A stretch of DNA of 64,000 bases from an uncultured archaeon. GTDB lineage: Archaea; Asgardarchaeota; Thorarchaeia; Thorarchaeales; Thorarchaeaceae. Below are positions 1 through 64,000 of the stretch, piece by piece. How positions within the stretch are numbered: the first letter of the stretch is position 1; every line of letters begins with the position of its first letter. The translations under genes and the position numbers were made by a program. The stretch is taken from contig CAZLEV010000011.1 in assembly GCA_964558645.1 (NCBI GenBank), forward strand, positions 56,385 to 120,384, read 5' to 3'. The notes below the pieces were generated by a model that had not been told where the DNA came from, ran no database searches, and saw only the letters and a list, made by a program, of their open reading frames with translations.

Positions 1-233
1 AAAAACTCGCAGAACATAACGTGGCAGTTGAACTTAGTACGCGGTATCCAGTGAAATACGCGGAGTTTCTTGAGGTTGCCCGTGACAGTGGTTGTCTATT
101 CACCTTAGGTAGCGACTCGCATAGAACGGCGTCCATTGGAAATCTGACCCGACCGAAGAAGCTAGCAGAGGCATACAAGTTGCCCCTCTTGGACATAGAG
201 AAGGCCGGGCTGGTGCCCCGGTTATCGAGCTAG
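1..233 (+). CDS. PHP-domain (polymerase/histidinol phosphatase-like) protein, C-terminal part; 5' end outside window
   Basis: AVELST...FTLGSDSH matches the C-terminal E-x-N/S and GSD(A/S)H metal-binding motifs of PHP domains. Confidence 0.7.
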   Translation, partial: KLAEHNVAVELSTRYPVKYAEFLEVARDSGCLFTLGSDSHRTASIGNLTRPKKLAEAYKLPLLDIEKAGLVPRLSS

Positions 234-246
234 ATATGGATTGCTC

Positions 247-1749
247 TCACTCCAAATCCGACATCGACCCTACAATGGACTTCAGAAGGTTGTAGATAAC
301 GCCGACATCCCGTATTCGCACCTTCTCATCCGGTGTGTGCGGGTTCTTGATGGTAGGGCCGATAGAAACCATCTGCATTCCTTCAACTTGAGCACCAATG
401 ATCCCACACTCGAGACCTGCATGGACTGCCTCCACCTCTACGTCATCATCTAGAACCTTCTCATAATGCCTCTTGACATATGCCAGAAACTCGCTCTTTG
501 GCTCGGGTTTCCATCCGGGATATGCAGGAGTGAGAGTGACACTCCAGCCACCCAATTCGCCAAGGTCCCTCAGAGACCTGCGAAATGACTCAAGCTCCGC
601 GTCATCGTTGCCCCGAGCAGAGATGTGAATCTTCACTGCAGTTTCATCAGTTGATACGATGGCCATATTGCACGAGGTTTCGACCAGATCAGGCACTTGT
701 GGGGAGAATCTTCGAGGGCCGTGCGGAATCGCATTTGCCGTCTTGATGATTCTATTGCTCTCGGTCATGGCAAAGTGACGGACAGGTTCTGTTGGATTGA
801 GTTGAATACTGATTTCTGGTTCCAAGACCTCAGCATTCGGCGATGTGTTACGGTAGTAGGTCATAATAGCAGCTCTCTCCTCATTCAACGCATTCTGCAT
901 AACCGAAACCCTATCCTTTCTCACGGCAAACACTGCTCTAGAGTCTCGCGTGATTGCGTTGTGCTTGGTTCCCCCGTTCCAAGATGCCAGAACAGGATGT
1001 GCAGATTCGAGAATGGCAGACAGCAGTCTGGCCACTATCTTGTTTGCATTAGCACGAGGTAGATGGATGTCAACACCGGAGTGACCTCCAAGAAGCCCTG
1101 AGACCTCCAGATTGAAGAACGTGAAGTCACCTTTGGGTTCTTCCAGCTCCAGCTCTTTACGGTACTCGACTCCTCCTCCTCCTGCAGAACCAATCGTGAT
1201 AACTCCCAAATCCTCAGAGTCTAAATTGAGCAGGTACTTGCTTCTCACTCCAATACCTTCAACGTCCAGGCCGAAAGCCCCGGTCAGGCCGGTTTCTTCA
1301 TCAACCGTGAAAAGCAGCTCCAAAGGACCGTGGCGGAGTTCCTTATCCTGCGTCGTTAGAAGCGCCAGGGCGAGAGCTATCGCAATGCCATTGTCCGCAC
1401 CCAGTGTTGTCCCATCAGCATCTACCCACTCTTCATTATCCTGAATCCTGATAGGAATAGGCTCCTTCTCGAAATCGAACGCCTCCGACCGGTCTGATTC
1501 ACACACCATATCCAGATGGCCCTGTATCATGAGTGGAGGAGCAGATTCGAGACCTTCGGTCGCCGGAACCTTGATGAGAATGTTACCGGTAGTATCTTCG
1601 AGAACCTCCACATCTATCTCCTGACGTTCGAGCCAAACACGTATTGCCTTACGAATCCCGACCTCATTCTTCGAGCATCGCGGAGTTTTCGTAACTAGAT
1701 TCTCAAATATTTCCCAAACATCTCCAGGCTGAAGATCCTCTAGAACCAT
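247..1749 (-). CDS. pepD: Aminoacyl-histidine dipeptidase (peptidase M20, PepD)
   Basis: QGHLDMVCE, TTLGADNGI, DEETGLTGA, NLDSED, GGHSG, HAGLECG and HTPDE motifs. Confidence 0.93.
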   Translation of the reverse strand: MVLEDLQPGDVWEIFENLVTKTPRCSKNEVGIRKAIRVWLERQEIDVEVLEDTTGNILIKVPATEGLESAPPLMIQGHLDMVCESDRSEAFDFEKEPIPIRIQDNEEWVDADGTTLGADNGIAIALALALLTTQDKELRHGPLELLFTVDEETGLTGAFGLDVEGIGVRSKYLLNLDSEDLGVITIGSAGGGGVEYRKELELEEPKGDFTFFNLEVSGLLGGHSGVDIHLPRANANKIVARLLSAILESAHPVLASWNGGTKHNAITRDSRAVFAVRKDRVSVMQNALNEERAAIMTYYRNTSPNAEVLEPEISIQLNPTEPVRHFAMTESNRIIKTANAIPHGPRRFSPQVPDLVETSCNMAIVSTDETAVKIHISARGNDDAELESFRRSLRDLGELGGWSVTLTPAYPGWKPEPKSEFLAYVKRHYEKVLDDDVEVEAVHAGLECGIIGAQVEGMQMVSIGPTIKNPHTPDEKVRIRDVGVIYNLLKSIVGSMSDLE

Positions 1750-1855
1750 GTCGAGTCACACCCCATCAGAAATGTTTCCCGCTTAAATCGTTTCTCAGTC
1801 AACGGGAGGATTTTTCAGTCGCCAGAACCATCTCTATGCCCTAGGTGGTATACAG

Positions 1856-2728
1856 GTGTTCTTCGATGCTGACCTCACACTCATATTCCGTGACGCGCTG
1901 CCATGGGCCGGCGGATTATTCCAACTGATAACCGAGCTCGGATCAGAGATCTTCTATGTCGTTGTTATTCTAGGGGGATACTGGGCCTATAAGAAACGGG
2001 CCTCAGTGATTCTCTTGGGAGTTCTTCTCATCTCGCTTATCTCGAACTACTGGTTGAAATATGCCATTCAGAATCCGAGACCTGACTCGAGCTATTGGTA
2101 TGAAGGAGTTGAGTATACCAATTACAGCACACCTAGTGGACATGCACAGAACTCTGCGACCTTCTTCGGATGGCTTGGCATGAAATCAAGAAACACGATT
2201 GCAGTGGTTGTGTCGATAATCATCACTATTCTGATTGGTGCATCCCGGATATATCTTGGTGTCCACTATCTTGGAGACATTCTCATCGGATGGGCAATTG
2301 GTTTTGCCACCGTAGCTGCGCTATACTATGCTCAAGAGCCGCTGGAAAAGATGCTCGCACAATATAGTCCCGAGCACAAATATGGAGCAATCTTTCTAGT
2401 TGGTTTCGCATTGCTCCTGATTAGCTCACTGCTTCCTCAACCGCCTGGTGATAACTTCGGATCACTGGCAGGCCTCGTGATGGGAGTGGCGATTGCATTT
2501 CCACTTGAGCAGCGATATGTTGGTTTCTCAGTGGAAGCCCCCGACAACCAGAAGTGGCGCCTGGTTCTGCGGGTCGTAATAGGACTCATTCTAGCGATAG
2601 GAGTGATGTTTGGGCTCTCATCGTTGCTTCCGACAACGAGTCTCTGGCTGAGAGCATTAAGATATGGGCTTGTTGCAGTCGTTGGAGGTTTGGTCTGGCC
2701 CGCCGTATTCACAAGAGTGGGGCTATAG
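1856..2728 (+). CDS. PAP2-family membrane phosphatase
   Basis: KxxxxxxRP (KYAIQNPRP), PSGH and SRIYLGVHY motifs; several TM helices. Confidence 0.9.
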   Translation: MFFDADLTLIFRDALPWAGGLFQLITELGSEIFYVVVILGGYWAYKKRASVILLGVLLISLISNYWLKYAIQNPRPDSSYWYEGVEYTNYSTPSGHAQNSATFFGWLGMKSRNTIAVVVSIIITILIGASRIYLGVHYLGDILIGWAIGFATVAALYYAQEPLEKMLAQYSPEHKYGAIFLVGFALLLISSLLPQPPGDNFGSLAGLVMGVAIAFPLEQRYVGFSVEAPDNQKWRLVLRVVIGLILAIGVMFGLSSLLPTTSLWLRALRYGLVAVVGGLVWPAVFTRVGL

Positions 2729-3631
2729 CAAAAGGTCTGTTTCATGCTGGAAAGAGAATTCGAAGCCAATCTCGTCGGCATGTCTTAGAACTAGTTCATC
2801 CACCATTTTCGACACGAGGAATCTGGCAGCAGTTCTGTCGATACCGGATAGGTCTATGATTTCGGCCACAGTACTTGAGCCATCGAACCGTGAAAGCAGT
2901 CTGACGATTTCGGGATATTGATCTGTGATTGCATCGGAGGGCTCGCCCACCTTGATAAGAACGCAGTCATCACTGACCTGTCGCTTGAGTTGTACGAGTC
3001 CATGATGAATGAGAACTGACAGAAGAGCAATGGACTCATTCTGGGGTAGTGGAACGCTCTCTATGATCTTGCCGACCTGACGTTTGCCATTGATGTATTT
3101 CTCAAGAATTCCAAGGTGTGTGTCAATCTTTCCCACTCGATAGTTGATTCTTCGCCCATCCGTAAGGCACGGGATGAGCTCTGGGTCAACCTTGGCAAGT
3201 GGAAATACAGTGACAATACTCAATGCGAACTCACGGAAGACTCTGATATCCCCCTCATAGTGTTCCAGAATGTTAGAATACCTCTCCTCGAATTCCACAA
3301 TCAAATCGACAAGTTTCTTTCGATATGGCTCTGGATCGGCAGTTTCATTCAGGCCGATAACTGCAAGAACCTCATCCCCAATCTCGAAGATCACGCTGGA
3401 ACGGCCCCACTGGACAGTTCTCAGTCCGTTCTTGGCGACGGTCATTATTGCCTGGATGAGAGCCGCCAACAGGTCGGGGTCAACCTCCCTGCGGGAATCA
3501 CTCGCAAGCTTGGAACTCGCCGGTCCATCTGCATAGGAAACCCGAACTAGCAGTTCACCGCTTATCAAACGGATCATCATGATATACCTGATACTGGAGT
3601 TATGTGATTGCCCATACATACAAGCTCCCAA
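2723..3631 (-). CDS. Longin-like domain + two winged-helix repeats (NPRL2-like architecture); start possibly ATG 3619
   Basis: Longin pattern YIMMIRLISGELL...DLLAALIQAI...EFEERY...YEGDIRVF; two C-terminal repeats YINGKRQVGKII and RFDGSSTVAEII. Confidence 0.65.
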   Translation of the reverse strand: MGACMYGQSHNSSIRYIMMIRLISGELLVRVSYADGPASSKLASDSRREVDPDLLAALIQAIMTVAKNGLRTVQWGRSSVIFEIGDEVLAVIGLNETADPEPYRKKLVDLIVEFEERYSNILEHYEGDIRVFREFALSIVTVFPLAKVDPELIPCLTDGRRINYRVGKIDTHLGILEKYINGKRQVGKIIESVPLPQNESIALLSVLIHHGLVQLKRQVSDDCVLIKVGEPSDAITDQYPEIVRLLSRFDGSSTVAEIIDLSGIDRTAARFLVSKMVDELVLRHADEIGFEFSFQHETDLLL

Positions 3632-3706
3632 CTAGGTTTCATTCACCCGGAAGAAGAAAAGTGCTTCGGTGGTCATGAGACTTCGAACAGACTCACGATC
3701 CCTGTG

Positions 3707-5416
3707 TCAGAGATACTCAGATGCCTCTATCTGTGCCAGTTTCAGACCAGCACTTCGCGAATAGTGTTTCATTATCCGCCAACAAGCGATGCCGTAGACT
3801 GGCAATGCAAGATACGCGAATGGTGCACCAATGAGTATGCCAAGCATAATCATTGAGAAGGTTCCCAGATACCCCACAATGTTGGGTAAGAGTTGAGCAC
3901 GAAGTATTGACCACCCTCGGATTGGCATCTGAACTGAAGAGCCCCTCTGCCTAGTCACCATCCGTTCGGCTTTGAAATCGCCGCCAAGAGCAGCTGCATT
4001 GGCTGCAACTCCGCCGGAAGCCAGATTCGTGAACACTGCCGCACCAACGACCATCGGGATATAGAACCAGAAGGATGGGTATACTACTAGGATAAGTACT
4101 CCTACGAGGATACTTGCAGCCAGCGTGAAAGGTACTGCGGAATAGACCTTCCCGCGCACGTAGTCCTCCATATTGGCAGCGGCAAGTTGCAGGTTCTGGA
4201 GGTTCTTACCCTCATAGACGGTTTCATAGCCAGCAAAGTAGAGACCATAGGATGTTGAAAATGGGATGAGAGCTGCAATCATGAGAAATGGTGCAAAGAA
4301 GCCCATCGCTTCAGGATTGGTCAAGATAGGAATGAAGAAGAATATGACAAATTGAAGCGGACCCATCAGATATCGCGCAAATACTCGAGATTCGCGGCGG
4401 ATGTTTGTGATGTTGTACCAGATAGAGGTGCTTATGGTCTTGTTGAACCTGATGCCCGGTATGGGTTGCGGATCCCATGGGTTGTGTTCAATGACCTTTT
4501 CTTCTTTGGAGCTGCGCTTCGAACCGCTCATGAGCCAGCCGCTGTAGTGGGCTTTCTCGCTGACTATGGCGTTGACGTAGACGAGGCTGCCGCCAAGCAG
4601 GATATAGAAGATTGTCGATGCAATCTCGTAGAAACCGAACTCCGCACCCACTAGAAGACCGAGTGTGATCACGCTCACTGTATATCCTGGTGTCAGGTCC
4701 GACGCCAGACCGATCTGTTGAGCTAGCTCGAACAACCAGTCAAACACAAACGAGTTGTCGGAGGAATAGAGGAAGTAGTACCACACAACGGTGAAGAGAA
4801 TAGCCATGGTGCTCATAAGGAAGTACCCGACCTGGCGGAGTCTCCGCCGACCTGCAACGACCCGTGAGAACAACAGACCTAGGAGTCCCCCAAACGAAAC
4901 ACCAATCGTAACCAGCACTAGCACAAGAACCAGATATGAAAGGACCGCAACAAAGGCTAAGGGAAGAGGGGACACGATACTCAGACCAATGATGATAGGG
5001 GTGCCAATCACCAGCCAGAGAAGTGAGCTGTAGACGATGATTATAATCGTCTTCTCTAAGAACAGCGTCCGAAGAGAGATCGGCATCGTCATGAGATACT
5101 CCATCCTCTTGCTATTGGCAACAGTAGTAGCTGACACCATGATTGAGCCGACGAACGAGAATAGAACTATGACGTTAAACAATGTGGATCCGACAGCCAG
5201 ATTCTCGAGAATCAGACTGGCAATCATGTTCCAGCCAAACAGAGGCACAATCCAGACTACCGCCAGAACAATGGCAACGGCAACAGCCACGGCGATAATG
5301 GGACCGAGAAACCTCCGAAGGGCACTCTTCTGCTCAGAACGCCGACCAGTCCCTCCCAGTCGGAAGGTCTGATTAAGGTCCTGCCTAAGCAGAATCATCA
5401 GGTCTCTAAGGCTCAA
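3707..5416 (-). CDS. Putative ABC exporter permease (about 12-14 TM helices)
   Basis: Highly hydrophobic; YLMTMPIS...LFLEK motif typical of ABC-2-like permeases; 4-nt overlap with the upstream ATPase. Confidence 0.8.
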   Translation of the reverse strand: MSLRDLMILLRQDLNQTFRLGGTGRRSEQKSALRRFLGPIIAVAVAVAIVLAVVWIVPLFGWNMIASLILENLAVGSTLFNVIVLFSFVGSIMVSATTVANSKRMEYLMTMPISLRTLFLEKTIIIIVYSSLLWLVIGTPIIIGLSIVSPLPLAFVAVLSYLVLVLVLVTIGVSFGGLLGLLFSRVVAGRRRLRQVGYFLMSTMAILFTVVWYYFLYSSDNSFVFDWLFELAQQIGLASDLTPGYTVSVITLGLLVGAEFGFYEIASTIFYILLGGSLVYVNAIVSEKAHYSGWLMSGSKRSSKEEKVIEHNPWDPQPIPGIRFNKTISTSIWYNITNIRRESRVFARYLMGPLQFVIFFFIPILTNPEAMGFFAPFLMIAALIPFSTSYGLYFAGYETVYEGKNLQNLQLAAANMEDYVRGKVYSAVPFTLAASILVGVLILVVYPSFWFYIPMVVGAAVFTNLASGGVAANAAALGGDFKAERMVTRQRGSSVQMPIRGWSILRAQLLPNIVGYLGTFSMIMLGILIGAPFAYLALPVYGIACWRIMKHYSRSAGLKLAQIEASEYL

Positions 5417-6186
5417 CCTTCTTCACCTGTGTCACCCAGATACTGGGCAATAAGCTGCATGTCTGGCCCACCGGTAAGGTCCAGAAATATCTCCTCAAGA
5501 CTGGCCTGACCCCTAGCCTTCTGCTTCAGCTCATCCATCGTACCCTCTGCTACCATGTGACCTTCTTGAATAATGCCGATACGGTCAGCCATCTGCTCGG
5601 CTATCTCCAGAATATGGGTTGACATCAGCACAGTTGCTCCGCGAGAACTGAGACCGTTCAGGATCTCCTTTATCGTGGCAGCACCCCGGGGATCAATGCC
5701 TGCCTGGAACTCGTCGAGTATGAGCACCTTCGGTCTGTGTACCAGAGCCGCGATGAGGCTGGTTTTGCGCGACATCCCCTTTGAATAGGTCTCTATCAGG
5801 TCATCACTGGCATCTCTGATATCGAGAAGTGTAAGAAGCTCGTCTATCTCTTCTTCACGTTCTTCACCACGCTCTACTCCCCAGATATCAGCGACGTAGT
5901 TCACGTACTCCCACCCGGTGAGACGTTCGGGTAAGACAGGCTCCTCCGGAACATAACCCATTACTCTCTTCGCTGCGACAATCTCCTTGCGGATGTCATA
6001 ACCAGAGATTCTAGCGGTTCCCTCGGTGGGACGCAACAACCCAAGAAGCATACGCATAGTTGTTGATTTTCCCGATCCGTTGGGCCCCAACAATGCATAG
6101 GTCTCACCAGATGCAACTGTGAAGCTCAAGCTGTCGACGGCAGTGAATTCGCTGAACTTCTTGGTTAGTTCCAGAGCCTCAATCAT
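5413..6186 (-). CDS. ABC transporter ATP-binding subunit
   Basis: Walker A GPNGSGKS, signature YSKGM, Walker B LILDE, H-loop STH. Confidence 0.95.
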   Translation of the reverse strand: MIEALELTKKFSEFTAVDSLSFTVASGETYALLGPNGSGKSTTMRMLLGLLRPTEGTARISGYDIRKEIVAAKRVMGYVPEEPVLPERLTGWEYVNYVADIWGVERGEEREEEIDELLTLLDIRDASDDLIETYSKGMSRKTSLIAALVHRPKVLILDEFQAGIDPRGAATIKEILNGLSSRGATVLMSTHILEIAEQMADRIGIIQEGHMVAEGTMDELKQKARGQASLEEIFLDLTGGPDMQLIAQYLGDTGEEG

Positions 6187-6287
6187 GAAAATCAGCTCTA
6201 TGCCACGTTAGACTTCTTTTATGCGTTCGCATGAAAGACAAAATGTGGAGAACAATCTTAATATGTCCAGCATAGAGGGGCCAAGTC

Positions 6288-7385
6288 ATGCCTGTCGAAA
6301 CTTGGCGACTACTAGACTTGGGACCCATAGATCCCCTCGAAACCCAGATAATATATGACATGGTTGCTCAGGCCATCACCGAGGATGAAGCAGAGAACAC
6401 CCTCATCATATGTTGGCCAAGTGATCCTCTCGTATCTCTAGGATACTTCCAAGAAGCGGAGAAGGACATTGACTTGGAGTACTGTCGAGAGAAGGATGTT
6501 CTGGTTGTCCGAAGAGTTATCGGAGGGGGTGGTGTCTACCTAGACGAGGGTCAGCTCTTCTACCAGATAATCGGCCGCGTCGACAGTCCAACCACACCCA
6601 AGAGCATAGATGCTTACTATCGCAAGTTCCTAGAGGCACCTGTGCAGGCCTATCGCAACTTGGGAATTGATGCAGAGTTCAGACCAGTTAATGACATTCA
6701 AGTGAATGGGAAGAAGATCTCGGGAAATGGAGCCGGAGACGTAGGGGATGCCAGAATCCTCACCGGAAATCTGATTTTTGATTTCGATTATGATTCAATG
6801 GTTCACGTACTCAAAGTTCCGAGTGAGAAGTTTCGAGACAAGATATTCAAGAGTCTCAAAGAGCGAATGACCACCATAGAGAGAGAGCTGGGTGCGCTAC
6901 CAGACCGCAACACTGTGAAAGAAGACCTTCTTGGACTCTATGAGAAGACCCTCGATATCGAGCTTGAGCGGGGAGATCTCTCATCCTGGGAGAGAAACAA
7001 GATGAAGGAGCTCCATGAGAAGTACCTCTCGAGGGACTGGCTATTCTGGAGGAAGGGACGGAAATTCGATGTTGCCCATCAGGTGAAAATATCAGCCACC
7101 GCATCTGTGGGCACTGCGAACTTCAAGGCAGACGGAGGGCTCATCAGGGTGACCGCAGAGGTGGTGGAAGGAACGATAGAGGAGATTGTCGTGAGTGGCG
7201 ACTTCTTCATGATTCCCTCTCTCGGAATCGAACTTGTTGAAGGGGCACTTACTGGTGTTAGGGCAGAGAAAGCGGAGATTCTGCGTCGAATCGAGCAGCT
7301 TTATTCGGACAAGGGTCTCCAGTCACCGGGCGTAAGACCCGAGGATATTGCGGAAGCCGTATCTCTAGCCGTACAGGAGACTTAG
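6288..7385 (+). CDS. lplA: Lipoate-protein ligase A with C-terminal domain
   Basis: VSLGYFQ, RRVIGGGGVY, NDIQVNGKKISGNG; C-terminal SGDFF domain. Confidence 0.88.
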   Translation: MPVETWRLLDLGPIDPLETQIIYDMVAQAITEDEAENTLIICWPSDPLVSLGYFQEAEKDIDLEYCREKDVLVVRRVIGGGGVYLDEGQLFYQIIGRVDSPTTPKSIDAYYRKFLEAPVQAYRNLGIDAEFRPVNDIQVNGKKISGNGAGDVGDARILTGNLIFDFDYDSMVHVLKVPSEKFRDKIFKSLKERMTTIERELGALPDRNTVKEDLLGLYEKTLDIELERGDLSSWERNKMKELHEKYLSRDWLFWRKGRKFDVAHQVKISATASVGTANFKADGGLIRVTAEVVEGTIEEIVVSGDFFMIPSLGIELVEGALTGVRAEKAEILRRIEQLYSDKGLQSPGVRPEDIAEAVSLAVQET

Positions 7386-7497
7386 GAACACCCAGATTGA
7401 ACTCACAAGTAGAACGATAAGTGATATGCCGACTTTTCACCGAGCGAAAGAGGCATGCTTTTCTTCTCACGCTCCTCAGTGAGAACACAAAGCACAG

Positions 7498-8595
7498 GTG
7501 GTTGCTCTGACGATTACTGATCAGTTCAAGGTCGCGGCCCCGGGAAGGCTGTGTCTTTTTGGAGAGCATAGCGACTATCTGGGCCTGGATGTCATCTCCA
7601 CGGCCCTAGACAGACATATCGAACTGAGGGTCAACCCATGTCAAGCTGATGAAATTACTGTTCTCTATAGAGACTTAGACGAAAAGGAGCACTTCTCAGT
7701 AGAAGCTGAGGCCCCTTATCTCAAAAAACGAGATTATGTTAGAAGTGCGTTCAACGTTGTGAGGCGGCGGAGCCCTCAACGCATATCAGGTGCTGATATC
7801 ACCGTTTCAGGGAACGTCCCGATTGCGGCAGGCCTCTCAAGCTCGAGTGCTTTGACAGTTGGAGCTGTTGTTGCATTCTCAAGACTGGCAGGACTTCATC
7901 TCTCCACCGACGATATCGCCAGAGCAGCCTTTCAGGCAGAGGTGGCAGAGTTTGGTGAGAGTGGGGGAAAACAGGATCACTTCACTATTGCGTATGGAGG
8001 CATAGTCCATCTCGATTTGGGAGAGGACTATCTTGTAACCAAGCTCCCGGCGAATCTCTCGGGACTAGTCATCGGAGACTCAAGAGAGCAGAAGGAAGAT
8101 ACCGTGGGAGACCTCGCGTATCTGCGGAAAACAATCCTCGGCGAATATGACAAGATCAGAGCATCCATTGGGGGGTTCGACCCCCGAAGGACAGAGCTGA
8201 GAAAAGTGCGGGCCCTCTCAAGAAGAAGACCAACGAAAGCAAGGCTCATGGCACAGGCTACTCTTAGAAATCGTGATCTCACTGCTCGTGCACGAAGATT
8301 GCTGAGTGAAAAGAATCCAGACCCAAAGCTCTTGGGGAGGTTGATCAATGAGCATCATGAAATACTACGCGACGAACTACATAGGTCCACCGAGAAGATC
8401 GAGCGGCTGATAGCGGCAGCCAAGTCATCAGGAGCTCTGGGATGCAAGGTGAACGGAAGCGGAGGGGGAGGCACGATGCTTGCTTATGCGCCGGAAAGAG
8501 AAACCGAAGTCATGGATGCTATAGATGCCGCTGGGGGATCTGCGTTTGAAGTGAGAGTGGGGCCAGGAGTATCCCTGACCGCAAAGGAGGTTTGA
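7498..8595 (+). CDS. GHMP-family sugar kinase (galactokinase-like)
   Basis: APGRLCLFGEHSDY, PIAAGLSSSSA, GKQD and GSGGGG motifs. Confidence 0.88.
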   Translation: MVALTITDQFKVAAPGRLCLFGEHSDYLGLDVISTALDRHIELRVNPCQADEITVLYRDLDEKEHFSVEAEAPYLKKRDYVRSAFNVVRRRSPQRISGADITVSGNVPIAAGLSSSSALTVGAVVAFSRLAGLHLSTDDIARAAFQAEVAEFGESGGKQDHFTIAYGGIVHLDLGEDYLVTKLPANLSGLVIGDSREQKEDTVGDLAYLRKTILGEYDKIRASIGGFDPRRTELRKVRALSRRRPTKARLMAQATLRNRDLTARARRLLSEKNPDPKLLGRLINEHHEILRDELHRSTEKIERLIAAAKSSGALGCKVNGSGGGGTMLAYAPERETEVMDAIDAAGGSAFEVRVGPGVSLTAKEV

Positions 8596-8596
8596 A

Positions 8597-10156
8597 TCAG
8601 CCTTCCTCGAGCTCCTTCATGCGTCTTTCAACAATATGAAGAATGTCTTCCTTCATCTTCTTGCCCTCTGAGATGATGCGTTCCACTTCTTCTCCAGCCT
8701 TTTTCACGAAGTCTTTGTCGCGGATGTTTCCCAGATTGATGCGGACATTGAGAGCCGCCCCCTCGATTGCTGCCATGAGGGCATGTGCTGCAACTCCAGC
8801 ATCAGTGATTGCGTTGATGTTTCCATTGTCCGCGGCAACCTGGGCATGCTCCAAGGCGTTGAAAGAGTGACGCATTGTTTCGAGCGGAACCTCGGCGGCA
8901 TGTATCGTCGCTGATTCGATTGCTTTCTCTTTGGCCTCCTTCTCCTTCGCTGTGGATTCTGACATCTTGTATGCCGTCATGACTTGGTCAAAGGCTTCCG
9001 AGTCTTTCTCAACGAGGCCCATGAGAACCCCTCGGTCGTTCTCGCAGGCATGACGGTGTTCTAGCATTTCCTCCCGAATCGCCGCGAATTTTCGTCCAGA
9101 GAGAGACAGTCCAGTGACCATGCAGACAAGTGCCCCACCAAGTGAACCCATTGCCGCAGCCACGCTGCCGCCTCCGGGTGTTGCGCTGGCTCGACGAACT
9201 TGATTTCCGAACTCGATGAGTGACATCTCACTGAAGCTCTTCTCAGTTGGATCCTGCGCACCTCCCAAGTAGTAGAGGTCGAGGATCATCTCCTGTTCGA
9301 GTTTCTCAGGCTGTACATAGTACTTGAATGCATCAAGTATAGCGAACAAGGGAATCATCCCCACTATCTCGGTCTCTACAACTGTTGCTCCGAAACGTCG
9401 TGCCTCGTTGCGGACCACTTCAAGGACTTGATGAATCTTCGTCCGTTTAGGATGAATCAGGTTAAGGGAGACTTGCGTCATGCCTTTCTCAGGGAGATCA
9501 AGACCAATGCCCTGAACGTACACAAACCCGCCTGTTGTGGCGCGAACAGCATTGGCGCATGTCTTCGCAACCTCAACATCGGTAGTGTTCAGATTGCAGT
9601 TGAAAGCTATCAGGAAATGGCGTGCGCCCGTGGCCGTAGCCCCAGCAGTCGGATGTATCTTCTTTGGGCCATAGTCAGGATCCTTCTCAGATTCCACTCC
9701 AATCATCTCGCTGAGCCCCTCAAATTCGCCCTGTCGAATGTTAGGAAGCTCTCTACGGTCAATCCGAGTAGCAGACTCCGCGTAAAGATAGACAGGCACA
9801 TCATGCTTTGAGGAGTATTCCTCCGCAAACTGTTTAGATAGCTCGATGCATTCGCCTATTGTCGTACCATGAAGGGGTATGAACGGAACAACATCCACCG
9901 CACCCATCCGAGGATGGGCACCCTCGTGCCTTGTTAGATCGATTTTCTCAACAGCAACATCGGCAGCCTTCAGTGCTGCATCTTTGACTCTCTGTGGTTC
10001 ACCGATGAATGTGAAGACAGACCGGTTGTGATCCGGGTCAAACTCGACGTCCAGAAGCCTGACACCCTCAACGCTCTTTATGGCATCTGCAAGTGCGTCA
10101 ATGACCTCTTTGCGTCGCCCTTCTGAGAAATTGGGTACGCATTCAACGATTTTCAT
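8597..10156 (-). CDS. ftcd: Bifunctional glutamate formimidoyltransferase / formiminoTHF cyclodeaminase
   Basis: ECVPNFSEGR, DHNRSV, HPRMGAVDVVPF (FT domain); ATPGGGS and NVRINL (cyclodeaminase domain). Confidence 0.95.
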   Translation of the reverse strand: MKIVECVPNFSEGRRKEVIDALADAIKSVEGVRLLDVEFDPDHNRSVFTFIGEPQRVKDAALKAADVAVEKIDLTRHEGAHPRMGAVDVVPFIPLHGTTIGECIELSKQFAEEYSSKHDVPVYLYAESATRIDRRELPNIRQGEFEGLSEMIGVESEKDPDYGPKKIHPTAGATATGARHFLIAFNCNLNTTDVEVAKTCANAVRATTGGFVYVQGIGLDLPEKGMTQVSLNLIHPKRTKIHQVLEVVRNEARRFGATVVETEIVGMIPLFAILDAFKYYVQPEKLEQEMILDLYYLGGAQDPTEKSFSEMSLIEFGNQVRRASATPGGGSVAAAMGSLGGALVCMVTGLSLSGRKFAAIREEMLEHRHACENDRGVLMGLVEKDSEAFDQVMTAYKMSESTAKEKEAKEKAIESATIHAAEVPLETMRHSFNALEHAQVAADNGNINAITDAGVAAHALMAAIEGAALNVRINLGNIRDKDFVKKAGEEVERIISEGKKMKEDILHIVERRMKELEEG

Positions 10157-10335
10157 TCTTTGTCACTGCGGCCGCACTTCACAACCATCTAGAAAAGCGT
10201 TTGGGCCTGACATTTGGGCGAACTATCGACCCCTCAATTAGAGGATATACTGGAGTGTGTCACGAAACTGTGCGAGCTGTCTTACAGAAACGAGCAAGCT
10301 GCCAACTGCGAGCCCTCAGCATCTCGTGTACGTTA

Positions 10336-11265
10336 CTAGCTAACATACGATCCGTAATCGATAGCAACGGTCGTTAGAACGTTTGTCTGAGCCTGCTGGA
10401 AGGAGTAAGCAGCTAGAACGTTCTTGAGAAGCATCGCAATGGTCATGGGACCAACTCCCCCTGGCACTGGAGTTATGTACGATGCGATGTCTTTGACTTC
10501 GTCAAAGTCCACATCACCATTAGGGGTAGCGACATCGATGACGATGGCACCTTTCTTCACCATGTCCGCGGTAATGAAGTACGGATCATCATCTCCTTGG
10601 CGTCGACCCACTGCAGTAACGAGTATGTCAGCCTGTTTCGTCATGGAAGGCAAGTCGCGGGTATGTGAATGGCAAACGGTGACCGTGATGTTCCTATTCA
10701 GGAGCAGGAAGATCAGGGGTTTCCCCACAATTGTTGATCTGTTGACGATGACAGCGTGCATCCCGTCCAGATCAACCCCCAGCAAATCCAGCATCGTCAC
10801 AATGCCTTGTGGTGTAGCCGAACAGAGCATCTCACCACCATAGAAGAGACGATAGATGTTCCGGGGAGAGAAACCGTCAACATCCTTGCTCGGGTCGATA
10901 GCGCTAATGATGGTTTCTTCCTCAATGTGCCTTGGCAACGGGAGCTGAACCAGAATACCATGAACACTCGCATCTCGGTTGAGCTGCTCAATCAGTTTCA
11001 TCAGGTCTTCTTCGCTCGTGTCACTCGGTAACGAATAGCCATCAGAAATGATGCCCGCTCCCTTGCACGCACGGTGTTTCATTCTGACATACATCTTTGA
11101 GCCTGGGTCTTCTCCAACTATAACCGTAGTCAGTTTGGGAGCAATTCCATGTAGCTCTGTCAGGCGCTCTACTTCAGATGCAATCTGGGAGCGAATCCTC
11201 TTGCTCAGTTTCTTTCCATCGATGACATTACCTTCGATGAAATCTTCAGGCTTGATTCGTTTCAC
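10336..11265 (-). CDS. folD: Bifunctional methylene-THF dehydrogenase / methenyl-THF cyclohydrolase
   Basis: YVRMK, GILVQLPLP, KDVDG, VGKP, TPVPGGVGPMT. Confidence 0.96.
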   Translation of the reverse strand: MKRIKPEDFIEGNVIDGKKLSKRIRSQIASEVERLTELHGIAPKLTTVIVGEDPGSKMYVRMKHRACKGAGIISDGYSLPSDTSEEDLMKLIEQLNRDASVHGILVQLPLPRHIEEETIISAIDPSKDVDGFSPRNIYRLFYGGEMLCSATPQGIVTMLDLLGVDLDGMHAVIVNRSTIVGKPLIFLLLNRNITVTVCHSHTRDLPSMTKQADILVTAVGRRQGDDDPYFITADMVKKGAIVIDVATPNGDVDFDEVKDIASYITPVPGGVGPMTIAMLLKNVLAAYSFQQAQTNVLTTVAIDYGSYVS

Positions 11266-11277
11266 TGCACAAACCTC

Positions 11278-12876
11278 CTAGAAGACCCCGTAGATATCAC
11301 CATCTTCATCTAGGCCCATTCCAATTGCCGCAGGTTCTTCGGGCAAGCCGGGCATCAGCATGACATCGCCCATGTACACAATCACAAATCCGGCACCAGC
11401 ACTGACGTCAACATCTCGTACAAAGACCTCAAAGCCGGTCGGGCGTCCTTTAAGTCGCGGATTGTCAGAGATGCTGAACTGCGTCTTGGCAACACAGATG
11501 GGCAACTCACCGTATCCACGCCTCTCCAATGAACGTATCGGGCCGCGCGCATTGTCCGAAAAGATCACCCCATCTGCCCCATACACTTTCGTGGATAGCT
11601 TCTCGATCTTGGTCTTCAGGTCATCTTTGAGATCATATGTCGGTATCACCTTGGCATCTGCGTCGACTGCATCCAATACGGCTGAGGCCAAATCCTCTCC
11701 ACCCTTGCTTCCTTCTGCAAATACATCAGAAACCTCCATGGACAAACCTCGCTCATCACAGAATGAACGGAGAGTATCTATCTCCGAATCCGTATCGTCC
11801 GGAAACCTGTTCAGTGCAATCACTGCAGGCAATCCAAAGTCACGGATATTCTCAACATGCTTCTGTAGATTCGGAAAACCTTTGTCGAGTTCGCCGTCAC
11901 CGTGCTCTTTCAGTGCACGGATTGAGGTGACAATGACAACAGCGTTGACATCGAAGTCTCCGGCGCGAGTGACTATATTGAGAAACTTCTCTGCACCAAG
12001 GTCAGCGCCAAAACCTGCTTCGATGACCACATAATCAAAGAGCCTCAATGCGATATCAGTAGCTATGACCGAGTTAGTCCCATGTGCAATGTTTGCAAAT
12101 GGTCCTGTGTGAATGATGGCCGGTGTTCCCTCACTGGTCTGTACAAGATTTGGTTTCAGGGCGTCTTTGAGAAGCACACTCATCGCTCCCTCAGCCTTGA
12201 GATCGCCCGCATATACCTCCTTCAAGTTCATGTCACGTGAGAGTAGGATCCGTGAGAGGCGCTTCTGCAAGTCATCATAGTCTTTAGCCAGAGCAAGAAT
12301 TGCCATGATCTCGGAGGCGGCCGTAATGACAAACCTGTCTTCTCGAGGAAATCCGTTGGACTTGCCACCTAAGCCCACCATGACGTTTCTGAGGGCTCGG
12401 TCATTCATGTCTATGGCGCGGGGCCAGTAGACTCTCCTGACATCAATACCGAGTTCGTTGTCTTGGTGAACATGATTATCCATCATCGCTGAGAGAAGAT
12501 TATGCGCTGCAGTGATTGCCGGGAAATCCGCGGTGAACATCAGATTGATGCGGTCAGAGGGCAGTACCTTGGACTTGCCACCACCAGTTGCTCCACCCTT
12601 GATACCGAATACAGGACCGAGAGAGGGTTCTCGAAGAGTCACAACAGCGTCATGGCCCATTGCATTGAGAGCCATCGAGAGTCCAATCGAGGTTGTCGTT
12701 TTCCCCTCTCCAGCCGGCGTGGGCGTTGTCGCCGTGACCAGTATCAATTTGCCCTTTCTCTTACCGAGCTTCCTTCGTATATCTAAGTCAATCTTCGCCA
12801 TGTACTTCCCATAGGGCTCAAGGAATTCTTCTGAAATGCCAGCTTTTTCAGCCACCTTAGTTATGTGAATCATCAT
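11278..12876 (-). CDS. fhs: Formate--tetrahydrofolate ligase
   Basis: TPAGEGKTT, REPSLGP, KGGATGGG, GPFANIAHG, EAGFGADLGAEKF, MPGLP. Confidence 0.97.
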   Translation of the reverse strand: MMIHITKVAEKAGISEEFLEPYGKYMAKIDLDIRRKLGKRKGKLILVTATTPTPAGEGKTTTSIGLSMALNAMGHDAVVTLREPSLGPVFGIKGGATGGGKSKVLPSDRINLMFTADFPAITAAHNLLSAMMDNHVHQDNELGIDVRRVYWPRAIDMNDRALRNVMVGLGGKSNGFPREDRFVITAASEIMAILALAKDYDDLQKRLSRILLSRDMNLKEVYAGDLKAEGAMSVLLKDALKPNLVQTSEGTPAIIHTGPFANIAHGTNSVIATDIALRLFDYVVIEAGFGADLGAEKFLNIVTRAGDFDVNAVVIVTSIRALKEHGDGELDKGFPNLQKHVENIRDFGLPAVIALNRFPDDTDSEIDTLRSFCDERGLSMEVSDVFAEGSKGGEDLASAVLDAVDADAKVIPTYDLKDDLKTKIEKLSTKVYGADGVIFSDNARGPIRSLERRGYGELPICVAKTQFSISDNPRLKGRPTGFEVFVRDVDVSAGAGFVIVYMGDVMLMPGLPEEPAAIGMGLDEDGDIYGVF

Positions 12877-13018
12877 TCTGCACCAATCTGAGTAAACAGG
12901 GTGACTTTTGACTCATAGTGTCAAGAAGCTTTCCCTTTATGTTGTTGAATACTACTTCCGAGTGCCGCTCCAAAAGAACATAAGCCCTATTGTATAGACA
13001 AGAGACGGGCTGATTGAA

Positions 13019-14320
13019 ATGGAGAGGATTCCCCTCGAGGCACTACCTGATGCATTACCGGACGGTATAGACATAGAGAATTATGTGATATGCACCTACT
13101 ATGTGGGTCTTCCCCCCTTTATGGATGCAAGACAAGTTGCACATGCTGCGGCAGTTGAGCAGAGCACAGGAACTTGGACAATGGTTCCAGGGGAGACCTT
13201 GGAAGTGCGGAAGCGGCATGTAGCCAAAGTGGTGGGCATCTATGAGGTGCCACAGTACGAATACAGCACCCCAAAGGATATCGAGCGGAGACAGTACATC
13301 ATTCAAGTGGCATATCCGTGGGAGAACTTCGGCAGACAGATTCCGATGCTACTGAGCACAGTCATCGGGAATATATCACTGGGAGGGCGTATCAAGTGTC
13401 TCGATATGCGCTTTCCAAAGTCATGGTTGAAGGGCTTCAAAGGCCCGAAGTTTGGCATCAAGGGACTTCGAAAACTCCTTGGCGTGAAGAAACGACCACT
13501 ACTAAACAACATGATCAAACCATGTGTGTACACATCAGCCAGTATGGGAGCGGATCTGGCCTACCAAGCTGCTGTCGGGGGGGCGGATATTATCAAGGAC
13601 GACGAGCTCCTTGCAGACCCAGAGTTCAACACGCTTGAAGAGAGGATACCGCTGTTCATGGAAGCTTTGGACAAAGCAGATTCAGAGAAAGGAGAGAAGA
13701 CATTATTCACAGTAAACATCACAGACAGTGTCCCCAAGCTGTTCGATAATGCCGACAGGGCAGTTGAACTGGGAGCCAATGCGCTCATGATAAACTTCCT
13801 CGCTGTGGGGTATTCTGCATTCAGACATGTGTGTGAAATGAGTGAGGTTCCAGTCCTTGCACACATGGACATCGCCGGGGCTCTATCGTACTCACCAATA
13901 ACCGGTATTGGAACGAACATCGTGATCGGTAAGCTCCCTAGAATCTGTGGGTCGGACATAACCGTCTTCCCTGCCCCCTACGGGAAAGCACCGCTGCTGA
14001 AGGAACGCTTTCTAGCCATGGCACATCACATGATCATGCCTCTCAGAAACATCAACCCCAGTATGCCCATGCCCAGTGGCGGAATATCTCAGGGTATGGT
14101 GGAGGAGGCGGTGGACGATCTGGGACCAGACATCGTGATTGGGTCAGGTGGAGCGATACACGCCCATCCAGATGGTCCAAGAGCTGGAGCAATGGCATTT
14201 AGGCAGGCCATTGAGGCCAAGATGAAAGGGATTCACGTCAGTGTCTATGCCAAGGAACACGAAGAGCTGAAGAAAGCTATGGACTCATGGGGCTCCGGTC
14301 GGACTGGATTCGACCTGTAA
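13019..14320 (+). CDS. RuBisCO-like protein (form IV, RLP)
   Basis: EQSTGTW, GPKFGI, IKP, GGADIIKDDELL (carbamylated-Lys motif), SGG, GGAIHAHPDG; lacks the R295 and H327 equivalents of true RuBisCOs. Confidence 0.88.
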   Translation: MERIPLEALPDALPDGIDIENYVICTYYVGLPPFMDARQVAHAAAVEQSTGTWTMVPGETLEVRKRHVAKVVGIYEVPQYEYSTPKDIERRQYIIQVAYPWENFGRQIPMLLSTVIGNISLGGRIKCLDMRFPKSWLKGFKGPKFGIKGLRKLLGVKKRPLLNNMIKPCVYTSASMGADLAYQAAVGGADIIKDDELLADPEFNTLEERIPLFMEALDKADSEKGEKTLFTVNITDSVPKLFDNADRAVELGANALMINFLAVGYSAFRHVCEMSEVPVLAHMDIAGALSYSPITGIGTNIVIGKLPRICGSDITVFPAPYGKAPLLKERFLAMAHHMIMPLRNINPSMPMPSGGISQGMVEEAVDDLGPDIVIGSGGAIHAHPDGPRAGAMAFRQAIEAKMKGIHVSVYAKEHEELKKAMDSWGSGRTGFDL

Positions 14321-14353
14321 TGCTGAGAAACTGGTGACAGAGAAACAGGAGGT

Positions 14354-15937
14354 TCAATGAGCCTGTTCGTTCATCTTTTTCCAGAGGTCCTTGTTCTTCT
14401 TGTAGTACTTCTTCATGATCTCATAGAGATGATCGTACGTCGCAAGAGTGTCAGCGTTAGGTTCGAAGATGTGATCAATTTTTATCTTATCTGCAACCTG
14501 ATTGAAATCCCTCAGTTCCCCTAGACCCACAAATGCAACCATTGATACACCTATGCTTCCTGCTGCCTGCGGATTTTGCATCCTGTGTATTGGCTTCTGG
14601 AGGACATCAGCAAATATCTGTGGCCAAAGATCAGACTTGGCGCATCCACCAATCATGTTGATTTTCGGTACCTTCCCCAGCATCTTTCGTTTCTCGACCC
14701 CTTCCATCATCCAGCGGGTATGAAGAGCAACGCCCTCTAGTACGGATCGCACCATATGCTTCTTCGAGTGGGCCAGTGATAGATTGAAGTAACCGCCGCG
14801 TACATTATGGTCATCAAGTGGGCTGCGCTCTCCAAACATCCAAGGTGCAAAGAGTAGATTATCAGAACCCGGTTCGGACTCAGCGGCAATCTTGTCTATG
14901 ACAGAAAACGGGTTTCTCTCTCCAGTCTCGCAGGCCAAACACTCCTCGGCTGCAAGGGTACGAATGTTTTCACAGAGGTCACAGTGCCATTCTTCACGTA
15001 GATGCTTCAGGCACGCGCCGGCGGACTCTTGTTCAGCCACCATGAAATACTTGCCCGGAATGGCACTACGTATTGAACCCGTGAAGGAGCTGATGTCTAG
15101 CTTCCGGTCTTCAACATGAGCCCCCAGCCAAGCACTTGACCCTGCGTAGAGATGGCATTCTTTTTCACCCACAGCCCCCGAACCAACTCCCGCAGCAGTC
15201 ATATCTCCGCTCCCGTTCACGACCATGGTCTCGGTGGTGAGCCCTAGATCTCTTGCAGCGTCGGACGTCAATGACCCCACCACTTCTGTAGAAGGTGCCA
15301 GCCGGGGGAGCTTTTCAACATCAAGATTCATCCATCCCAGAATAGTCTCGGACCATTCATTGTTACCCTTGCGTGTGTTCATGAACCACGTGAGGTTCGC
15401 ACAGTCCCAGGAGGTCACATACTCGCCAGTGGTGCGAAATATCAAATAGTCCTTACAATCCAAGAATTTACAGGTCTTCTCATACACCTCTGGGCGCTCC
15501 TCCATGATCCAGAGAATCTTCCCGATGATGTCCTTGCCTGAGGGCAGTCCACCCGTGATTCGTAGCATCCTGAGCATTCTGATTGGATTCGAGATGATCT
15601 CCTTGTTCTGCCGAGCCGCCCTTGAGTCCATCCAGGTCATGCAATTCATCAGGGGCTCTCCGTCTTCATTAACAGGGATTGTACCCATCATTTGAGTCGA
15701 GAAGGTGAGGGCAATCACATCTCTGGGAGACACTTTGGACTTCGATATCACTCTACGTGATGTCTCCCGGATGGCATTCCACCAGTGCCGCTCTGGGTCT
15801 TGTTCTGCCCAGTTGACTTGGGGATAGAGGACAGGGTAGCTCTCTTCTGCAGAGGCCAGAATCTTACCGTCGATACTGACAAGAGATGCCTTATTGCCGC
15901 CGGTTCCTACATCGTGTGCTAGAACATACCCTGTCAT
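14354..15937 (-). CDS. FGGY-family carbohydrate kinase (xylulokinase-like)
   Basis: HDVGTGGNK, EQDP, WMDSR, GSGD, GERSP, LEGVA, GGCAKS. Confidence 0.92.
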   Translation of the reverse strand: MTGYVLAHDVGTGGNKASLVSIDGKILASAEESYPVLYPQVNWAEQDPERHWWNAIRETSRRVISKSKVSPRDVIALTFSTQMMGTIPVNEDGEPLMNCMTWMDSRAARQNKEIISNPIRMLRMLRITGGLPSGKDIIGKILWIMEERPEVYEKTCKFLDCKDYLIFRTTGEYVTSWDCANLTWFMNTRKGNNEWSETILGWMNLDVEKLPRLAPSTEVVGSLTSDAARDLGLTTETMVVNGSGDMTAAGVGSGAVGEKECHLYAGSSAWLGAHVEDRKLDISSFTGSIRSAIPGKYFMVAEQESAGACLKHLREEWHCDLCENIRTLAAEECLACETGERNPFSVIDKIAAESEPGSDNLLFAPWMFGERSPLDDHNVRGGYFNLSLAHSKKHMVRSVLEGVALHTRWMMEGVEKRKMLGKVPKINMIGGCAKSDLWPQIFADVLQKPIHRMQNPQAAGSIGVSMVAFVGLGELRDFNQVADKIKIDHIFEPNADTLATYDHLYEIMKKYYKKNKDLWKKMNEQAH

Positions 15938-16032
15938 GAGTCAGCCACACTTCAACTGACAAGAGTGTACTTGGCGTGCAAAATAGATTTCGATTGCCTT
16001 TCTGACACAGCAATGGCATATATCGAGGCCAG

Positions 16033-17247
16033 TTACAGGGCGATTCGCTCGAGATTCCCCTCATGATCAATGGATTCGATAATCAATGGAGAACCCTCTC
16101 CTGTTACATCATCTAGTTTCAGATACTCTTGCATGAGCCCAAGGAACTCAAGAGGTTTGATACATGCCTCCGGAGGCAGAACGCCTTTACCCTCCACTTT
16201 GCCTCTCTGCATGAGGAGAGCTCCAATAGCAGCTGGAATGCCAGTTCCCTCCCCCATGGACTGCCCCTCGGAAGCAAGAGAGAAGTCGAACTGGTGGTGC
16301 TTGCCCTCAACAGCACCCTTCATCGTAATCTTAAGACAACCTCGCTGTGTTCCGAAATTGGTGGCTTCCAGAATCTCGTCTCTCCGCGAAATGATATAGG
16401 CGATAGTGAATTCTCTCGGAACCACCTCCTGTCCCTTGACAATGATGGGCTCCTCGTCCACAATACCGAGCCTAACGATGCCCCTGATCAGCTCGTAATA
16501 CTCTGTCGGGATCACACATCCGAGATTCGTCACTCGCCGGCAATCAATATAGTTGGGCAATGTTATGGTCTCAGGGTGGGGGTAAGGATAACAGCGATAT
16601 GTTCCAACGCAGTGGAATTCAACATCCTCTTCAAGGGCTTGCCCGCTCTCTTCGAAGTATTTCACCGTGGTAAGCTCGCCATCGAGGTACATAGGAATAT
16701 CAGCCAGCATGCTGTGAATCCTGTGAGCAACAACAGCCGGGCCCTCATTAGGCTCACCCCCGTGTGCATGAAGAATGTCAATTGAGTCCACCTCATCGAG
16801 CATGTGATCTGCACAGAACTTGGCTAGAAGATTAGCCACACCAGGCGAGCTGCCCATTCCTGTTAGGGCTGTGACATTAGCTTTCTTCGCAGCTGTATCC
16901 ATCTCAAGTAGTTTCTTTGTGGCGTCAAAGTCGTCACAGACATCAACATAGTTGATTCCAGCCTCGATAACAGCTTTGAGGACTATTGGTCCATACTTGT
17001 AGAATGGCCCACAGCAATTCAGGACTACGTCTGCATTCTTGACGGCATTCGTTATGCTTCCAGCATTCCCTGCATCAACTGCAAGGGCCGAACAACTGTC
17101 AGATCCAATCTCAGCAGCCCTTTCATGCGCCCCCTCTTCATTGATGTCAGCAATGACAATCTCATCGAAATCATCGAATGAGGCAAGGGCTCGTACAGCG
17201 ACACTTCCAACAATGCCGCAACCTCCAATGACCACAACTCTTGACAT
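16033..17247 (-). CDS. Saccharopine dehydrogenase-like oxidoreductase
   Basis: GGCGIVG Rossmann motif, NCCGPF, YVDVCDD, GMGSSPG, HPET, GVLPPE; ATG 17247 preferred over 17274. Confidence 0.88.
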   Translation of the reverse strand: MSRVVVIGGCGIVGSVAVRALASFDDFDEIVIADINEEGAHERAAEIGSDSCSALAVDAGNAGSITNAVKNADVVLNCCGPFYKYGPIVLKAVIEAGINYVDVCDDFDATKKLLEMDTAAKKANVTALTGMGSSPGVANLLAKFCADHMLDEVDSIDILHAHGGEPNEGPAVVAHRIHSMLADIPMYLDGELTTVKYFEESGQALEEDVEFHCVGTYRCYPYPHPETITLPNYIDCRRVTNLGCVIPTEYYELIRGIVRLGIVDEEPIIVKGQEVVPREFTIAYIISRRDEILEATNFGTQRGCLKITMKGAVEGKHHQFDFSLASEGQSMGEGTGIPAAIGALLMQRGKVEGKGVLPPEACIKPLEFLGLMQEYLKLDDVTGEGSPLIIESIDHEGNLERIAL

Positions 17248-17483
17248 GACTATCATGAAGAGAACTGCCGACATATAGATATGTCGAGCTTAACTCCACT
17301 ATACGCGAGTAGGGGGATCTGATCCCTGCATCTGCGGAAGGGGTCGTGAGATTCTTACGAGTCAACCTAGAATTCATGCCGAACAGATAGCATTACCACA
17401 TGATTCCTTGGGCCACTATGGCTTTCTCATCTTTGCGACTTGCAAATGACGATGGCAGAACAAGAATTGCCTCTCTTATGAAA

Positions 17484-18215
17484 TCAGAAAATAGAAACAC
17501 GGTCGCCGGGTTGAAGGTCAATTCTGTCGATAGCCCGTGCATTCCGTCGGCAGATCTCCAGAGTGCCTGCGCTACCCGTTACGATGAAGAGCTCGTCATC
17601 GGGACCTTCGCCGTACGTAGAATGGCATCTCAGGGGCATCTTCAATTCATCTTTCATAAGACAGACTTCGTCTTTGGCCAGTGGGGGCAGATTGGTGATT
17701 ATGTTACCAAAGCGATCTATCCGGACGACTTGACCTTCTCGCCCGTCAAGATGAAACGTCAGAGGCACTTGAAGCGATTCCCTGTACTCGCCCAGTCGCT
17801 TCCCCGCAACACCCTTCTCAAGATAGGCTGCCATGCGTGCAAATACGTCACGGCCGTGGAATGTTCTTGCATCCTCTTCCTCAACAGCAATTGTGAATAT
17901 CTCCTCCACTCCGTCATCCTGAACAGCGGGATAGAGAACACCATTATCGGGCCCAATGAAGTTGAAATTAGCGGTCTTTACCAAGACAGCATCGCGTTCG
18001 GTGCCAACGCCGGGATCCACCACTACCACAAAGGTTGTTCGCCGCGGGAAGTAGGAGTAGCTCCTATGAAGTATCCACGCACCTTCAACTATCGATTGAG
18101 GACTCACAGAATGCGTGAGGTCAATGATACGAGCCTTGTCGCAGATAGAGTATATCATTCCCTTCATCATTCCGACATACTCCGACTCGCCGAAATCCGT
18201 TAGCAGTACAATCAT
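17484..18215 (-). CDS. SAM hydroxide adenosyltransferase (DUF62, fluorinase/chlorinase family)
   Basis: LLTDFG, VVDPGVGT, GPDNG, TFHGRDVF, DRFGNIITN. Confidence 0.93.
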   Translation of the reverse strand: MIVLLTDFGESEYVGMMKGMIYSICDKARIIDLTHSVSPQSIVEGAWILHRSYSYFPRRTTFVVVVDPGVGTERDAVLVKTANFNFIGPDNGVLYPAVQDDGVEEIFTIAVEEEDARTFHGRDVFARMAAYLEKGVAGKRLGEYRESLQVPLTFHLDGREGQVVRIDRFGNIITNLPPLAKDEVCLMKDELKMPLRCHSTYGEGPDDELFIVTGSAGTLEICRRNARAIDRIDLQPGDRVSIF

Positions 18216-18248
18216 GAGAAAACCTCTATTCACCTATGTATCATTGCG

Positions 18249-19382
18249 TTATTCTACCTTGATCAATCGTATCTCGTTGTAGTCGCTGATGACCCGTATG
18301 TAGCCGCGAAGCATCTCATCAACATCAGAATCGCCGGTATCGACCTTTAGAGTCTCTCCTTCAATGCCTTTGAGCTTCGAAGGGGTTGACAATACCTTGA
18401 TGTGATCTCTACCTACACGTTTGATTATCTCAGGACTGATCTGTTGGTTTCCTCGCCCAAACAGCATACCCTGGTGCCCGATGGGTGACACGATGATCCA
18501 CGCCTTCTCGAAATCATCCACTAACTCCAGAATCTGTGATTCATTTACATCGTTATGGACCTTGCCACTGTGATAGAGGTCCACGCCAAGTGTGGTCTTC
18601 TTGACGTCGAGGAGGCCCGTAACGCTTTCTACCGTCGTTCCGGGTCCCAGGATATAGTAACCGTCCTCCTCCATGCGTTCGATAATATGACGAGCTATCG
18701 CCTCCTGCGCCTCCTGCTCATTGGAGGTCTCAGGACTTGCCTGTTTGGCCCCCTGGAATCTTGCAGGAACCGACGGCCCTTGTAGGTAGCCATAGAGACG
18801 AATGTTGAAGTTGTCTTCACGAAAGGCCTGTTCGTCCGCATCCATTATTTCAAACTTGGAAGGCTGGGCGGAGCCCTCAAGTACAAGTCGAACTACGTCC
18901 GCAGCATCTTTCGGGTTTATCACAAAGATGCCGCTGTACATCTTCACTCCGGATGGGATGCCCAAGACGACCAGTTCATCCAATGAGTTCTCTTCCACCG
19001 AGTCAAGGATATCGCGGGCAGTGCCATCCCCACCAACAAATGCTAGAAGTTTCACTCCTGCGTCATAGAGTGCCTTCACACAGGCTTTTGTGTCCTGAGC
19101 AGTTGTGTCTTCATCAATGTCAACATTCACCACTGTGTGATCTATTCCCAGATCCATCAGAACGGAACTTCCCATGGGTTCTGGACACGAGCATATCTGG
19201 ACATCGAACCGCTCATCACCTAGTACAGCGGATTGTAGAGCCTCAAGGAATTCTTTTGCTCTCCCCGGTGCCACCGCTTTGGCCCCCCTCCTACGGGCCT
19301 CGTCCACAACTCCATCAGTTCCCTTAAGACCCACTCTTCCGCCCATTCCTGCGATCGGATTGACCAAGAACCCGAGTTTCAT
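18249..19382 (-). CDS. ATP-NAD kinase family protein (AcoX-like)
   Basis: VNPIAGMGGRVGLKGTDG, GGDGTARD, GIPSGVKMYS, GRGNQQ, VDTGD. Confidence 0.9.
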   Translation of the reverse strand: MKLGFLVNPIAGMGGRVGLKGTDGVVDEARRRGAKAVAPGRAKEFLEALQSAVLGDERFDVQICSCPEPMGSSVLMDLGIDHTVVNVDIDEDTTAQDTKACVKALYDAGVKLLAFVGGDGTARDILDSVEENSLDELVVLGIPSGVKMYSGIFVINPKDAADVVRLVLEGSAQPSKFEIMDADEQAFREDNFNIRLYGYLQGPSVPARFQGAKQASPETSNEQEAQEAIARHIIERMEEDGYYILGPGTTVESVTGLLDVKKTTLGVDLYHSGKVHNDVNESQILELVDDFEKAWIIVSPIGHQGMLFGRGNQQISPEIIKRVGRDHIKVLSTPSKLKGIEGETLKVDTGDSDVDEMLRGYIRVISDYNEIRLIKVE

Positions 19383-19465
19383 TGTTACTCTCGCCTATTG
19401 ACAGTCGGATGCACCCACTCTTTAGAGATTTGGTCTGACAAGGTAAGGGATTTAACGCCTGGCCA

Positions 19466-20518
19466 ATGGCTTTCTACTCAGTGAACAGAGTGACCTGTGA
19501 AATCATCCTCGACTTCAGAGGTGTTGACTTCTTCTGGCGAATCTTGGACATGTTTCAGTCTGGGACAAGACTGCAGCACGAAGTCTGGGAACGCCTCTTT
19601 GGCACACCCGGATACGCAGCATTGACCAAGAGTGAATTCTCCCGGGATGATCTTCGCCAAGCGATGTCCATCGCGTTTGATCCCAACAGAGCATTTGAGG
19701 CACGGAGTTCAAATGGCACCGAACTGGGGAGGTTTGTAGAACACTTCAGAAAGGTCGCTGATAGGCGCAGCGAGATAGAGGCAGTATTGGAAGGCCTCAA
19801 AGATAGAGCCGCACGGCTAGGAGATACTGTATCTGATCTCGTAAGGGGGTACCTGCCCACTGAGACACGGCTGGAAGATATCCGGGTAGCATTTGTCTTC
19901 TTCGAGCTGGATGCCAGAGGGCACGATTGTATAGTTGTGGACGCACTCTTGGCCGCTGAGATGGGAGAGCTCATTGATGTTCTGATTGGACATGAATTCC
20001 ATCACCAGTGCAGAGATGCCATTCTCTGCTATGACAAGGAATCTGTAGAAAGGCAGGATAAGGATATCATGTGGGTGCTGAACCAAGTCCAGGCAGAGGG
20101 CATAGCAGACCATATAGACAAACCTCGCTGGTTCTACGGCGAGAACCCTGTAGATGCATACTCCCAACTTGTAGAACGGTATCGATACGAGGTGCAAATA
20201 GCAGATGAAACACTCGGCCTGATGGATAGAGTGATAGAAACAGGATGCATCAAAGGGCAATCACACGAGGAGATTGGGAAGAGCATCCGAGAGATTCTGC
20301 CCCTTAGCGGGCACCCCATTGGATACTTCATGGCTAACCGAATAAGTGAAGCAAACCTGACGACAGAGATGATACAATCAGTCGGGAATCCCTTTGAGTT
20401 CTTCAAGCTGTACAACAGAGCGATGACAACAGAGAACAGGGTTGGCCTATCAGAGGCAACAAATGACCTGTTGGATGAACTTGAGAAGAGATACTGTGAG
20501 CAGGTCGATGTCTCCTAA
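19466..20518 (+). CDS. Putative Zn-dependent protease (DUF2268/DUF5700-like)
   Basis: HEFHH zincin motif followed by EGIAD; GHPIGYFMA. Confidence 0.7.
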   Translation: MAFYSVNRVTCEIILDFRGVDFFWRILDMFQSGTRLQHEVWERLFGTPGYAALTKSEFSRDDLRQAMSIAFDPNRAFEARSSNGTELGRFVEHFRKVADRRSEIEAVLEGLKDRAARLGDTVSDLVRGYLPTETRLEDIRVAFVFFELDARGHDCIVVDALLAAEMGELIDVLIGHEFHHQCRDAILCYDKESVERQDKDIMWVLNQVQAEGIADHIDKPRWFYGENPVDAYSQLVERYRYEVQIADETLGLMDRVIETGCIKGQSHEEIGKSIREILPLSGHPIGYFMANRISEANLTTEMIQSVGNPFEFFKLYNRAMTTENRVGLSEATNDLLDELEKRYCEQVDVS

Positions 20519-20545
20519 TGGAAGAAGACCTTGAAGAGGCGTAAA

Positions 20546-21658
20546 TCAGCTGATCCGCCCGAGAACATCAGTCACCATGAATTCTCTGTCCTTTCGCCAT
20601 TGTGCGGCTTCTTCGTCAAAAGCCTCAGCCCAGGGCCCGTATACTTGGCTTCTGTGATAGTCCAGCATCGTCACAACGAAGTTACGACTGATGCTATGCA
20701 TTCGCCCGAGTAGAGCAGAAAGGTGGCTTGGCGGCAGCTGAAGATACCAGAAGAGGTAGTTGTCATTTCTCTTCAATGTAGAACGAAATGGTATGGGATG
20801 CGCAGTCATTCTCGACTGTAGGCGGTAGATCTGTTCTGAGTCGCATGTTGCTGTCAGGATGACATTGCTGTACAAGTCGAAAGCTGTTGGTTCGACAAAT
20901 ACGTGATAGCCTGTGATGAATCGTTCTTCTATGCGCTTGAGTCGACGAGAAAAGTCCTGAGATGTGAAATCGATACCGTCTTTGCTGAGGGCCTGAATCA
21001 TGTCTTTCTGTTTTCTTCGGGCACCATGGTTCAACTGACATATGATATAGAGGTCCTTCTTTGTCAGTACGTCGAGGAATGCCTCGCCGCCTTTCTTCTG
21101 TGGGATAACGGTATCAACCTCTTTTTCGAACCAACGATTCCAATCAAACCTCCATGTGAAAGTCCGGGGATTCCAGTTGGCCACCTTGGAAGTCGAGAAT
21201 ATAGGCGGATGTTCACTTGTTGGCAGAACTGAGAATGCATCCAAATGACCAGCAGACTTCACTCGCCTTAGAAGGTCCTTGATCATGGGCTGCGTTCCAG
21301 AGGGTATTCTGAACTGCACAAAGAGCCCCGAATGAGCTCCGTAGCATCTGGCACGATATTTCGTGTAGGGATGCTCATCACAGAGTCGCTCCATCCGTTT
21401 CAGACTTTCGAGATTTGAGGTCATGAGGAAGCAGTCGGTTGTATTCAAACCGAGAGAAACTTCATCAAGCTGAGGTATGACACGAAAGAGACGGTCCGTT
21501 GAATCCTTGCCTTTGCTGCTCATCTTACGCAAATATTCAGAAACTGTTGTTCTCGAGAAGCTGACACGCATGGCAAGCTCTTGGACAGTGTTCATCGGTC
21601 CTTCCTGTAGAGCAACAAGCAGGCTTAGCTGCTTGCCTGTGAGTCCGTCTTTGGTCAA
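20546..21658 (-). CDS. Tandem Lrp/AsnC-like winged-helix transcriptional regulator
   Basis: Two HTH + effector modules (QELAMRVSFSRTTV...LGL; DLYIICQL...RRLKRIEE...GY). Confidence 0.7.
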   Translation of the reverse strand: MTKDGLTGKQLSLLVALQEGPMNTVQELAMRVSFSRTTVSEYLRKMSSKGKDSTDRLFRVIPQLDEVSLGLNTTDCFLMTSNLESLKRMERLCDEHPYTKYRARCYGAHSGLFVQFRIPSGTQPMIKDLLRRVKSAGHLDAFSVLPTSEHPPIFSTSKVANWNPRTFTWRFDWNRWFEKEVDTVIPQKKGGEAFLDVLTKKDLYIICQLNHGARRKQKDMIQALSKDGIDFTSQDFSRRLKRIEERFITGYHVFVEPTAFDLYSNVILTATCDSEQIYRLQSRMTAHPIPFRSTLKRNDNYLFWYLQLPPSHLSALLGRMHSISRNFVVTMLDYHRSQVYGPWAEAFDEEAAQWRKDREFMVTDVLGRIS

Positions 21659-21708
21659 GCCTTCGCCTTCTGATGAAGTTCTGTTCCTTTTGTGTTTCTA
21701 CTGGATTT

Positions 21709-22194
21709 CTACCAGCACATGACTTCTATGTGTGGATCGCCGACACCTGAACCTGTAGGAGGATCGAAGATATGGGAGGTCTCAGTGTAACCGAGTACTG
21801 ACCCACCGTAGGCGATTGCAGTAATGTCAAGATTGTACCATCCCGGCTCCCATGCGGAGTCATACCAGAAGATTCTCATGCGAATCTCAGAGAATCGTCC
21901 TATCAGCTGTACTAGGCCGTAGTGCTTGAACCCTGATGGTAAGGTCAGGACAAGATAGTACTCCGAGTATCGAGGGCAGGGAGCATGAGGAGGTACTGTC
22001 AAAGTCAAATCTATCAGAATATCATCTTCGATTCCATCAGAATCGAGGTCTGCATAGGTCGCATAGTCCACGGTTACTTCCAATCTACTGGGCGACGCAT
22101 ACACTTGAGGTACTGACATTAACACGAGAACCAGAATCACGAGGCCAATCAGGCCATGTCGCTTTGCCAGTTTCATGAAGTGTGGATTATGCAA
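21709..22194 (-). CDS. Hypothetical secreted protein
   Basis: Signal-peptide-like N-terminus; DLDSDGIEDD Ca-binding-like loop; beta-rich. Confidence 0.65.
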   Translation of the reverse strand: MHNPHFMKLAKRHGLIGLVILVLVLMSVPQVYASPSRLEVTVDYATYADLDSDGIEDDILIDLTLTVPPHAPCPRYSEYYLVLTLPSGFKHYGLVQLIGRFSEIRMRIFWYDSAWEPGWYNLDITAIAYGGSVLGYTETSHIFDPPTGSGVGDPHIEVMCW

Positions 22195-22230
22195 GTCGAC
22201 TTATATACATTCTTGAATAATTCCCGAGAG

Positions 22231-22257
22231 AAGAAAAAAGGAGGGGGCAGGGCCCCC
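22231..22257 (-). terminator. Hairpin + U-tract terminator downstream of the S8 protease gene
   Basis: GGGGGC-AGG-GCCCCC stem (22243-22257) followed on the minus strand by TCCTTTTTTCTT, just after the stop codon. Confidence 0.6.
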
Positions 22258-22261
22258 GTTA

Positions 22262-24217
22262 CTATATGCTGAATGTCTTGGTGGTCTCTACGTTTGCCGA
22301 GGAGTCGTATGTATAACTCGAATGTGTGACTCCTGTTACCGTTACCGTGTACGAGCCCTTAGCAGTCTTGCCCAGGTCGAACACAGCCACGCCATCACTT
22401 CCTGTGGTGGTGGTAAAGGTGCTCACCGATCCACTCGGATACTGGACGTCAATAGTGACAGTAGCTCCGCTCACAGGGTTGCCATTTTGATCAACTATGG
22501 ACACATAGATGGTCAACCATGCGTTAGGACCTCGGTAGGTGGCTTGATAGGTTATACTGGACACATGCATGTAATCATCAGTAGAACCTCCGCCGTTATT
22601 GACGCTCACACCATTGCTGTCCGAAGCTGTCTGGGAATTGGTGTCTGTAGCACGAGCTGTGACAGTATGACTGCCGTCAGAGTAGGCAGTTGTGTCCCAA
22701 TCGTAGTAGTAGTAATCACCATCGATGTTGTTGGTGATGTCAACCCAGCTTCCGGAGTCAATCTGAACCTCTACTTTCGAAACGCCATTGTCATCGGTAG
22801 CAGCCACATAGACCCGATAGACGCCGCTGATTGTCTCACCTTCAGCTGGTGCTACAATAGAGCATGACGGAGGATTATCAGTAGTGCTACCGCCACCTGT
22901 GACATAGTCGAGTGCAGCTTTGGCCTGAGCAATGCCGTAGCCGTACGTGTTGTCAGGACCAGTTTCACCCATATCAAGAGCTGTGGTTGTCAGGACATTC
23001 TTGACGTCGAAAGAGCTGAGAGTATTGTCAGCCTGACGTATCAATGCACCAATGCCTGCGGCCATGGGTGTCGCCATCGATGTACCACTGTAGGTCACGT
23101 ATCCATTTCCGCTGTTGGCCTCGGCAGCGGTGATTGACGATCCTGCAGCACATATTTCTGGCTTCAGGCGACCATCGCCAGTTGGTCCCTCATTACTGAA
23201 GCTCGAATGAGAACCGTCGTCGTTCACCGAACCAACGGTGATTGCATATCGGGAAGCAGAGGGACAACCAATGGTGTTGTAACCGTATAGCCTCTCTGGA
23301 TGCCCATGATTTCCAGCGGCCACGAACAGAGCAACATTGGACTCCATCATGGAGTCGGCCATGAGACAGATCTCATCAGTCCCATCACATGAAGAAGACG
23401 GGTTGGTTGAAAGGCTCATTGAGGCGATGTCAATGCTGTAAGTGCTTCTGTAGTCAATGACCCATTGCATTCCGGCGAGTACCCCCTCAAGAGTACCGCC
23501 ACCGCCCGAGTCAAGTACTTTGACTCCAACTAGCTGTGCAGCATAGGCTACACCTCGGTATCGTGAATCCGCCTCACCAGTCCCTGCTGCGATACTGGCA
23601 CAATGCGTTCCATGCCCGTTGTCATCGTACGCAGAAACAGGAGTTGATAGGTCATCTTGTCCATTTACAAAGTCCTTGAATGCAATAACCTTGTAGTTGT
23701 TGTATGGATCATTGTCATCGAGGTCAACGTGCGTGTTGTCAATCCCAGTGTCTAGGATTGCAATCACCGTGCCCTCTCCGCGATACGAATAGGACTGATA
23801 CGCCTCAGGTATCTGAACGATGGGCGTGCCACTATCAAGTGTGGCCTGCACCTCAAGTTCCGCGTCAGATACTCTGATGACATCACTCATCTTTGTCAAA
23901 AGAGGCAGATTCCGAACGGGAATGGACATCGACATGGCGCCGATTGCCTCATAGCGATATCGAACGGTTGCATCCAATCCAGCCAACATATCCTCCAGAC
24001 TTGGACTGGCGGTTACGATGACTGACACATATTCATTTCTTTCAAGACTGGCAAGCTTGCTCTCGAAGCTGTCGACAATCTTGTTACCGTTCATATCCCA
24101 GGCAGTGACCTGGACTGAGTCAGTTCCGACTTCGATACTCAGTAGACCAGCAACAGTTGTCGCAGCAAAGAGAAAAGTGAAGACAAAAGCAGCAATCTTG
24201 AGACTCTTCTTATTCAA
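22262..24217 (-). CDS. Secreted subtilisin-like S8 protease with propeptide and two C-terminal Ig-like domains
   Basis: Catalytic motifs ILDTGID, HGTHCA, SGTSMATP; signal peptide; Ig-like YDWDTT...TVTARATD module. Confidence 0.95.
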   Translation of the reverse strand: MNKKSLKIAAFVFTFLFAATTVAGLLSIEVGTDSVQVTAWDMNGNKIVDSFESKLASLERNEYVSVIVTASPSLEDMLAGLDATVRYRYEAIGAMSMSIPVRNLPLLTKMSDVIRVSDAELEVQATLDSGTPIVQIPEAYQSYSYRGEGTVIAILDTGIDNTHVDLDDNDPYNNYKVIAFKDFVNGQDDLSTPVSAYDDNGHGTHCASIAAGTGEADSRYRGVAYAAQLVGVKVLDSGGGGTLEGVLAGMQWVIDYRSTYSIDIASMSLSTNPSSSCDGTDEICLMADSMMESNVALFVAAGNHGHPERLYGYNTIGCPSASRYAITVGSVNDDGSHSSFSNEGPTGDGRLKPEICAAGSSITAAEANSGNGYVTYSGTSMATPMAAGIGALIRQADNTLSSFDVKNVLTTTALDMGETGPDNTYGYGIAQAKAALDYVTGGGSTTDNPPSCSIVAPAEGETISGVYRVYVAATDDNGVSKVEVQIDSGSWVDITNNIDGDYYYYDWDTTAYSDGSHTVTARATDTNSQTASDSNGVSVNNGGGSTDDYMHVSSITYQATYRGPNAWLTIYVSIVDQNGNPVSGATVTIDVQYPSGSVSTFTTTTGSDGVAVFDLGKTAKGSYTVTVTGVTHSSYTYDSSANVETTKTFSI

Positions 24218-24500
24218 GTAATCTCTCTCCCAAGTGTAGCACAGAAGTGCCCACTCTTAACTTGCGGATAATGCAACTTCATTTATATGTGTACCGAATT
24301 TTTCCGCTTTGGTCTTGGGTTGTGTTTTCCTTCTTATATGAAACAGAGAGCGTGCGAGTTATTGGCGTCCACTTGAAGACGGACCTCAGTTTCGCATCTT
24401 TGCCCCACCTCTTGCTCCAAGGAATGGTGATGAATTGACATCGGGTTGACCTGCCGACAAAAAGATAAGATAGCACGAGAACTCCCCAGAAGCGAGGTGC

Positions 24501-26330
24501 TTGCTGATGAGGACAAGTAGAATACTGCAGATTTCGGAAATATTTGATATCCCAGAACTTGAGCTGGTTTCTTTATCTCATGACAGTCAGTTTGTGCTGA
24601 TAGCAAGCAATAGGGACAATGTACCACATATCTATCAAGTTCCAGTTTCAGATTCTAGCAAATGGATCGACCTAACACCGGGAGAGGACAGAGTTTCCAC
24701 AGGGAGCCTCTCGGGAGACGACTCGCTCTTCCTGTTCCCAAGAGAGACTGCCGGTAATGAAAAGCATGACCTGTTTGTAACAGATCTCACGTCCTACGAG
24801 ACCTCTCTGTTGGTCGACCTAGACTCAATACGGGTCCTTAAGGCGGACTGGACACGCGATGACCAGAGCGTACTCTTTGACGGTTCATCGGCCTCCGAGA
24901 TGGGGCTTCGCCGCTTCATGAAGTCGGAGAAAGAGGTCACCACCATCTACGAGACGACACGGTTGTCAGGGATGGGATTTGTCAGTCCTGAAGAACCTCT
25001 GGTAACGTACAATGAACAGAAGCCAGACCATCCCACAGCCATGGACATCAAGGTAATCAACTATGAGACGTGTGAGGTCATCGATACAATCTCACAAGGA
25101 GAGAACAGCAGGAACTATGACTTCGCATGGAACACTGACGGAACTAAGCTTCTCTTCTGGACCAATGCTCCAGGCGCTCCAACTTTGGCCATCTGGGATA
25201 GGAAGACATCCGAAGTGGTCTATTCCCGCGCGACAGAGCTTGGACTTGGTATTGACTATGAAGTCGCACAGTGGATGCCCGCTACAGATGATATTGTCTA
25301 TGCAGCAAAACTGAACGGTGAAACCAAGCTGTTCAGGGAAAACGCCTCCAAAGACGAAGGCCCAACCGAGCTCTCCATCCCGAGAGGATGGATAAGCGGA
25401 ATGAAGACGGATAAAAACAATCCAGACAAGATCTTCTTGGCATGGTCAAGTCTCGCAAATCCCACGAGGATATGCAGGTACGATGTGAAGACAGGTGAAC
25501 TTGAGACGCTTCTGGACTCAAGACCCACTGACCTCAGTGTCGAGCTAGCAGATGCCAAATTCATCCGCTATCCCACCTTCGATGACTGGACGATTCCTGC
25601 TTTTGAGGTCCCGCCCAGCAATAGTGCTCCGAAGCTGAAGGGAGAGCCGATCATCATCCTCATTCATGGAGGGCCCTGGTGGGAGTTCTCGCATAGCTGG
25701 TTCGCTATGGGAACGGTCATACAGGCATACAGCACAGCAGGATTCCGTGTGTTCTGTCCCAACATCCGGGGTAGCACAGGCTATGGTGACGAGTTCATGT
25801 TCTGCAACATCGGCGATTTGGGAGGCAACGACCTGAAAGACGTTCTTGAGGCACGAAGATACCTCGCAGAGAAGTATCCGAATACCGAGAGGTTCTTCCT
25901 GACAGGGGCCAGCTATGGAGGTTTCATGACCTTTCTGACCTTGACCAAGCATCCTGGAGTATTCGATGCGGGTGCCGCCATAGTCGGAGTTACTGACTGG
26001 AAAGAAATGCATCGCCTAGGAGATGCGGTATTCAAACGGTTCACTGAGAACTTCTTCGAGGGCACCCCTGATAGTAACAGAAATCTCTATGAAGACAGGT
26101 CAGCCATCAACTTCGTGGAGAAGATGGAAGACCCTCTCTTGATAATCCACAGAGCCAATGATTCACGCTGCCCTGTTGAACCCATATACACCTTCACCGG
26201 GAAAGCGATATCATTCGGCAAGCCCGTTGAAATCTATGTGGAGCGAGAGGCGGGGCATGGTGTGCAGAAAATGGATCATATACGTCAACAATACGGACGG
26301 GTAGTTGACTTCTTCATCGACCATTTGTAA
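24501..26330 (+). CDS. S9 peptidase (acylaminoacyl-peptidase-like, beta-propeller + hydrolase)
   Basis: IHGGP, NIRGSTGYG, GASYGG (Ser), NDSRC (Asp), AGHG (His). Confidence 0.92.
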   Translation: MLMRTSRILQISEIFDIPELELVSLSHDSQFVLIASNRDNVPHIYQVPVSDSSKWIDLTPGEDRVSTGSLSGDDSLFLFPRETAGNEKHDLFVTDLTSYETSLLVDLDSIRVLKADWTRDDQSVLFDGSSASEMGLRRFMKSEKEVTTIYETTRLSGMGFVSPEEPLVTYNEQKPDHPTAMDIKVINYETCEVIDTISQGENSRNYDFAWNTDGTKLLFWTNAPGAPTLAIWDRKTSEVVYSRATELGLGIDYEVAQWMPATDDIVYAAKLNGETKLFRENASKDEGPTELSIPRGWISGMKTDKNNPDKIFLAWSSLANPTRICRYDVKTGELETLLDSRPTDLSVELADAKFIRYPTFDDWTIPAFEVPPSNSAPKLKGEPIIILIHGGPWWEFSHSWFAMGTVIQAYSTAGFRVFCPNIRGSTGYGDEFMFCNIGDLGGNDLKDVLEARRYLAEKYPNTERFFLTGASYGGFMTFLTLTKHPGVFDAGAAIVGVTDWKEMHRLGDAVFKRFTENFFEGTPDSNRNLYEDRSAINFVEKMEDPLLIIHRANDSRCPVEPIYTFTGKAISFGKPVEIYVEREAGHGVQKMDHIRQQYGRVVDFFIDHL

Positions 26331-26371
26331 AGACAGTCTGAAAACATATCAGGTGTTGATGGCTGGCAGAC

Positions 26372-27025
26372 TCAGATACGGAGTGCCCCCACCACAGCCG
26401 CTGCCTGGAACCAGAAAGACACTCGAACTAGCAGTTCTTCCAGAAATGCAGCCTTTCTATCAGGTTTGATATCTTCTGGCCATCCTTCGCTCCGATACTC
26501 ATTGAACTTCTCGAAGGTCTTGTCATACTGTGTAGTCAATGGAATCTCAACCATCTTGTCACAGACAGTCACAAGAGCTCTCACAAAGAGAACAAAGTCG
26601 AGATCCAGTTTGAGAATCCATCTTGTGAAGAGCTTGAAGAACTTCCGGTTATTGATATGACTCCAGTCAATAGCCTTCAGACCTTCTCTGTTCGTTCCTT
26701 CGATTCTCTCGCTGTTGAAATCACAGTCGCGCTTAAAGGTACAGCGACTGCGGGCATAGACTTGCCGGTCAGATATCCAGATGAGAATCTCGTGAGGACC
26801 CTTAGAACGCATCATCTCTTTGTGTTCACCGGAGGGAAACATGAGCTCGACAACACGCGATTGCTTGAATGGCCCGCCCTTCTTGAAATAGAGATGCAGT
26901 GCTAAGGTTACGGGCGGCAGAGCGTTGACCGGGTAGTATTCATCAGGGTCGGGCATGGTCAGTAGACACTCAGTGTCAATCCCCTGATATGCCTTCTCCT
27001 TCTCCGAATCAGAAGAAATCTGCAA
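26372..27025 (-). CDS. Hypothetical protein, probably co-transcribed with the Rab-like GTPase
   Basis: 217-aa ORF 30 nt downstream of the GTPase on the same strand; no recognised motif. Confidence 0.7.
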   Translation of the reverse strand: MQISSDSEKEKAYQGIDTECLLTMPDPDEYYPVNALPPVTLALHLYFKKGGPFKQSRVVELMFPSGEHKEMMRSKGPHEILIWISDRQVYARSRCTFKRDCDFNSERIEGTNREGLKAIDWSHINNRKFFKLFTRWILKLDLDFVLFVRALVTVCDKMVEIPLTTQYDKTFEKFNEYRSEGWPEDIKPDRKAAFLEELLVRVSFWFQAAAVVGALRI

Positions 27026-27055
27026 TTCACGAATCGTATCTAGACGAGTTCAATC

Positions 27056-27604
27056 TCAGCCCGAACCAGACTCTCTGTTATGAACAAGGGTCGTTCCCAG
27101 CTGTTCGAATACATCGAGAATCCCCTCACCAGTCTTAGCTGAAGACTCAAGATAGGGCATTCCGTGAGCATCTGCGAACTCCCTGCCTTCAGATGGAGCA
27201 ACAACCCTATCAGGAAGGTCAGTCTTGTTTGCCACCAGCACTAAGGGAATGTCCTTGCCGATTGCTTTTCTGAGTTCGTCAAGCCACTCCTCGAGCACGA
27301 TGAACGTTCTGCGTCGGCTGACATCGTAGACCAGCAGTCCGCCGCTCGAACCTCGGTAGTACATCGGACGAAGAATCTGAAAACGGCTTTGCCCTGCCAC
27401 ATCCCAGATCTGCAATTTCACAGTGAGGGAATTACCGTGCATGGATGGAATCTCTATATTCTTGACTGCAAACTGGCTTCCGATTGTTGTCTTGTAGTCT
27501 GTTCGAAAGAAACCGTGTGAAAACCTGGTGACAATTGCAGTCTTACCAACTGCACCTTCACCAAGGACAACAATCTTGAACAGATAGTCATACGAGCTAC
27601 TCAT
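27056..27604 (-). CDS. Rab-like small GTPase (Ras superfamily)
   Basis: YDYLFKIV, G1 GEGAVGKT, G2 TIG, G3 WDVAGQ, YYRG, G4 NKTD, G5 SAK; no C-terminal Cys. Confidence 0.95.
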   Translation of the reverse strand: MSSSYDYLFKIVVLGEGAVGKTAIVTRFSHGFFRTDYKTTIGSQFAVKNIEIPSMHGNSLTVKLQIWDVAGQSRFQILRPMYYRGSSGGLLVYDVSRRRTFIVLEEWLDELRKAIGKDIPLVLVANKTDLPDRVVAPSEGREFADAHGMPYLESSAKTGEGILDVFEQLGTTLVHNRESGSG

Positions 27605-27829
27605 CTAAGAGACCCCATTTTCTGGTTCTAGTTTCATACCCAACGTATAGTGTCTTCACCAGATTCAGGAGATTCTGGTGTGAGTTTCTAAACCCGATAG
27701 AACTGTCCCCGGCTAATAAGGTTTCGTCGGGCCAGCATAACTAGGACCGAAGAGGACTTGATGGAGCAGGAGTGGCAGGAGTATATCACAAGAAACACGG
27801 AATGATGTGGGGGCTGAGCCAGTGAATCA

Positions 27830-28624
27830 TCAGGTAGATTTCTCAACCCATATCAAGAATTTTCGGAGCAGCGGGTTGAAGACTTCAGGCATATCCACCA
27901 TGGGAGAGTGATCCCCCTTCTTGATCATTGCGATATCCGAACGGGGTAGAAGTCTGTTCAACCTCTGTCCAACGCCAGGCCGAAAGACATCATCATCCTC
28001 TCCACAGATGACAAACGTAGGGATCTGGATATCTCCCAGTCTTTGTGTAATGTCAAACTCATCGCAGGCCTTCAAATCCCTTCGCACTACTTCAGACTCA
28101 CTCTTTCCCAAGCTTCCTTCTTTCATACGAACTTTGTAGATGTTAGAGTGGGCGCCTGTCAGATGAGACGTTACTATGCTTAGATAGCTCTCAAACGACT
28201 CTATCGCAAGACCGGGCAGTATTTTTGACGTCTCAAGGTCGGGAGAGGTGCAGACGAGAGCAATTGCACGCGGTTGGCGCAGCTGCTCATTGAGAGCATA
28301 GGCCATGACAATGGCGCCCCCCATGGAGTGGCCAACAAACACGAAGTCCTTCAAGTCAAGATGTTCCACGACCGCTGCAAGCTCATAGACATATCCATTC
28401 TCTATGTCAGCCTCATCGGAAATGTCATCAGAAAGGCCATGACCCAAGAGGTCGGGAACAATGACTCTGTGAGTCTTGACAAACTCATCCATCTGCATGC
28501 TCCAGATGAGGTGAGAAGTCCCGGCTCCGTGCATAAAGACAACTGGGAAGCCGCTGGAGGGGTCATGTCTCTCGTCAATGTCCAGGTAATGCATCCTGTG
28601 CCCGTGGTGGTTGAGAAAAGGCAC
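27830..28624 (-). CDS. Alpha/beta-fold hydrolase
   Basis: HGAG, DLLGHG, GHSMGG nucleophile, GDH; GTG 28624 preceded by GAGGA. Confidence 0.9.
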   Translation of the reverse strand: MPFLNHHGHRMHYLDIDERHDPSSGFPVVFMHGAGTSHLIWSMQMDEFVKTHRVIVPDLLGHGLSDDISDEADIENGYVYELAAVVEHLDLKDFVFVGHSMGGAIVMAYALNEQLRQPRAIALVCTSPDLETSKILPGLAIESFESYLSIVTSHLTGAHSNIYKVRMKEGSLGKSESEVVRRDLKACDEFDITQRLGDIQIPTFVICGEDDDVFRPGVGQRLNRLLPRSDIAMIKKGDHSPMVDMPEVFNPLLRKFLIWVEKST

Positions 28625-28737
28625 GATATCTTCCTCATTCCAAGTTACCGTCCAGCGGACATATAGGTCTATGTCGCTTGGTCGAATCAACGGTACCTTT
28701 TTCTCTGGGTGAGTGCAGCATCAGGCCGGTGGCTCAT

Positions 28738-30117
28738 ATGTCTGACAGGCTCTTTGGAACTACGGGCGTGCGTAAGATCTACGGTGAGGAGTTCTCCCTT
28801 GATATGGCCCTTGACCTTGGTCGGGCACTTGGCACATATCTCAAGAGAGGAAACGTGCTTCTTGCCCGAGACGCAAGGACCACCGGCTCCATGGTTGAAG
28901 ATGCATTCTCAGCGGGTGTGCTCTCAACAGGAGTCAACGTCCTGCGAGCTGGCGTGGTTCCAACCCCGACTTTGGCATTCCTCACAAGCTATCTGGATAT
29001 GGACACAGGAGTTATGGTCACAGCATCTCATAACCCCCCTGAGTACACGGGCATCAAGTTCTGGGGTTCAGACAGCATGGGCTACACTCCTGATATTGAA
29101 AGACGACTCGAGGAGATATACCATTCACATGACTTCATAGCAGCTGCATGGGACGGGCTGGGAGAGGAGGAATATCTCGATGCACCCGAGTGGACACACA
29201 TCGATGAGCTTGTGAAACGGACCGATGTTGCGGCCATTCGTCAGAAGCAATTCAAAGTAGTTGTGGATCCAGGGAATGGAGCGGCGTGTGTGCTCACACC
29301 CTATCTCATGAGAGAGCTGGGTTGCAGCGTCATCACGCTCAACGGTCAGCTGGATGGACACTTCCCCGGTCGAGAGAGCGAACCGGATGAATCAACACTT
29401 GTTGACCTAGCCAACATGGTCAAATCATCAGGAGCCGACCTTGGCATTGCTCATGACGGGGATGGGGACAGAGTCGTCTTCGTGACTGAACACGGAGAGG
29501 TTGTCAGAGGAGACCGTACTATCGCTCTTCTTGCTCGAGACTCTCTCCAGAGAGAGCAGGGCGGAGTCATCGTCACCACTGTTGACAGCTCAAAGGTCGT
29601 GGATGAGACCGTTGAGCAAGCAGGAGGACGCACAATCAGGACGCCTGTCGGCGACATTCAAGTTGCTGTTAAGATAAGAGAAGAGAAAGGTCTGTTCGGA
29701 GGAGAGGCCTGTGGGGTCTTCATCCATCCAGACTTCCATCTGGCGCCAGAGCCCTTTCTCACTTCCTGCCATGTTCTTGAGATGATGGCATCACAAGGAA
29801 AGGGTTTCGGAGAGCTGATCTCAGAGATACCCGTATATCCCCTCAAGAAATCGAAGCTGCAATGCCCCAACAGCAAGAAACCTGCAGTGATGGATAGGCT
29901 TGCGGAAGTTCTACCAGATGAAATGAATGATATTACTGACATACTTACTGTGGACGGGCTTGGCATATCCCTCAAAGGGGGGTGGCTCCTTGTCAGGCCG
30001 TCAGGTACCGAACCAGTCATCAGAATAACATGCGAAGCCCAGTCTGAAGAGGCCGTTCAAGAGATTCTTGACAGAGCAACAAGTGTCATCAGCAACACGA
30101 TTGCGACGACTAGTTGA
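28738..30117 (+). CDS. glmM: Phosphoglucosamine mutase / phosphohexomutase
   Basis: LFGTTGVR, TASHNP, DGDGDR, GEACG, RPSGTEP; sugar specificity inferred. Confidence 0.82.
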   Translation: MSDRLFGTTGVRKIYGEEFSLDMALDLGRALGTYLKRGNVLLARDARTTGSMVEDAFSAGVLSTGVNVLRAGVVPTPTLAFLTSYLDMDTGVMVTASHNPPEYTGIKFWGSDSMGYTPDIERRLEEIYHSHDFIAAAWDGLGEEEYLDAPEWTHIDELVKRTDVAAIRQKQFKVVVDPGNGAACVLTPYLMRELGCSVITLNGQLDGHFPGRESEPDESTLVDLANMVKSSGADLGIAHDGDGDRVVFVTEHGEVVRGDRTIALLARDSLQREQGGVIVTTVDSSKVVDETVEQAGGRTIRTPVGDIQVAVKIREEKGLFGGEACGVFIHPDFHLAPEPFLTSCHVLEMMASQGKGFGELISEIPVYPLKKSKLQCPNSKKPAVMDRLAEVLPDEMNDITDILTVDGLGISLKGGWLLVRPSGTEPVIRITCEAQSEEAVQEILDRATSVISNTIATTS

Positions 30118-30209
30118 ACACCAGGTGCGCAAGAGAGCAAATCAGCAAATGCAGACAAGCTTTATAGCACAACAGGGTCTCAGACACCTTGAAAACGAGG
30201 TCTCATATC

Positions 30210-30620
30210 ATGAGTAATGGCGATGATGATTTCATCAAATCGGAGTTTGAATGGGCTCTGAAGGACCCTACCGAAGAGAAGCTACGAGGCCTCGGTGAGA
30301 TTGTCGATACCATCACAAAACGGCTTGTTGAAGCAATAACTGAGCTTCAGAGCGACCTCTACGAGCTTCAGACTGCCGTACAGAGTATGGAGTCGAAACT
30401 GAACTCGCTGGACTCCCGGGTGGCAACTGGAGGAGTGGCACCATCAGCTACATCTTCTGCATCCTCAGCATCTTCCGCAACAGAAACTCCAGATGAACCC
30501 ATGGCTAGAGCACCGACGCCCAAGCCGGCTCCGGCTGCAGGCCCGGGCGGCATGATGTCTGAACTGAAACAGCTGCTTGCTGCAAGGAGAAGAAAAGCTG
30601 AGGGTGGAGGCGGGGAATAA
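30210..30620 (+). CDS. Small coiled-coil protein with Ala/Ser/Pro linker and C-terminal Ena/VASP-like F-actin-binding (WH2-like) motif
   Basis: Heptad LQSDLYELQTAVQSMESKLNSL; tail GGMMSELKQLLAARRRKAE; TATA-like TTTATAG near 30161. Confidence 0.7.
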   Translation: MSNGDDDFIKSEFEWALKDPTEEKLRGLGEIVDTITKRLVEAITELQSDLYELQTAVQSMESKLNSLDSRVATGGVAPSATSSASSASSATETPDEPMARAPTPKPAPAAGPGGMMSELKQLLAARRRKAEGGGGE

Positions 30621-30625
30621 CCCGC

Positions 30626-31300
30626 TCAGATCAAGCGTCGGACATGGTTTCCCGGATAGAACGGGCCTGTATGTTTAAGTAGAGAAACGGAGAATGCTTC
30701 GGCCCTCTCGCAGGCCGATTGGACTCCTCTCAACCGGGTTCGTGCATCGTAGAATCTCTCGTAGTAACCGCCAGCCTTGCTGGTCTGGCTCTTGTGACAG
30801 CGTAATCCCTCTAATGCGGTATTATAGCTCTCAGTGACACTGACCATCACATTAGGTCGTGAGAGAAGAGTGTTGACCTCCATATGATAGATACGACTGA
30901 TTCGATGCGCTCTCTCGAACCGAGTCACGTGTGATGCCCATTCAGCTGCGTCGGCAACGATCTGCGCGCATGCTACATGGTTTCTATTGTAATCCTTCTC
31001 GGAGTGGGTGATAATAATGTCTGGACGCCACTCGAGGATTGCTTGAATGATTAGCTTCTCCACACTCCTGTCAACAGCAAAGTCATCTCGCTCCCCTGTC
31101 AGAAGATTACGGATACCTAGTATCTTACATGCCTCCTTCAGCTCTCGGTTTCGAGCTGGACTTCCTGTGAGGCACAACAGATCCACGTCTACTCCCTGAC
31201 TGCTATGAGACGCTATCGTTCCACCGGCACCCAAGCATTCATCATCGGGATGCGCAGTAACAACGAGAATTGAGCCATCGTCAGAGGGATTCATGGTCAT
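30626..31300 (-). CDS. bshB1: PIG-L family deacetylase, BshB1-like (GlcNAc-malate deacetylase)
   Basis: AHPDDECLGAGGT, RNRE..A..ILG, RPDIIITH, AEAF; divergent from bshA; second motif is non-canonical NRNH. Confidence 0.72.
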   Translation of the reverse strand: MTMNPSDDGSILVVTAHPDDECLGAGGTIASHSSQGVDVDLLCLTGSPARNRELKEACKILGIRNLLTGERDDFAVDRSVEKLIIQAILEWRPDIIITHSEKDYNRNHVACAQIVADAAEWASHVTRFERAHRISRIYHMEVNTLLSRPNVMVSVTESYNTALEGLRCHKSQTSKAGGYYERFYDARTRLRGVQSACERAEAFSVSLLKHTGPFYPGNHVRRLI

Positions 31301-31383
31301 CTCAGACCCAGTTCTACTAATCAAGCTTTGGCCTGACCATTTGTCTTAAAACCCCCCGTTTGCTGTTCAGTACAGTGACCAGC

Positions 31384-32544
31384 ATGAGGATAGGAGTCAA
31401 TCTATATGCCTCAGTGGGCGGCTCAGGCTACCTCGCGACGCGCTTGGGACAGCACCTTGCAGACCGTGGCCACGAGATTCATTTCATCACCTACCAGAGG
31501 CCGTTTAGCCTGATGTGGGAGCAAGCACGAGGTGTCTACGTTGACCTCGTGGACAGTTTTGATTATCCGCTCTTCAAGTCAACTGGAACCCCCTACACCA
31601 TGACCCTTACATCAAAGATTGTAAAAGTGGCTCGCGATTCCAAACTCAATCTCATCCACTCGCACTATGCAATCCCTCATGCTATGGCCGCATACATGGC
31701 AAGAGAGATCATCGGTATCCCCTATGTGGTAACACTACACGGTTCAGATGTCCACACCCTTGGACTCGATCCTGCATATCGCCCCGTTGTTAAGCACACG
31801 GTAGAAGAAGCAGATGGTGTCACAGCAGTTTCAGAGTTCCTCCAGAAGAAGGCCTATGAGGAACTCGGCATCGAAAGGGAGATTCATGTCGTCCCTAACT
31901 TCATCGATGTTCAAAGATTCACTCCCATGGAGGGAGTGCGACTCACAGTGGAGAGCGGCTGTGTGTCTCTTCGCAGATCAGAGGAACCCGAAGATCTTCA
32001 TCCAGACGAGATGGTGCTGTTGCATGCATCGAACTTCCGTCAAGTGAAGAGAGTGGTCGAGCTCGTAGAGATCATGAGGATCGTAGTCGACCACTATCCT
32101 GATACGCGGCTAGTGATTGCAGGGGATGGACCCACCCGCATGCATGTTGAGCGACGAATAGAGGCCCTTGACCTCTGCCAGAATGTGCATCTCTTGGGAG
32201 TGAAGAGCAACATGAGAGAGATCATGTGTTCATCAGATATCTTTCTGCTCAATTCTACCTTAGAGGGCATGCCACTGGTCCTTTTGGAGGCTATGGCATC
32301 CGAACTACCAGTTATCACGACACCCGCAGGAGGCATACCAGAGCTTGTACGCCCAGGGAAGGACGGTATTGTCACGAAGGGCTTCGAGAAGGAAGAGTTT
32401 GCGGGTGCAATCCTAGAGTTGATAGAACATGATGCCCGAAGAAAAGAACTGGGCAAGGCGGGACGAAAGAGAGTTGTTGAGCAGTACTCAGCTGAGAAGG
32501 TTGTGCCCATGTATGAGAGAGTCTTTGATAGAGCAGTGGAATGA
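31384..32544 (+). CDS. bshA: N-acetyl-alpha-D-glucosaminyl L-malate synthase (GT4)
   Basis: BshA-type motifs GGSG..AT.LG..LA.RGHE.HFIT, YPLF, HYAIPHA, TLHGSD, TAVS, H.SNFR.VKRV. Confidence 0.88.
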   Translation: MRIGVNLYASVGGSGYLATRLGQHLADRGHEIHFITYQRPFSLMWEQARGVYVDLVDSFDYPLFKSTGTPYTMTLTSKIVKVARDSKLNLIHSHYAIPHAMAAYMAREIIGIPYVVTLHGSDVHTLGLDPAYRPVVKHTVEEADGVTAVSEFLQKKAYEELGIEREIHVVPNFIDVQRFTPMEGVRLTVESGCVSLRRSEEPEDLHPDEMVLLHASNFRQVKRVVELVEIMRIVVDHYPDTRLVIAGDGPTRMHVERRIEALDLCQNVHLLGVKSNMREIMCSSDIFLLNSTLEGMPLVLLEAMASELPVITTPAGGIPELVRPGKDGIVTKGFEKEEFAGAILELIEHDARRKELGKAGRKRVVEQYSAEKVVPMYERVFDRAVE

Positions 32545-34280
32545 TAGAACGGAGATGCCAACTTTTGAGAGAGAGCGTAGCTGAAGTCTATAAAGACTAC
32601 ATCTGGAAAGAGGAAATGCAGGATGCCGCCCAGTATCTCTATAGTTGCCCGCCAGTCTATTTCGGCGGTCTCAAGGAGAGAGTAGGAAGACTCCGAGAGG
32701 AATACTTAGAGACGCACTGGTTCACTGACGAACGAATGCAGATACTTGAGAACACCCTGGAAAGGACAAGTCGCAACCTGGGTGCTCTAACACCAGCAGT
32801 TAGGAGTAGAATCTCAGAGCTTCGACATGGAGCCATAGAAGGAGCACACCAGAGCATTGCCTTCGGCGGCCCATGCTATGTTCTGAACAAGGCAGCAACA
32901 GCATCGATACTTGCAGATGTCACGTCTGATGATGATATTCGCGTAGCCGCGTATTTCTTCGTTGCAGACTATGATGAGGTCCAGGCTGAACTGATCAACA
33001 CAAGGACCCCACTGCTGGGATCTTCAGGCAATCTGCTCAGTATTCCGGTTCCCAAGGAGTTCAAGCATTCGCCCGTCAGTGTTCTACCCCTTCCTGAGCA
33101 TACTTGGTACGAAGAGGCAGAAGAGAGTATCCGGATGGGGTACAGACCGATGATCAAAGACCTCGACAACAGGGCGCGCATCATATACGAAGAGAGACTC
33201 GAGCAGATTCTCTCCATAACAAGATGGAGTTTCGTAAACTCAGACACACTGGGGGAATGGGCGCGACGAATCCTAGCCCGTCTGTTCAATGTCGAGGGAA
33301 ACTTGGGAATACCAATTGTCGCGTATTCAGACCCTCAGATACGGAAGCTGGCAACTCTTGGAATGGAATTCCTTCTGAAGAAACAGAACCGAGAGAGATT
33401 CTTAGAGGCCCAGGATCAAGCAACCGACAGAATCATCGAACTAGGTCTGGAGCCCGGCTCGGGGAGAAGAGATCGCTCCTACGTTCCGTTTCTATACGAG
33501 TGTCCGGAGAAAGGCTGCAACAGGAGTAGATTCGAACTGCAGTATTATGCCCGGGAAGACACTGCGACGCTGTCAGGTAGGTGCCCGTCATGCCATCAGT
33601 ACTTCACAATCGAAGTTTCAGCAGATAATCCTGACTTGAGTGACCATGCCGACTACCTATCTCCTCGTGTAGACTCGCGGCAGTTCATTGTGGACATGAT
33701 GATTCCCACTATGTGCCATATTGGAGGGCCAGGTGAGACCGCCTATTACGCCCAGGTGATTCCCGCTGCCGACGCTCTAGACATCCCATTCCCGGAGTTT
33801 GTGAAGTATCCACGGCTCTTCTTCAACACACCATGGAGTGAAGCTCTGGCAAACCAGTTGGAGAACAGGGGTGAGCCGGTCTTGCATGGTCGCACGCTCT
33901 TCAAACTGCTGGGGAAGTCAAGTGCAGCCAGAAGAAAAGAGAACTATGATGAGATGAACTCCGCCATCAAGAAACTGGGCAACCATATCAGAGACCGGTA
34001 CGATGTCATAGTGAAGAGGGTGGCGGAGATAGAGAAGCAGAGAGAAAACTCAAGCGGTGAAGAAGACGAGGAACTTCAAGGTATCAAGTTTGACCTCGAA
34101 ATGTACCTCAGCTGGGCATATGGGCGATATTCTGCAGAGAAGTCCGTGCAGGAGTCCTCTTGGTCCTGGATAGAGTGGGCAATAAACTCTGGACTGGCGG
34201 ATCTGTTCGGTCCTTACGAGAGAAGCTATGTTGAGCAACTTAAGAATGGAGCCACGATGTGGATAAACTTCATGACATAG
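32541..34280 (+). CDS. bshC: Bacillithiol biosynthesis cysteine-adding enzyme BshC-like
   Basis: GAHQ...GGPCY..NKA, D.DEV, SPRVDSR, P..CHIGGPGETAYYAQ, coiled coil, VQE; ATGA overlap with bshA. Confidence 0.82.
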   Translation: MIERRCQLLRESVAEVYKDYIWKEEMQDAAQYLYSCPPVYFGGLKERVGRLREEYLETHWFTDERMQILENTLERTSRNLGALTPAVRSRISELRHGAIEGAHQSIAFGGPCYVLNKAATASILADVTSDDDIRVAAYFFVADYDEVQAELINTRTPLLGSSGNLLSIPVPKEFKHSPVSVLPLPEHTWYEEAEESIRMGYRPMIKDLDNRARIIYEERLEQILSITRWSFVNSDTLGEWARRILARLFNVEGNLGIPIVAYSDPQIRKLATLGMEFLLKKQNRERFLEAQDQATDRIIELGLEPGSGRRDRSYVPFLYECPEKGCNRSRFELQYYAREDTATLSGRCPSCHQYFTIEVSADNPDLSDHADYLSPRVDSRQFIVDMMIPTMCHIGGPGETAYYAQVIPAADALDIPFPEFVKYPRLFFNTPWSEALANQLENRGEPVLHGRTLFKLLGKSSAARRKENYDEMNSAIKKLGNHIRDRYDVIVKRVAEIEKQRENSSGEEDEELQGIKFDLEMYLSWAYGRYSAEKSVQESSWSWIEWAINSGLADLFGPYERSYVEQLKNGATMWINFMT

Positions 34281-34289
34281 AAGAACAAG

Positions 34290-34311
34290 CGCCCCGGTTG
34301 GCACCGGGGCG
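34290..34311. terminator. GC hairpin between convergent bshC and aminotransferase genes
   Basis: CGCCCCGGT-TGGC-ACCGGGGCG 9-bp stem; followed by CTTGTTCTT on the minus strand. Confidence 0.65.
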
Positions 34312-34327
34312 GACAGAGATGAAATGT

Positions 34328-35602
34328 TTAGAGTTCTTCCGAGAGAAGCCGTCCGAGGCGTTCCATCCCCTCAGAGATGACCTCTGGTCTTGCATAGCAG
34401 AATCCTAATCGCATAGTATTGGCCTGAGGGACCGATGGCTTCAACTCGTTCCCGTTCTCAGTTAGAGAGTAGCCCGTGATTGGATAGAATGGTCCGCCGG
34501 GCACATAGAGAACTTCGTTTGGCAATGCAACTTCTTGCATGAACCTACTACTGTTGAAGTCCTTCTTCTCGCTCTCCCACCAGATGAAGAAGCCTCCGGT
34601 TGGGTCCGTCCTCTTGCCACCAGGGAAAGACTCGTCCATTGCCTTGGCCATCGCCAAATAGCGTTCCTTGTACTTGGGGACAATCTCCTTCATCGCCACA
34701 TCGATGTAGTTCCTGTAGTATTCGTCCAGTATGCGTTGTATGAGTGTTGAGGTACATAGGTCCAAGTAGCCCTTGTCTTTGAGAACCTGCTCACGCAGAT
34801 TTGGAGGCATAATCGAGTATCCAACTCGTAGAACAGCAGCCTCTTTGCTAGTGGTCCCAAGATACGCAACACGACGATTCTCTTTGTCAAGAGTCTTGAT
34901 TGGCGGCGGGTTCTTCTTGAACTGAATCTCTGCATATGCAGAGTCCTCAACTAGGAGAGTATTGTGATTCTCGCATATGTCAAAGAGGGCCTGACGGCGT
35001 TTCATAGGAAGAGTCGTTCCCTTTGGATTATCGGAGTCCGGCACCACATAGACAATGTCAGGCAGCTTTCCGAACTTCATCTTAGACACATGGATTGCCT
35101 TGTCCACATACTCAGGTATGATTCCATCGAGATCCGTTGGGACGGTTATGATTCTAGCCCCGAGCTTGACCGCAGGAACAAGAAAACCGAGATATGCAGG
35201 CGCGGTGGTCACGATCACATCACCGGGGTCAATCATCGTATCAAGAATCGCATAGATGGCCTGCTGGGAACCATTCGTCACGGATACGCACTCATACTCC
35301 TCCTCGCAGTCTATCGGTATATTCCTGACATCGTGCAGGCGCTTGGCCAGAGTCTTGAGGAACCAAGTCTGGCCGCCTGTAGGCCCATAGTTGAAATCTT
35401 CCAGTGCAAGCTTGGAGTCTTCTTTGTAGCGCTCAGAGAGATCGGCCATTATCTTCGCGAAGATATCTGTCGGGATGATACCAGGTTTCCCGCCTGCGAA
35501 GTAGTAATCAACCTTGTACTTCAAGAGGGCACGGATCTGAGACTCTTCAATAAAAGAGGTCCAGGCTGCAAAATTATACCCGTCTGGATTGGTCATTCGC
35601 AT
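34328..35602 (-). CDS. PLP-dependent aminotransferase class I/II (LysN/Aro8-like)
   Basis: FAGGKP, YGPTGG, TNGSQQ, NPKG, EDSAY, TTSK (PLP Lys), LRVG; GGAGGA before ATG 35602/35596. Confidence 0.9.
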   Translation of the reverse strand: MRMTNPDGYNFAAWTSFIEESQIRALLKYKVDYYFAGGKPGIIPTDIFAKIMADLSERYKEDSKLALEDFNYGPTGGQTWFLKTLAKRLHDVRNIPIDCEEEYECVSVTNGSQQAIYAILDTMIDPGDVIVTTAPAYLGFLVPAVKLGARIITVPTDLDGIIPEYVDKAIHVSKMKFGKLPDIVYVVPDSDNPKGTTLPMKRRQALFDICENHNTLLVEDSAYAEIQFKKNPPPIKTLDKENRRVAYLGTTSKEAAVLRVGYSIMPPNLREQVLKDKGYLDLCTSTLIQRILDEYYRNYIDVAMKEIVPKYKERYLAMAKAMDESFPGGKRTDPTGGFFIWWESEKKDFNSSRFMQEVALPNEVLYVPGGPFYPITGYSLTENGNELKPSVPQANTMRLGFCYARPEVISEGMERLGRLLSEEL

Positions 35603-35793
35603 TCCTCCAAGAGACAGAATGTCGGCGTGAAGCAAATCGCCGTCAGCGTTATGTACAACTCTGTACATTTGCAGGAACATCATAACACGGTTCGCACTTA
35701 TCTGTTTCTTTCATTTCACTCATCTGAATGCTCGAAATAGCTCGACAGTGTACATTCTTGTGCACAGCAGCAAAAGGATTCCTGTCTTCCCAA

Positions 35794-36579
35794 TCAGTAC
35801 GTTTCATCAGCGAGCTCTCTGGCGGCCAAGCGAGGATTCTCGGCACCGCAAATGGAACGGGCAGCAATCACATAAGAGGCACCTGCGTCTATTGCAGCCC
35901 GAGCGCTCCCGCCCTGAGCACCAACACCAGGACTCATTATGGGGATGTCCGGTCCCAACAGGTCGCGGACTTCTCGAATCTTGTCGGGGTACGTTGCGCC
36001 GACGATGACTGCATCGGCGTCCCAGGATTGCGCTCTCCGAGCGAATGTCATGTACAGAGGTTCGTGCTTCTTCTTCTTCTCATCCGTTGCCACATGCAGA
36101 CCATAGCCCTCATCCGCAGCAGGATGAGACATGTAGCAGAGCGTTATGACCGCCCTCTTTCGCTCGCGTGCCAACTTGAACACGGTATCTAATCCACCCT
36201 CCCAACCAACTAGAGGGTTGGCAATGACTGCATCAAATCCTGCATCAAGATAGTACCGTGTGATCCAACCGTTGGTGTTTCCGATGTCGTTTATCTTGCA
36301 GTCCATGATTGCCAACAGGCCCTCTCTGTGAATACTCTCAACGAGCCGTCTTATACCATCGAAGAGACCTAGAGGGAGGACCAGTTGCCGATTGAACTTG
36401 TAAGCGACGACAGACTCCGAAGTCTGCTGGATTATCTCTCTGGCTCGAGTCTCCAACTCGGACCGCGTGGCCGAGAGCCGACCCTCGATCAGCTGTGGAG
36501 TATCGGCTGTGAGGTCGAGTCCCACTACGAGGCGGCTCTTTCTGACGAAAGCAGCTGCAGATAATTTGCTCTTGAGCAA
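35794..36579 (-). CDS. pyrF: Orotidine 5'-phosphate decarboxylase
   Basis: GLD, DCKINDIGNT, MSH, VGATYP, PGVGAQGG. Confidence 0.92.
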   Translation of the reverse strand: MLKSKLSAAAFVRKSRLVVGLDLTADTPQLIEGRLSATRSELETRAREIIQQTSESVVAYKFNRQLVLPLGLFDGIRRLVESIHREGLLAIMDCKINDIGNTNGWITRYYLDAGFDAVIANPLVGWEGGLDTVFKLARERKRAVITLCYMSHPAADEGYGLHVATDEKKKKHEPLYMTFARRAQSWDADAVIVGATYPDKIREVRDLLGPDIPIMSPGVGAQGGSARAAIDAGASYVIAARSICGAENPRLAARELADETY

Positions 36580-36611
36580 TCTACTACCTCTCCCAACTTC
36601 TTTTTCTAAGG

Positions 36612-37712
36612 ATGGGTCACGTATGCTTATATTACATTTGGAGTCTGGAGAAGGTGGGAGCGGCGTCCGTGAAACCAGATTGGCTCATGACACGATTTGT
36701 TGTTGTCCTGATTGCAGTCTTCTCTCCAGTGTACTTCTTCATTCTTGTGTTTCTGCTTCCCTTCCAGATGACCCCCTTTCAGAATAGTCTCCATAATCTT
36801 CTGTTCCAGTATCTGGTTGTCCCTTCAGTCTTCTCAGCCACCTGGATTATGCTGATATACTTCCACAGATACCGACTAGCAAACACGGTCCATCTTATGC
36901 AGGAGTCTACGACTGCTGTTCCGCTACGATGGAGAGTGTTCTACGGGATGAATGCCGCCTTTGTCTTGATGTTTTTCATCTTACCCATGGTCACAGCCCC
37001 ATTGGCCATCATCGGAGGATTCATTGTCGCAGGAAATGTCTTCTATAACGCTGCGCTGGGAAGACTGGGAAGAAGCAAGGTTGCTACCCTCTTTGCAGTC
37101 CTCATCGCAATCGCCCTCTGCATTCTACCATTCCTCATAATGGTTGAGTTTGTCCCCAACTATCTAGATGTCTGGGATAGCATACTCTCGTCATGGACCG
37201 GCCTTGGCTTCATGGTTGTGTATGGAATAGCCCAATGCCTTGTAAATGCGCTCAGCTTCGGTGCACCTGTGCACTTTGTCTACTATGCCGCTGAGGAGTA
37301 TGATAGAGGACTCTATGGTCAGGTGTATACAAAGACTCCATCCAACATGATTCGTGTTGGCCAAGCAGTGTTGTTCCTCATCTTTACAATTCTATACCTG
37401 CCGCCAATACAGACACCCTTTGGTATCATCCCGTTTGCAGATATGTCGTGGCTGTTCATGGACTACATCAACTGGATATCACTCGGCATTGTCGCAATCA
37501 TGGTCCTTGTGAGAAAATACTTCCAGGTCGAGGGAGATACAACGCTGGGGAGTACCTCAAACATAGTTGTTGTTGCCCTGTTTCTCATAGTTGAAATCTT
37601 CTTCAAGACAGATCTTCTCATCGTCACGATAGTCATCTGGCTGGCATTCTTTCTGTTTGCAGGAGTCATCATTGCTAACTACTTACGAGCATCATCTCGG
37701 GAGATGTATTAA
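36612..37712 (+). CDS. Polytopic membrane protein of unknown function (start may be a few codons downstream)
   Basis: About 10 hydrophobic segments; stop directly precedes the Nudix start. Confidence 0.75.
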   Translation: MGHVCLYYIWSLEKVGAASVKPDWLMTRFVVVLIAVFSPVYFFILVFLLPFQMTPFQNSLHNLLFQYLVVPSVFSATWIMLIYFHRYRLANTVHLMQESTTAVPLRWRVFYGMNAAFVLMFFILPMVTAPLAIIGGFIVAGNVFYNAALGRLGRSKVATLFAVLIAIALCILPFLIMVEFVPNYLDVWDSILSSWTGLGFMVVYGIAQCLVNALSFGAPVHFVYYAAEEYDRGLYGQVYTKTPSNMIRVGQAVLFLIFTILYLPPIQTPFGIIPFADMSWLFMDYINWISLGIVAIMVLVRKYFQVEGDTTLGSTSNIVVVALFLIVEIFFKTDLLIVTIVIWLAFFLFAGVIIANYLRASSREMY

Positions 37713-37713
37713 C

Positions 37714-38154
37714 ATGTATCAGAATCCAGTTCCAACCGTGGATGCCATCATCTATCAAGACGGGAACATTGTACTCATCAGAAGAGGTCAAGAACCCTTC
37801 AAGGGAAAATGGGCCCTTCCGGGAGGATTCGTGGAGTATGGAGAAACAGTGGAGCAGGCGGCAATCAGAGAGATGAAAGAGGAAACCAGTCTAGGTGTAA
37901 GGCTCATTGGACTTCTGGGAGTATACAGCGCTCCAGACCGTGATCCACGAAAGCACACCATCTCAACAGTCTTTGTGGCCGAGCCCATTCAAGGGGAACT
38001 CAAGGGAGGCGATGACGCCTCAGAAGCCGCTTGGTTCTCGCTAGAAACACTGGATCTGTCATCGCTGGCCTTTGACCACTCACAGATAGTTCGCGATATG
38101 ATTGCATGGACTGAAGACCACGGAACCTTCTGGTCCATCAAGCAGAGAGACTAG
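37714..38154 (+). CDS. Nudix hydrolase (ADP-ribose pyrophosphatase-like)
   Basis: Nudix box GGFVEYGETVEQAAIREMKEETSL; RDPR; LAFDH. Confidence 0.93.
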   Translation: MYQNPVPTVDAIIYQDGNIVLIRRGQEPFKGKWALPGGFVEYGETVEQAAIREMKEETSLGVRLIGLLGVYSAPDRDPRKHTISTVFVAEPIQGELKGGDDASEAAWFSLETLDLSSLAFDHSQIVRDMIAWTEDHGTFWSIKQRD

Positions 38155-38507
38155 AAGTCCAGTATCTCAAGCTTCTCAGTAAGACGAATCACTGGGAGAT
38201 GAACAATCATTGGTTCGGACTCGATGGTCTTTACGAAGCTCACAGACTCTTTCGGTCTGGACTTATAGGCCATGAAACTGCCTTCAGGTGGGCCATCTCC
38301 TTCTGTATACACCCAGAGAGGCAGGCCGTAATGCTCATAGTACCCGTGATTGGAGATCAATGTGCCATAGATGTGTTGGCCATTGTGCTCAAAATAAATC
38401 ATACTTGCGGGGCGGTCACGTTGAGACCAGGAAACCAGCATTCTTGCAAGGTCAACCATACTTGAGATATGCATGTTCACAGGTGGGCGAAGGTCTTCTT
38501 TGCTCAT
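38151..38507 (-). CDS. Conserved-looking archaeal hypothetical protein
   Basis: 118 aa with normal composition (DLARM...YYEHYGLP); follows the ATPase on the same strand. Confidence 0.7.
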   Translation of the reverse strand: MSKEDLRPPVNMHISSMVDLARMLVSWSQRDRPASMIYFEHNGQHIYGTLISNHGYYEHYGLPLWVYTEGDGPPEGSFMAYKSRPKESVSFVKTIESEPMIVHLPVIRLTEKLEILDF

Positions 38508-38558
38508 CGGGTCACACCGTTGGCTCCTCTTTGCCTTTCCTGCTTATAAGCCATAGTA

Positions 38559-40760
38559 TCAGTATGATATGGTCTTTGCGAACCCTCGGACCGAATTGAC
38601 CAGAGAGGACACTTGACCCTGCCTCTCAGCCGTCACCACGACAGAAACACATGTGCGTCCCTCGCTTGAACCGCCAGCCAGGCATGCCCGCATCGATTTG
38701 CCCGTGAAGCGAAGGAATGAAAGGTCATCTTGTTCTTTCATTGAATCGAATTTCAGTCCTGACGCCAGCAAGGCGACTATGACCCTCTTCATCACAGACA
38801 TAGGTTCTGAGCCATCCTCACAGAAACTGATTTGGTCACGTTGAACCGCGTTGCTGTGGAAAAGGAATCGGTGGGACACACTTGAATAGAGTACCTTTCG
38901 CATCATGGCTCTTTCGAGAAGACTCGGTGAAACATCACCAAAAGCGCGCGTCTTCACTTGGGACAAATCAATACCAGAGTCATCCAGTGAAACTTCGGGA
39001 GCTGCTACTTCGGTGACCTCGGTCTTGCTCGGCTCCTCAGCAAGAGGATGCCTTGGCGCAGGATCGTCGGTTATGGAATACTCTTGCTTCTGGCGACTGA
39101 ATAGCACTTTCGCGTATTCACGAATCCACTCATCAAGCGCCTCCCAATCCTCACGGCTCATCTTCACCGGAGGCTTTGGTACCTCAGGAAGATAGTCCAG
39201 TTCACTCGCTTCATCACCGGGAGTTGAAGCGGACTCGGTTTCCTCCGCGGTATCTTCAGGCTCGTCCACCTCGAACGACTCCGAAGGCATCAGTTTTGCG
39301 GCTTCGAAGAGACTTGATAGTCTGTCCGTACCCCCATGTTTCGACAGTCGAGGGCGGACCTGCATCAGAAAGCCACGGCGATTCTCGGTAGTCTGGTCAA
39401 ATGCTAGGGCAACACCACGAGGGAGACTACTGATGAAGGCCTTGTCGCGAAACACCTCAGGCATGACGGCGGGCGCTCGTTGTTGAAGTGCCTTGATGTC
39501 CCCATCATGTGACAGCGAATGAGAGAGGATTATGTCAGCCTGTGATATGGCATCATCGGACACTGCAGAGGGTTGTTGTGTACAGAGAACCAGACTGCAA
39601 CCAAAACGACGACCCAGCTTGGCATAGCTGATGATTGCATCCTTTGCAGGCGTTGTTCCTGTTCTTGGTACGAGTGTGTGCGCCTCATCAATAATCAGCC
39701 AGGTTGGAGGTAGCTCCTCCCGCGCACTTGTCCCCTCGTCAGTCCAAGCCATGCGATAGGTGAGAACCTGCCTGCAGAGAATGTTAGTAAGAATGGCCAA
39801 GACCGCCTCCGCATCTGATCCCAGTGGTGCTACGTCTACCACCGAGATCTGGCCGGGAATCGCCAAATCCTGAGCACTGGTTCCTCCGGGATTGAACACG
39901 CCGAGTCGATCGGCCTTTCGAAGACGTTGAATCAATGCAGTACGTGTTGAGGGTTTGTAGAGATCAATAAATGTCGGATTTGCTTCGATGCACTGAATCA
40001 TGTCGCGTATGCTGAAATCAGGCTCAGCTGAAACGTGGTCACCATCTTCTTGAGAGTATCCCTTCTTGAGACTATGGAGCACATCTCCAATCAGATTGTC
40101 CATCGTTGTTGACAACTGGCCGTCCTTCTCCAGAACGTAGCCCCAATCGGCCCCTGATAGCTCTGATGGACTGATTGAGAGTGGAAGCAACCTAGACTTC
40201 TTCTTTACCTCATCAGGAAGACCGGCGTAACTCCTCTTGGGGATGTATACTGAGATTGAAAAACCCCTTGCGTCTAAAGACCAGTTCTTGAGAAGATCCA
40301 ACTGACCGGTATTGGGCTCCACCATCTGACGAAACACATCAACAGTGTCAATCAGAACAGCAGCCACCTGAATCTCACGTCGCTCCATGGCCAGAGCGAG
40401 CTCTTCGGCAACGATGCCAAGTGTATAGCTTTTCCCCGAACCACGCTTTCCTGCTACAAACAGCACATGGGGACTTACAAGGTCGAGCCAGACAGGTGTG
40501 CCCAGCAGAGAAGTAAGAGGATCATCAGATGTTTCACTGACTGCGCCAATCATACCAAGTCCACTTGACTCATACCTGTTGTGAAACGACTCCGAACGGC
40601 CCAGAATAACTCCGAGATCCGGATCGGTCAGGACCTCGAGGGGATCGGTCACAAGGGGATGGTAGTCCAGCACATCCTCTGATATGAGCTCAACAGGTTC
40701 CTTAGCCGTGGAGGGAACAGCCTCCTCCGTATTGTCGTGGTGATGCTGCGGGTCGGGCAT
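38559..40760 (-). CDS. HerA/FtsK-superfamily (DUF87) ATPase with acidic linker and C-terminal alpha/beta domain
   Basis: Walker A GKRGSGKS, LIDT, Walker B LIIDEAH, GRRFG, TQQP. Confidence 0.85.
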   Translation of the reverse strand: MPDPQHHHDNTEEAVPSTAKEPVELISEDVLDYHPLVTDPLEVLTDPDLGVILGRSESFHNRYESSGLGMIGAVSETSDDPLTSLLGTPVWLDLVSPHVLFVAGKRGSGKSYTLGIVAEELALAMERREIQVAAVLIDTVDVFRQMVEPNTGQLDLLKNWSLDARGFSISVYIPKRSYAGLPDEVKKKSRLLPLSISPSELSGADWGYVLEKDGQLSTTMDNLIGDVLHSLKKGYSQEDGDHVSAEPDFSIRDMIQCIEANPTFIDLYKPSTRTALIQRLRKADRLGVFNPGGTSAQDLAIPGQISVVDVAPLGSDAEAVLAILTNILCRQVLTYRMAWTDEGTSAREELPPTWLIIDEAHTLVPRTGTTPAKDAIISYAKLGRRFGCSLVLCTQQPSAVSDDAISQADIILSHSLSHDGDIKALQQRAPAVMPEVFRDKAFISSLPRGVALAFDQTTENRRGFLMQVRPRLSKHGGTDRLSSLFEAAKLMPSESFEVDEPEDTAEETESASTPGDEASELDYLPEVPKPPVKMSREDWEALDEWIREYAKVLFSRQKQEYSITDDPAPRHPLAEEPSKTEVTEVAAPEVSLDDSGIDLSQVKTRAFGDVSPSLLERAMMRKVLYSSVSHRFLFHSNAVQRDQISFCEDGSEPMSVMKRVIVALLASGLKFDSMKEQDDLSFLRFTGKSMRACLAGGSSEGRTCVSVVVTAERQGQVSSLVNSVRGFAKTISY

Positions 40761-40883
40761 GACGGTATCAGTTCAACTGATATTTCAATCCCGATAAGTG
40801 TTTGTAGCTTCGCGCCTATTCGCTCAGTAACAGGATGAAGAGATTCGGTAAGACTCAAAACCATCATCTAGGAAGACCAAGAT

Positions 40884-41663
40884 ATGTCAGATGTGATTGA
40901 AGATGGATCGCTAGTATTCATCTTTCTAGATGCCAAGAGGAATTGGATAAGACGGGCTAAGCAAGGAGAAGAATTTCACTCGAACAAGGGTATCATTGAA
41001 TACGATGACCTTATTGGACGGCCCTTCGGCATCAAGGTGCTGAGTCATCAAGGGAAGGAGTTCCAGATACACAGACCCAGTCAGACAGATGTCCAGATAG
41101 CGATGGGAAGAAACACGCAGATAATCTATCCAAAGGATGCAGGAACAATACTGATCGAGGCCCAGATCAATGCCGGTTCACGAGTTGTTGAATCGGGTAC
41201 GGGATCAGGGGCACTGACAAGCATCCTCTCACGAGCAGTGGGAAAGAATGGGCACGTGTATACGTACGAGATTCGAGAGGATATGTATAGGGGAGCAGAG
41301 AAGAACCTCACAAAGCACGGTCTGACTGAAAACATCAGGATGTACAATCAAGACATCGCAGAAGGTATAGAACAGTCAGACCTCGATGCTGTCATTCTTG
41401 ACCTAGCTACTCCGTGGGAGCTGGTCGACGAGGCACACAGAGCACTGAAGCCAAGCAGATATTTCGCAAGCTATAGCCCCACCATCGAACAGGTCATGAA
41501 GACCTGCAAGACCTTGGGGCAGAGCGGACAGTGGGGAATGATCAAGACGCTTGAGGTTCTGCAGCGCGAGATAATGGTGAGAGAAGGAAAGACACGGCCC
41601 CCTACCTGGATGGTCGGTCACACAGGGTATATGACGTTTGCACGAAACATGGCCGAGGAGTAG
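40884..41663 (+). CDS. trmI: tRNA (adenine-N1, m1A58) methyltransferase
   Basis: TQIIYPKD, ESGTGSG, YEIRED, LDLATPW, SPTIEQV, GHTGY. Confidence 0.93.
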   Translation: MSDVIEDGSLVFIFLDAKRNWIRRAKQGEEFHSNKGIIEYDDLIGRPFGIKVLSHQGKEFQIHRPSQTDVQIAMGRNTQIIYPKDAGTILIEAQINAGSRVVESGTGSGALTSILSRAVGKNGHVYTYEIREDMYRGAEKNLTKHGLTENIRMYNQDIAEGIEQSDLDAVILDLATPWELVDEAHRALKPSRYFASYSPTIEQVMKTCKTLGQSGQWGMIKTLEVLQREIMVREGKTRPPTWMVGHTGYMTFARNMAEE

Positions 41664-41700
41664 TCCTGTGCGAAACCTTATATGCCAATCCTGTCGGTTT

Positions 41701-41730
41701 ATTGTTGACGATTGTTGTCGATTAATGTCG
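41701..41730 (+). promoter_or_regulatory. Three tandem 10-bp direct repeats downstream of a TATA-like box
   Basis: ATTGTTGACG / ATTGTTGTCG / ATTAATGTCG; CCTTATAT about 20 nt upstream. Confidence 0.5.
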
Positions 41731-41756
41731 GTCAGTCCGGTGGCAGGTCCAGAAAA

Positions 41757-42134
41757 ATGGGATACCAACACAAAAGAAAACCATGTGCCGAAGAGGCCAA
41801 AGAAACCCTTGAGAATGTGCTGAAGGTAGAAGGGACAGAATACGCCTTGATTGAGGCAGCCGAAACGCTACATGTCCCCAATCCGACACAGGATATTCTG
41901 AAGAATGAGGCAGTAACGAACGTTCTTCCTAACAAGACGAATGAACTTCTGAGAGACGAGACTGCTAAGAAAGTAGAAGTATCTGGTCCGACAGCAGATG
42001 AGATTGGCACGGTCAAGGAGTACGAAGCGTCTGTCAACGTTGATTTTCAGATAGGCCTGGAGAAGGACGGATATCATAAAGACAGGAAGGGGAAGAATCT
42101 CCTCAAACTGGGATACGATTGTGAAGAATCATAG
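41757..42134 (+). CDS. Hypothetical acidic protein
   Basis: 125-aa ORF from ATG 41757; no recognised motif. Confidence 0.55.
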   Translation: MGYQHKRKPCAEEAKETLENVLKVEGTEYALIEAAETLHVPNPTQDILKNEAVTNVLPNKTNELLRDETAKKVEVSGPTADEIGTVKEYEASVNVDFQIGLEKDGYHKDRKGKNLLKLGYDCEES

Positions 42135-42172
42135 GAGGGTTTCAGCTGTCTGATGAGCAGTACATCAAGGGA

Positions 42173-42523
42173 TTGAGAGACGAGATAGACGAACTGAAAA
42201 GAACCGTTCGATCCTTGAGGAGCACAGTGGCGGATCTAGCAACTCAACTGGAGGCAAGTGAACCACACGAGGATGAGTTGAAGACATCAGGATATAGCGT
42301 GTCTGACGATGTAAGATCATGTTTAGACCAAGATGTCAGTTGGGCAAGACTGATGGGTCTGCTTGAACATTCAAACAGGGGGCTCACCACAACAGAGCTT
42401 GCTGAGAAATGGGGAAAATCGCGGTCAAGAACTAGTGAAGTCCTGAATCGGCTTGTTGAAGAAGGACATCTCATCAAATTCCGTGATGGAAGAAGAGTCA
42501 AGTTCCTCCCTGCAGAGGACTGA
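42173..42523 (+). CDS. Coiled-coil + winged-HTH transcriptional regulator
   Basis: N-terminal heptads; GLTTTELAEKWGKSRSRTSEVLNRLVEEG HTH with RDGRR wing. Confidence 0.8.
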   Translation: MRDEIDELKRTVRSLRSTVADLATQLEASEPHEDELKTSGYSVSDDVRSCLDQDVSWARLMGLLEHSNRGLTTTELAEKWGKSRSRTSEVLNRLVEEGHLIKFRDGRRVKFLPAED

Positions 42524-42704
42524 CAGACCTTTTCGTCCAGAGTCAAGCACACTGACATATCTTCTTGCAGTCAATAGCCCACCATGTTCAGAATAGTGAT
42601 GGCCAGAGATTCCTATGATGCGGTAGATGTCGGTGAACGCTAGGTAGTCTTAAGTAGAACTAGCTGTTTGATACGACAACAGACCCACTGCCGGAGTTGT
42701 TGTA

Positions 42705-45035
42705 GTGAGCAACGTGATACCACGCCGTGAGAAAGGTGAAAACCTCGACCTAGAGGGAATTGATGTATACACTAAGAACCTGATGGAGTTAAACGCCCAG
42801 AGCCAGAATGCCATTCGGACTTTCGTGCTCCACGATATAGACGACAAAGAGGGGTTCGAGAAGAAACTCACAGAGATGCACGACGCAATGACTAGGCTCT
42901 ATGACCAGGTAGCGAAGTTCTCAGAAGATATAATGACTGAAGACTTTGACATCGCGTATCTAAGAAATCGAATCGCACTGGCGGAGGGAGAATCAAAACA
43001 GCAGATGGAAGAGGCGCTTGATGAGCTTCAGGTAAAATCGGAGAAGAACCTGGGCGAAGTGTGGATGGCAAAGGTCATGGCTTGGTTGCATCAAGCTGCC
43101 GCCGCAAGCAGCCCGTTCATCGATACGGAGAACAAAGAGAAAGCAGATGGTGCCTCCCGATATCTCTCTCAAGTTTATACAATGCTCGAGAGATCTTTCG
43201 CAGCAGTTGCCAGAAAGACAGAGGGAACAACCAAGCTGCGGCGAGTGGCCCTCGGGCACATGGCGCACAAGCTCATCAAAGAATCCGGCCACAAAGGTAA
43301 AGAAGAACTGGCAGAGATTATTGGTAAGAACAAAGCAGCAGAAGCCGAGTTCTATGATGATTTTCTGAAGGAACTAATCGGAAAAGAGAGTACCTTCAGG
43401 CAGGCGTTCAATCCCTTTGACGAAATCATCTGGAGAGATATTCTGAATACATATGTCTTTGAGCGAGCAACAGACCTCTATAACGAAGCCATCCCAAACC
43501 TCGACAAGAGTTCAAGAGTGTCAAAGGACAAGATTGCCATGACCAAGTCATGGAAGCAGAATACGGCGGGACTGAGTGAGGTCTATCTTGCCATGACCTA
43601 TACTGATATTGCAGACTCCCAGATGCGCGACGGAAATCTTGAGGATGCATCAAAACTCTACATGACGGCATCCAATGCTTTTGGGCGAGCAGAGAAGTGC
43701 TTCGCTGAGGTCATGTCCCTTCAGGGCAATGCTGAACAGTCACGGAATGACAAGGAGCACAAGAAGGCACAGGCGCTGTTCTGTAAGGCCGAAGCAGCAG
43801 TAGGCACACTCTCTGATCTTCTCAGGATAAACAACAGAGATGAAGCAATCGTTGTTCTGGAAGAAATCTTCGAAGACCTTCGAAAGTCCGAGAATCTTTC
43901 AAAAACACGAGAGCTCACGGGAGCCGTCAAGGAAAACCTCCGAATCTTTTCATTTGTTGAAAACCAACTAAAGAAGAGTCAGAGCACAACTGATTCGATT
44001 ATTGACCAGATCGAGCTTGCAAAAGGAATACGAAGGGAGGGACTGATTCAAGACGTCAACAAATCACTGGACGATACAACCTCCCTGATGACGAATGATC
44101 CTCCGAAGGCCCTAGAGTCGCTGCGTGAAGGACTGACAAGCCTGGGCATTCTGCTCAGTCTCGAGAGGGAAGATGACGAGATCACACTTTTGCGTAATCG
44201 AACTATTGCCCTACTGAACAACGTGAAATATGTGATTCAGTTCAGACTCAGCTCTCAGCTTCAAACCGGTGTGAATTTCATCCAATCAAGAATACTGGAG
44301 AACCTTCATGCCAAAGACGCTGCGGAGTATTACAAGGTAATTGGAGAGTTGGAGCAAGCAGAAGAACTGACGGATCTGGGAAAGCTGGCCGTTGCGACAG
44401 CCTATGCCTCAGAGGCACAGATATTTGCGAGACAATCAGAACAGTGGGCATTCAGAGCACAGCTTGAACGAACGGGGGCGCTCAGCAGGCTCGAAGATGA
44501 GATTGCCCAGATTGAGGAAGACGAAGAGGCCCTACCAAACGCAATACAAGCTCATGATACTTGTATTGAACGTATCAAGCATACCATGGCAGCATTCCAG
44601 TCTGCCGCAAAGGAACTGGATGGTGTTCAAAGACAGGATATCCGAAAGAAGAACAATGTGGAAGACCAGGTCAAACAGCTTCAAGGCGTAGTGATGAAGT
44701 TCAAGGGAGATCTCTCTCGGCTTGAGGGAGCAAAGAGTGATTTCATGGCCGAGTATGCATCCATGAAAGGAGAGGGGTCGAAAGCTCGAAAGCACTACAC
44801 TGACGCCAGTGATTGGCTAAGACAGGCGGTGGGGAGCTACTCATATGCTACACAGGTATTCCAACAGCTTGGCGACGCGAATGCCGCTCAGAATGTTGAT
44901 ACCCGAGCCAAGACTGCAGATCTTCTCGCCAGGTCGGTCTGGGACAATCGCCAGAAACTGGAGAGACAGCAGGAACCGAAATACAAGAGTCAGGCCGAAC
45001 TCGCAGCTCTGTATCTTGGAACAACTGGAGACTAG
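42705..45035 (+). CDS. Large all-helical (TPR/alpha-solenoid-like) protein
   Basis: 776 aa, rich in A/E/K/L; repeated A..LY..A...F..A helix-pair pattern; no TM segment. Confidence 0.75.
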   Translation: MSNVIPRREKGENLDLEGIDVYTKNLMELNAQSQNAIRTFVLHDIDDKEGFEKKLTEMHDAMTRLYDQVAKFSEDIMTEDFDIAYLRNRIALAEGESKQQMEEALDELQVKSEKNLGEVWMAKVMAWLHQAAAASSPFIDTENKEKADGASRYLSQVYTMLERSFAAVARKTEGTTKLRRVALGHMAHKLIKESGHKGKEELAEIIGKNKAAEAEFYDDFLKELIGKESTFRQAFNPFDEIIWRDILNTYVFERATDLYNEAIPNLDKSSRVSKDKIAMTKSWKQNTAGLSEVYLAMTYTDIADSQMRDGNLEDASKLYMTASNAFGRAEKCFAEVMSLQGNAEQSRNDKEHKKAQALFCKAEAAVGTLSDLLRINNRDEAIVVLEEIFEDLRKSENLSKTRELTGAVKENLRIFSFVENQLKKSQSTTDSIIDQIELAKGIRREGLIQDVNKSLDDTTSLMTNDPPKALESLREGLTSLGILLSLEREDDEITLLRNRTIALLNNVKYVIQFRLSSQLQTGVNFIQSRILENLHAKDAAEYYKVIGELEQAEELTDLGKLAVATAYASEAQIFARQSEQWAFRAQLERTGALSRLEDEIAQIEEDEEALPNAIQAHDTCIERIKHTMAAFQSAAKELDGVQRQDIRKKNNVEDQVKQLQGVVMKFKGDLSRLEGAKSDFMAEYASMKGEGSKARKHYTDASDWLRQAVGSYSYATQVFQQLGDANAAQNVDTRAKTADLLARSVWDNRQKLERQQEPKYKSQAELAALYLGTTGD

Positions 45036-45083
45036 AAGCAGGCATCCAGACGATTCAGAAGAGTTCAAAAGTGAACGAGGCAA

Positions 45084-45686
45084 ATGCCTGCTTGGTGTAA
45101 TATCATGGAATCTGGGAGCGAGTCAAAGCAGATAAGAGGCTTGGACACCTTCGATATCGGGGGGCTGTTCAGGGGTTCTGCCACAGTTACGTTTGTGATT
45201 GAAATCATCGCAACAATAGTGATGCTTGGATCCGTGGCGGCATACTATGTTGATGGTCTATTGCCGGCGTTGACAACGGATATTCAGGTCCTGCTTCTAC
45301 TTCTTGGGAGTATTGCCACACTGCTCGTCTTTCTGGCTGCAATGGGCGTGTTTGTTCGCTTCTCTAGGAGAATCAGTGACCTGGTCATCGGACCGGGCAT
45401 CCAGGAGGTGCCCATGGATACTCCCCGTGTCAGAACTGTTGTCTATATCTATGCGATATTGGTCACCCTGATGGCCGCGACAGGCCTATACCTCTGGTAC
45501 CTTGTTCACAAGTACACTCTTGGTCCTTGGGCTGGAGATTCGATATCTCTCATGATATTCGGACTCGCGCTTGGAGCATTCTTCATTGCCCTACTCGTAC
45601 AGATCATTGTTGCACTCGTTGGCCGAACTGCAACCAAAGTCATCATCGAAGTCTTGGACCAGGACGATGAGGAGTTTCTGGAGTAG
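45084..45686 (+). CDS. 4-TM membrane protein of unknown function (start possibly ATG 45105)
   Basis: Four hydrophobic helices and an acidic tail. Confidence 0.75.
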   Translation: MPAWCNIMESGSESKQIRGLDTFDIGGLFRGSATVTFVIEIIATIVMLGSVAAYYVDGLLPALTTDIQVLLLLLGSIATLLVFLAAMGVFVRFSRRISDLVIGPGIQEVPMDTPRVRTVVYIYAILVTLMAATGLYLWYLVHKYTLGPWAGDSISLMIFGLALGAFFIALLVQIIVALVGRTATKVIIEVLDQDDEEFLE

Positions 45687-45837
45687 TTAGAAGCTACCAC
45701 GGAACGTCGAAGTATTCCTAACCGTTCACGCGACAAAGAATGCAATAGGTCAGCATCCCCACGCACATGGAGGAGGCCCACAACCAGAGAAGCTCCAGGA
45801 GTCCGAACTGGTTACTTTGCGTGAGGAGCATTGAAAA

Positions 45838-45936
45838 TAGGTGATGCGGCTAGTATAATTGCCGCTCCAGAGAAGGGATGACAGCCGGTCTACGGTAAGA
45901 GGTCCTGAACCAATTGCGTTCTAATCCGCCCCTACA
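45838..45936. ncRNA. Candidate structured intergenic RNA/DNA element (unassigned)
   Basis: Nested complementarity AGG/CCT, GCGG/CCGC, TAG/CTA, TAATTG/CAATTG, GGGAT/GTCCT, GCCG/CGGT; GATGA and CTGA boxes; 3' ACA. Confidence 0.3.
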
Positions 45937-45937
45937 A

Positions 45938-46477
45938 CTACATGGATGGATCTGTAACGACCTGGTGAAGGGCATCTACAGCTTCTTTTGCTTCTTTGCA
46001 TCGTGGGTCTGCGATAACAACTATCGCACGTGATGGCGTAGAGCGAACGTCAAATCTGAGAGTTAGTTTTTTCCTGCCCAACGGGCAATAAAGTAGACAA
46101 GGTACTGAAATCGCAACTGTGACTAAGCCGGCAATGAGTCCATACATCAGGGAATACAAGATGAAAACCAAGCCCAAACCGATGTAGTTGAAAGCCATAT
46201 TCCGATCAATTCTGCGCTCCATCGATCCGTAGTTTACTCCACATTCTCCTCGTTTCCATCCTTTCAGGCATGCTCGCTCAACCCACCGGTTTATTCTCTG
46301 GGCCAGAATTGCGTCATTAAAATCGAGATTCGGCTCGACTGTATATTCAAAGGTTCCCTTCAAACAACCACTCCACTGTAACGTAGACAAGGATCCAATA
46401 TAAGAATATCCAGATTCGACTGATGCACAGGCAACACGCGGTGGGCAGTCTTCTCTAGTAAGAAGGACTTCAGGCAT
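45938..46477 (-). CDS. Hypothetical 2-TM membrane protein
   Basis: Hydrophobic hairpin YIGLGLVFILY...VPCLLY; start uncertain. Confidence 0.5.
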   Translation of the reverse strand: MPEVLLTREDCPPRVACASVESGYSYIGSLSTLQWSGCLKGTFEYTVEPNLDFNDAILAQRINRWVERACLKGWKRGECGVNYGSMERRIDRNMAFNYIGLGLVFILYSLMYGLIAGLVTVAISVPCLLYCPLGRKKLTLRFDVRSTPSRAIVVIADPRCKEAKEAVDALHQVVTDPSM

Positions 46478-46520
46478 TCAGGGAACGAACTTCGGATTCG
46501 AGGACATGTGAATTCAATTT

Positions 46521-46640
46521 CTACGCTTCGTCCTCCTCTCGGAGGAAGCGAGGCTCTTCCAGTATCTCCTCCCTTGACCGCATGTACGGACGTTTCTTGA
46601 GAGAGCGATGCTCCTCTTTCTCGTAGTATTGCACAGTCAT
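46521..46640 (-). CDS. Small charged 39-aa protein below the ORF-track cutoff
   Basis: MTVQYYEKEEHRSLKKRPYMRSREEILEEPRFLREEDEA*, with GGGGT just upstream of the ATG. Confidence 0.45.
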   Translation of the reverse strand: MTVQYYEKEEHRSLKKRPYMRSREEILEEPRFLREEDEA

Positions 46641-46953
46641 ATAGACCCCCATACGCCGAGAGAGAACCCTGTAAATGCGCCTATCAGAACGCCCCAAGTC
46701 TCACCCTCGGGGGCCATATGGAAGCTCCAACAATCTGTCCCACGAAGAGAAGCGAGATAACAGAACACTGTAACTCAGAGACCAAGGCAATCTATTTCCC
46801 AACATCTTGGAAACCACCAGCACCCTATTCCTTCGCAGAATTCATAGCTGCTCATACGTCCATTCGCGAATATTCATTTTGGTTCTTGTCATCGTTTTAT
46901 ATGGCGGATTGTGCTCCACTATCTATGGTAGAGCTCGCTCTGAGGAATAAATC

Positions 46954-48240
46954 ATGAAGGTCAAACTGAGATATGGTGATGGGAAAGTCGAACTGAATAT
47001 CCCGGAGAAAAACCTGGCAGGACAGGTATCACCCGGAGAGACTGAGACCCTTCCCGATACGATGAGTGAGTTTGAGAGAGTGCTGAACAATCCTCACGGC
47101 CCTCATCTAAAGGATCTGGTAAAGGGAAGAAGTGTCTGTGTCTTGGTTGAGGACCACACACGCGGTGAGCCACATAGAGAATTGCTCAATGCAATATCAC
47201 CACTACTCAGAGACGCCAATCTGGTTCAGTTCATCGTCACAACAGGCTCACACGAGGTGGAACACCCAGGCAATCTTGAGATTGTAGGGATGGCCAAGAG
47301 AGCGGCAAGAGATGCAGGTCTGAGGGATTTCAAAGTCAAGATACATGACTGCCAAGACCCCGATGTTGTAGATTATGGCAAGACATCACGGGGAACCCCG
47401 GTCATAGTAAACGCTGCGGCTGCAAATCATGACGTGTATGTGGCCCTTGCCGATATGAAGGCGCACTACTTTGCTGGTTACTCCAATGCTCTGAAAGACT
47501 TCCTCCCCGGGATTTGTGCTTTCGAGTCGATAGAGGCAAACCATTCAATGGCCCTGAATGCAGACTCGACCTTCGGGCAACACCCGTACCATCCCGACCC
47601 GGACAGAAGGAGCAACCCCCTGGCAGATGATATGCGCGAGGCAATGGAGATGATCACAGAGGATGCGAGAGCTTTCACTCTCTCGGTGGTATCTGCTGGT
47701 GATAGAATTGTGTGGGCTGACGCCGGTCAACTTGAACCTGTTATTGCCCGAGGCATTGAGGTCCTAGATGAGACCTCCAGTTTCACTGTGAAGAGGACTG
47801 CGAAGATTGTAGTGTCTCCGGGTGGTTATCCACAGGACAAGAGCCTCTATCATGCACAGAGAGGACTGGAACTCACTAAGAACGCCGTCGCGGACGGTGG
47901 AGAAGTCCTCTTTCTCGCAGAGTGCAGAGATGGGGTTGCTCCAGAGAGTGCAATACAGAACTTCTACAACAAACTCACTGCACCACTCGATGAAGTCGTA
48001 GAATCAATCAGTGAACAGTATCATCTGTACGAGCACAAGGCCTACAAATTCGCAGACTTGCTCTTACGTCTCTCTTCAATCAAGATGTATACTGAGCTCG
48101 ATAAGGATACAGTGGACAGAGCTCATCTCACCAAGATTGCAGATCCCCAACAGGTCGTTGACGAATGGATTGAAGAGGATCCAGATGTTCAGATTCTGGT
48201 TCTTGATAAGGCAAACAAGCTGGCAGTATACAGTGAGTGA
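46954..48240 (+). CDS. LarA-family nickel-pincer racemase/epimerase (LarA homolog)
   Basis: DHTR, TGSH, HYFAGYS..LK..LPG, NH, SPGGYP.D, AEC.DG. Confidence 0.88.
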   Translation: MKVKLRYGDGKVELNIPEKNLAGQVSPGETETLPDTMSEFERVLNNPHGPHLKDLVKGRSVCVLVEDHTRGEPHRELLNAISPLLRDANLVQFIVTTGSHEVEHPGNLEIVGMAKRAARDAGLRDFKVKIHDCQDPDVVDYGKTSRGTPVIVNAAAANHDVYVALADMKAHYFAGYSNALKDFLPGICAFESIEANHSMALNADSTFGQHPYHPDPDRRSNPLADDMREAMEMITEDARAFTLSVVSAGDRIVWADAGQLEPVIARGIEVLDETSSFTVKRTAKIVVSPGGYPQDKSLYHAQRGLELTKNAVADGGEVLFLAECRDGVAPESAIQNFYNKLTAPLDEVVESISEQYHLYEHKAYKFADLLLRLSSIKMYTELDKDTVDRAHLTKIADPQQVVDEWIEEDPDVQILVLDKANKLAVYSE

Positions 48241-48241
48241 T

Positions 48242-49771
48242 TCAGTCCCATTTTATGTCCGAGATTGACTCATAGAGACGCTTATACTTCTCGTAGCCAA
48301 CATCATAGACTCTTCGATGCTCAGGAGTCGGCGTTAGCGGCTGTTCTTCTCGGACCATTTCGTCTGCAGCCTCAACCACCGAGTCGAATATGCCCACACC
48401 CTTGCAGGCAAGGATGGCGGCTCCCAGCGCGGTGGCCTCCTCCATCTCGGTACGAATGACGGGGATATTGAGCACATCAGACTGGATCTGCATCCAAGTA
48501 CTACTTCTTGCCGCTCCGCCGGTCACTCGTATTTCAGAGACTGGTAGTCCCATATCTCGTACGACTTCAAGGTTGCCACGAATCTCATAGGCAACTCCCT
48601 CCAGTATGGCGCGCAGCAAATGGTCTCTCTCGTGACCAAGTGCGAGACCTGCAAATATCCCTCGGGCATGTGGATTCCAGTGAGGAGCTCCAGCTCCAAC
48701 AAAGTGGGGAATGTGAATCACACCCTCTGAGCCGGCAGGAACCTTGCTTGCCTCTTCCGTCATGACATCATAGGGGTCAACGCCTCTCTCTTGAGCGATC
48801 TTGCATTCCTCAGTTCCAAGATTGTCTCGGAACCATCGCAGTGCCGACCCTGTTGTGAACATGCTTGCCTCAACAACAAATGCACCGGGAACCACATGCC
48901 GACTGCACACAACTCGCCGTTTGGGGTCTCGTCGTGCAGTCTCAGAGAAGACAAGCATGAAAGTACCAGTCCCAGTTGTGCATTTCGTCGAGCCCTCTCT
49001 GACCACTCCAACACCAAGCGCTGCACACTGTTGATCCCCTCCACCTGCAACCACAGGAGTACCAGATTTGAGTCCACTCTCTGAGGCGGCCTTCTCAGAG
49101 ACCTCACCCACCAACTGCCCGGGCTCCACTGTTTCGGGAAGCTTCTCCTCGGGAATCTGCATCCCATCTAAGAGGTAATCAGACCATGTGCCCGCTTCAA
49201 TGTCAAATAACATGGTTCGACTGGCATTCGAAAAGTCAGTCACATAACGGCCTGTAAGGCGGTGTAGAATGAAATCATGTACCAACAGGAAGCAATCCGC
49301 TTCGTCGAAGATATTTGGTTCATGCTCTTGAATCCATAGAAGCTTCGGTGCGGTGAAGTAGGGGTCAACAGTCAGACCAGTTATGTCATATACATCCTGA
49401 ACGGGAATCCTCTCACGTATCAGGTCGCACTGTGGAACGGTCCTCCGATCCTGCCAGACAATCGCATTCCGCAATGGTGTCCCCTCAGCATCCACAGGCA
49501 CGACGGTCTCTCGCTGATTGGTCACACTCAGTCCGGCTATCCGCTCGGGGGAAAGACCTCCATCCTTCAGTGCTCTTCTAATTGTGGAACATGCAGTCGC
49601 CCACCATCTGCTTGCATCTTGTTCAACCCACGAAGGCCGGGGATAGATGTTCTCGAACTCCTGGTAAGCGCGAGCAACAGGGCGACCCGAAGAATCGAAA
49701 ATCATGCTGCGAACACCGGTCGTTCCAGCGTCTATGGCCAAGACAAGCTCTTTCATTGCTCTCTCCGACAA
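48242..49771 (-). CDS. FGGY-family carbohydrate kinase (xylulose/glycerol kinase-like)
   Basis: DAGTTG, EQDA, TNQRET, WQDRR, YFTAPK, SNASRT, GDQQ, GTGTF, LEGVA. Confidence 0.93.
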   Translation of the reverse strand: MSERAMKELVLAIDAGTTGVRSMIFDSSGRPVARAYQEFENIYPRPSWVEQDASRWWATACSTIRRALKDGGLSPERIAGLSVTNQRETVVPVDAEGTPLRNAIVWQDRRTVPQCDLIRERIPVQDVYDITGLTVDPYFTAPKLLWIQEHEPNIFDEADCFLLVHDFILHRLTGRYVTDFSNASRTMLFDIEAGTWSDYLLDGMQIPEEKLPETVEPGQLVGEVSEKAASESGLKSGTPVVAGGGDQQCAALGVGVVREGSTKCTTGTGTFMLVFSETARRDPKRRVVCSRHVVPGAFVVEASMFTTGSALRWFRDNLGTEECKIAQERGVDPYDVMTEEASKVPAGSEGVIHIPHFVGAGAPHWNPHARGIFAGLALGHERDHLLRAILEGVAYEIRGNLEVVRDMGLPVSEIRVTGGAARSSTWMQIQSDVLNIPVIRTEMEEATALGAAILACKGVGIFDSVVEAADEMVREEQPLTPTPEHRRVYDVGYEKYKRLYESISDIKWD

Positions 49772-49806
49772 TGCTGACGCAATGGCAGGATAAGAAGACT
49801 TCGCGA

Positions 49807-50091
49807 CTATCTGTAGCTCTCCTCTGTGGCAATGACCTCGCGAATATCCCGCCTGAAATCAATCAATGCCATCTTGAGCTCGGCGTCTTTCTTGATCTGG
49901 GCCTCTCGTTTCATTGCATCTCCCCTAGAATCATATTCTTCTAAATGCACGAGGTATTCAGGTCGGTGCATTCGTAGATAGGTTGCGCCACCTGTTCCTG
50001 AGAGATGCTCTTTGAACCGCCGCGCTAGATCGTTGGTCTGTCCTGTGTAGTAGGTCCCATCCTCGGTCTCGATGATGTAGACGAAATACAT
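49807..50091 (-). CDS. Small GIY-YIG nuclease (UPF0213-like)
   Basis: YFVYII...YYTGQT...RRFKEH..G.G..Y...A.KRE..IK. Confidence 0.88.
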   Translation of the reverse strand: MYFVYIIETEDGTYYTGQTNDLARRFKEHLSGTGGATYLRMHRPEYLVHLEEYDSRGDAMKREAQIKKDAELKMALIDFRRDIREVIATEESYR

Positions 50092-50165
50092 TCAGACACA
50101 TCCAGGCCTCAGTATCGCTCAGAGCTTTTAGTGGTTACTGATACGCAGATATGCGTAGATGGTTC

Positions 50166-50684
50166 TCAGCGGTTCCCGTAGTTGACCTCGTTGATTGACC
50201 GAATCTCTGTGGTCTCCAAGTAGCTGTCCATAGCGAACATGGTTATTGTGCGTTCTACTGACGGAATCTCCCGGAGAAAATCGACGATGAACGAGTTCAT
50301 CTCTTCAACACTCGGCGCTCTCACCTTGAGAAGCACATCCCATTCTCCACTGATGACCTGAACCTCTTGCACAAAGGGATGCAGGGCTATCTCTCTGCAG
50401 AACTCGCGTTGTGATACCATCTCGGCCTTTCCGGGTATCCTGTATCGCACTCGAACCAGAATGAAGCCCAAGGTCGGACGGCCCATCTTCTTTGCATCAA
50501 GGACTGCGGTGTACTTCTTGATCACCCCATCATCTTCCAGACGCTTCAGTCGGGAATGGACAGTTGAGATACCCTTGTCCACCGTCCGGGACATATCAGA
50601 GATTGTTGTCTTGCAGTCTCTCTGAAGAATCGAGAGCAGCACACGATCCACCTCATCCATCTCAACCGAAATATTTTCGTTCAT
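50166..50684 (-). CDS. Lrp/AsnC family regulator (start possibly ATG 50660)
   Basis: MDEVDRVLL..LQ.D, STVHSRLKRLEDDGVIKKY, ISGEWD. Confidence 0.93.
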   Translation of the reverse strand: MNENISVEMDEVDRVLLSILQRDCKTTISDMSRTVDKGISTVHSRLKRLEDDGVIKKYTAVLDAKKMGRPTLGFILVRVRYRIPGKAEMVSQREFCREIALHPFVQEVQVISGEWDVLLKVRAPSVEEMNSFIVDFLREIPSVERTITMFAMDSYLETTEIRSINEVNYGNR

Positions 50685-50732
50685 GATTCCAACTTGCCGA
50701 ATGAAACTGAAATACTTACCGATATTTGCCGA
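50666..50732. promoter_or_regulatory. Putative Lrp operator array between lrp and the glnA-like gene
   Basis: Palindrome CGAAA-TAT-TTTCG (50667-50679); CCGA at 50666, 50697, 50719, 50729. Confidence 0.45.
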
Positions 50733-50875
50733 AAAGAATTATATCATCAGGGAGCGACCCATGCCTAGCCACCAGCGAATATGCTGTTGATTCGCCCCTT
50801 AACACACACCGGCAGTATACTGGGACGAGGCCTGTCGCTAGGTGACTGAAACATCGAATCGGATGATAGAAACTG

Positions 50876-52177
50876 ATGAAAGAGAACAGGAATGAGCACA
50901 GATTCTTGCGGCTGATATTCACGGGTCTTGATGGACTCTCCCGATCACTGGAGATTGCATCGGAGCACATGGACTCGCTGTATGAAGAGGGCGTTTATTT
51001 CGACGGTTCTTCGGTTCCGGGATATGCACCTGTCAATAACAGTGACATGCTCTTGATGCCTGCATGGGACAAGCCACGAGTATGTCCGTGGTCGGGGAAT
51101 GTCGCGATGGTGCTATGCAGTGCCTACTCAGAGCCCGGGGTGCCAGCTCTCGGAGATCCTAGGCACCTGGTCGCATCTATGTCACAGAAACTTAGGAATG
51201 CAGGACTTGTTCTTCAGATAGGCTGCGAGCTGGAGTTCTTCTTGGTGACCAATGCAGCAACAGGAGAGGTAATCCCTGCCGACCGAGGAGGGTATATGGC
51301 CTCATATCCAGCAGACAGGGGTCTGTATCTACGAAGAAACATAATTGGGGCACTTCACCAGCTTGACATTCCGGTTGTCGCTCATCATCACGAGGTGTCG
51401 CAGGGGCAACATGAGATAGTCTTGAAGCATGGTGACGCAACTACGACAGCAGACAGCATTGCTCTCGCAAGACTTGTCACCTCGGAGATGGCTGGACGTG
51501 AAGGTCTGACGGCCACTTTCATGCCCAAACCGTTTACCAACATGAATGGGAACGGACTGCACCTCCATCAGAGCATCTGGGACTCGAAGGCGCAACAGAA
51601 TCTCTTCGCAATGGCCTCCGGAGAGAATCTCTCAGAGATGGCTCTATCGTATGTGGCGGGAATCCTTGAGCATGCCGAGGCTCTCAGTGCAATCGTGTCG
51701 CCAACAGTGAATTCCTACAAGAGACTAAGGCCGTTCTTCGAGGCGCCCACAACTGTCGCATGGGGACGGAGTAACAGGTCATCGATGATCAGAATTCCAA
51801 TGACCTCAGGTGATTTGAGAGAACAGCGAATCGAGATGCGCTGTCCCGATCCATCGTGTAGCCCACATCTGGCCATCGCCGCCATCATGGCTGCGGGACT
51901 CGACGGGATAGAGAGAGAGCTCACACCATCTGAATCAAGAGAGGACAACCTGTTTGAGGATAGCAGAGATACCCGTCAGCTTCCCCACTCCCTTCTAGAC
52001 GCACTTGAACATCTCAAGAGAAGCTCCGCGCTACGAGATGCACTGGGGACTGATATAATCGATACTGTCGTGAGGTTGCGAGAGAAAGAGTGGAAAGAAT
52101 ACAACATGACCATAGGTGAGCAGGATCCTGAGGGAATCAGCGAGTGGGAGATTGAGAGGTATCTGCAGGCGACATAG
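50876..52177 (+). CDS. Glutamine synthetase type I family protein
   Basis: FDGSS, ELEFF, HHEV..GQHEI, TFMPKP, GNGLHLHQS, NSYKRL, NRS..IRIP, RIEMR.PD. Confidence 0.88.
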   Translation: MKENRNEHRFLRLIFTGLDGLSRSLEIASEHMDSLYEEGVYFDGSSVPGYAPVNNSDMLLMPAWDKPRVCPWSGNVAMVLCSAYSEPGVPALGDPRHLVASMSQKLRNAGLVLQIGCELEFFLVTNAATGEVIPADRGGYMASYPADRGLYLRRNIIGALHQLDIPVVAHHHEVSQGQHEIVLKHGDATTTADSIALARLVTSEMAGREGLTATFMPKPFTNMNGNGLHLHQSIWDSKAQQNLFAMASGENLSEMALSYVAGILEHAEALSAIVSPTVNSYKRLRPFFEAPTTVAWGRSNRSSMIRIPMTSGDLREQRIEMRCPDPSCSPHLAIAAIMAAGLDGIERELTPSESREDNLFEDSRDTRQLPHSLLDALEHLKRSSALRDALGTDIIDTVVRLREKEWKEYNMTIGEQDPEGISEWEIERYLQAT

Positions 52178-52402
52178 ATGCATCTGCTGACATCACTCCG
52201 TTCGGGGGGAACAGAACCCGAAGGAAAGAGAGTCCAGTAGAGCATCACGAAGAACTCAGTGAGGAAGCCATTCAGTCAACGAACCGGAGGCAACTCCTCT
52301 AATTGTCATTCTGCACTTGGTCTATGTGCTCGGCGTGCGAACTGTCATTGTGGTTCTGTTCTCACCATAGTGACTCGATATACTCTGGTGGGAGGCACGG
52401 CC

Positions 52403-54112
52403 TCAGCCAAGCAGCTTCCTTAGTTCCTTGACACTCAGGCGATTGACTATACAATCCTGCTCAATCCAACCTCTCTGCGCATTCCCCACGCCAATCTCCA
52501 TGTATCTAAGATGATCAACACTATGCGCGTCGGTGCCCAGTGAGAACTGGATGTCATATTCACGAGCCTGGAAGAGGTTGTCATCCGACAGGTCCATTCG
52601 AGTAGGAAACGAGTTGATCTCAAGCAGTGTGCCTTGCTCTTCTGCAGCTTCATAGACCGTGGGCAAATCAACAGGCAGGGGGTCTCTCTCTTGAATCAGG
52701 CGACCTGTTGGATGCCCGATCACATCAACATGCTCATTGTGTATCGCGGACAGTAGCCGGTCGGTAATCTTCTCCTTATCTTGGCGATACCCAGAATGAA
52801 TTGCTGCCACAACAACCTCGAGCTTCTCCAATGTGTCTTCAGCAAGGTCGAGTCTACCGTCCGAGCCGATATTGACCTCGGCTCCAGATAGCACGATGAA
52901 ATCGTCCATCTCGTCATTGACCTCATCAATTTCCTTCTGGCGTTCATCAAACTCCGCCTCGTCAAGTCCCTGAGCAATCGGTAGTGCTTGGGAGTGGTCT
53001 GTGAGAGCCATGTACTCGTAGCCTTGGGATTTCGCAGCCTCGGCCATCTCTCTGATAGAGTGTTCGCCCTCACTCCAATTACTGTGAACGTGCAGATCAC
53101 ATTGGATATCTTCGAGTGTGATTACGTCAGGAAGTGAGTTTTCCTCAGCCGCCTCAATCTCACCACGATTCTCACGGAGTTGTGGCAGGATATACCGGAG
53201 CCCTAGTTTCTCATAGATTGCCTCCTCTGTCTTCGAGGCAATGTTCTCGCCACTATCGCGCGCTGCAAGGCCGTACTCGTTGAGTTTCCAGTCCTTGTCG
53301 ATTGCTTGCTTTCTCAGAGCAACGTTGTGTGCCTTTGAACCTGTGAAGTACAACAGAGCCGCACCGAAATGGTCCTCTTCGATGACAAGCAAATCGACCT
53401 GAAGATCATTACTCAAAACACAGGTGCTCTTACGTTCCCCTCTGGACAAGATGCTCTTCACCTCTGGCAACCCCGTAAAGAAGTCCATGACATCCGCGGG
53501 CTCTGTAGACGTCACCAGGATATCTGCATCTCCAATTGTGGCACGCTGCCGGCGCACAGAACCGGCCACTTCTACCCTGATTACACTTTCACGGTGTCGA
53601 AGCCTGTCTACGATATCTTTGATATCCGGAAGCATGAAACCGAGAATGAACCGGTCACTTGACCTACGATACATCTCGATGCCATCCAAGATTCGTTTCT
53701 CTGTCTTCTCACCAAATCCCTCAAGTTCTCGGATTCTACCACTCTTGGCCGCCTTCTCCAGTTCTCCCACAGTGGTGATGTCAAGTTGTTCGTACAGTTT
53801 GTCCGCCGTCTTCGGCCCAATGCCCTCGATATTCATCAGAGTGCGCAGTCTTACAGGCTGATCAGCTCTAAGCTCTTTCAGGTACTCAAGCTGTCCAGTG
53901 TCGAGGTACTCCTTGATCTTCGCAGCGATGCTCTCTCCAACGCCCGGAATCTGGTCTAGCTCGTCACGTTTCCTCACTTCGGATATTCCTTCAGACAGCG
54001 TCTCTATATTGCGAGCTGCCCGCCTGTACGCCCGAGGCTTCCAGTCCACTCCTTTGATCTCAAGAAGGTCGGCAATCTCGTACAGAATATCTGCAACTTC
54101 TTGATTACGCAT
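52403..54112 (-). CDS. polX: DNA polymerase X with C-terminal PHP domain
   Basis: HhH motifs (IPGVG, IEGIGPK), GSVRR, GDAD, VDL, YFTGS; PHP motifs HVHS, TDH, HPTGR, DAH. Confidence 0.96.
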   Translation of the reverse strand: MRNQEVADILYEIADLLEIKGVDWKPRAYRRAARNIETLSEGISEVRKRDELDQIPGVGESIAAKIKEYLDTGQLEYLKELRADQPVRLRTLMNIEGIGPKTADKLYEQLDITTVGELEKAAKSGRIRELEGFGEKTEKRILDGIEMYRRSSDRFILGFMLPDIKDIVDRLRHRESVIRVEVAGSVRRQRATIGDADILVTSTEPADVMDFFTGLPEVKSILSRGERKSTCVLSNDLQVDLLVIEEDHFGAALLYFTGSKAHNVALRKQAIDKDWKLNEYGLAARDSGENIASKTEEAIYEKLGLRYILPQLRENRGEIEAAEENSLPDVITLEDIQCDLHVHSNWSEGEHSIREMAEAAKSQGYEYMALTDHSQALPIAQGLDEAEFDERQKEIDEVNDEMDDFIVLSGAEVNIGSDGRLDLAEDTLEKLEVVVAAIHSGYRQDKEKITDRLLSAIHNEHVDVIGHPTGRLIQERDPLPVDLPTVYEAAEEQGTLLEINSFPTRMDLSDDNLFQAREYDIQFSLGTDAHSVDHLRYMEIGVGNAQRGWIEQDCIVNRLSVKELRKLLG

Positions 54113-54410
54113 CGGAAATGCTCACTCCTGTCCATACTCCATTCGTGGAGATTGAGAATGGGGAACCTTGTCGCCAACCTCTTGGTGATTGCAGATGGAG
54201 AAGGATTCTGCCCTCCTTGTTAGCATCCATCTGAACGCCGCTGGTGCTCGCCAGGACGTCTCCAGACTCCGGATCGGTGCAAACCACAAAGGAGTCTGGA
54301 TGGGTACTAGAAGAAGCATCGACAGAGAAATCAATCATCCAATCGTCGGAGGGTGTTCCTTCGACCGTTTCAGAATAGTCATTGAGCTCGGCGAACTCCA
54401 AAGATTCCAT
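54105..54410 (-). CDS. Hypothetical protein overlapping the polX start
   Basis: 101 aa; 8-nt overlap with polX suggests translational coupling. Confidence 0.45.
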   Translation of the reverse strand: MESLEFAELNDYSETVEGTPSDDWMIDFSVDASSSTHPDSFVVCTDPESGDVLASTSGVQMDANKEGRILLHLQSPRGWRQGSPFSISTNGVWTGVSISDA

Positions 54411-54606
54411 CGACCTAATTAAATATAGTTTATACTTCTTTTATATCTTCCAGAAGATGAGCCTGATGGGGAGTTGCGAGAAATGCGGAAACCTAGGACT
54501 TAACTATAGTGACCGTGCATAGCTAATGTGAGAAGAGATGCCCCATCCACGATATCCACTGAGGATATGGGATGTAGAGAGCATTTCTTCGCATAGAGGA
54601 TACACG

Positions 54607-55377
54607 ATGTTAGAGAAGACGAAAAAGCTATACGGATACACAGTCAAGGCTGAAGATGGAGATGCAGGCGAAGTCGTTTCGATGCTCTTTGATGACCGAG
54701 ATTGGGACATCAATTATCTCGTTGTTGACACGGGCTCATGGCTTGCGGGGCGAAGAGTGCTTCTATCAACAGAAGCGGTGAAAATAGTGTCGTGGAAGAA
54801 CGATACGGTAGTCACGAACCTAACAACTAGGAAAATCAAGGATAGCCCCACAGTCGATTTAGATAAGCCTGTTTCTGAGGAGGAGCTTGTAGAGCTACAC
54901 CGTTACTACGGCTGGGCCTCCTTCCGTCCGGGAATTCTCCCCGGCGCGCCGGTTGCGGTCCCAGGAACTGCGATGCCAATCTCTCAAACAATGGAGTACA
55001 AGATAACGGATGAGTCTCGTGGTGAAGAACTTCCCCAAGAGGAGATTGAAAGGCATCTCAGGAGTACCCGAGAGGTCAGTAGCTACCGAGTAGAGGCGGA
55101 GGAGGAAACAATAGGGTATGTACAAGACCTTCTCTTTGAGACTGACGACTGGACCATTCGATACTTCGTTGTTGACGCTGGCGGCATCATGGAAGAGAAG
55201 GAGATATTGCTCTCACGGGACTGGGTTCGTTCCTTGGATTGGCTTAAGCGAGAGATCGATATGGCCATAACAATCGATGCGGTGAAGGATGCCCCGGATT
55301 TTGGCAAGGGAAAGTCCTATCGAAAGGAAGATGAACAGGTTCTCTATGAACACTATGGCAAAGATCTCTACTGGTAG
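54607..55377 (+). CDS. Tandem PRC-barrel domain protein
   Basis: Two repeats GY.V.A.DG..G.V..LFD...W.I.Y.VVD.G; LHRYYG. Confidence 0.88.
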   Translation: MLEKTKKLYGYTVKAEDGDAGEVVSMLFDDRDWDINYLVVDTGSWLAGRRVLLSTEAVKIVSWKNDTVVTNLTTRKIKDSPTVDLDKPVSEEELVELHRYYGWASFRPGILPGAPVAVPGTAMPISQTMEYKITDESRGEELPQEEIERHLRSTREVSSYRVEAEEETIGYVQDLLFETDDWTIRYFVVDAGGIMEEKEILLSRDWVRSLDWLKREIDMAITIDAVKDAPDFGKGKSYRKEDEQVLYEHYGKDLYW

Positions 55378-55394
55378 CAGGAAGATGAAGAACC

Positions 55395-55988
55395 ATGCCG
55401 TCAGATGATCCACTGAGAGAATATCGGGAAAAGAGGGACTTCAGCAAGACTCCAGAACCTGAGGGAGGTACAATTCAGGGTCACGAAAATCCGGTATTTG
55501 TGGTGCAAAAGCATGACGCCAGCAGACTTCACTACGACCTCAGGCTCGAGGTGGATGGGGTACTCAAGTCATGGGCTATACCAAAGGGCCCATCTGTCGA
55601 CCCAAGTGTGAAACGGCTGGCTGTGCCAACAGAAGATCATGCCCTGGAATACGCGGACTTTGAAGGTGTGATTCCAGAGGGCGAGTACGGAGCAGGCCCA
55701 GTCATCGTTTGGGACATCGGCATCTATCGGAACAAACGCATGGAGAAGGAGGAGGACAAGAAGACCATGCAGGAGTCGATAGATGATGGCAAGGTCGAGG
55801 TATGGTTGGAAGGGGACAAGCTCAAGGGGGGCTTTGTCCTGATTCGGACAGGAGGAGGAGATGACGAACGGTGGTTACTCATCAAAATGAAGGACGATGA
55901 GGCCAAACCGGATACGGATATCCTCTCCGAGAAGCCGAACTCCGCGTTAAGCGGTAAGGGCATAGACGAGATTGATGAGGAAAAATAG
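55395..55988 (+). CDS. Stand-alone LigD 3'-phosphoesterase (PE) domain protein
   Basis: [43 protein letters not shown]...Y..FEG.IP..YGAG.V..WD.G. Confidence 0.93.
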
Positions 55989-56057
55989 AGAATCGTATCT
56001 GCGGAAGCAAACTAGACCACTTACTCCAGTCGTCGTTCCAGACAGCCTTGTCATCTC

Positions 56058-57866
56058 TCATGTTTTCTTGTAGAGGTAGACACCTAGCGCTACCACACAG
56101 ACGCCCCCTATGCTTACGAAGACCCAAAAGATCCAGTCTACAGGGGTGGGTGGTGGTGGTGACGGTGCCATCTCGCTCAGATATGCAACATATGTAGGGT
56201 CATGTGATAATGACAGGCCTTCATATTGCGGATAGGTGACCCTGTAGAGGAGACCGCTGGTCCGGTAATCCAGATCTAGGTCCAGCTCGGAGTCAGTTAT
56301 TCGAGGAAGAAAGGCATTGAGGAATCCCTGTAAGACCCAAAGGGGAAAAGGAAAGTGGTCCCGCCGTATCCGAGGATTCACATTCTCGGAGGGGCACGCA
56401 GATACTGTGACAGGTAGAGTAGAGGGAGGTTCTGTAGAGAGGGTGTAGTTGTCTGCAAAGGACATTGAGTAGAATTCCGTCTGGTTTCCTGAGATACTTG
56501 CATTGTTCATGGGTACTGTGTCGAACTCCGAGATGCTTGAGTCATAGAAGGAGTCCTCGACGAAGACATCTGTATCGTTGGCACTAGAGAACAACAGTGT
56601 CGTATGGAGGGCAGATAGACTGAGACCCTCGAAGGATACTCCCGGGTGAACCGCATGGAACCAGGTGATGGGACCGAGTTTGAAGGTGGTCTTGAGCTGA
56701 GAGGTGTTACCGATGAGCGAGTATTCATAGCTGTGTTCGAGAAACTCAGCGGTCAATATGGCCCCCTCATATTCGCCACCGACCCGTTGGAGAGGATGGA
56801 TGAGAAAGCCCGTCACGCCAACATAACGGACACCCCATCGATATGTGCGTATACCTCCTGAGTCATCAATCGTGACGGGTTGAGGCACTATGCTCTCCGA
56901 GAAATTGAGGGCATAGTAGTATTCGACCTCTGTGACACCGAGATCATAGTCTGCGTCCACGAAGCCGTTGCCATTGGTATCGTTGTACAGCTCGTACATC
57001 AGTGTAGAATGACCGACCAAGAGCTCGGAGCCGTCGGGAGCATAGTAATGCTGCACTACAAAACTCAGGCTGGGACAGAAGAAATCGATCTCTGAGTCTG
57101 CATGGGCTATGTATATCACTTCACTGAGCCCTGTGTCAATCCAGGTGTACCACAGTGAGATGTCTGTCAGGTATCCACTTGAGTAAGGAGCATCGATTGG
57201 TACTGGGTCAACTGCATCATTCGGGATGTACCTGACGTAGAGATGGGCATTCATGCCTGGACCCGGGAGACCATGGTAAGACCACAGTCGCTCCGACCCG
57301 TTGCTCCTCGCGCGGAGCACAAAGGTGATGTTGTTCGATGCCGAACCCTTCTGGACCCCGCTAGTCACCTGAAATCTGTAATAGCCCGAGCTCCACGTTC
57401 CCCTATGAATATCCTGTGGATGGGAATCGATGTTTTCCCATGGAGCGTTGTTCCACGTGAGGGTCGCCTCATGCCAGTCATTGTTTGAGCAGTAGAATGC
57501 CGCAACCTCTAGGCCCTCTCCGTCCATGTCCTTACGAGGGAGCAGCAAGTCAGCCTCCGTGACCAGATCCGTCGATTCAACATAGGAGAGGTTGAACTTC
57601 AGGAACACCACAGACTCGTATGTGACTCCGCCAGACTCATCCATGCCCACCTCTAGCTCCAATTGCAGGCCAAAATTCGAGTCCGGCTGGCTGGACTTGA
57701 CGTGGGCATCGCACTCTGTATAGACAGAGTAGACCGATTCCAGATCTTTCCCCGTTGGCACCGTGCGCGTCGGCTCTGCTGCAAGAGCGATAGTGTCCGG
57801 TAGCAAGAATGAAAGAAGAATCAGACATACGAACGTCTTTGCGCTAGTCCCCAGCATGGATCTCAC
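56058..57866 (-). CDS. Membrane-anchored surface glycoprotein with N-terminal DNRLRE/CBM96-like domain
   Basis: Signal peptide; DAHV....PDSNFG...L.VG...FLKFNL...W.E.TLTWNNAP; Pro-rich stalk + C-terminal TM + KK. Confidence 0.75.
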   Translation of the reverse strand: MRSMLGTSAKTFVCLILLSFLLPDTIALAAEPTRTVPTGKDLESVYSVYTECDAHVKSSQPDSNFGLQLELEVGMDESGGVTYESVVFLKFNLSYVESTDLVTEADLLLPRKDMDGEGLEVAAFYCSNNDWHEATLTWNNAPWENIDSHPQDIHRGTWSSGYYRFQVTSGVQKGSASNNITFVLRARSNGSERLWSYHGLPGPGMNAHLYVRYIPNDAVDPVPIDAPYSSGYLTDISLWYTWIDTGLSEVIYIAHADSEIDFFCPSLSFVVQHYYAPDGSELLVGHSTLMYELYNDTNGNGFVDADYDLGVTEVEYYYALNFSESIVPQPVTIDDSGGIRTYRWGVRYVGVTGFLIHPLQRVGGEYEGAILTAEFLEHSYEYSLIGNTSQLKTTFKLGPITWFHAVHPGVSFEGLSLSALHTTLLFSSANDTDVFVEDSFYDSSISEFDTVPMNNASISGNQTEFYSMSFADNYTLSTEPPSTLPVTVSACPSENVNPRIRRDHFPFPLWVLQGFLNAFLPRITDSELDLDLDYRTSGLLYRVTYPQYEGLSLSHDPTYVAYLSEMAPSPPPPTPVDWIFWVFVSIGGVCVVALGVYLYKKT

Positions 57867-58005
57867 CAGTTTCCTCCCAGTGATAACATGGTATGCTGCC
57901 GAATCAAGATAGGTCTTTTGCAGGATTAGATGTCCCCCCGCGAAACAACTATAATAGGCAAGAAGAAGGCCGGGCTATCGTGATAGCTCCATCTGCATTG
58001 CGTTT

Positions 58006-60330
58006 TTGAACAGGTGGGAACGCTTCGCGGAGGACAGGAACTTGACTAGAACCAGGATTGCATCGCTCTTCATAATCGGGCTACTGACATTCGTTATAGT
58101 CGTCCAGATCGCATCCGTCACGACTCATCACGAGGAAAACGACGGAATGTGCGATGACTATGCCGACAGTGAACTCAAACGAACCACCTCGCCATCGGAA
58201 CTGAATCCCGACCGCGTGGAATGGAGGCAGAATAACTTCCCCAATGGTGGATTCGAGCACTGGGACGACATTAACGACCCGGATGAGATCTATACATACA
58301 CGACCTACGAGAAGTACGGTTGGTATGCCACAGCTCCGTGGCCCGTCAATGAGGGTAGCAAATCAGTGGGCCTTCAAATCAAGTCCAACTACCCGGATGA
58401 AACATCCGAGTATCGATTCTCGCAGCAGAGCCAGTCTTCATGGACAAATCCCACGAACACTACACTCAGGTTCGACTTCTATGTTGACGAAACCCCTACT
58501 GACCCAACAGACTGGACATTCTACTTGGAGGTCAGGCTCGGATACAGATACATCTACTACTACCTCGGGCATGAAGTGACGAATAGCAACTCCACAAGTC
58601 GAGCGCACTACCCGATAGAGGGAATCCCAGACACTTGGAACACCTTTGACAGGAATATCACGGAGGACTACATTGCAGTCTTTAGCGAGGCTCCAACCGA
58701 ATACAGGACTGCATTCTTCTATCTGTATGACTACACCAATGAGTATGCACGGGTGTTTCTTGATGATTTCTGGCTTATCAACGGTACTGACGTGGTTATC
58801 GGAGGCAACGTTCTCAATGGAAACTTCGAGGGAGGGGCCGGATGGTACCTCTACACTCCGAACGATGCATCGTTCATCGAGCAGAGCACGGATCGGATTG
58901 AGGGAAACTGGAGCCTGAATGCCACATCCGTATCACTTGGAAACCGGAGCGATTGTCGATTCTCGTCAAGCCTCGATGAGCGACTGACAGCTCAGAACAC
59001 AGACACGTTTCAGCTCTGGTGGAAGATTGATGATTGGACGGTCTATGATGCGAATACCTACGCATATGTCGTGGTCTATGCATACAATCGAAGCCATGAT
59101 TTCACGTTGTATTACCCCCTAGCCTATGGTGGTGACGAACCCAGCTGGGTTGGTGCGGGGAACATAGTGGTGGAACCAGAGGGCTTTAACACGACAGGCA
59201 CCTGGTTCCTGTTGAATACCAGCATCTGGGATGATATCAGAGCCTCGAATCAGACTGACGAACTCTTCGTGGAAGAACTTGAGTTCAGGATGTTCACAGA
59301 CGCAGAAGGAGCCAGGTCGGTTGTGCTCTTCGACGGTCTTCGGTTCATAAGCTCCGCACTGAACGACCGTGATTACGAGGATCAGGGTGCAGTTGGTGAA
59401 CCGATACAGGGCTGGGATGGAAGCTACGAGTCCGGTCCATCCCCATTCACCGTGACAGATGAGGCATTCAATGGCAACAAGGCAGCGAACCTCACCGTCA
59501 AAGATGGAGAGTCGTATTCGGCGGGACAAGATCTTGCATACCGACCATTGAACGCCTCCACTGATGCCTTCCTTCAGTTCAGCTGGATGCTGAAGAACTT
59601 CACCGGCCTTGAATACGAAGAGGCCTACCTGGATGTCTACTTCGATGACAAGAGCATCGCCTACGTGTTCGGAAATGGAAGTCCTATATCAGATGATGGC
59701 GAGGACTACTACACCATACTCCTGAATCCTGAGAATGAAACTGACACATGGTTCACAGAGGTGCGTTCTCTGTATCACGACTACATCGACGGCTTCGGCA
59801 CGGCTCCCGACACACACATCTCAGAGGTGTATCTTTATGCCGATTCTGATACTAACGGGTCTATCGAGATACTCTTTGACGACTTCTATCTCTACAGCGA
59901 TACGATTGCGCCCGATGTCAGTATCACGAACCCTGCTAACGGGTCAACTGTCGATGGCGTCGTGGCAATCGAAGTGAGCGCCTATGACGGTGGGAGTGGT
60001 GTTGCCCAAGTGGAATTCTGGGTTGAAGGAACTTCCGAGTACAACGACACGACATCACCGTTCAGCTATGAGTGGGATACAACAGGCCTAGCAAACGGCA
60101 CCTACTCTGTGACCGCGAGAGCATATGATGGAGCAGGTAACTGGGCCGAGGTGACCCACTACTACACCATCAGCCGTACGGATACCACCACGACGACCAC
60201 AACCTCGGGTACGACAACAAGCACGACTGCTGTACCACCAGGTGATCTGACGGGAATCCTCATACTTGTGGTTGTTGTCGGCCTGATAGTAGTCACGATG
60301 ATATTCATCTATTCCAGAAGGAGAGAGTAG
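58006..60330 (+). CDS. Membrane-anchored surface glycoprotein: three CBM-like beta-sandwich repeats + Ig-like domain + Thr-rich stalk
   Basis: Repeats NGGFE/NGNFE/DRDYE ... W..F.R.I..DY ... FLDDF/FDGL/FDDF; poly-Thr; TM + RRRE; many NxS/T sequons. Confidence 0.8.
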   Translation: MNRWERFAEDRNLTRTRIASLFIIGLLTFVIVVQIASVTTHHEENDGMCDDYADSELKRTTSPSELNPDRVEWRQNNFPNGGFEHWDDINDPDEIYTYTTYEKYGWYATAPWPVNEGSKSVGLQIKSNYPDETSEYRFSQQSQSSWTNPTNTTLRFDFYVDETPTDPTDWTFYLEVRLGYRYIYYYLGHEVTNSNSTSRAHYPIEGIPDTWNTFDRNITEDYIAVFSEAPTEYRTAFFYLYDYTNEYARVFLDDFWLINGTDVVIGGNVLNGNFEGGAGWYLYTPNDASFIEQSTDRIEGNWSLNATSVSLGNRSDCRFSSSLDERLTAQNTDTFQLWWKIDDWTVYDANTYAYVVVYAYNRSHDFTLYYPLAYGGDEPSWVGAGNIVVEPEGFNTTGTWFLLNTSIWDDIRASNQTDELFVEELEFRMFTDAEGARSVVLFDGLRFISSALNDRDYEDQGAVGEPIQGWDGSYESGPSPFTVTDEAFNGNKAANLTVKDGESYSAGQDLAYRPLNASTDAFLQFSWMLKNFTGLEYEEAYLDVYFDDKSIAYVFGNGSPISDDGEDYYTILLNPENETDTWFTEVRSLYHDYIDGFGTAPDTHISEVYLYADSDTNGSIEILFDDFYLYSDTIAPDVSITNPANGSTVDGVVAIEVSAYDGGSGVAQVEFWVEGTSEYNDTTSPFSYEWDTTGLANGTYSVTARAYDGAGNWAEVTHYYTISRTDTTTTTTTSGTTTSTTAVPPGDLTGILILVVVVGLIVVTMIFIYSRRRE

Positions 60331-60529
60331 ACTGGGAAGAGGCTGATGCCATCGCAGGGTTGCCGCTCATTGCACGTAGGACAAACCTAGACACCAAAGA
60401 GCCGCCTCTCGGGTAACAGCACTGGGTGTTCTCTGTCGTGGCATTCGTCTCTGCCCCACCTCACTGGGTATTAACGGGTTTGCTACAGGGCTGGATGATA
60501 CAATCCACGGTCAGCGAGAGAGGAGTTAG

Positions 60530-61096
60530 TCACACGCATCTGCCAGAACTACGAGTGCCGTATGTTTCTGCAATCGCCTCCCGGTATGCTAGTCCAACCT
60601 CGTCATCTCTTAAGAGAAGCCGTATTCTTGCAGATTCATACTCGCGCCTGATAGACGGGTTTCGTCCCGCCTCGCCCTCAATATGTACCAAGATATCCAT
60701 GAGATTCCCTTCCCGATACTGTATCTCGATGGTTCGTTCGAGGGTCTCACCCAGAGCCGGAAGAGAGTCGCCATCATCATTCTTGAAACGTAGGTCTACT
60801 ATAGCATAGACAAGAAGAGGCATCACCAGCACCATCAGCAGTACGTAGGCCATGTTGAACCCGGGTAGTCTGAAGTCAATCCACAGCGCAGGAACAACCC
60901 AGACGCCAAGCATGGCAAGTGTTAGGATCTCGTAGGTCAGGAGTGCCCTTGATCGAGTAGCAAAAGCTCTCTGTCCAAGACGTTGGACTTCCCTAGGGCC
61001 CGTATTCGAACGCGCCGACCTTTCCGCAATCAGAAGCAAAAGAACGACTGATGTTACGACAGCCATTGCTGACAGGAGCACAACGAGTGCCTCCAT
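60530..61096 (-). CDS. 3-TM membrane protein (candidate immunity protein)
   Basis: Start ATG 61096 (MEALVV); hydrophobic helices + charged C-terminus; resembles 61405..61785. Confidence 0.6.
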   Translation of the reverse strand: MEALVVLLSAMAVVTSVVLLLLIAERSARSNTGPREVQRLGQRAFATRSRALLTYEILTLAMLGVWVVPALWIDFRLPGFNMAYVLLMVLVMPLLVYAIVDLRFKNDDGDSLPALGETLERTIEIQYREGNLMDILVHIEGEAGRNPSIRREYESARIRLLLRDDEVGLAYREAIAETYGTRSSGRCV

Positions 61097-61101
61097 CCCT
61101 G

Positions 61102-61248
61102 TTAATCCTCTCCTCTCATGACGAAATTCCACCAAGTCAACTGGAGGTGCTCTGCCCCTCTGCTGTTGTACGCCAGCCCTTGGATCATCACTACAACGAA
61201 GAGGAGCCCTATTGCAGCAAACAGATTCAACGCAAGGATGACGCTCAA
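61102..61248 (-). pseudogene. Orphan hydrophobic C-terminal fragment
   Basis: 48 open codons LSVILALNLFAAIGLLFVVVMIQ...MRGED*, preceded by in-frame TAGs; stop 5 nt before ATG 61096. Confidence 0.4.
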
Positions 61249-61404
61249 CTACAACCACCCGCTCTACGGCTACTCCATCTGGGAATGTCCCCGGGAATAA
61301 CAGTCATCTATCTCATAAATATCCTTCTTGAAAGGAGAGCGACTCTAATCTGCTTGGCTTCCCTCAGGCTAAGGACAAGTCTTTCGCATTCACGTTCGAC
61401 CAAG

Positions 61405-61785
61405 TTAATCAGTCGGTTCTCTTTCGCCTGCAGAGTACCGAAGAATGCCAAGGACCAGCAGAGCCAGTTCCAGAGGCAGGATGTACCCCAACAGCCATCT
61501 CGTGCCCTCGGAAAGGAGGTATCCATCGAACACGATAACACTGACAACGGTCAGGATAAAGAGGGCAAGAAGAGTCAATTTCTGCATGTTCGATATAGTT
61601 CCTGGGCTCATATTGTAGAATCTCTGGATTGGGCGGGGTTCCGATTCCACAAACTCCTTTGGTACGCCTTCAGCGGCGGTCGAGTTCACAAGACTTGCCT
61701 TCTCTAGTAATACTACAGTGACTCCCAGTACAACCAGTACCATGTAGATGAACCCAAGAAGAACGCTCTCTAGAATACCAATCAA
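61405..61785 (-). CDS. Small 3-TM membrane protein (candidate immunity protein; possibly frameshift-truncated)
   Basis: Three hydrophobic helices; GGAGGT upstream; an overlapping frame continues to 61308. Confidence 0.6.
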   Translation of the reverse strand: MIGILESVLLGFIYMVLVVLGVTVVLLEKASLVNSTAAEGVPKEFVESEPRPIQRFYNMSPGTISNMQKLTLLALFILTVVSVIVFDGYLLSEGTRWLLGYILPLELALLVLGILRYSAGEREPTD

Positions 61786-61856
61786 GTCTCAACCTCCGAA
61801 GAGTATTCATTGTAGCGCGGTTTAATCCTTGTTAGCTTCGGTCAAGGTGGATGTGA

Positions 61857-62243
61857 TCATCCAGCGGGTCCACAGGGGTCACCGTATCGCCCATGGCTTG
61901 CCTCAATCCTGAACCGTCTGAAGCTGCGAATAAACTGGACATAGCCGCAGGTGAGTGCAAGGGCGAGAAACACTTCAATGAGAGGAAAGCGGATTCCAAA
62001 GTGAGGCTGCATGAGTATCTGGTAGCAGAGCGATCCCCACCACAAAAACGCCACCACAAAAGTGAGCAACACCCCTACCACCTCAATCACTGACCATGTT
62101 CTCGCGGCTATGTCGCCACTTAGCAATCTGGACTCTTTCGCCCATAGGAGTAGTGCTCCTCCGACCGGTAGCGTGCCTATTAAGAACACTGGCAGACTTG
62201 CCAGCAAGAATAACAGCAAATCAACCCAGAAATCCATTTCCAA
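61857..62243 (-). CDS. Small 3-TM membrane protein (candidate immunity protein)
   Basis: Hydrophobic helices; start abuts the TGA of the upstream decayed fragment. Confidence 0.6.
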   Translation of the reverse strand: MEMDFWVDLLLFLLASLPVFLIGTLPVGGALLLWAKESRLLSGDIAARTWSVIEVVGVLLTFVVAFLWWGSLCYQILMQPHFGIRFPLIEVFLALALTCGYVQFIRSFRRFRIEASHGRYGDPCGPAG

Positions 62244-62466
62244 TCACCCGAATCTGCCACTATAGGCAGCCCAAGAAGTCATAAAAAAAGATACCTGCAG
62301 CAAGAACAAGATGAGTCCGCGTCAGGACTAACCTCGTCAAAGCCTCGCAGGTCTTGAGAATGGCCTAGGCACTAATCCACTCTGAAAATAGCCCATCTGT
62401 GACTCCAACGAATATATGTCCCATGGCTTCTCTGAAGGCGGCCATTAGGCATGTAACGCCAAGCAC
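62244..62466 (-). pseudogene. Decayed hydrophobic C-terminal fragment
   Basis: VLGVTCLMAAF...ISA*AILK...LVLAAGIFF/MTSWAAYSGRFG*: one TAG (62365-62367) and a 1-nt shift in a 7-T run (62283-62289). Confidence 0.4.
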
Positions 62467-62588
62467 CTATAGATTGGACAAGAACACGATTTCCTACTAT
62501 AGTCACTCTTCCTAGCCCTGTTCTCCTCCTTCGATGTTATCGCGAGTGACCAGCTCTTGCACGATTATTGGCTGTCTTCGTACATCTA

Positions 62589-63035
62589 TCAGCCCGCAGT
62601 AGTTTCATCCTCTTCGGTCTGGGACAGGGAACCACTTAGTACTGAAACCTTCTTGATGTCTTGTATCTTCCATATGACAACCAGCACTGCAAGGGACACA
62701 ACAAACACGAAGCTCGGCCAATGCCAGGTAAGCAAGCCAGAATCCACTTCAACAATGGCCATAAAGCCAAAGTGATACCCTATGACGAGTAGTACCCAGC
62801 CGAACACCACGAGTCCGATTCCCGCAATGTACCAGTAGGTTCTGTTGTTGCGATAGAACGTATACATCATGTGGCCCGTGGTCTCGCTATGTCCACGGAC
62901 TCTCGGCGTGGTCTTCAGGAGGAAGACCTCTAGATACTCAAGAGTCTGCTCTATCACTTCGTTGCCAGCAAATGAAGCAATGATGCCACCAATCAAAAGC
63001 AGGAGTAACAGCCACATATTCCTTCTAACCTCCAT
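62589..63035 (-). CDS. Small 3-TM membrane protein (candidate cognate immunity protein)
   Basis: Overlaps the upstream gene's stop by 11 nt; three hydrophobic segments. Confidence 0.65.
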   Translation of the reverse strand: MEVRRNMWLLLLLLIGGIIASFAGNEVIEQTLEYLEVFLLKTTPRVRGHSETTGHMMYTFYRNNRTYWYIAGIGLVVFGWVLLVIGYHFGFMAIVEVDSGLLTWHWPSFVFVVSLAVLVVIWKIQDIKKVSVLSGSLSQTEEDETTAG

Positions 63036-63999
63036 ATGTCAGAAAATGAATCGTACAAATAATGAACAGCACTCCCATGATTATGAAGACGATTCTTGAC
63101 CATACGGAGAAGGCCACAGCCGCCTTTATGACCTCTACGCTTACTCCCAAGAGCCATCCCAGAAAGCCGAGAAGCACATTAGCAGAGATGCCGCCAACCT
63201 TCTTCAGACCGGCTGCGATAAAGAAGTAAACAAATGTAAGGGTCAAGAAGAATAGCGCTGCACCGCCTGCAGTCCATTGGCCGTTGTCAACCAATCCATG
63301 AGAGACCCACCACGCATAGCCTCCTACTGCTAACATTCCGAGGACGACCGCTCCGATGCCCCAGAAGCCTGTCGCCGGGTTCTGGGCCACCACACACGTA
63401 ATCATAAGAGCGTATGTCATAAGCCCAACCGCCAATGAGAACCCTGCAACAGCAAGTGCATTATTGAAGTCCTCCTCATTCAGCCCCATCGAATTGGAGT
63501 AATACACCGTTGTCGTCTGCAAGAGATCCACTGCCATGTGCAGAATCAATGCAAGTGTATCCGGTCTGAATGCGTAGTAATGCAGTAAGGGCCATGGGCC
63601 GGTCCAGTTCGCATGAATGTTGGCCGCTGCGATCTGAAGGTCACTATCAACTCTACTGTGGGTTCGTGGTGAGATAGACTGGTCTGTTCCGTCGAGGTCA
63701 TTCGTTTCCTCGGGGTCCTCACTCGGTGCGGCCACATCAGGAGTCCCGGGATGACGCCTGCTGAGGTCGCAGACCACGTTGATATCGTGGATGCGCATGT
63801 CCACCAGCGCATAGCTGGAGTGACGGTAACCGAGGATGCCCACGTACTGGATCACCCTGCTGGCGTTGTCCACCTCGGCAATCGGATACGGGTCGCTCTG
63901 CCCGTCGATGGAGGAATAGATGGCGCCCTGGCCACCCATCCACGGGTCCCACCACAGCTTGCCGGTCTTGGTGAAGGACGACGAGGTGTAGCCCGTGTC
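63025..63999 (-). CDS. C-terminal part of a large protein with a multi-helix hydrophobic tip (candidate polymorphic toxin); 5' end outside window
   Basis: Frame open to the window edge (DTGYTSSSFTKTGKLWWDPWMGG...); P/D/E linker, then about 5 Gly/Ala-rich hydrophobic helices. Confidence 0.7.
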   Translation of the reverse strand, partial: DTGYTSSSFTKTGKLWWDPWMGGQGAIYSSIDGQSDPYPIAEVDNASRVIQYVGILGYRHSSYALVDMRIHDINVVCDLSRRHPGTPDVAAPSEDPEETNDLDGTDQSISPRTHSRVDSDLQIAAANIHANWTGPWPLLHYYAFRPDTLALILHMAVDLLQTTTVYYSNSMGLNEEDFNNALAVAGFSLAVGLMTYALMITCVVAQNPATGFWGIGAVVLGMLAVGGYAWWVSHGLVDNGQWTAGGAALFFLTLTFVYFFIAAGLKKVGGISANVLLGFLGWLLGVSVEVIKAAVAFSVWSRIVFIIMGVLFIICTIHFLTYGG

Positions 64000-64000
64000 C

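Follow-up and report, generated by a model that had tools for sequence, protein, structure and literature searches.

The gene and its protein product

The window analysed in this work is a stretch of 64,000 nucleotides from an uncultured archaeon, whose assembly consists of 3.63 Mb in 37 contigs and has an estimated completeness of 92.8%. The feature under study is an open reading frame encoding a small protein, hereafter P0001, whose nearest homologues carry Thorarchaeota labels; together with the eukaryote-like actin described below, these labels mark the organism as an Asgard archaeon of the Thor type. Direct translation yielded exactly the protein that a first-pass annotation of this DNA had described, with a helical N-terminal part, a linker, an end motif and a stop codon (Table 1). 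Use of the upstream TTG codon at 30189 as start would lengthen P0001 by seven residues; we favour the ATG because the homologues begin at the equivalent MS(N/K/D) position. As judged from the nucleotide sequence, the TATA-box-like hexamer suggests that the 92 bp between the glmM-like gene and P0001 may hold a separate promoter for the latter. The P0001 gene and the gene of a PIG-L deacetylase are convergent, with their stop codons 5 nt apart, and in the Thor gene order the P0001-type gene is flanked by glmM and bshB.

Table 1. Features of the P0001 gene and of the encoded protein (window coordinates)
Feature	Position	Strand	Basis and remarks
P0001 coding sequence	30210..30620	+	136 aa plus stop; start ATG at 30210
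TTTATA, archaeal TATA-box-like hexamer	30162..30167	+	43 nt 5' of ATG; consensus match from sequence
GAGGT, putative Shine-Dalgarno-like element	30197..30201	+	8 nt 5' of ATG; from sequence
Conserved N-terminal block DFIKSEFEWALKDPTEEKLRGLGEIVDTITKRLVEAI	30228..30338, residues 7-43	+	family alignments; AlphaFold2 helices 4-17, 20-72
Long helix, putative coiled-coil oligomerisation domain	30267..30425, residues 20-72	+	AlphaFold2 pLDDT 88-98 over 21-70
Disordered Ala/Ser/Pro tether	30426..30545, residues 73-112	+	AlphaFold2 pLDDT <50 for 81-102; alignment
C-terminal motif GGMMSELKQLLAARRRKA	30546..30599, residues 113-130	+	alignments; AlphaFold2 helix 114-132
Short acidic, Gly-rich tail EGGGGE	30600..30617	+	sequence; Loki-type orthologues have a poly-Asp end instead

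AlphaFold2, supplied with a 29-row alignment of the family, returned a monomer model with a pTM of 0.38, in which P0001 forms three helices (residues 4-17, 20-72 and 114-132). In the conserved N-terminal block F13, W15, A16, L17, D19, P20 and G29 do not vary within the Thor branch, and F13 is almost constant in the whole phylum; the block is probably a second interaction surface or the beginning of the oligomerising helix. Inspection of the sequence by eye revealed a continuous 3-4 spacing of hydrophobic residues, i.e. a heptad pattern, along the 53 residues of the long helix, and the coiled-coil families of Pfam match this segment only below threshold. The N-terminal coiled coil proposed in the first-pass annotation thus agrees with the predicted helix and its 3-4 repeat; that the helix oligomerises is what we infer from the model.

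The linker contains APTPKPAPAAGP and includes a semi-conserved (I/M)A(K/R)AP..PKP element, whose A96 and P97 are present in at least 90% of the sequences in the Thor alignment. It is devoid of any run of three or more prolines. The C-terminus of P0001 reads GGMMSELKQLLAARRRKAEGGGGE, followed by the stop codon. The predicted end helix (block-mean pLDDT 84 over residues 121-130) is amphipathic, and a basic cluster comes after it. On a helical wheel M116, L119, L122 and L123 share one face, and E118 and K120, encoded together with L119 by nucleotides 30561-30569, lie at the two edges of this face. Such a pattern would be expected of a groove-binding helix, which makes specific contacts with the rim of the groove.

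An Asgard-restricted protein family

P0001 represents the Thor branch in a family of small adaptor proteins, undescribed so far and restricted to Asgard archaea. A word-indexed search returned at least 130 homologues of 118-170 amino acids, all of them annotated as 'hypothetical' and all from Asgard bins, with the exception of one partial 'Bathyarchaeota' record. Among the closest homologues listed, the C-terminal block is kept in 120 out of 120, almost always in the form GG(L/M)MGELKxLLAARR(R/K)KA, and the N-terminal block (D/E)FEWALKDPTEEKLR is likewise kept. When the profile of the Thor sequences was searched against 400 genomes of the phylum, it matched 81 of the 85 genomes of P0001's own taxonomic family with E values between 1e-28 and 1e-59, two further matches being much weaker. 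Many genomes of other Asgard families, including that of the cultured Lokiarchaeum ossiferum, also contained matches (E values 1e-8 to 1e-14), which extended over positions 18-130 and included the end motif. At 21 of these distant loci, which we fetched, the open reading frames had an identical layout: N-terminal block, long helix, tether and end motif. Many of the distant orthologues carry true polyproline tracts, e.g. GGPPPPPPGGPPGGPPGGP, and in the Loki-type members GPPPPP-type tracts stand immediately N-terminal to the end helix. The distant orthologues terminate in P-x-S-L-R-G-A-I-M-G-E-L-K-x-L-F-A-K-R-K-K or near variants of it.

A filter-free profile search of 1.84 billion proteins identified 490 representatives at E <= 1e-3, and both the source labels and the ESM Atlas clusters of the family are Asgard. 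The whole Loki orthologue retrieved from the ESM Atlas only unnamed Asgard clusters, and its C-terminal part alone found nothing there. In an alignment of 74 diverse members, whose mean column identity is 15%, E118 never varies, and the conservation of L119 and K120 is 90% or higher. The end motif is the most conserved segment of the protein; whether it is kept in orthologues was a question raised by the first-pass annotation, and the answer is clearly affirmative. The pan-Asgard consensus of the end helix is R-x-(A/S)-(I/L)-(M/Q/N)-x-E-L-K-x-L-F-x-K-(R/M/L)-(K/R)-(K/R), and its Thor form is GG-M-M-G-E-L-K-x-L-L-A-A-R-R-R-K-A.

P0001 itself has the full architecture of the family and aligns end to end with the Loki-type orthologues. 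It scores 200.8 bits against profile A1 and 91.3 bits against the 74-member profile A3, both of which include P0001. In its genome the motif profile is found only once (36.7 bits, the next score being 9.3). A word-indexed search with the C-terminal 40 residues found no longer protein at E <= 10, the database being too large for a motif of 20 residues. Comparison of the last 36 residues with the PDB sequences gave a single match, a chance nanobody linker, and no FAB-containing chain surfaced. Full-text searches of the Asgard literature on VASP, WH2, or polyproline combined with coiled coil brought up no description of the family. The family is undescribed and Asgard-wide.

Relationship to Ena/VASP, WH2 and other known systems

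The first-pass annotation regarded the end of P0001 as a near-copy of the F-actin-binding (FAB) motif of Ena/VASP. In human VASP the GAB segment comprises residues 223-239, the FAB segment residues 259-278 and the tetramerisation coil residues 343-380 (PMC10340426); the VASP FAB sequence on which the annotation relied is correct. We slid the FAB 20-mer over the six-frame open reading frames of the genome (3.29 million residues, 2.69 million windows; ungapped, BLOSUM62). The best match in the whole genome was the C-terminus of P0001, with a score of 49 as opposed to 36 for the runner-up; by extrapolation of the exponential tail, 0.018 windows are expected at a score of 49 or higher. Gapped Smith-Waterman alignment gave the same picture (52 for P0001, 39 for the next). 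With one gap, 12 of the 19 aligned FAB residues are identical in P0001, and 14 of 19 in the Thor homologue P0016.

The likeness does not extend through the family. FAB scores of 120 Thor-type proteins had a median of 43 and a maximum of 61, whereas those of 29 non-Thor orthologues (median 29, maximum 38) were at background. The term near-copy is therefore apt for the Thor branch, where the match is above chance in the genome, and does not hold for the other Asgard orthologues. Profile comparisons made without composition correction agreed with this: FAB scored 17.1 bits against the Thor motif profile (best unrelated open reading frame 15.2 bits) and 10.9 bits against the pan-Asgard motif profile (best unrelated open reading frame 11.4 bits). 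With the composition correction of HMMER, FAB reached only 4-5 bits. The VASP GAB peptide scored approximately 0 bits against both motif profiles, and a genome-wide GAB scan did not single out P0001. As read from the aligned sequences, the FAB likeness is carried largely by the Thor-specific flanks, the Gly run and A-R-R-R-K-A. The core of the family, E-L-K, aligns with E-M-N in VASP, so that L119 and K120 are replaced there by M and N.

Seen as a whole, P0001 shares with the EVH2 region of Ena/VASP a G-rich lead-in, an amphipathic helix and ARRRKA, and, as in Ena/VASP, a Pro-rich region precedes the motif and a (here predicted) oligomerising helix is part of the same polypeptide, which would make the motif multivalent. 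The differences are equally clear. The order is reversed, as the first-pass annotation had noted: the long helix precedes the motif of residues 113-130 and is the only long helix of the protein. A Pfam scan of P0001 at E <= 10 gave no WH1/EVH1 match (residues 1-72 are helical and the protein has just 136 amino acids), VASP_tetra was matched neither in P0001 nor among the top families of the 74 members, and P0001 has no GAB match.

The WH2 motifs of WASP, WAVE and WIP and the beta-thymosins (thymosin beta4) offer a second comparison, since the short helix and basic motif of the family could fit the hydrophobic cleft of actin. The consensus of the WH2 helix is R-x-A-L-L-x-x-I. It is resembled by the Loki-type R-G-A-I-M-G-E-L, and in several lineages the motif ends in M-K-K or L-R-R, similarly to LKKT/LRRV; as in WASP-family proteins, the motif follows a polyproline tract. 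A WH2-type pattern is thus partly present (R-x-A-h-h-x-E-L, then F-x-K-(M/L/R)-(K/R)-(K/R)) when compared with the WH2 consensus, with different spacing and helix length. The predicted helix of P0001 is longer (19 residues) than that of WH2, there is no Gly-containing linker ahead of the basic patch, and the Thor members lack the R-x-A lead-in. At E <= 10, Pfam WH2 (PF02205) matched none of P0001, P0121, P0127, P0151, P0126 and P0141, nor, at E <= 1, was it one of the 25 families with the largest number of matching members among the 74.

Because FAB is at background against the pan-Asgard profile and there are no WH2, EVH1 or VASP_tetra matches, we conclude that P0001 is not a member of the Ena/VASP or WH2 families. 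It may still work as they do. The suggestion of the first-pass annotation that P0001 could be a precursor of EVH2/WH2-type regulators finds no footing here: with a motif of approximately 17 residues homology to Ena/VASP or WH2 is undecidable and descent cannot be demonstrated. Moreover, given the patchy distribution of Ena/VASP proteins in eukaryotes, vertical descent would not be the simplest reading.

Among archaea, arcadin-2 of Pyrobaculum comes closest as a mechanistic precedent: a small conserved C-terminal helix follows a non-conserved unstructured linker, and this helix by itself binds crenactin in its hydrophobic groove (PMC5173319). P0001 likewise has a conserved C-terminal helix after an unstructured linker. 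Unlike P0001, arcadin-2 belongs to Thermoproteota and acts on crenactin, its gene lies in the arcade cluster beside that of its actin whereas the P0001 gene is not actin-linked, and its binding needs a Trp, which the end helix of P0001 does not have. We also considered CCDC53/WASHC3 (PF10152), a subunit of the WASH complex, which promotes actin nucleation. As in the family, this small subunit has its coiled coil at the N-terminus and, after it, Pro-rich sequence of low complexity. PF10152 gave sub-threshold matches in 11 of the 74 members (best E value 3.7e-5; 21.0 bits for the GTPase-fusion fragment P0269, the cut-off being 24.6), all of which fall under the Pfam cut-off and over coiled-coil and low-complexity sequence, where spurious matches are common. 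Other coiled-coil families match more members than CCDC53/WASHC3.

Fusion proteins and gene neighbourhoods

Arf/RagA-like small GTPases of some lineages (P0173, P0183, P0215, P0227 and P0254) carry the complete module, N-terminal block to end helix, as a C-terminal fusion. The fragments P0252 and P0269 are fusions of the same kind, and genome G143 encodes a divergent GTPase fusion. The fusion proteins match the family profile from about position 11 to 131. All of the single-stretch long matches that we scanned in the representative search were Arf/RagA-like GTPases, except for one fusion to a HEAT-repeat protein, and there was no fusion to an actin-binding domain among these long matches. Likewise, a search with the N-terminal 80 residues of the Loki orthologue detected no gelsolin fusion among longer proteins. 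The fusions suggest that a GTPase switch can use the module as its output. Among the proteins that co-purify with Lokiactin in L. ossiferum is an ARF GTPase, UYP48373.1 (PMC13716822).

In G143 a two-domain gelsolin gene is located directly upstream of a gene for a 705-amino-acid protein, which has an internal copy of the motif and no N-terminal block. The motif of this protein is kept within the same genus only, and the gelsolin adjacency occurs only in G143. In Loki-type genomes the family gene comes after a gene for a protein of 206 amino acids, which in two of these genomes proved to be Elf1-like. Among the Thor and Loki-type neighbourhoods there was no conserved linkage of the family gene to actin, gelsolin or profilin, which counts against a role with actin.

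Actin and profilin as candidate partners

The genome encoding P0001 has a eukaryote-like actin, encoded at G000 C4:182223-183326, which scores 438 bits against Pfam Actin, 526 bits against rabbit skeletal actin and 616 bits against the solved chain 'HC1 actin', and a two-domain gelsolin is encoded 1.5 kb from the actin gene. This actin keeps the cleft segments LSLYASGRTTG and SVWIGGSILASLKTFQKMW, which we take to be the counterparts of the rabbit actin cleft residues Y143-T148 and I341-M355. Actin was found in 359 of 400 Asgard genomes, and in 88 of the 90 high-quality ones. How the family is distributed relative to actin-encoding archaea had been suggested as a test of the actin connection; every family-bearing lineage has actin. 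Since actin is nearly universal in Asgard archaea, this co-occurrence is uninformative.

Pfam Profilin had no match in P0001's genome, nor did it match in the controls. Profilins of Loki, Odin and Heimdall LC2 reportedly do not bind the polyproline of VASP, and those of Thor and Heimdall LC3 bind it weakly (PMC8410842). As the linker of P0001 lacks a polyproline run, the case for profilin recruitment, and with it for the elongation role that the first-pass annotation had proposed, is weak for this protein. Comparative genomics has pointed to profilins and gelsolins as the main actin regulators of Asgard archaea, and WH2-like motifs in Asgard proteins are mentioned inside gelsolins only (PMC13716822, PMC9433394). 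In the better-studied eukaryotic machinery formins and Ena/VASP act as filament polymerases; the mechanism of actin-based motility in Asgard archaea needs investigation (PMC13716822, PMC9433394).

The orthologue of the cultured L. ossiferum made it possible to consult published proteomic data. We assigned this orthologue (G138, 2628799-2629257) to locus tag GNAMCCOK_02219 from its genome position and from the mass of its neighbour, thus the mapping is an indirect one. In genome G138 actin and gelsolin are located where the published order of locus tags in Lokiarchaeum ossiferum B35 would place them, the product of GNAMCCOK_02218 is listed with 24.01 kDa as compared with 24.03 kDa calculated for the upstream open reading frame, and tag 02268, which is 50 tags (52 ORF calls) downstream of 02218, is listed with 53.82 kDa versus a calculated 53.86 kDa. 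GNAMCCOK_02219 was quantified in all 16 of the 16 proteome columns, with a mean log2 value of 18.47 (Supplementary Table 2 of the preprint 10.1101/2025.11.30.690169), which places the inferred orthologue roughly at rank 400-460 in the abundance-sorted proteome table. It is absent among the Lokiactin co-immunoprecipitation rows listed (log2 ratio from +10 to -1.06, with 841 further rows beyond these). The inferred orthologue is expressed, yet not enriched with actin under the conditions of that experiment, and this is a real negative result. Weak or salt-sensitive contacts could escape co-immunoprecipitation.

Discussion

From the anatomy of the protein and the pattern of conservation it is probable that the members of this family work as an oligomeric hub with floppy arms, each arm ending in a helix that binds a partner. 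Oligomerisation through the long helix would give a complex displaying at least two copies of the end helix on flexible arms of about 40 residues. Through the hydrophobic face formed by M116, L119, L122 and L123, the end helix would fit into a groove on a highly conserved partner, with E118 and K120 making the rim contacts and the basic cluster providing extra electrostatic affinity.

As for the partner, actin is the likeliest candidate, though a tentative choice. On actin the helix could sit in the hydrophobic cleft that separates subdomains 1 and 3, or along the side of the acidic filament, in a mode resembling that of the VASP FAB and GAB segments, of WH2 motifs and of the tail of arcadin-2. 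This would make the protein a multivalent tether, which bundles or captures actin filaments; in the lineages with polyproline tracts, profilin-actin may be handed over to the end helix, and in some lineages the module, fused to Arf/RagA-like GTPases, may be the output of a GTPase switch. In VASP and the WASP-family factors, polyproline is paired with a short, basic amphipathic helix, and an oligomerising helix renders the whole multivalent. The layout of the present family, with its putative oligomerising helix, Pro-rich tether and basic amphipathic helix, follows this logic of multivalent actin regulators. A more far-reaching proposal is that the family represents a third class of Asgard actin regulators beside profilins and gelsolins, namely small oligomeric proteins by which Lokiactin filaments are captured, bundled or elongated through multivalent WH2/FAB-like end helices on proline-rich arms. 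Wired directly to Arf-like GTPases in some lineages, the family would be a prokaryotic counterpart, possibly even the ancestor, of the way in which VASP, WASP-family and formin-type assembly factors combine polyproline with WH2. We regard this as doubtful at present.

The invariant E-L-K and the hydrophobic stripe point to a specific groove without naming the protein that has it. The end helix may bind another conserved protein, such as an Arf/Rag-like small GTPase, an ESCRT/Vps4 component or PCNA, and the family would then be an oligomeric tether for that protein. The absence of the inferred orthologue among the Lokiactin co-immunoprecipitation rows listed speaks for this reading, as do the neighbouring genes, which are unrelated to actin, and the fusions, which in the data examined involve small GTPases and a HEAT-repeat protein and no actin-binding domains. 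We nevertheless consider it rather unlikely, as gene order does not link any candidate partner to the family, and two of the specific candidates suit the motif poorly. By inspection, we judged both the ESCRT MIM1 and the PIP-box reading a poor fit: the spacing of MIM1 does not match, and the resemblance to the PIP box (Q-x-x-L-x-x-F-F plus basic residues) is confined to some lineages, which have Q-S-E-L-K-A-L-F, with Q-x-x-L-x-x-L-F occurring in several. The position of the PIP-like Q varies (M, Q, N or I), a Leu takes the place of the aromatic residue at PIP position 7, the Thor sequences have L-L at positions 7-8, and an invariant E and K at PIP positions that are usually variable would be atypical.

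The amphipathic helix lies past a flexible linker at the very C-terminus, with three to five basic residues after it, and such an arrangement would also suit a membrane-targeting helix with a polybasic patch, comparable to the targeting helices at the C-terminus of MinD and FtsA or to the polybasic tails that Ras/Rho GTPases have. The protein would be a membrane-anchored coiled-coil scaffold, whose N-terminal block carries the specific interaction. It fits this picture that the Arf/RagA-like GTPases carry the module at their C-terminal end, a common site of membrane anchors in eukaryotic small GTPases, and that the inferred orthologue was not recovered with actin among the co-immunoprecipitation rows listed. 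However, membrane-targeting helices conserve composition and not exact residues, whereas here the Glu is invariant and E-L-K nearly so throughout the phylum at a mean identity of 15%, and many members end with acidic residues (DDDD, EGGGGE), which would oppose the binding of acidic lipids. For these reasons we find membrane targeting unlikely.

The N-terminal block and the C-terminal helix are the two most conserved segments and always travel together, GTPase fusions included. This could mean that the end helix folds back against the N-terminal block or the coiled coil of its own or of a neighbouring chain, in a structural or autoinhibitory role, the FAB likeness being a coincidence. Such packing is very improbable in view of the pTM of 0.38 of the monomer model, the 705-amino-acid protein, in which the end motif occurs but the N-terminal block does not, and the disordered tether of at least 40 residues, which would be unusual for an intramolecular bundle.

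The hub with partner-binding arms, with actin as candidate partner, is thus the reading that we prefer. The family is present throughout the phylum and has a well-expressed inferred orthologue in L. ossiferum, and it could fill a gap in the set of Asgard actin regulators. If the end helix does bind actin, the design 'polyproline plus short actin-binding helix' would predate eukaryogenesis. If the partner is a protein other than actin, the family still represents a conserved Asgard interaction module, including the forms that are fused to GTPases.

Domain fusions and gene neighbourhoods of the family

We found the module in full, from the N-terminal block through the coil and Pro-rich tether to the ELK helix, at the C-terminus of five representative Arf/RagA-like small GTPases of 399-464 aa (P0173, P0183, P0215, P0227 and P0254). 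Each of these carries an N-terminal extension, which among the five gave a sub-threshold helix-hairpin-helix Pfam match in P0227 only. In another protein, P0243, the module follows HEAT repeats.

Of the 74 family members, 11 gave sub-threshold Pfam matches to CCDC53, a subunit of the WASH complex (lowest E-value 3.7e-5). These matches span coiled-coil and Pro-rich stretches, and may reflect composition.

An internal copy of the ELK-helix motif, PPPPGSAPKSPQTLRGGMTEELKTLFSKTK, occurs in a 705-aa protein of the Asgard genome G143, whose gene lies 134 bp from that of an upstream two-domain gelsolin; this gelsolin has a Pro-rich repeat and, at its C-terminus, a Cys-rich (CxxC) segment. The motif of the 705-aa protein is retained within the genus of G143 only, and the adjacency of the two genes was seen in G143 only. 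In the genome to which the window belongs the actin gene and a two-domain gelsolin gene are about 1.5 kb apart, and there is a third gelsolin-domain match.

Two genomes of one Asgard family contain two paralogues of the P0001 family in tandem, adjacent and in the same orientation. Loki-type genomes have, immediately upstream of the P0001 orthologue and co-oriented with it, a gene for a protein of about 206 aa, which in two of these genomes was recognised by Pfam as an Elf1-like zinc-ribbon protein. Its inferred Lokiarchaeum ossiferum tag, GNAMCCOK_02218, shows mild enrichment in the published Lokiactin co-IP (log2 1.36, adjusted p 0.034).

In the window, PIG-L deacetylase, GT4 glycosyltransferase and BshC-like genes form a bacillithiol-type bshB/bshA/bshC cluster, adjoined by a glmM-like mutase gene, and the order glmM, P0001 gene, bshB, bshA is kept throughout the Thor family.

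Coordinates of the features discussed
Feature	Position	Remark
PIG-L deacetylase, GT4 glycosyltransferase, BshC-like gene	window 30626-34280	deacetylase on minus strand
glmM-like mutase	window 28678-30117	
CCDC53 match, P0001	residues 43-107	sub-threshold
CCDC53 match, P0269 (GTPase-fusion fragment)	residues 140-229	sub-threshold
Actin gene, G000 (window's genome)	C4:182223-183326	
Two-domain gelsolin gene, G000	C4:184807-185328	strand opposite to actin
Third gelsolin-domain match, G000	C9:77274-77486	
Two-domain gelsolin, then 705-aa motif-bearing protein, G143	L051:1112-2176 and 2311-3999	C1, about 1.2086-1.2115 Mb
Tandem paralogues, G124	L023:85-447 and 599-973	
Tandem paralogues, G123	L022:2809-3168 and 3297-3599	
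~206-aa upstream gene	L031:693-1310	G138 2628036-2628656
~206-aa upstream gene	L020:3550-4167

What the first reader, a model, noticed from the sequence alone, without database searches (positions are those of the whole stretch)
30626..34280. Apparently complete bacillithiol-type pathway (bshB1 <- -> bshA-bshC) in a probable Asgard archaeon
Seen: a BshA-type GT4 overlapping (ATGA) a BshC-like gene, a PIG-L deacetylase diverging from them across about 80 bp, and a phosphohexomutase two genes upstream. Established: BshA (UDP-GlcNAc + L-malate), BshB (deacetylase) and BshC (Cys addition) make bacillithiol, known from Firmicutes, Deinococcus-Thermus and, as N-methyl-BSH, Chlorobi/Bacteroidetes; known archaeal low-MW thiols are mainly gamma-Glu-Cys, CoA and CoM. 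Inference: this archaeon makes bacillithiol or a variant, a redox buffer I do not know to have been characterised in archaea. The flanking genes look native archaeal, which argues against a bacterial contaminant.
Basis: partly seen in the sequence, partly recalled or inferred. Interest (0 to 1): 0.82.

Follow-up and report, generated by a model that had tools for sequence, protein, structure and literature searches.

The report
Archaeal-type bacillithiol genes in Thorarchaeota
Three neighbouring genes in this Asgard archaeon most likely make bacillithiol, a sugar-cysteine antioxidant so far detected only in bacteria; the idea is already in print, but two of the three enzymes belong to divergent, untested archaeal branches.

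Summary
Observation confirmed. The genome is Thorarchaeota, and the cluster is native, single-copy and syntenic across the family. The glycosyltransferase is a true BshA (369.7 bits, cut-off 273.7). The 579-aa ORF passes Pfam BshC and folds like B. subtilis BshC (Z 32), but falls far below the BshC equivalog cut-off; it carries a four-cysteine zinc ribbon. The PIG-L keeps the metal site but is not a BshB1 orthologue, and it lacks three BshB pocket residues.

In 301 Asgard genomes this PIG-L clade tracks BshA, and the three gene trees broadly agree. The BSSB reductase YpdA occurs only where the triad does. A Bathyarchaeia copy sits beside DinB and thioredoxin genes. All this points to a thiol product. 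The zinc ribbon aligns with class I lysyl-tRNA synthetase, so it looks ancestral.

It is not a first sighting. A 2020 review and NCBI annotation already flag Asgard BshA/BshC, and this scan found the cluster in several other Thorarchaeota genomes. No activity or product has been shown. The ATGA overlap is probably not the real start.

Verdict: new variant of a known pathway; bacillithiol itself about 60%, a cysteinyl-glucosaminide thiol of any kind about 78%.

The parts
30626..31294 (-). Archaeal-type BshB-like PIG-L/LmbE zinc deacetylase, 222 aa; predicted GlcNAc-malate deacetylase
   Evidence: PF02585 80.9 bits. Below BshB1/BshB2 cut-offs. Model closest to BshB structures 2IXD/6ULL/6P2T, Z 28.5-29.1. 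Only PIG-L found in the genome. Clade co-distributed with BshA.
31295..31383 (.). 89-bp divergent intergenic region with two conserved boxes (31317-31331 and 31336-31351), probably the two archaeal promoters
   Evidence: Both boxes recur in nearly all of 20 Thorarchaeota loci with variable spacing. Promoter function is inferred.
31384..32544 (+). BshA, GT4 N-acetylglucosaminyl L-malate synthase, 386 aa
   Evidence: TIGR03999 369.7 bits, cut-off 273.7; next family 151 bits. Top PDB hits are B. anthracis, B. subtilis and S. aureus BshA. 58 of 69 residues invariant in 19 canonical BshA are kept.
32541..34280 (+). Archaeal-type BshC (open frame 579 aa; probable start TTG 32565, 571 aa); predicted cysteine-adding ligase
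   Evidence: PF10079 57.5 bits, cut-off 27. TIGR03998 60.7, cut-off 265.8. AlphaFold model (pLDDT 94) matches 4WBD at Z 32.1, rmsd 3.3 over 474 residues. Profile match to canonical BshC 99.9%.
33501..33593 (+). Four-cysteine zinc-ribbon segment (C321, C326, C348, C351) inside BshC; absent from canonical BshC, aligns with the zinc knuckles of class I lysyl-tRNA synthetase
   Evidence: C321 and C348 invariant in 62 sequences. Gap in all 20 canonical sequences. HHalign to LysRS-I 76%, E 2e-5. Zinc binding itself not shown.
33717..33755 (+). GGPGE-x-x-Y-Y-A-Q motif, shared with canonical BshC (Bacillus G350-E353-Y356) and lacking its Glu in the glycan-cluster BshC-like family
34290..34311 (.). GC-rich hairpin between bshC and the convergent aminotransferase, terminator-like
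   Evidence: 9-bp stem, 8 G-C pairs; consensus match only
34328..35596 (-). Class I/II PLP aminotransferase, convergent on bshC; conserved neighbour in Thorarchaeota and Hodarchaeales, link to the pathway unproven
   Evidence: PF00155. Adjacent to bshC in all Thorarchaeota loci and 6 of 6 Hodarchaeales loci. Start placed by homologues.
28738..30117 (+). Archaeal phosphoglucosamine mutase GlmM (UDP-GlcNAc supply); neighbour only in Thorarchaeota
   Evidence: TIGR03990 517.6, cut-off 439. Not adjacent in other Asgard families. Two paralogues elsewhere in the genome.

Best explanation
The three genes are an archaeal-type bacillithiol pathway. BshA joins UDP-GlcNAc to L-malate (retaining GT4) to give GlcNAc-malate. 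The zinc deacetylase removes the acetyl group, using Zn on H15/D18/H106 and D17 as general acid/base. The BshC-fold protein, a stripped-down class I lysyl-tRNA-synthetase-like Rossmann enzyme with degenerate ATP motifs, transfers cysteine from a pre-activated donor to the freed amine. The product is Cys-GlcN-malate or a very close cysteinyl-glucosaminide, serving as cytoplasmic thiol buffer and cofactor for DinB-type thiol transferases. Shown here: gene identities, folds, motifs, co-distribution and trees. Inferred: every catalytic step, the cysteine donor (unknown even for bacterial BshC), zinc binding and the physiological role. My odds: malate as acceptor about 0.85, deacetylase role about 0.8, cysteine as the added residue about 0.8; bacillithiol itself about 0.6.
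For: BshA passes its equivalog cut-off and keeps the acceptor- and donor-side motifs GGSG, HY, H-G-S-D, NFR-x-x-K, E294 and E302, invariant across 45 sequences. The BshC-like model's best match is B. subtilis BshC (Foldseek E 3e-20, TM 0.72; VIA Z 32.1). It shares Q104, G110, K117, D145, E150, G396, E399, Y402 and Q537-E538 with canonical BshC; the glycan-cluster BshC-like family lacks G110, E150, E399 and QE. The PIG-L clade is found in 73/76, 28/28, 17/19, 11/11, 1/1 and 2/3 genomes of families that have this BshA, and in 0/21, 0/68, 0/7 and 0/2 of families that have bshC but no BshA. The 28/28 family was not in the training alignment and its gene is unlinked. The BSSB reductase YpdA scores over cut-off in 8 of 301 Asgard genomes, all in the two families f14 and f5 that carry the full triad. 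A Bathyarchaeia copy of the same triad is clustered with a CxxC thioredoxin and two DinB genes. This genome has three DinB_2 genes and no GshA-type GCS2 hit.
Against: BshC misses its equivalog cut-off (60.7 against 265.8), has no CC_BshC Pfam hit and alters EDHD to DYD, NVxxR to RVDSR and QER to QES. The deacetylase has lost BshB R109 (Y102) and, in Thorarchaeota only, H110 and D112 (N103, N105), plus an 8-residue cap loop (residue roles from PMC4101496). No bacilliredoxin BrxA/B or BrxC and no YpdA was found in this genome or in the Thorarchaeota searched. Related archaeal BshC proteins occur without BshA, with a GT2 instead or in glycan clusters, so the fold is not tied to bacillithiol. Kin share gene sets, so the co-distribution counts are not independent events.
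Confidence: 0.78

Rival explanations
1. Same three-step chemistry, but BshC adds an amino acid other than cysteine, or another acyl group. The product is then an aminoacyl-glucosaminyl-malate that is not a thiol buffer, for example a metal ligand or solute.
For: The ligase is closer to class I LysRS than canonical BshC is and several pocket motifs differ. A third zinc-ribbon BshC-like family works in glycan clusters. No Brx or YpdA in Thorarchaeota.
Against: It keeps the GPGE, E150 and QE residues that separate canonical BshC from the glycan family. YpdA, DinB and thioredoxin genes accompany the archaeal-type triad in other lineages.
Confidence: 0.13
2. The pathway stalls or runs slowly in Thorarchaeota: the deacetylase has lost its His-Asp pair, so cells mainly accumulate GlcNAc-malate as a compatible solute, or the PIG-L acts only as a conjugate amidase.
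For: H110/D112 equivalents are Asn/Asn in almost all Thorarchaeota sequences, while Hermodarchaeia keep His/Asp.
Against: Metal ligands, general base and the R53 equivalent are invariant. The gene is intact and syntenic in 73/76 genomes and is the only PIG-L found in this genome. bshC is retained.
Confidence: 0.05
3. GT4 plus PIG-L is a GPI-like or archaeal lipid route (GlcNAc onto inositol phospholipid, then deacetylation), as with eukaryotic PIG-A/PIG-L, or a mycothiol-like inositol route.
For: GT4 and PIG-L are the same superfamilies as PIG-A/PIG-L and MshA/MshB (established knowledge), and the host is an Asgard archaeon.
Against: The GT scores 369.7 for BshA against 61.2 for MshA and 72 for GlcNAc-phosphatidylglycerol synthase, with no PIGA Pfam hit. 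It groups with BshA. The PIG-L model is nearer BshB (Z 29) than MshB (Z 20). BshC has no role in those routes.
Confidence: 0.03
4. Bacterial contamination, or a recent bacterial transfer into this genome.
For: The genome is a MAG with 6.3% estimated contamination. One Asgard family (f27) does carry a canonical-type operon.
Against: Flat GC; neighbours include a Rab-like GTPase and archaeal GlmM and PyrF. Same order in over 20 Thorarchaeota loci. All three genes fall in archaeal clades apart from the bacterial sequences sampled (BshA support 99/98).
Confidence: 0.01

Closest known systems
Bacillithiol biosynthesis BshA-BshB1/B2-BshC of Bacillus subtilis, B. anthracis and Staphylococcus aureus (PDB 5D00/3MBO, 6ULL/2IXD, 4WBD; TIGR03999/04001/04000/03998)
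   Same: Same three enzyme folds in the same logic. BshA is a family member by cut-off, motifs and tree. BshC has the same overall fold and core GQ/K/D/E/GPGE/QE residues.
   Different: BshC is 16% identical in the structural alignment, has a zinc ribbon and altered motifs. The deacetylase is a separate LmbE clade lacking R109 and, in Thorarchaeota, H110/D112. No BrxA/B, BrxC or YpdA found in Thorarchaeota. Product never detected.
Asgard BshA/BshC homologues noted by Rawat and Maupin-Furlow 2020 (PMC7278568)
   Same: This cluster is one of the kind they counted: 39 archaeal InterPro hits for each enzyme, mostly Asgard, with BSH synthesis proposed.
   Different: They gave no bshB, synteny, phylogeny or structure. 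A 2025 RefSeq survey (PMC12719100) found no archaeon with the full pathway, probably because of the divergence and RefSeq coverage (my inference).
Class I lysyl-tRNA synthetase (PF01921, PDB 1IRX)
   Same: Second-best fold match (Z 20.6, 301 residues aligned). The zinc-ribbon cysteines and the RVD and GxG segments align in profile comparison.
   Different: HIGH is degenerate (Y/F-I-x-N), there is no KMSKS and no aligned anticodon domain. The genome has a separate LysRS-I.
Lokiarchaeia GT2-PIG-L-BshC-amidohydrolase block (for example Promethearchaeum syntrophicum MK-D1, DSAG12_01722)
   Same: BshC of the same zinc-ribbon branch, sister to the Thorarchaeota/Heimdall clade.
   Different: A GT2 stands where BshA would, and its PIG-L is BshB1-like. 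It probably makes a different conjugate.
Mycothiol pathway MshA/MshB/MshC
   Same: GT4, then PIG-L, then a synthetase-derived cysteine ligase.
   Different: MshA 61 bits against a cut-off of 462; MshB 35 against 224. The ligase is BshC/LysRS-like, not CysRS-like.

Membership tests
BshA (TIGR03999) | Score above the curated equivalog cut-off | tested here: met
   369.7 against 273.7; next family 151
BshA (TIGR03999) | Conserved active-site motifs GGSG, H-G-T-D, NFR-x-x-K and two Glu | tested here: met
   All present; Thr122 is conservatively Ser121; ESFG reads EGMP
BshA (TIGR03999) | Forms GlcNAc-malate from UDP-GlcNAc and L-malate | not testable with these tools
   Needs an enzyme assay
PIG-L/LmbE deacetylase | PF02585 fold and HxDD + H metal/general-base motif | tested here: met
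   80.9 bits against 28.2; H15, D17, D18, H106 invariant (motif)
BshB1 / BshB2 (TIGR04001, TIGR04000) | Score above equivalog cut-off and grouping with BshB1 | tested here: not met
   82.6 against 182.5; 70.4 against 195.25. Separate clade from Bacillus BshB1
BshB1 / BshB2 (TIGR04001, TIGR04000) | Substrate-contacting Arg53 | tested here: met
   R48 invariant
BshB1 / BshB2 (TIGR04001, TIGR04000) | Arg109, His110 and Asp112 | tested here: not met
   Y102, N103, N105
BshC superfamily (PF10079) | Pfam cut-off and BshC fold (Rossmann core, CP insertions, coiled coil) | tested here: met
   57.5 against 27. 4WBD Z 32.1, rmsd 3.3, 474 aligned. Profile-profile 99.9%, E 3e-36
Canonical BshC (TIGR03998) | Score above equivalog cut-off; membership of the canonical clade | tested here: not met
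   60.7 against 265.8. Canonical clade (support 100) excludes it
Canonical BshC (TIGR03998) | Core residues Q, G, K, D, E, GPGE-x-x-Y and QE | tested here: met
   Q104, G110, K117, D145, E150, G396, E399, Y402, Q537, E538
Canonical BshC (TIGR03998) | Required for adding cysteine to GlcN-malate | not testable with these tools
   Needs complementation; never reconstituted in vitro even for B. subtilis as of PMC5790435
Bacillithiol system | Co-occurrence of bshA, bshB and bshC | tested here: met
Bacillithiol system | Bacilliredoxins BrxA/B/C and reductase YpdA in the same genome | tested here: inconclusive
   Not found in this 93%-complete genome. YpdA is present in other triad-bearing Asgard families. 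These genes are accessory, not defining
Bacillithiol system | Bacillithiol detected in cells | not testable with these tools
   No detection in archaea reported
N-methyl-bacillithiol | NmbA methyltransferase | not tested
   No NmbA model or referenced sequence at hand
Class I lysyl-tRNA synthetase | HIGH and KMSKS motifs, PF01921 score | tested here: not met
   No PF01921 hit for the protein. Degenerate motifs in profile alignment
Mycothiol MshA/MshB | Equivalog cut-offs | tested here: not met
   61.2 against 462.5; 34.9 against 224.35

The most novel reading that the evidence does not exclude
The zinc-ribbon archaeal BshC is the ancestral form of the enzyme, derived from class I lysyl-tRNA synthetase. 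A bacillithiol-type thiol was the inherited low-molecular-weight thiol of early Asgard archaea, including the Heimdallarchaeia lineage that gave rise to eukaryotes, before glutathione replaced it. The Thorarchaeota product differs chemically from bacterial bacillithiol, as the altered deacetylase and ligase pockets hint.
Probability: 0.22. Interest if true: 0.78.

Novelty: new variant of a known kind. Interest (0 to 1): 0.47.

Why it matters
If confirmed, it would be the first demonstrated bacillithiol-type thiol in archaea and would name the redox buffer of about half of the Asgard genomes sampled, including Heimdallarchaeia close to eukaryotes. The archaeal BshC bridges class I lysyl-tRNA synthetase and bacterial BshC. 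That gives a handle on an open question, the reaction and cysteine donor of BshC. A cultured Asgard (P. syntrophicum MK-D1) carries a sister BshC with a swapped glycosyltransferase, so the chemistry of the branch can be examined in cells. The surprise is limited: the presence of these genes in Asgard is already published and annotated.

Tried and rejected
Primary structure papers for BshA, BshB and BshC (PMC2943542, PMC4303302, PMC5954418, 10.1002/pro.3617) were not held. I therefore could not check the malate- and citrate-contacting residues of BshA and BshC against the papers, and relied on alignments and reviews.

A first LysRS profile from only 6 sequences gave a weak match (42%) and was rebuilt with 27. 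That profile is Asgard-only, which may favour the archaeal BshC. A BshA tree with four non-BshA GT4 outgroups had long-branch artefacts and was rebuilt without them. Bacterial sampling is thin (mostly Bacteroidota and Bacillota) and the trees have no firm root.

'Asgard-only' for the BshC branch was rejected: it also occurs in a Bathyarchaeia group, whose BshA nests among Asgard sequences. The ATGA coupling and a functional tie to glmM were not supported beyond Thorarchaeota. The sigma-70 promoter scan is uninformative for an archaeon. Paper searches for BshC with Asgard, with cysteinyl-tRNA and with lysyl-tRNA synthetase found only the 2020 review or nothing relevant.
Full report
OBSERVATION. 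The three ORFs are real and intact: a PIG-L gene at 30626-31294 (-), a GT4 at 31384-32544 (+) and a 579-codon frame at 32541-34280 (+). The first two diverge across 89 bp that hold two conserved boxes, probably the promoters. The ATGA overlap is present but not conserved. Most orthologues start 10-25 nt after the bshA stop behind a GGAG(G) motif, the database call is 571 aa, and residues 1-7 model poorly, so TTG 32565 is the likelier start. GlmM at 28738-30117 passes the archaeal cut-off.

HOST. The closest named relatives are all Ca. Thorarchaeota, for example TEKIR_12S at 75% identity in BshC. The order Rab, hydrolase, glmM, coiled-coil gene, bshB, bshA, bshC, aminotransferase, pyrF is kept across the Thorarchaeota loci, with small losses among the outer genes. 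GC is flat. Each gene is single-copy in the genome. Contamination is excluded.

BshA. TIGR03999 scores 369.7 against a cut-off of 273.7, with the next family at 151. The five best PDB hits are the Bacillus and Staphylococcus BshA entries at E 1e-59 to 1e-71, then a drop to 1e-21. GGSG, H94-Y95, H119-G-S-D, N217-F-R219, K222, E294 and E302 are invariant in 45 archaeal sequences. 58 of 69 positions invariant in 19 canonical BshA are kept. It is a member of the family.

Deacetylase. It passes PF02585 but not BshB1 or BshB2. By the residue list in PMC4101496, it keeps the metal ligands (H15, D18, H106), the general base D17 and the Arg53 equivalent R48. It lacks Arg109 (Tyr in the whole archaeal clade), an 8-residue loop, and, in Thorarchaeota only, His110 and Asp112. 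Its model (pLDDT 92.5) is nearest to BshB structures (Z 28.5-29.1), ahead of other LmbE enzymes (Z 26.3 or less) and MshB (Z 20). It forms its own clade. So it is not a BshB1, but it probably does the BshB job. A profile of the clade finds one copy in 73/76 Thorarchaeota, 28/28 of f5 (which includes Ca. Heimdallarchaeum; not in the training set, gene unlinked), 17/19 Hermodarchaeia, 11/11 of f14 and 2/3 of f26. It finds none in Hodarchaeales (0/21), f9 Lokiarchaeia (0/68), f24 (0/7) or f29 (0/2) (names). The latter are the families that have bshC but no BshA over cut-off. One exception: the single f18 genome has BshA and BshC but no PIG-L of this clade at that threshold.

BshC. PF10079 is passed (57.5 against 27); TIGR03998 is missed (60.7 against 265.8). 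The model (pLDDT 94.2) matches B. subtilis BshC best (E 3e-20, TM 0.72; Z 32.1, rmsd 3.3, 474 residues), then class I LysRS 1IRX (Z 20.6). The profile match to canonical BshC is 99.9%. A search of 1.8 billion representatives and a tree resolve three groups: canonical (bacteria, some Bathyarchaeia, Asgard f27), the archaeal type to which this protein belongs, and a third zinc-ribbon family found near PIG-L or glycan genes. The archaeal type shares G110, E150, E399 and Q537-E538 with canonical BshC, which the third family lacks. That is my main sequence argument that it does the canonical job. Its four-cysteine segment is absent from canonical BshC. It aligns with the zinc knuckles of LysRS-I: HHalign 76% and E 2e-5, against 0.3-0.7% for canonical profiles of similar depth. 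I infer that the ribbon is inherited, not inserted. HIGH is degenerate and KMSKS is absent, which suggests that the enzyme does not adenylate cysteine itself. That fits the unknown activated donor of bacterial BshC (PMC5790435).

DISTRIBUTION AND HISTORY. The archaeal BshC is found in 165 of 301 Asgard genomes, BshA over cut-off in 134, and the PIG-L clade in 133. The three trees recover the same blocks: Thorarchaeota, Hermodarchaeia, and a Heimdall-labelled group of f5, f26 and f14. The Asgard BshA sequences form one side of a 99/98 branch against the canonical ones. This fits long vertical descent, but the trees are unrooted, the deep order is weak and bacterial sampling is thin. A Bathyarchaeia group has the same triad, with its BshA nested near Hermodarchaeia, so the branch is archaeal and not Asgard-only.

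IS THE PRODUCT A THIOL? Three context results say probably yes. YpdA, the BSSB reductase, passes its cut-off in 8 of 301 genomes, all in f14 and f5 (only 7 candidates per genome were scored). The Bathyarchaeia triad is clustered with a CxxC thioredoxin and two DinB genes; DinB/YfiT is the superfamily of the bacillithiol transferase BstA (own knowledge). This genome has three DinB_2 genes and no GCS2 hit. Against: no BrxA/B, BrxC or YpdA was found here, so reduction would need another enzyme.

WHAT IS KNOWN. PMC7278568 (2020) reported 39 archaeal hits each for BshA and BshC, mostly Asgard, and proposed archaeal BSH, noting that it had not been detected. A 2021 preprint repeats that BshA is prevalent in Asgards. 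NCBI names the orthologues BshC. A 2025 RefSeq survey found no complete archaeal pathway. I found no paper describing the archaeal PIG-L clade, the zinc ribbon or the LysRS link. This scan has noted the cluster, the ribbon and the GT2 variant on other genomes; those notes are not independent evidence, and I saw each only after reaching the same reading myself.

VERDICT. A real, native, archaeal variant of the bacillithiol pathway. It works like BshA-BshB-BshC; by strict tests only BshA is a family member. Confidence 0.78 for a cysteinyl-glucosaminide thiol, about 0.6 for bacillithiol itself.

Noticed in passing
L151:5361-9743 (P. syntrophicum MK-D1, CP042905.2); L074, L079: Some Lokiarchaeia carry GT2, BshB1-like PIG-L, archaeal BshC and an amidohydrolase, with no BshA found. 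This is a rewired pathway in a cultured strain.
   Followed up: partly
L057-L061, L092 (Hodarchaeales, f22): Archaeal bshC in 19/21 genomes, with no BshA over cut-off and no archaeal-type bshB. It is convergent on the same aminotransferase as window 34328-35596. An unlinked BshB1-like PIG-L (L164) and GT2 genes exist, so the partner is open.
   Followed up: partly
L094-L098 (Asgard f27); L152 (Bathyarchaeia CP070649.1): A second, canonical-type bshC-bshB1-bshA operon in archaea, implying a separate acquisition.
   Followed up: partly
L168:4999-5943; L152:5873-6889; L151:8754-9743: An Amidohydro_2 gene lies next to bshC in three different archaeal cluster types. Homologues exist elsewhere in this genome (C1:143859-144734, C12:22381-23301). 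It could be a fourth pathway component.
   Followed up: partly
L086:7306-9015; L147; L148; L150: A third zinc-ribbon BshC-like family lacking GPGE/QE, near PIG-L or sugar-nucleotide and glycan genes, and even closer to LysRS-I in profile comparison (96%).
   Followed up: partly
L156-L158 (f14 genomes G015, G036, G247): YpdA/Bdr over cut-off in Heimdall-labelled genomes that have the archaeal triad.
   Followed up: partly
window 30210-30620 (+): Small protein with coiled coil, Ala/Pro-rich linker and a conserved basic C-terminal helix, syntenic across Thorarchaeota, with no Pfam hit over cut-off. Another note of the scan calls it VASP-like.
   Followed up: no
window 27056-27604 (-): Rab-like small GTPase (Pfam Ras 163.5 bits), a eukaryotic-signature gene, syntenic with the cluster in Thorarchaeota.
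   Followed up: no
window 13019-14320 (+): RuBisCO large-chain family protein between formate-tetrahydrofolate ligase and an FGGY kinase.
   Followed up: no
window 31960-31990 (+), inside bshA: Thorarchaeota BshA has an insertion of about 15 residues in the inter-domain linker with a conserved ESGCV motif, longer than in other BshA.
   Followed up: no
window 46954-48240 (+) and 42705-45035 (+): A LarA (lactate racemase) family gene, and a 776-aa ORF with no Pfam match.
   Followed up: no
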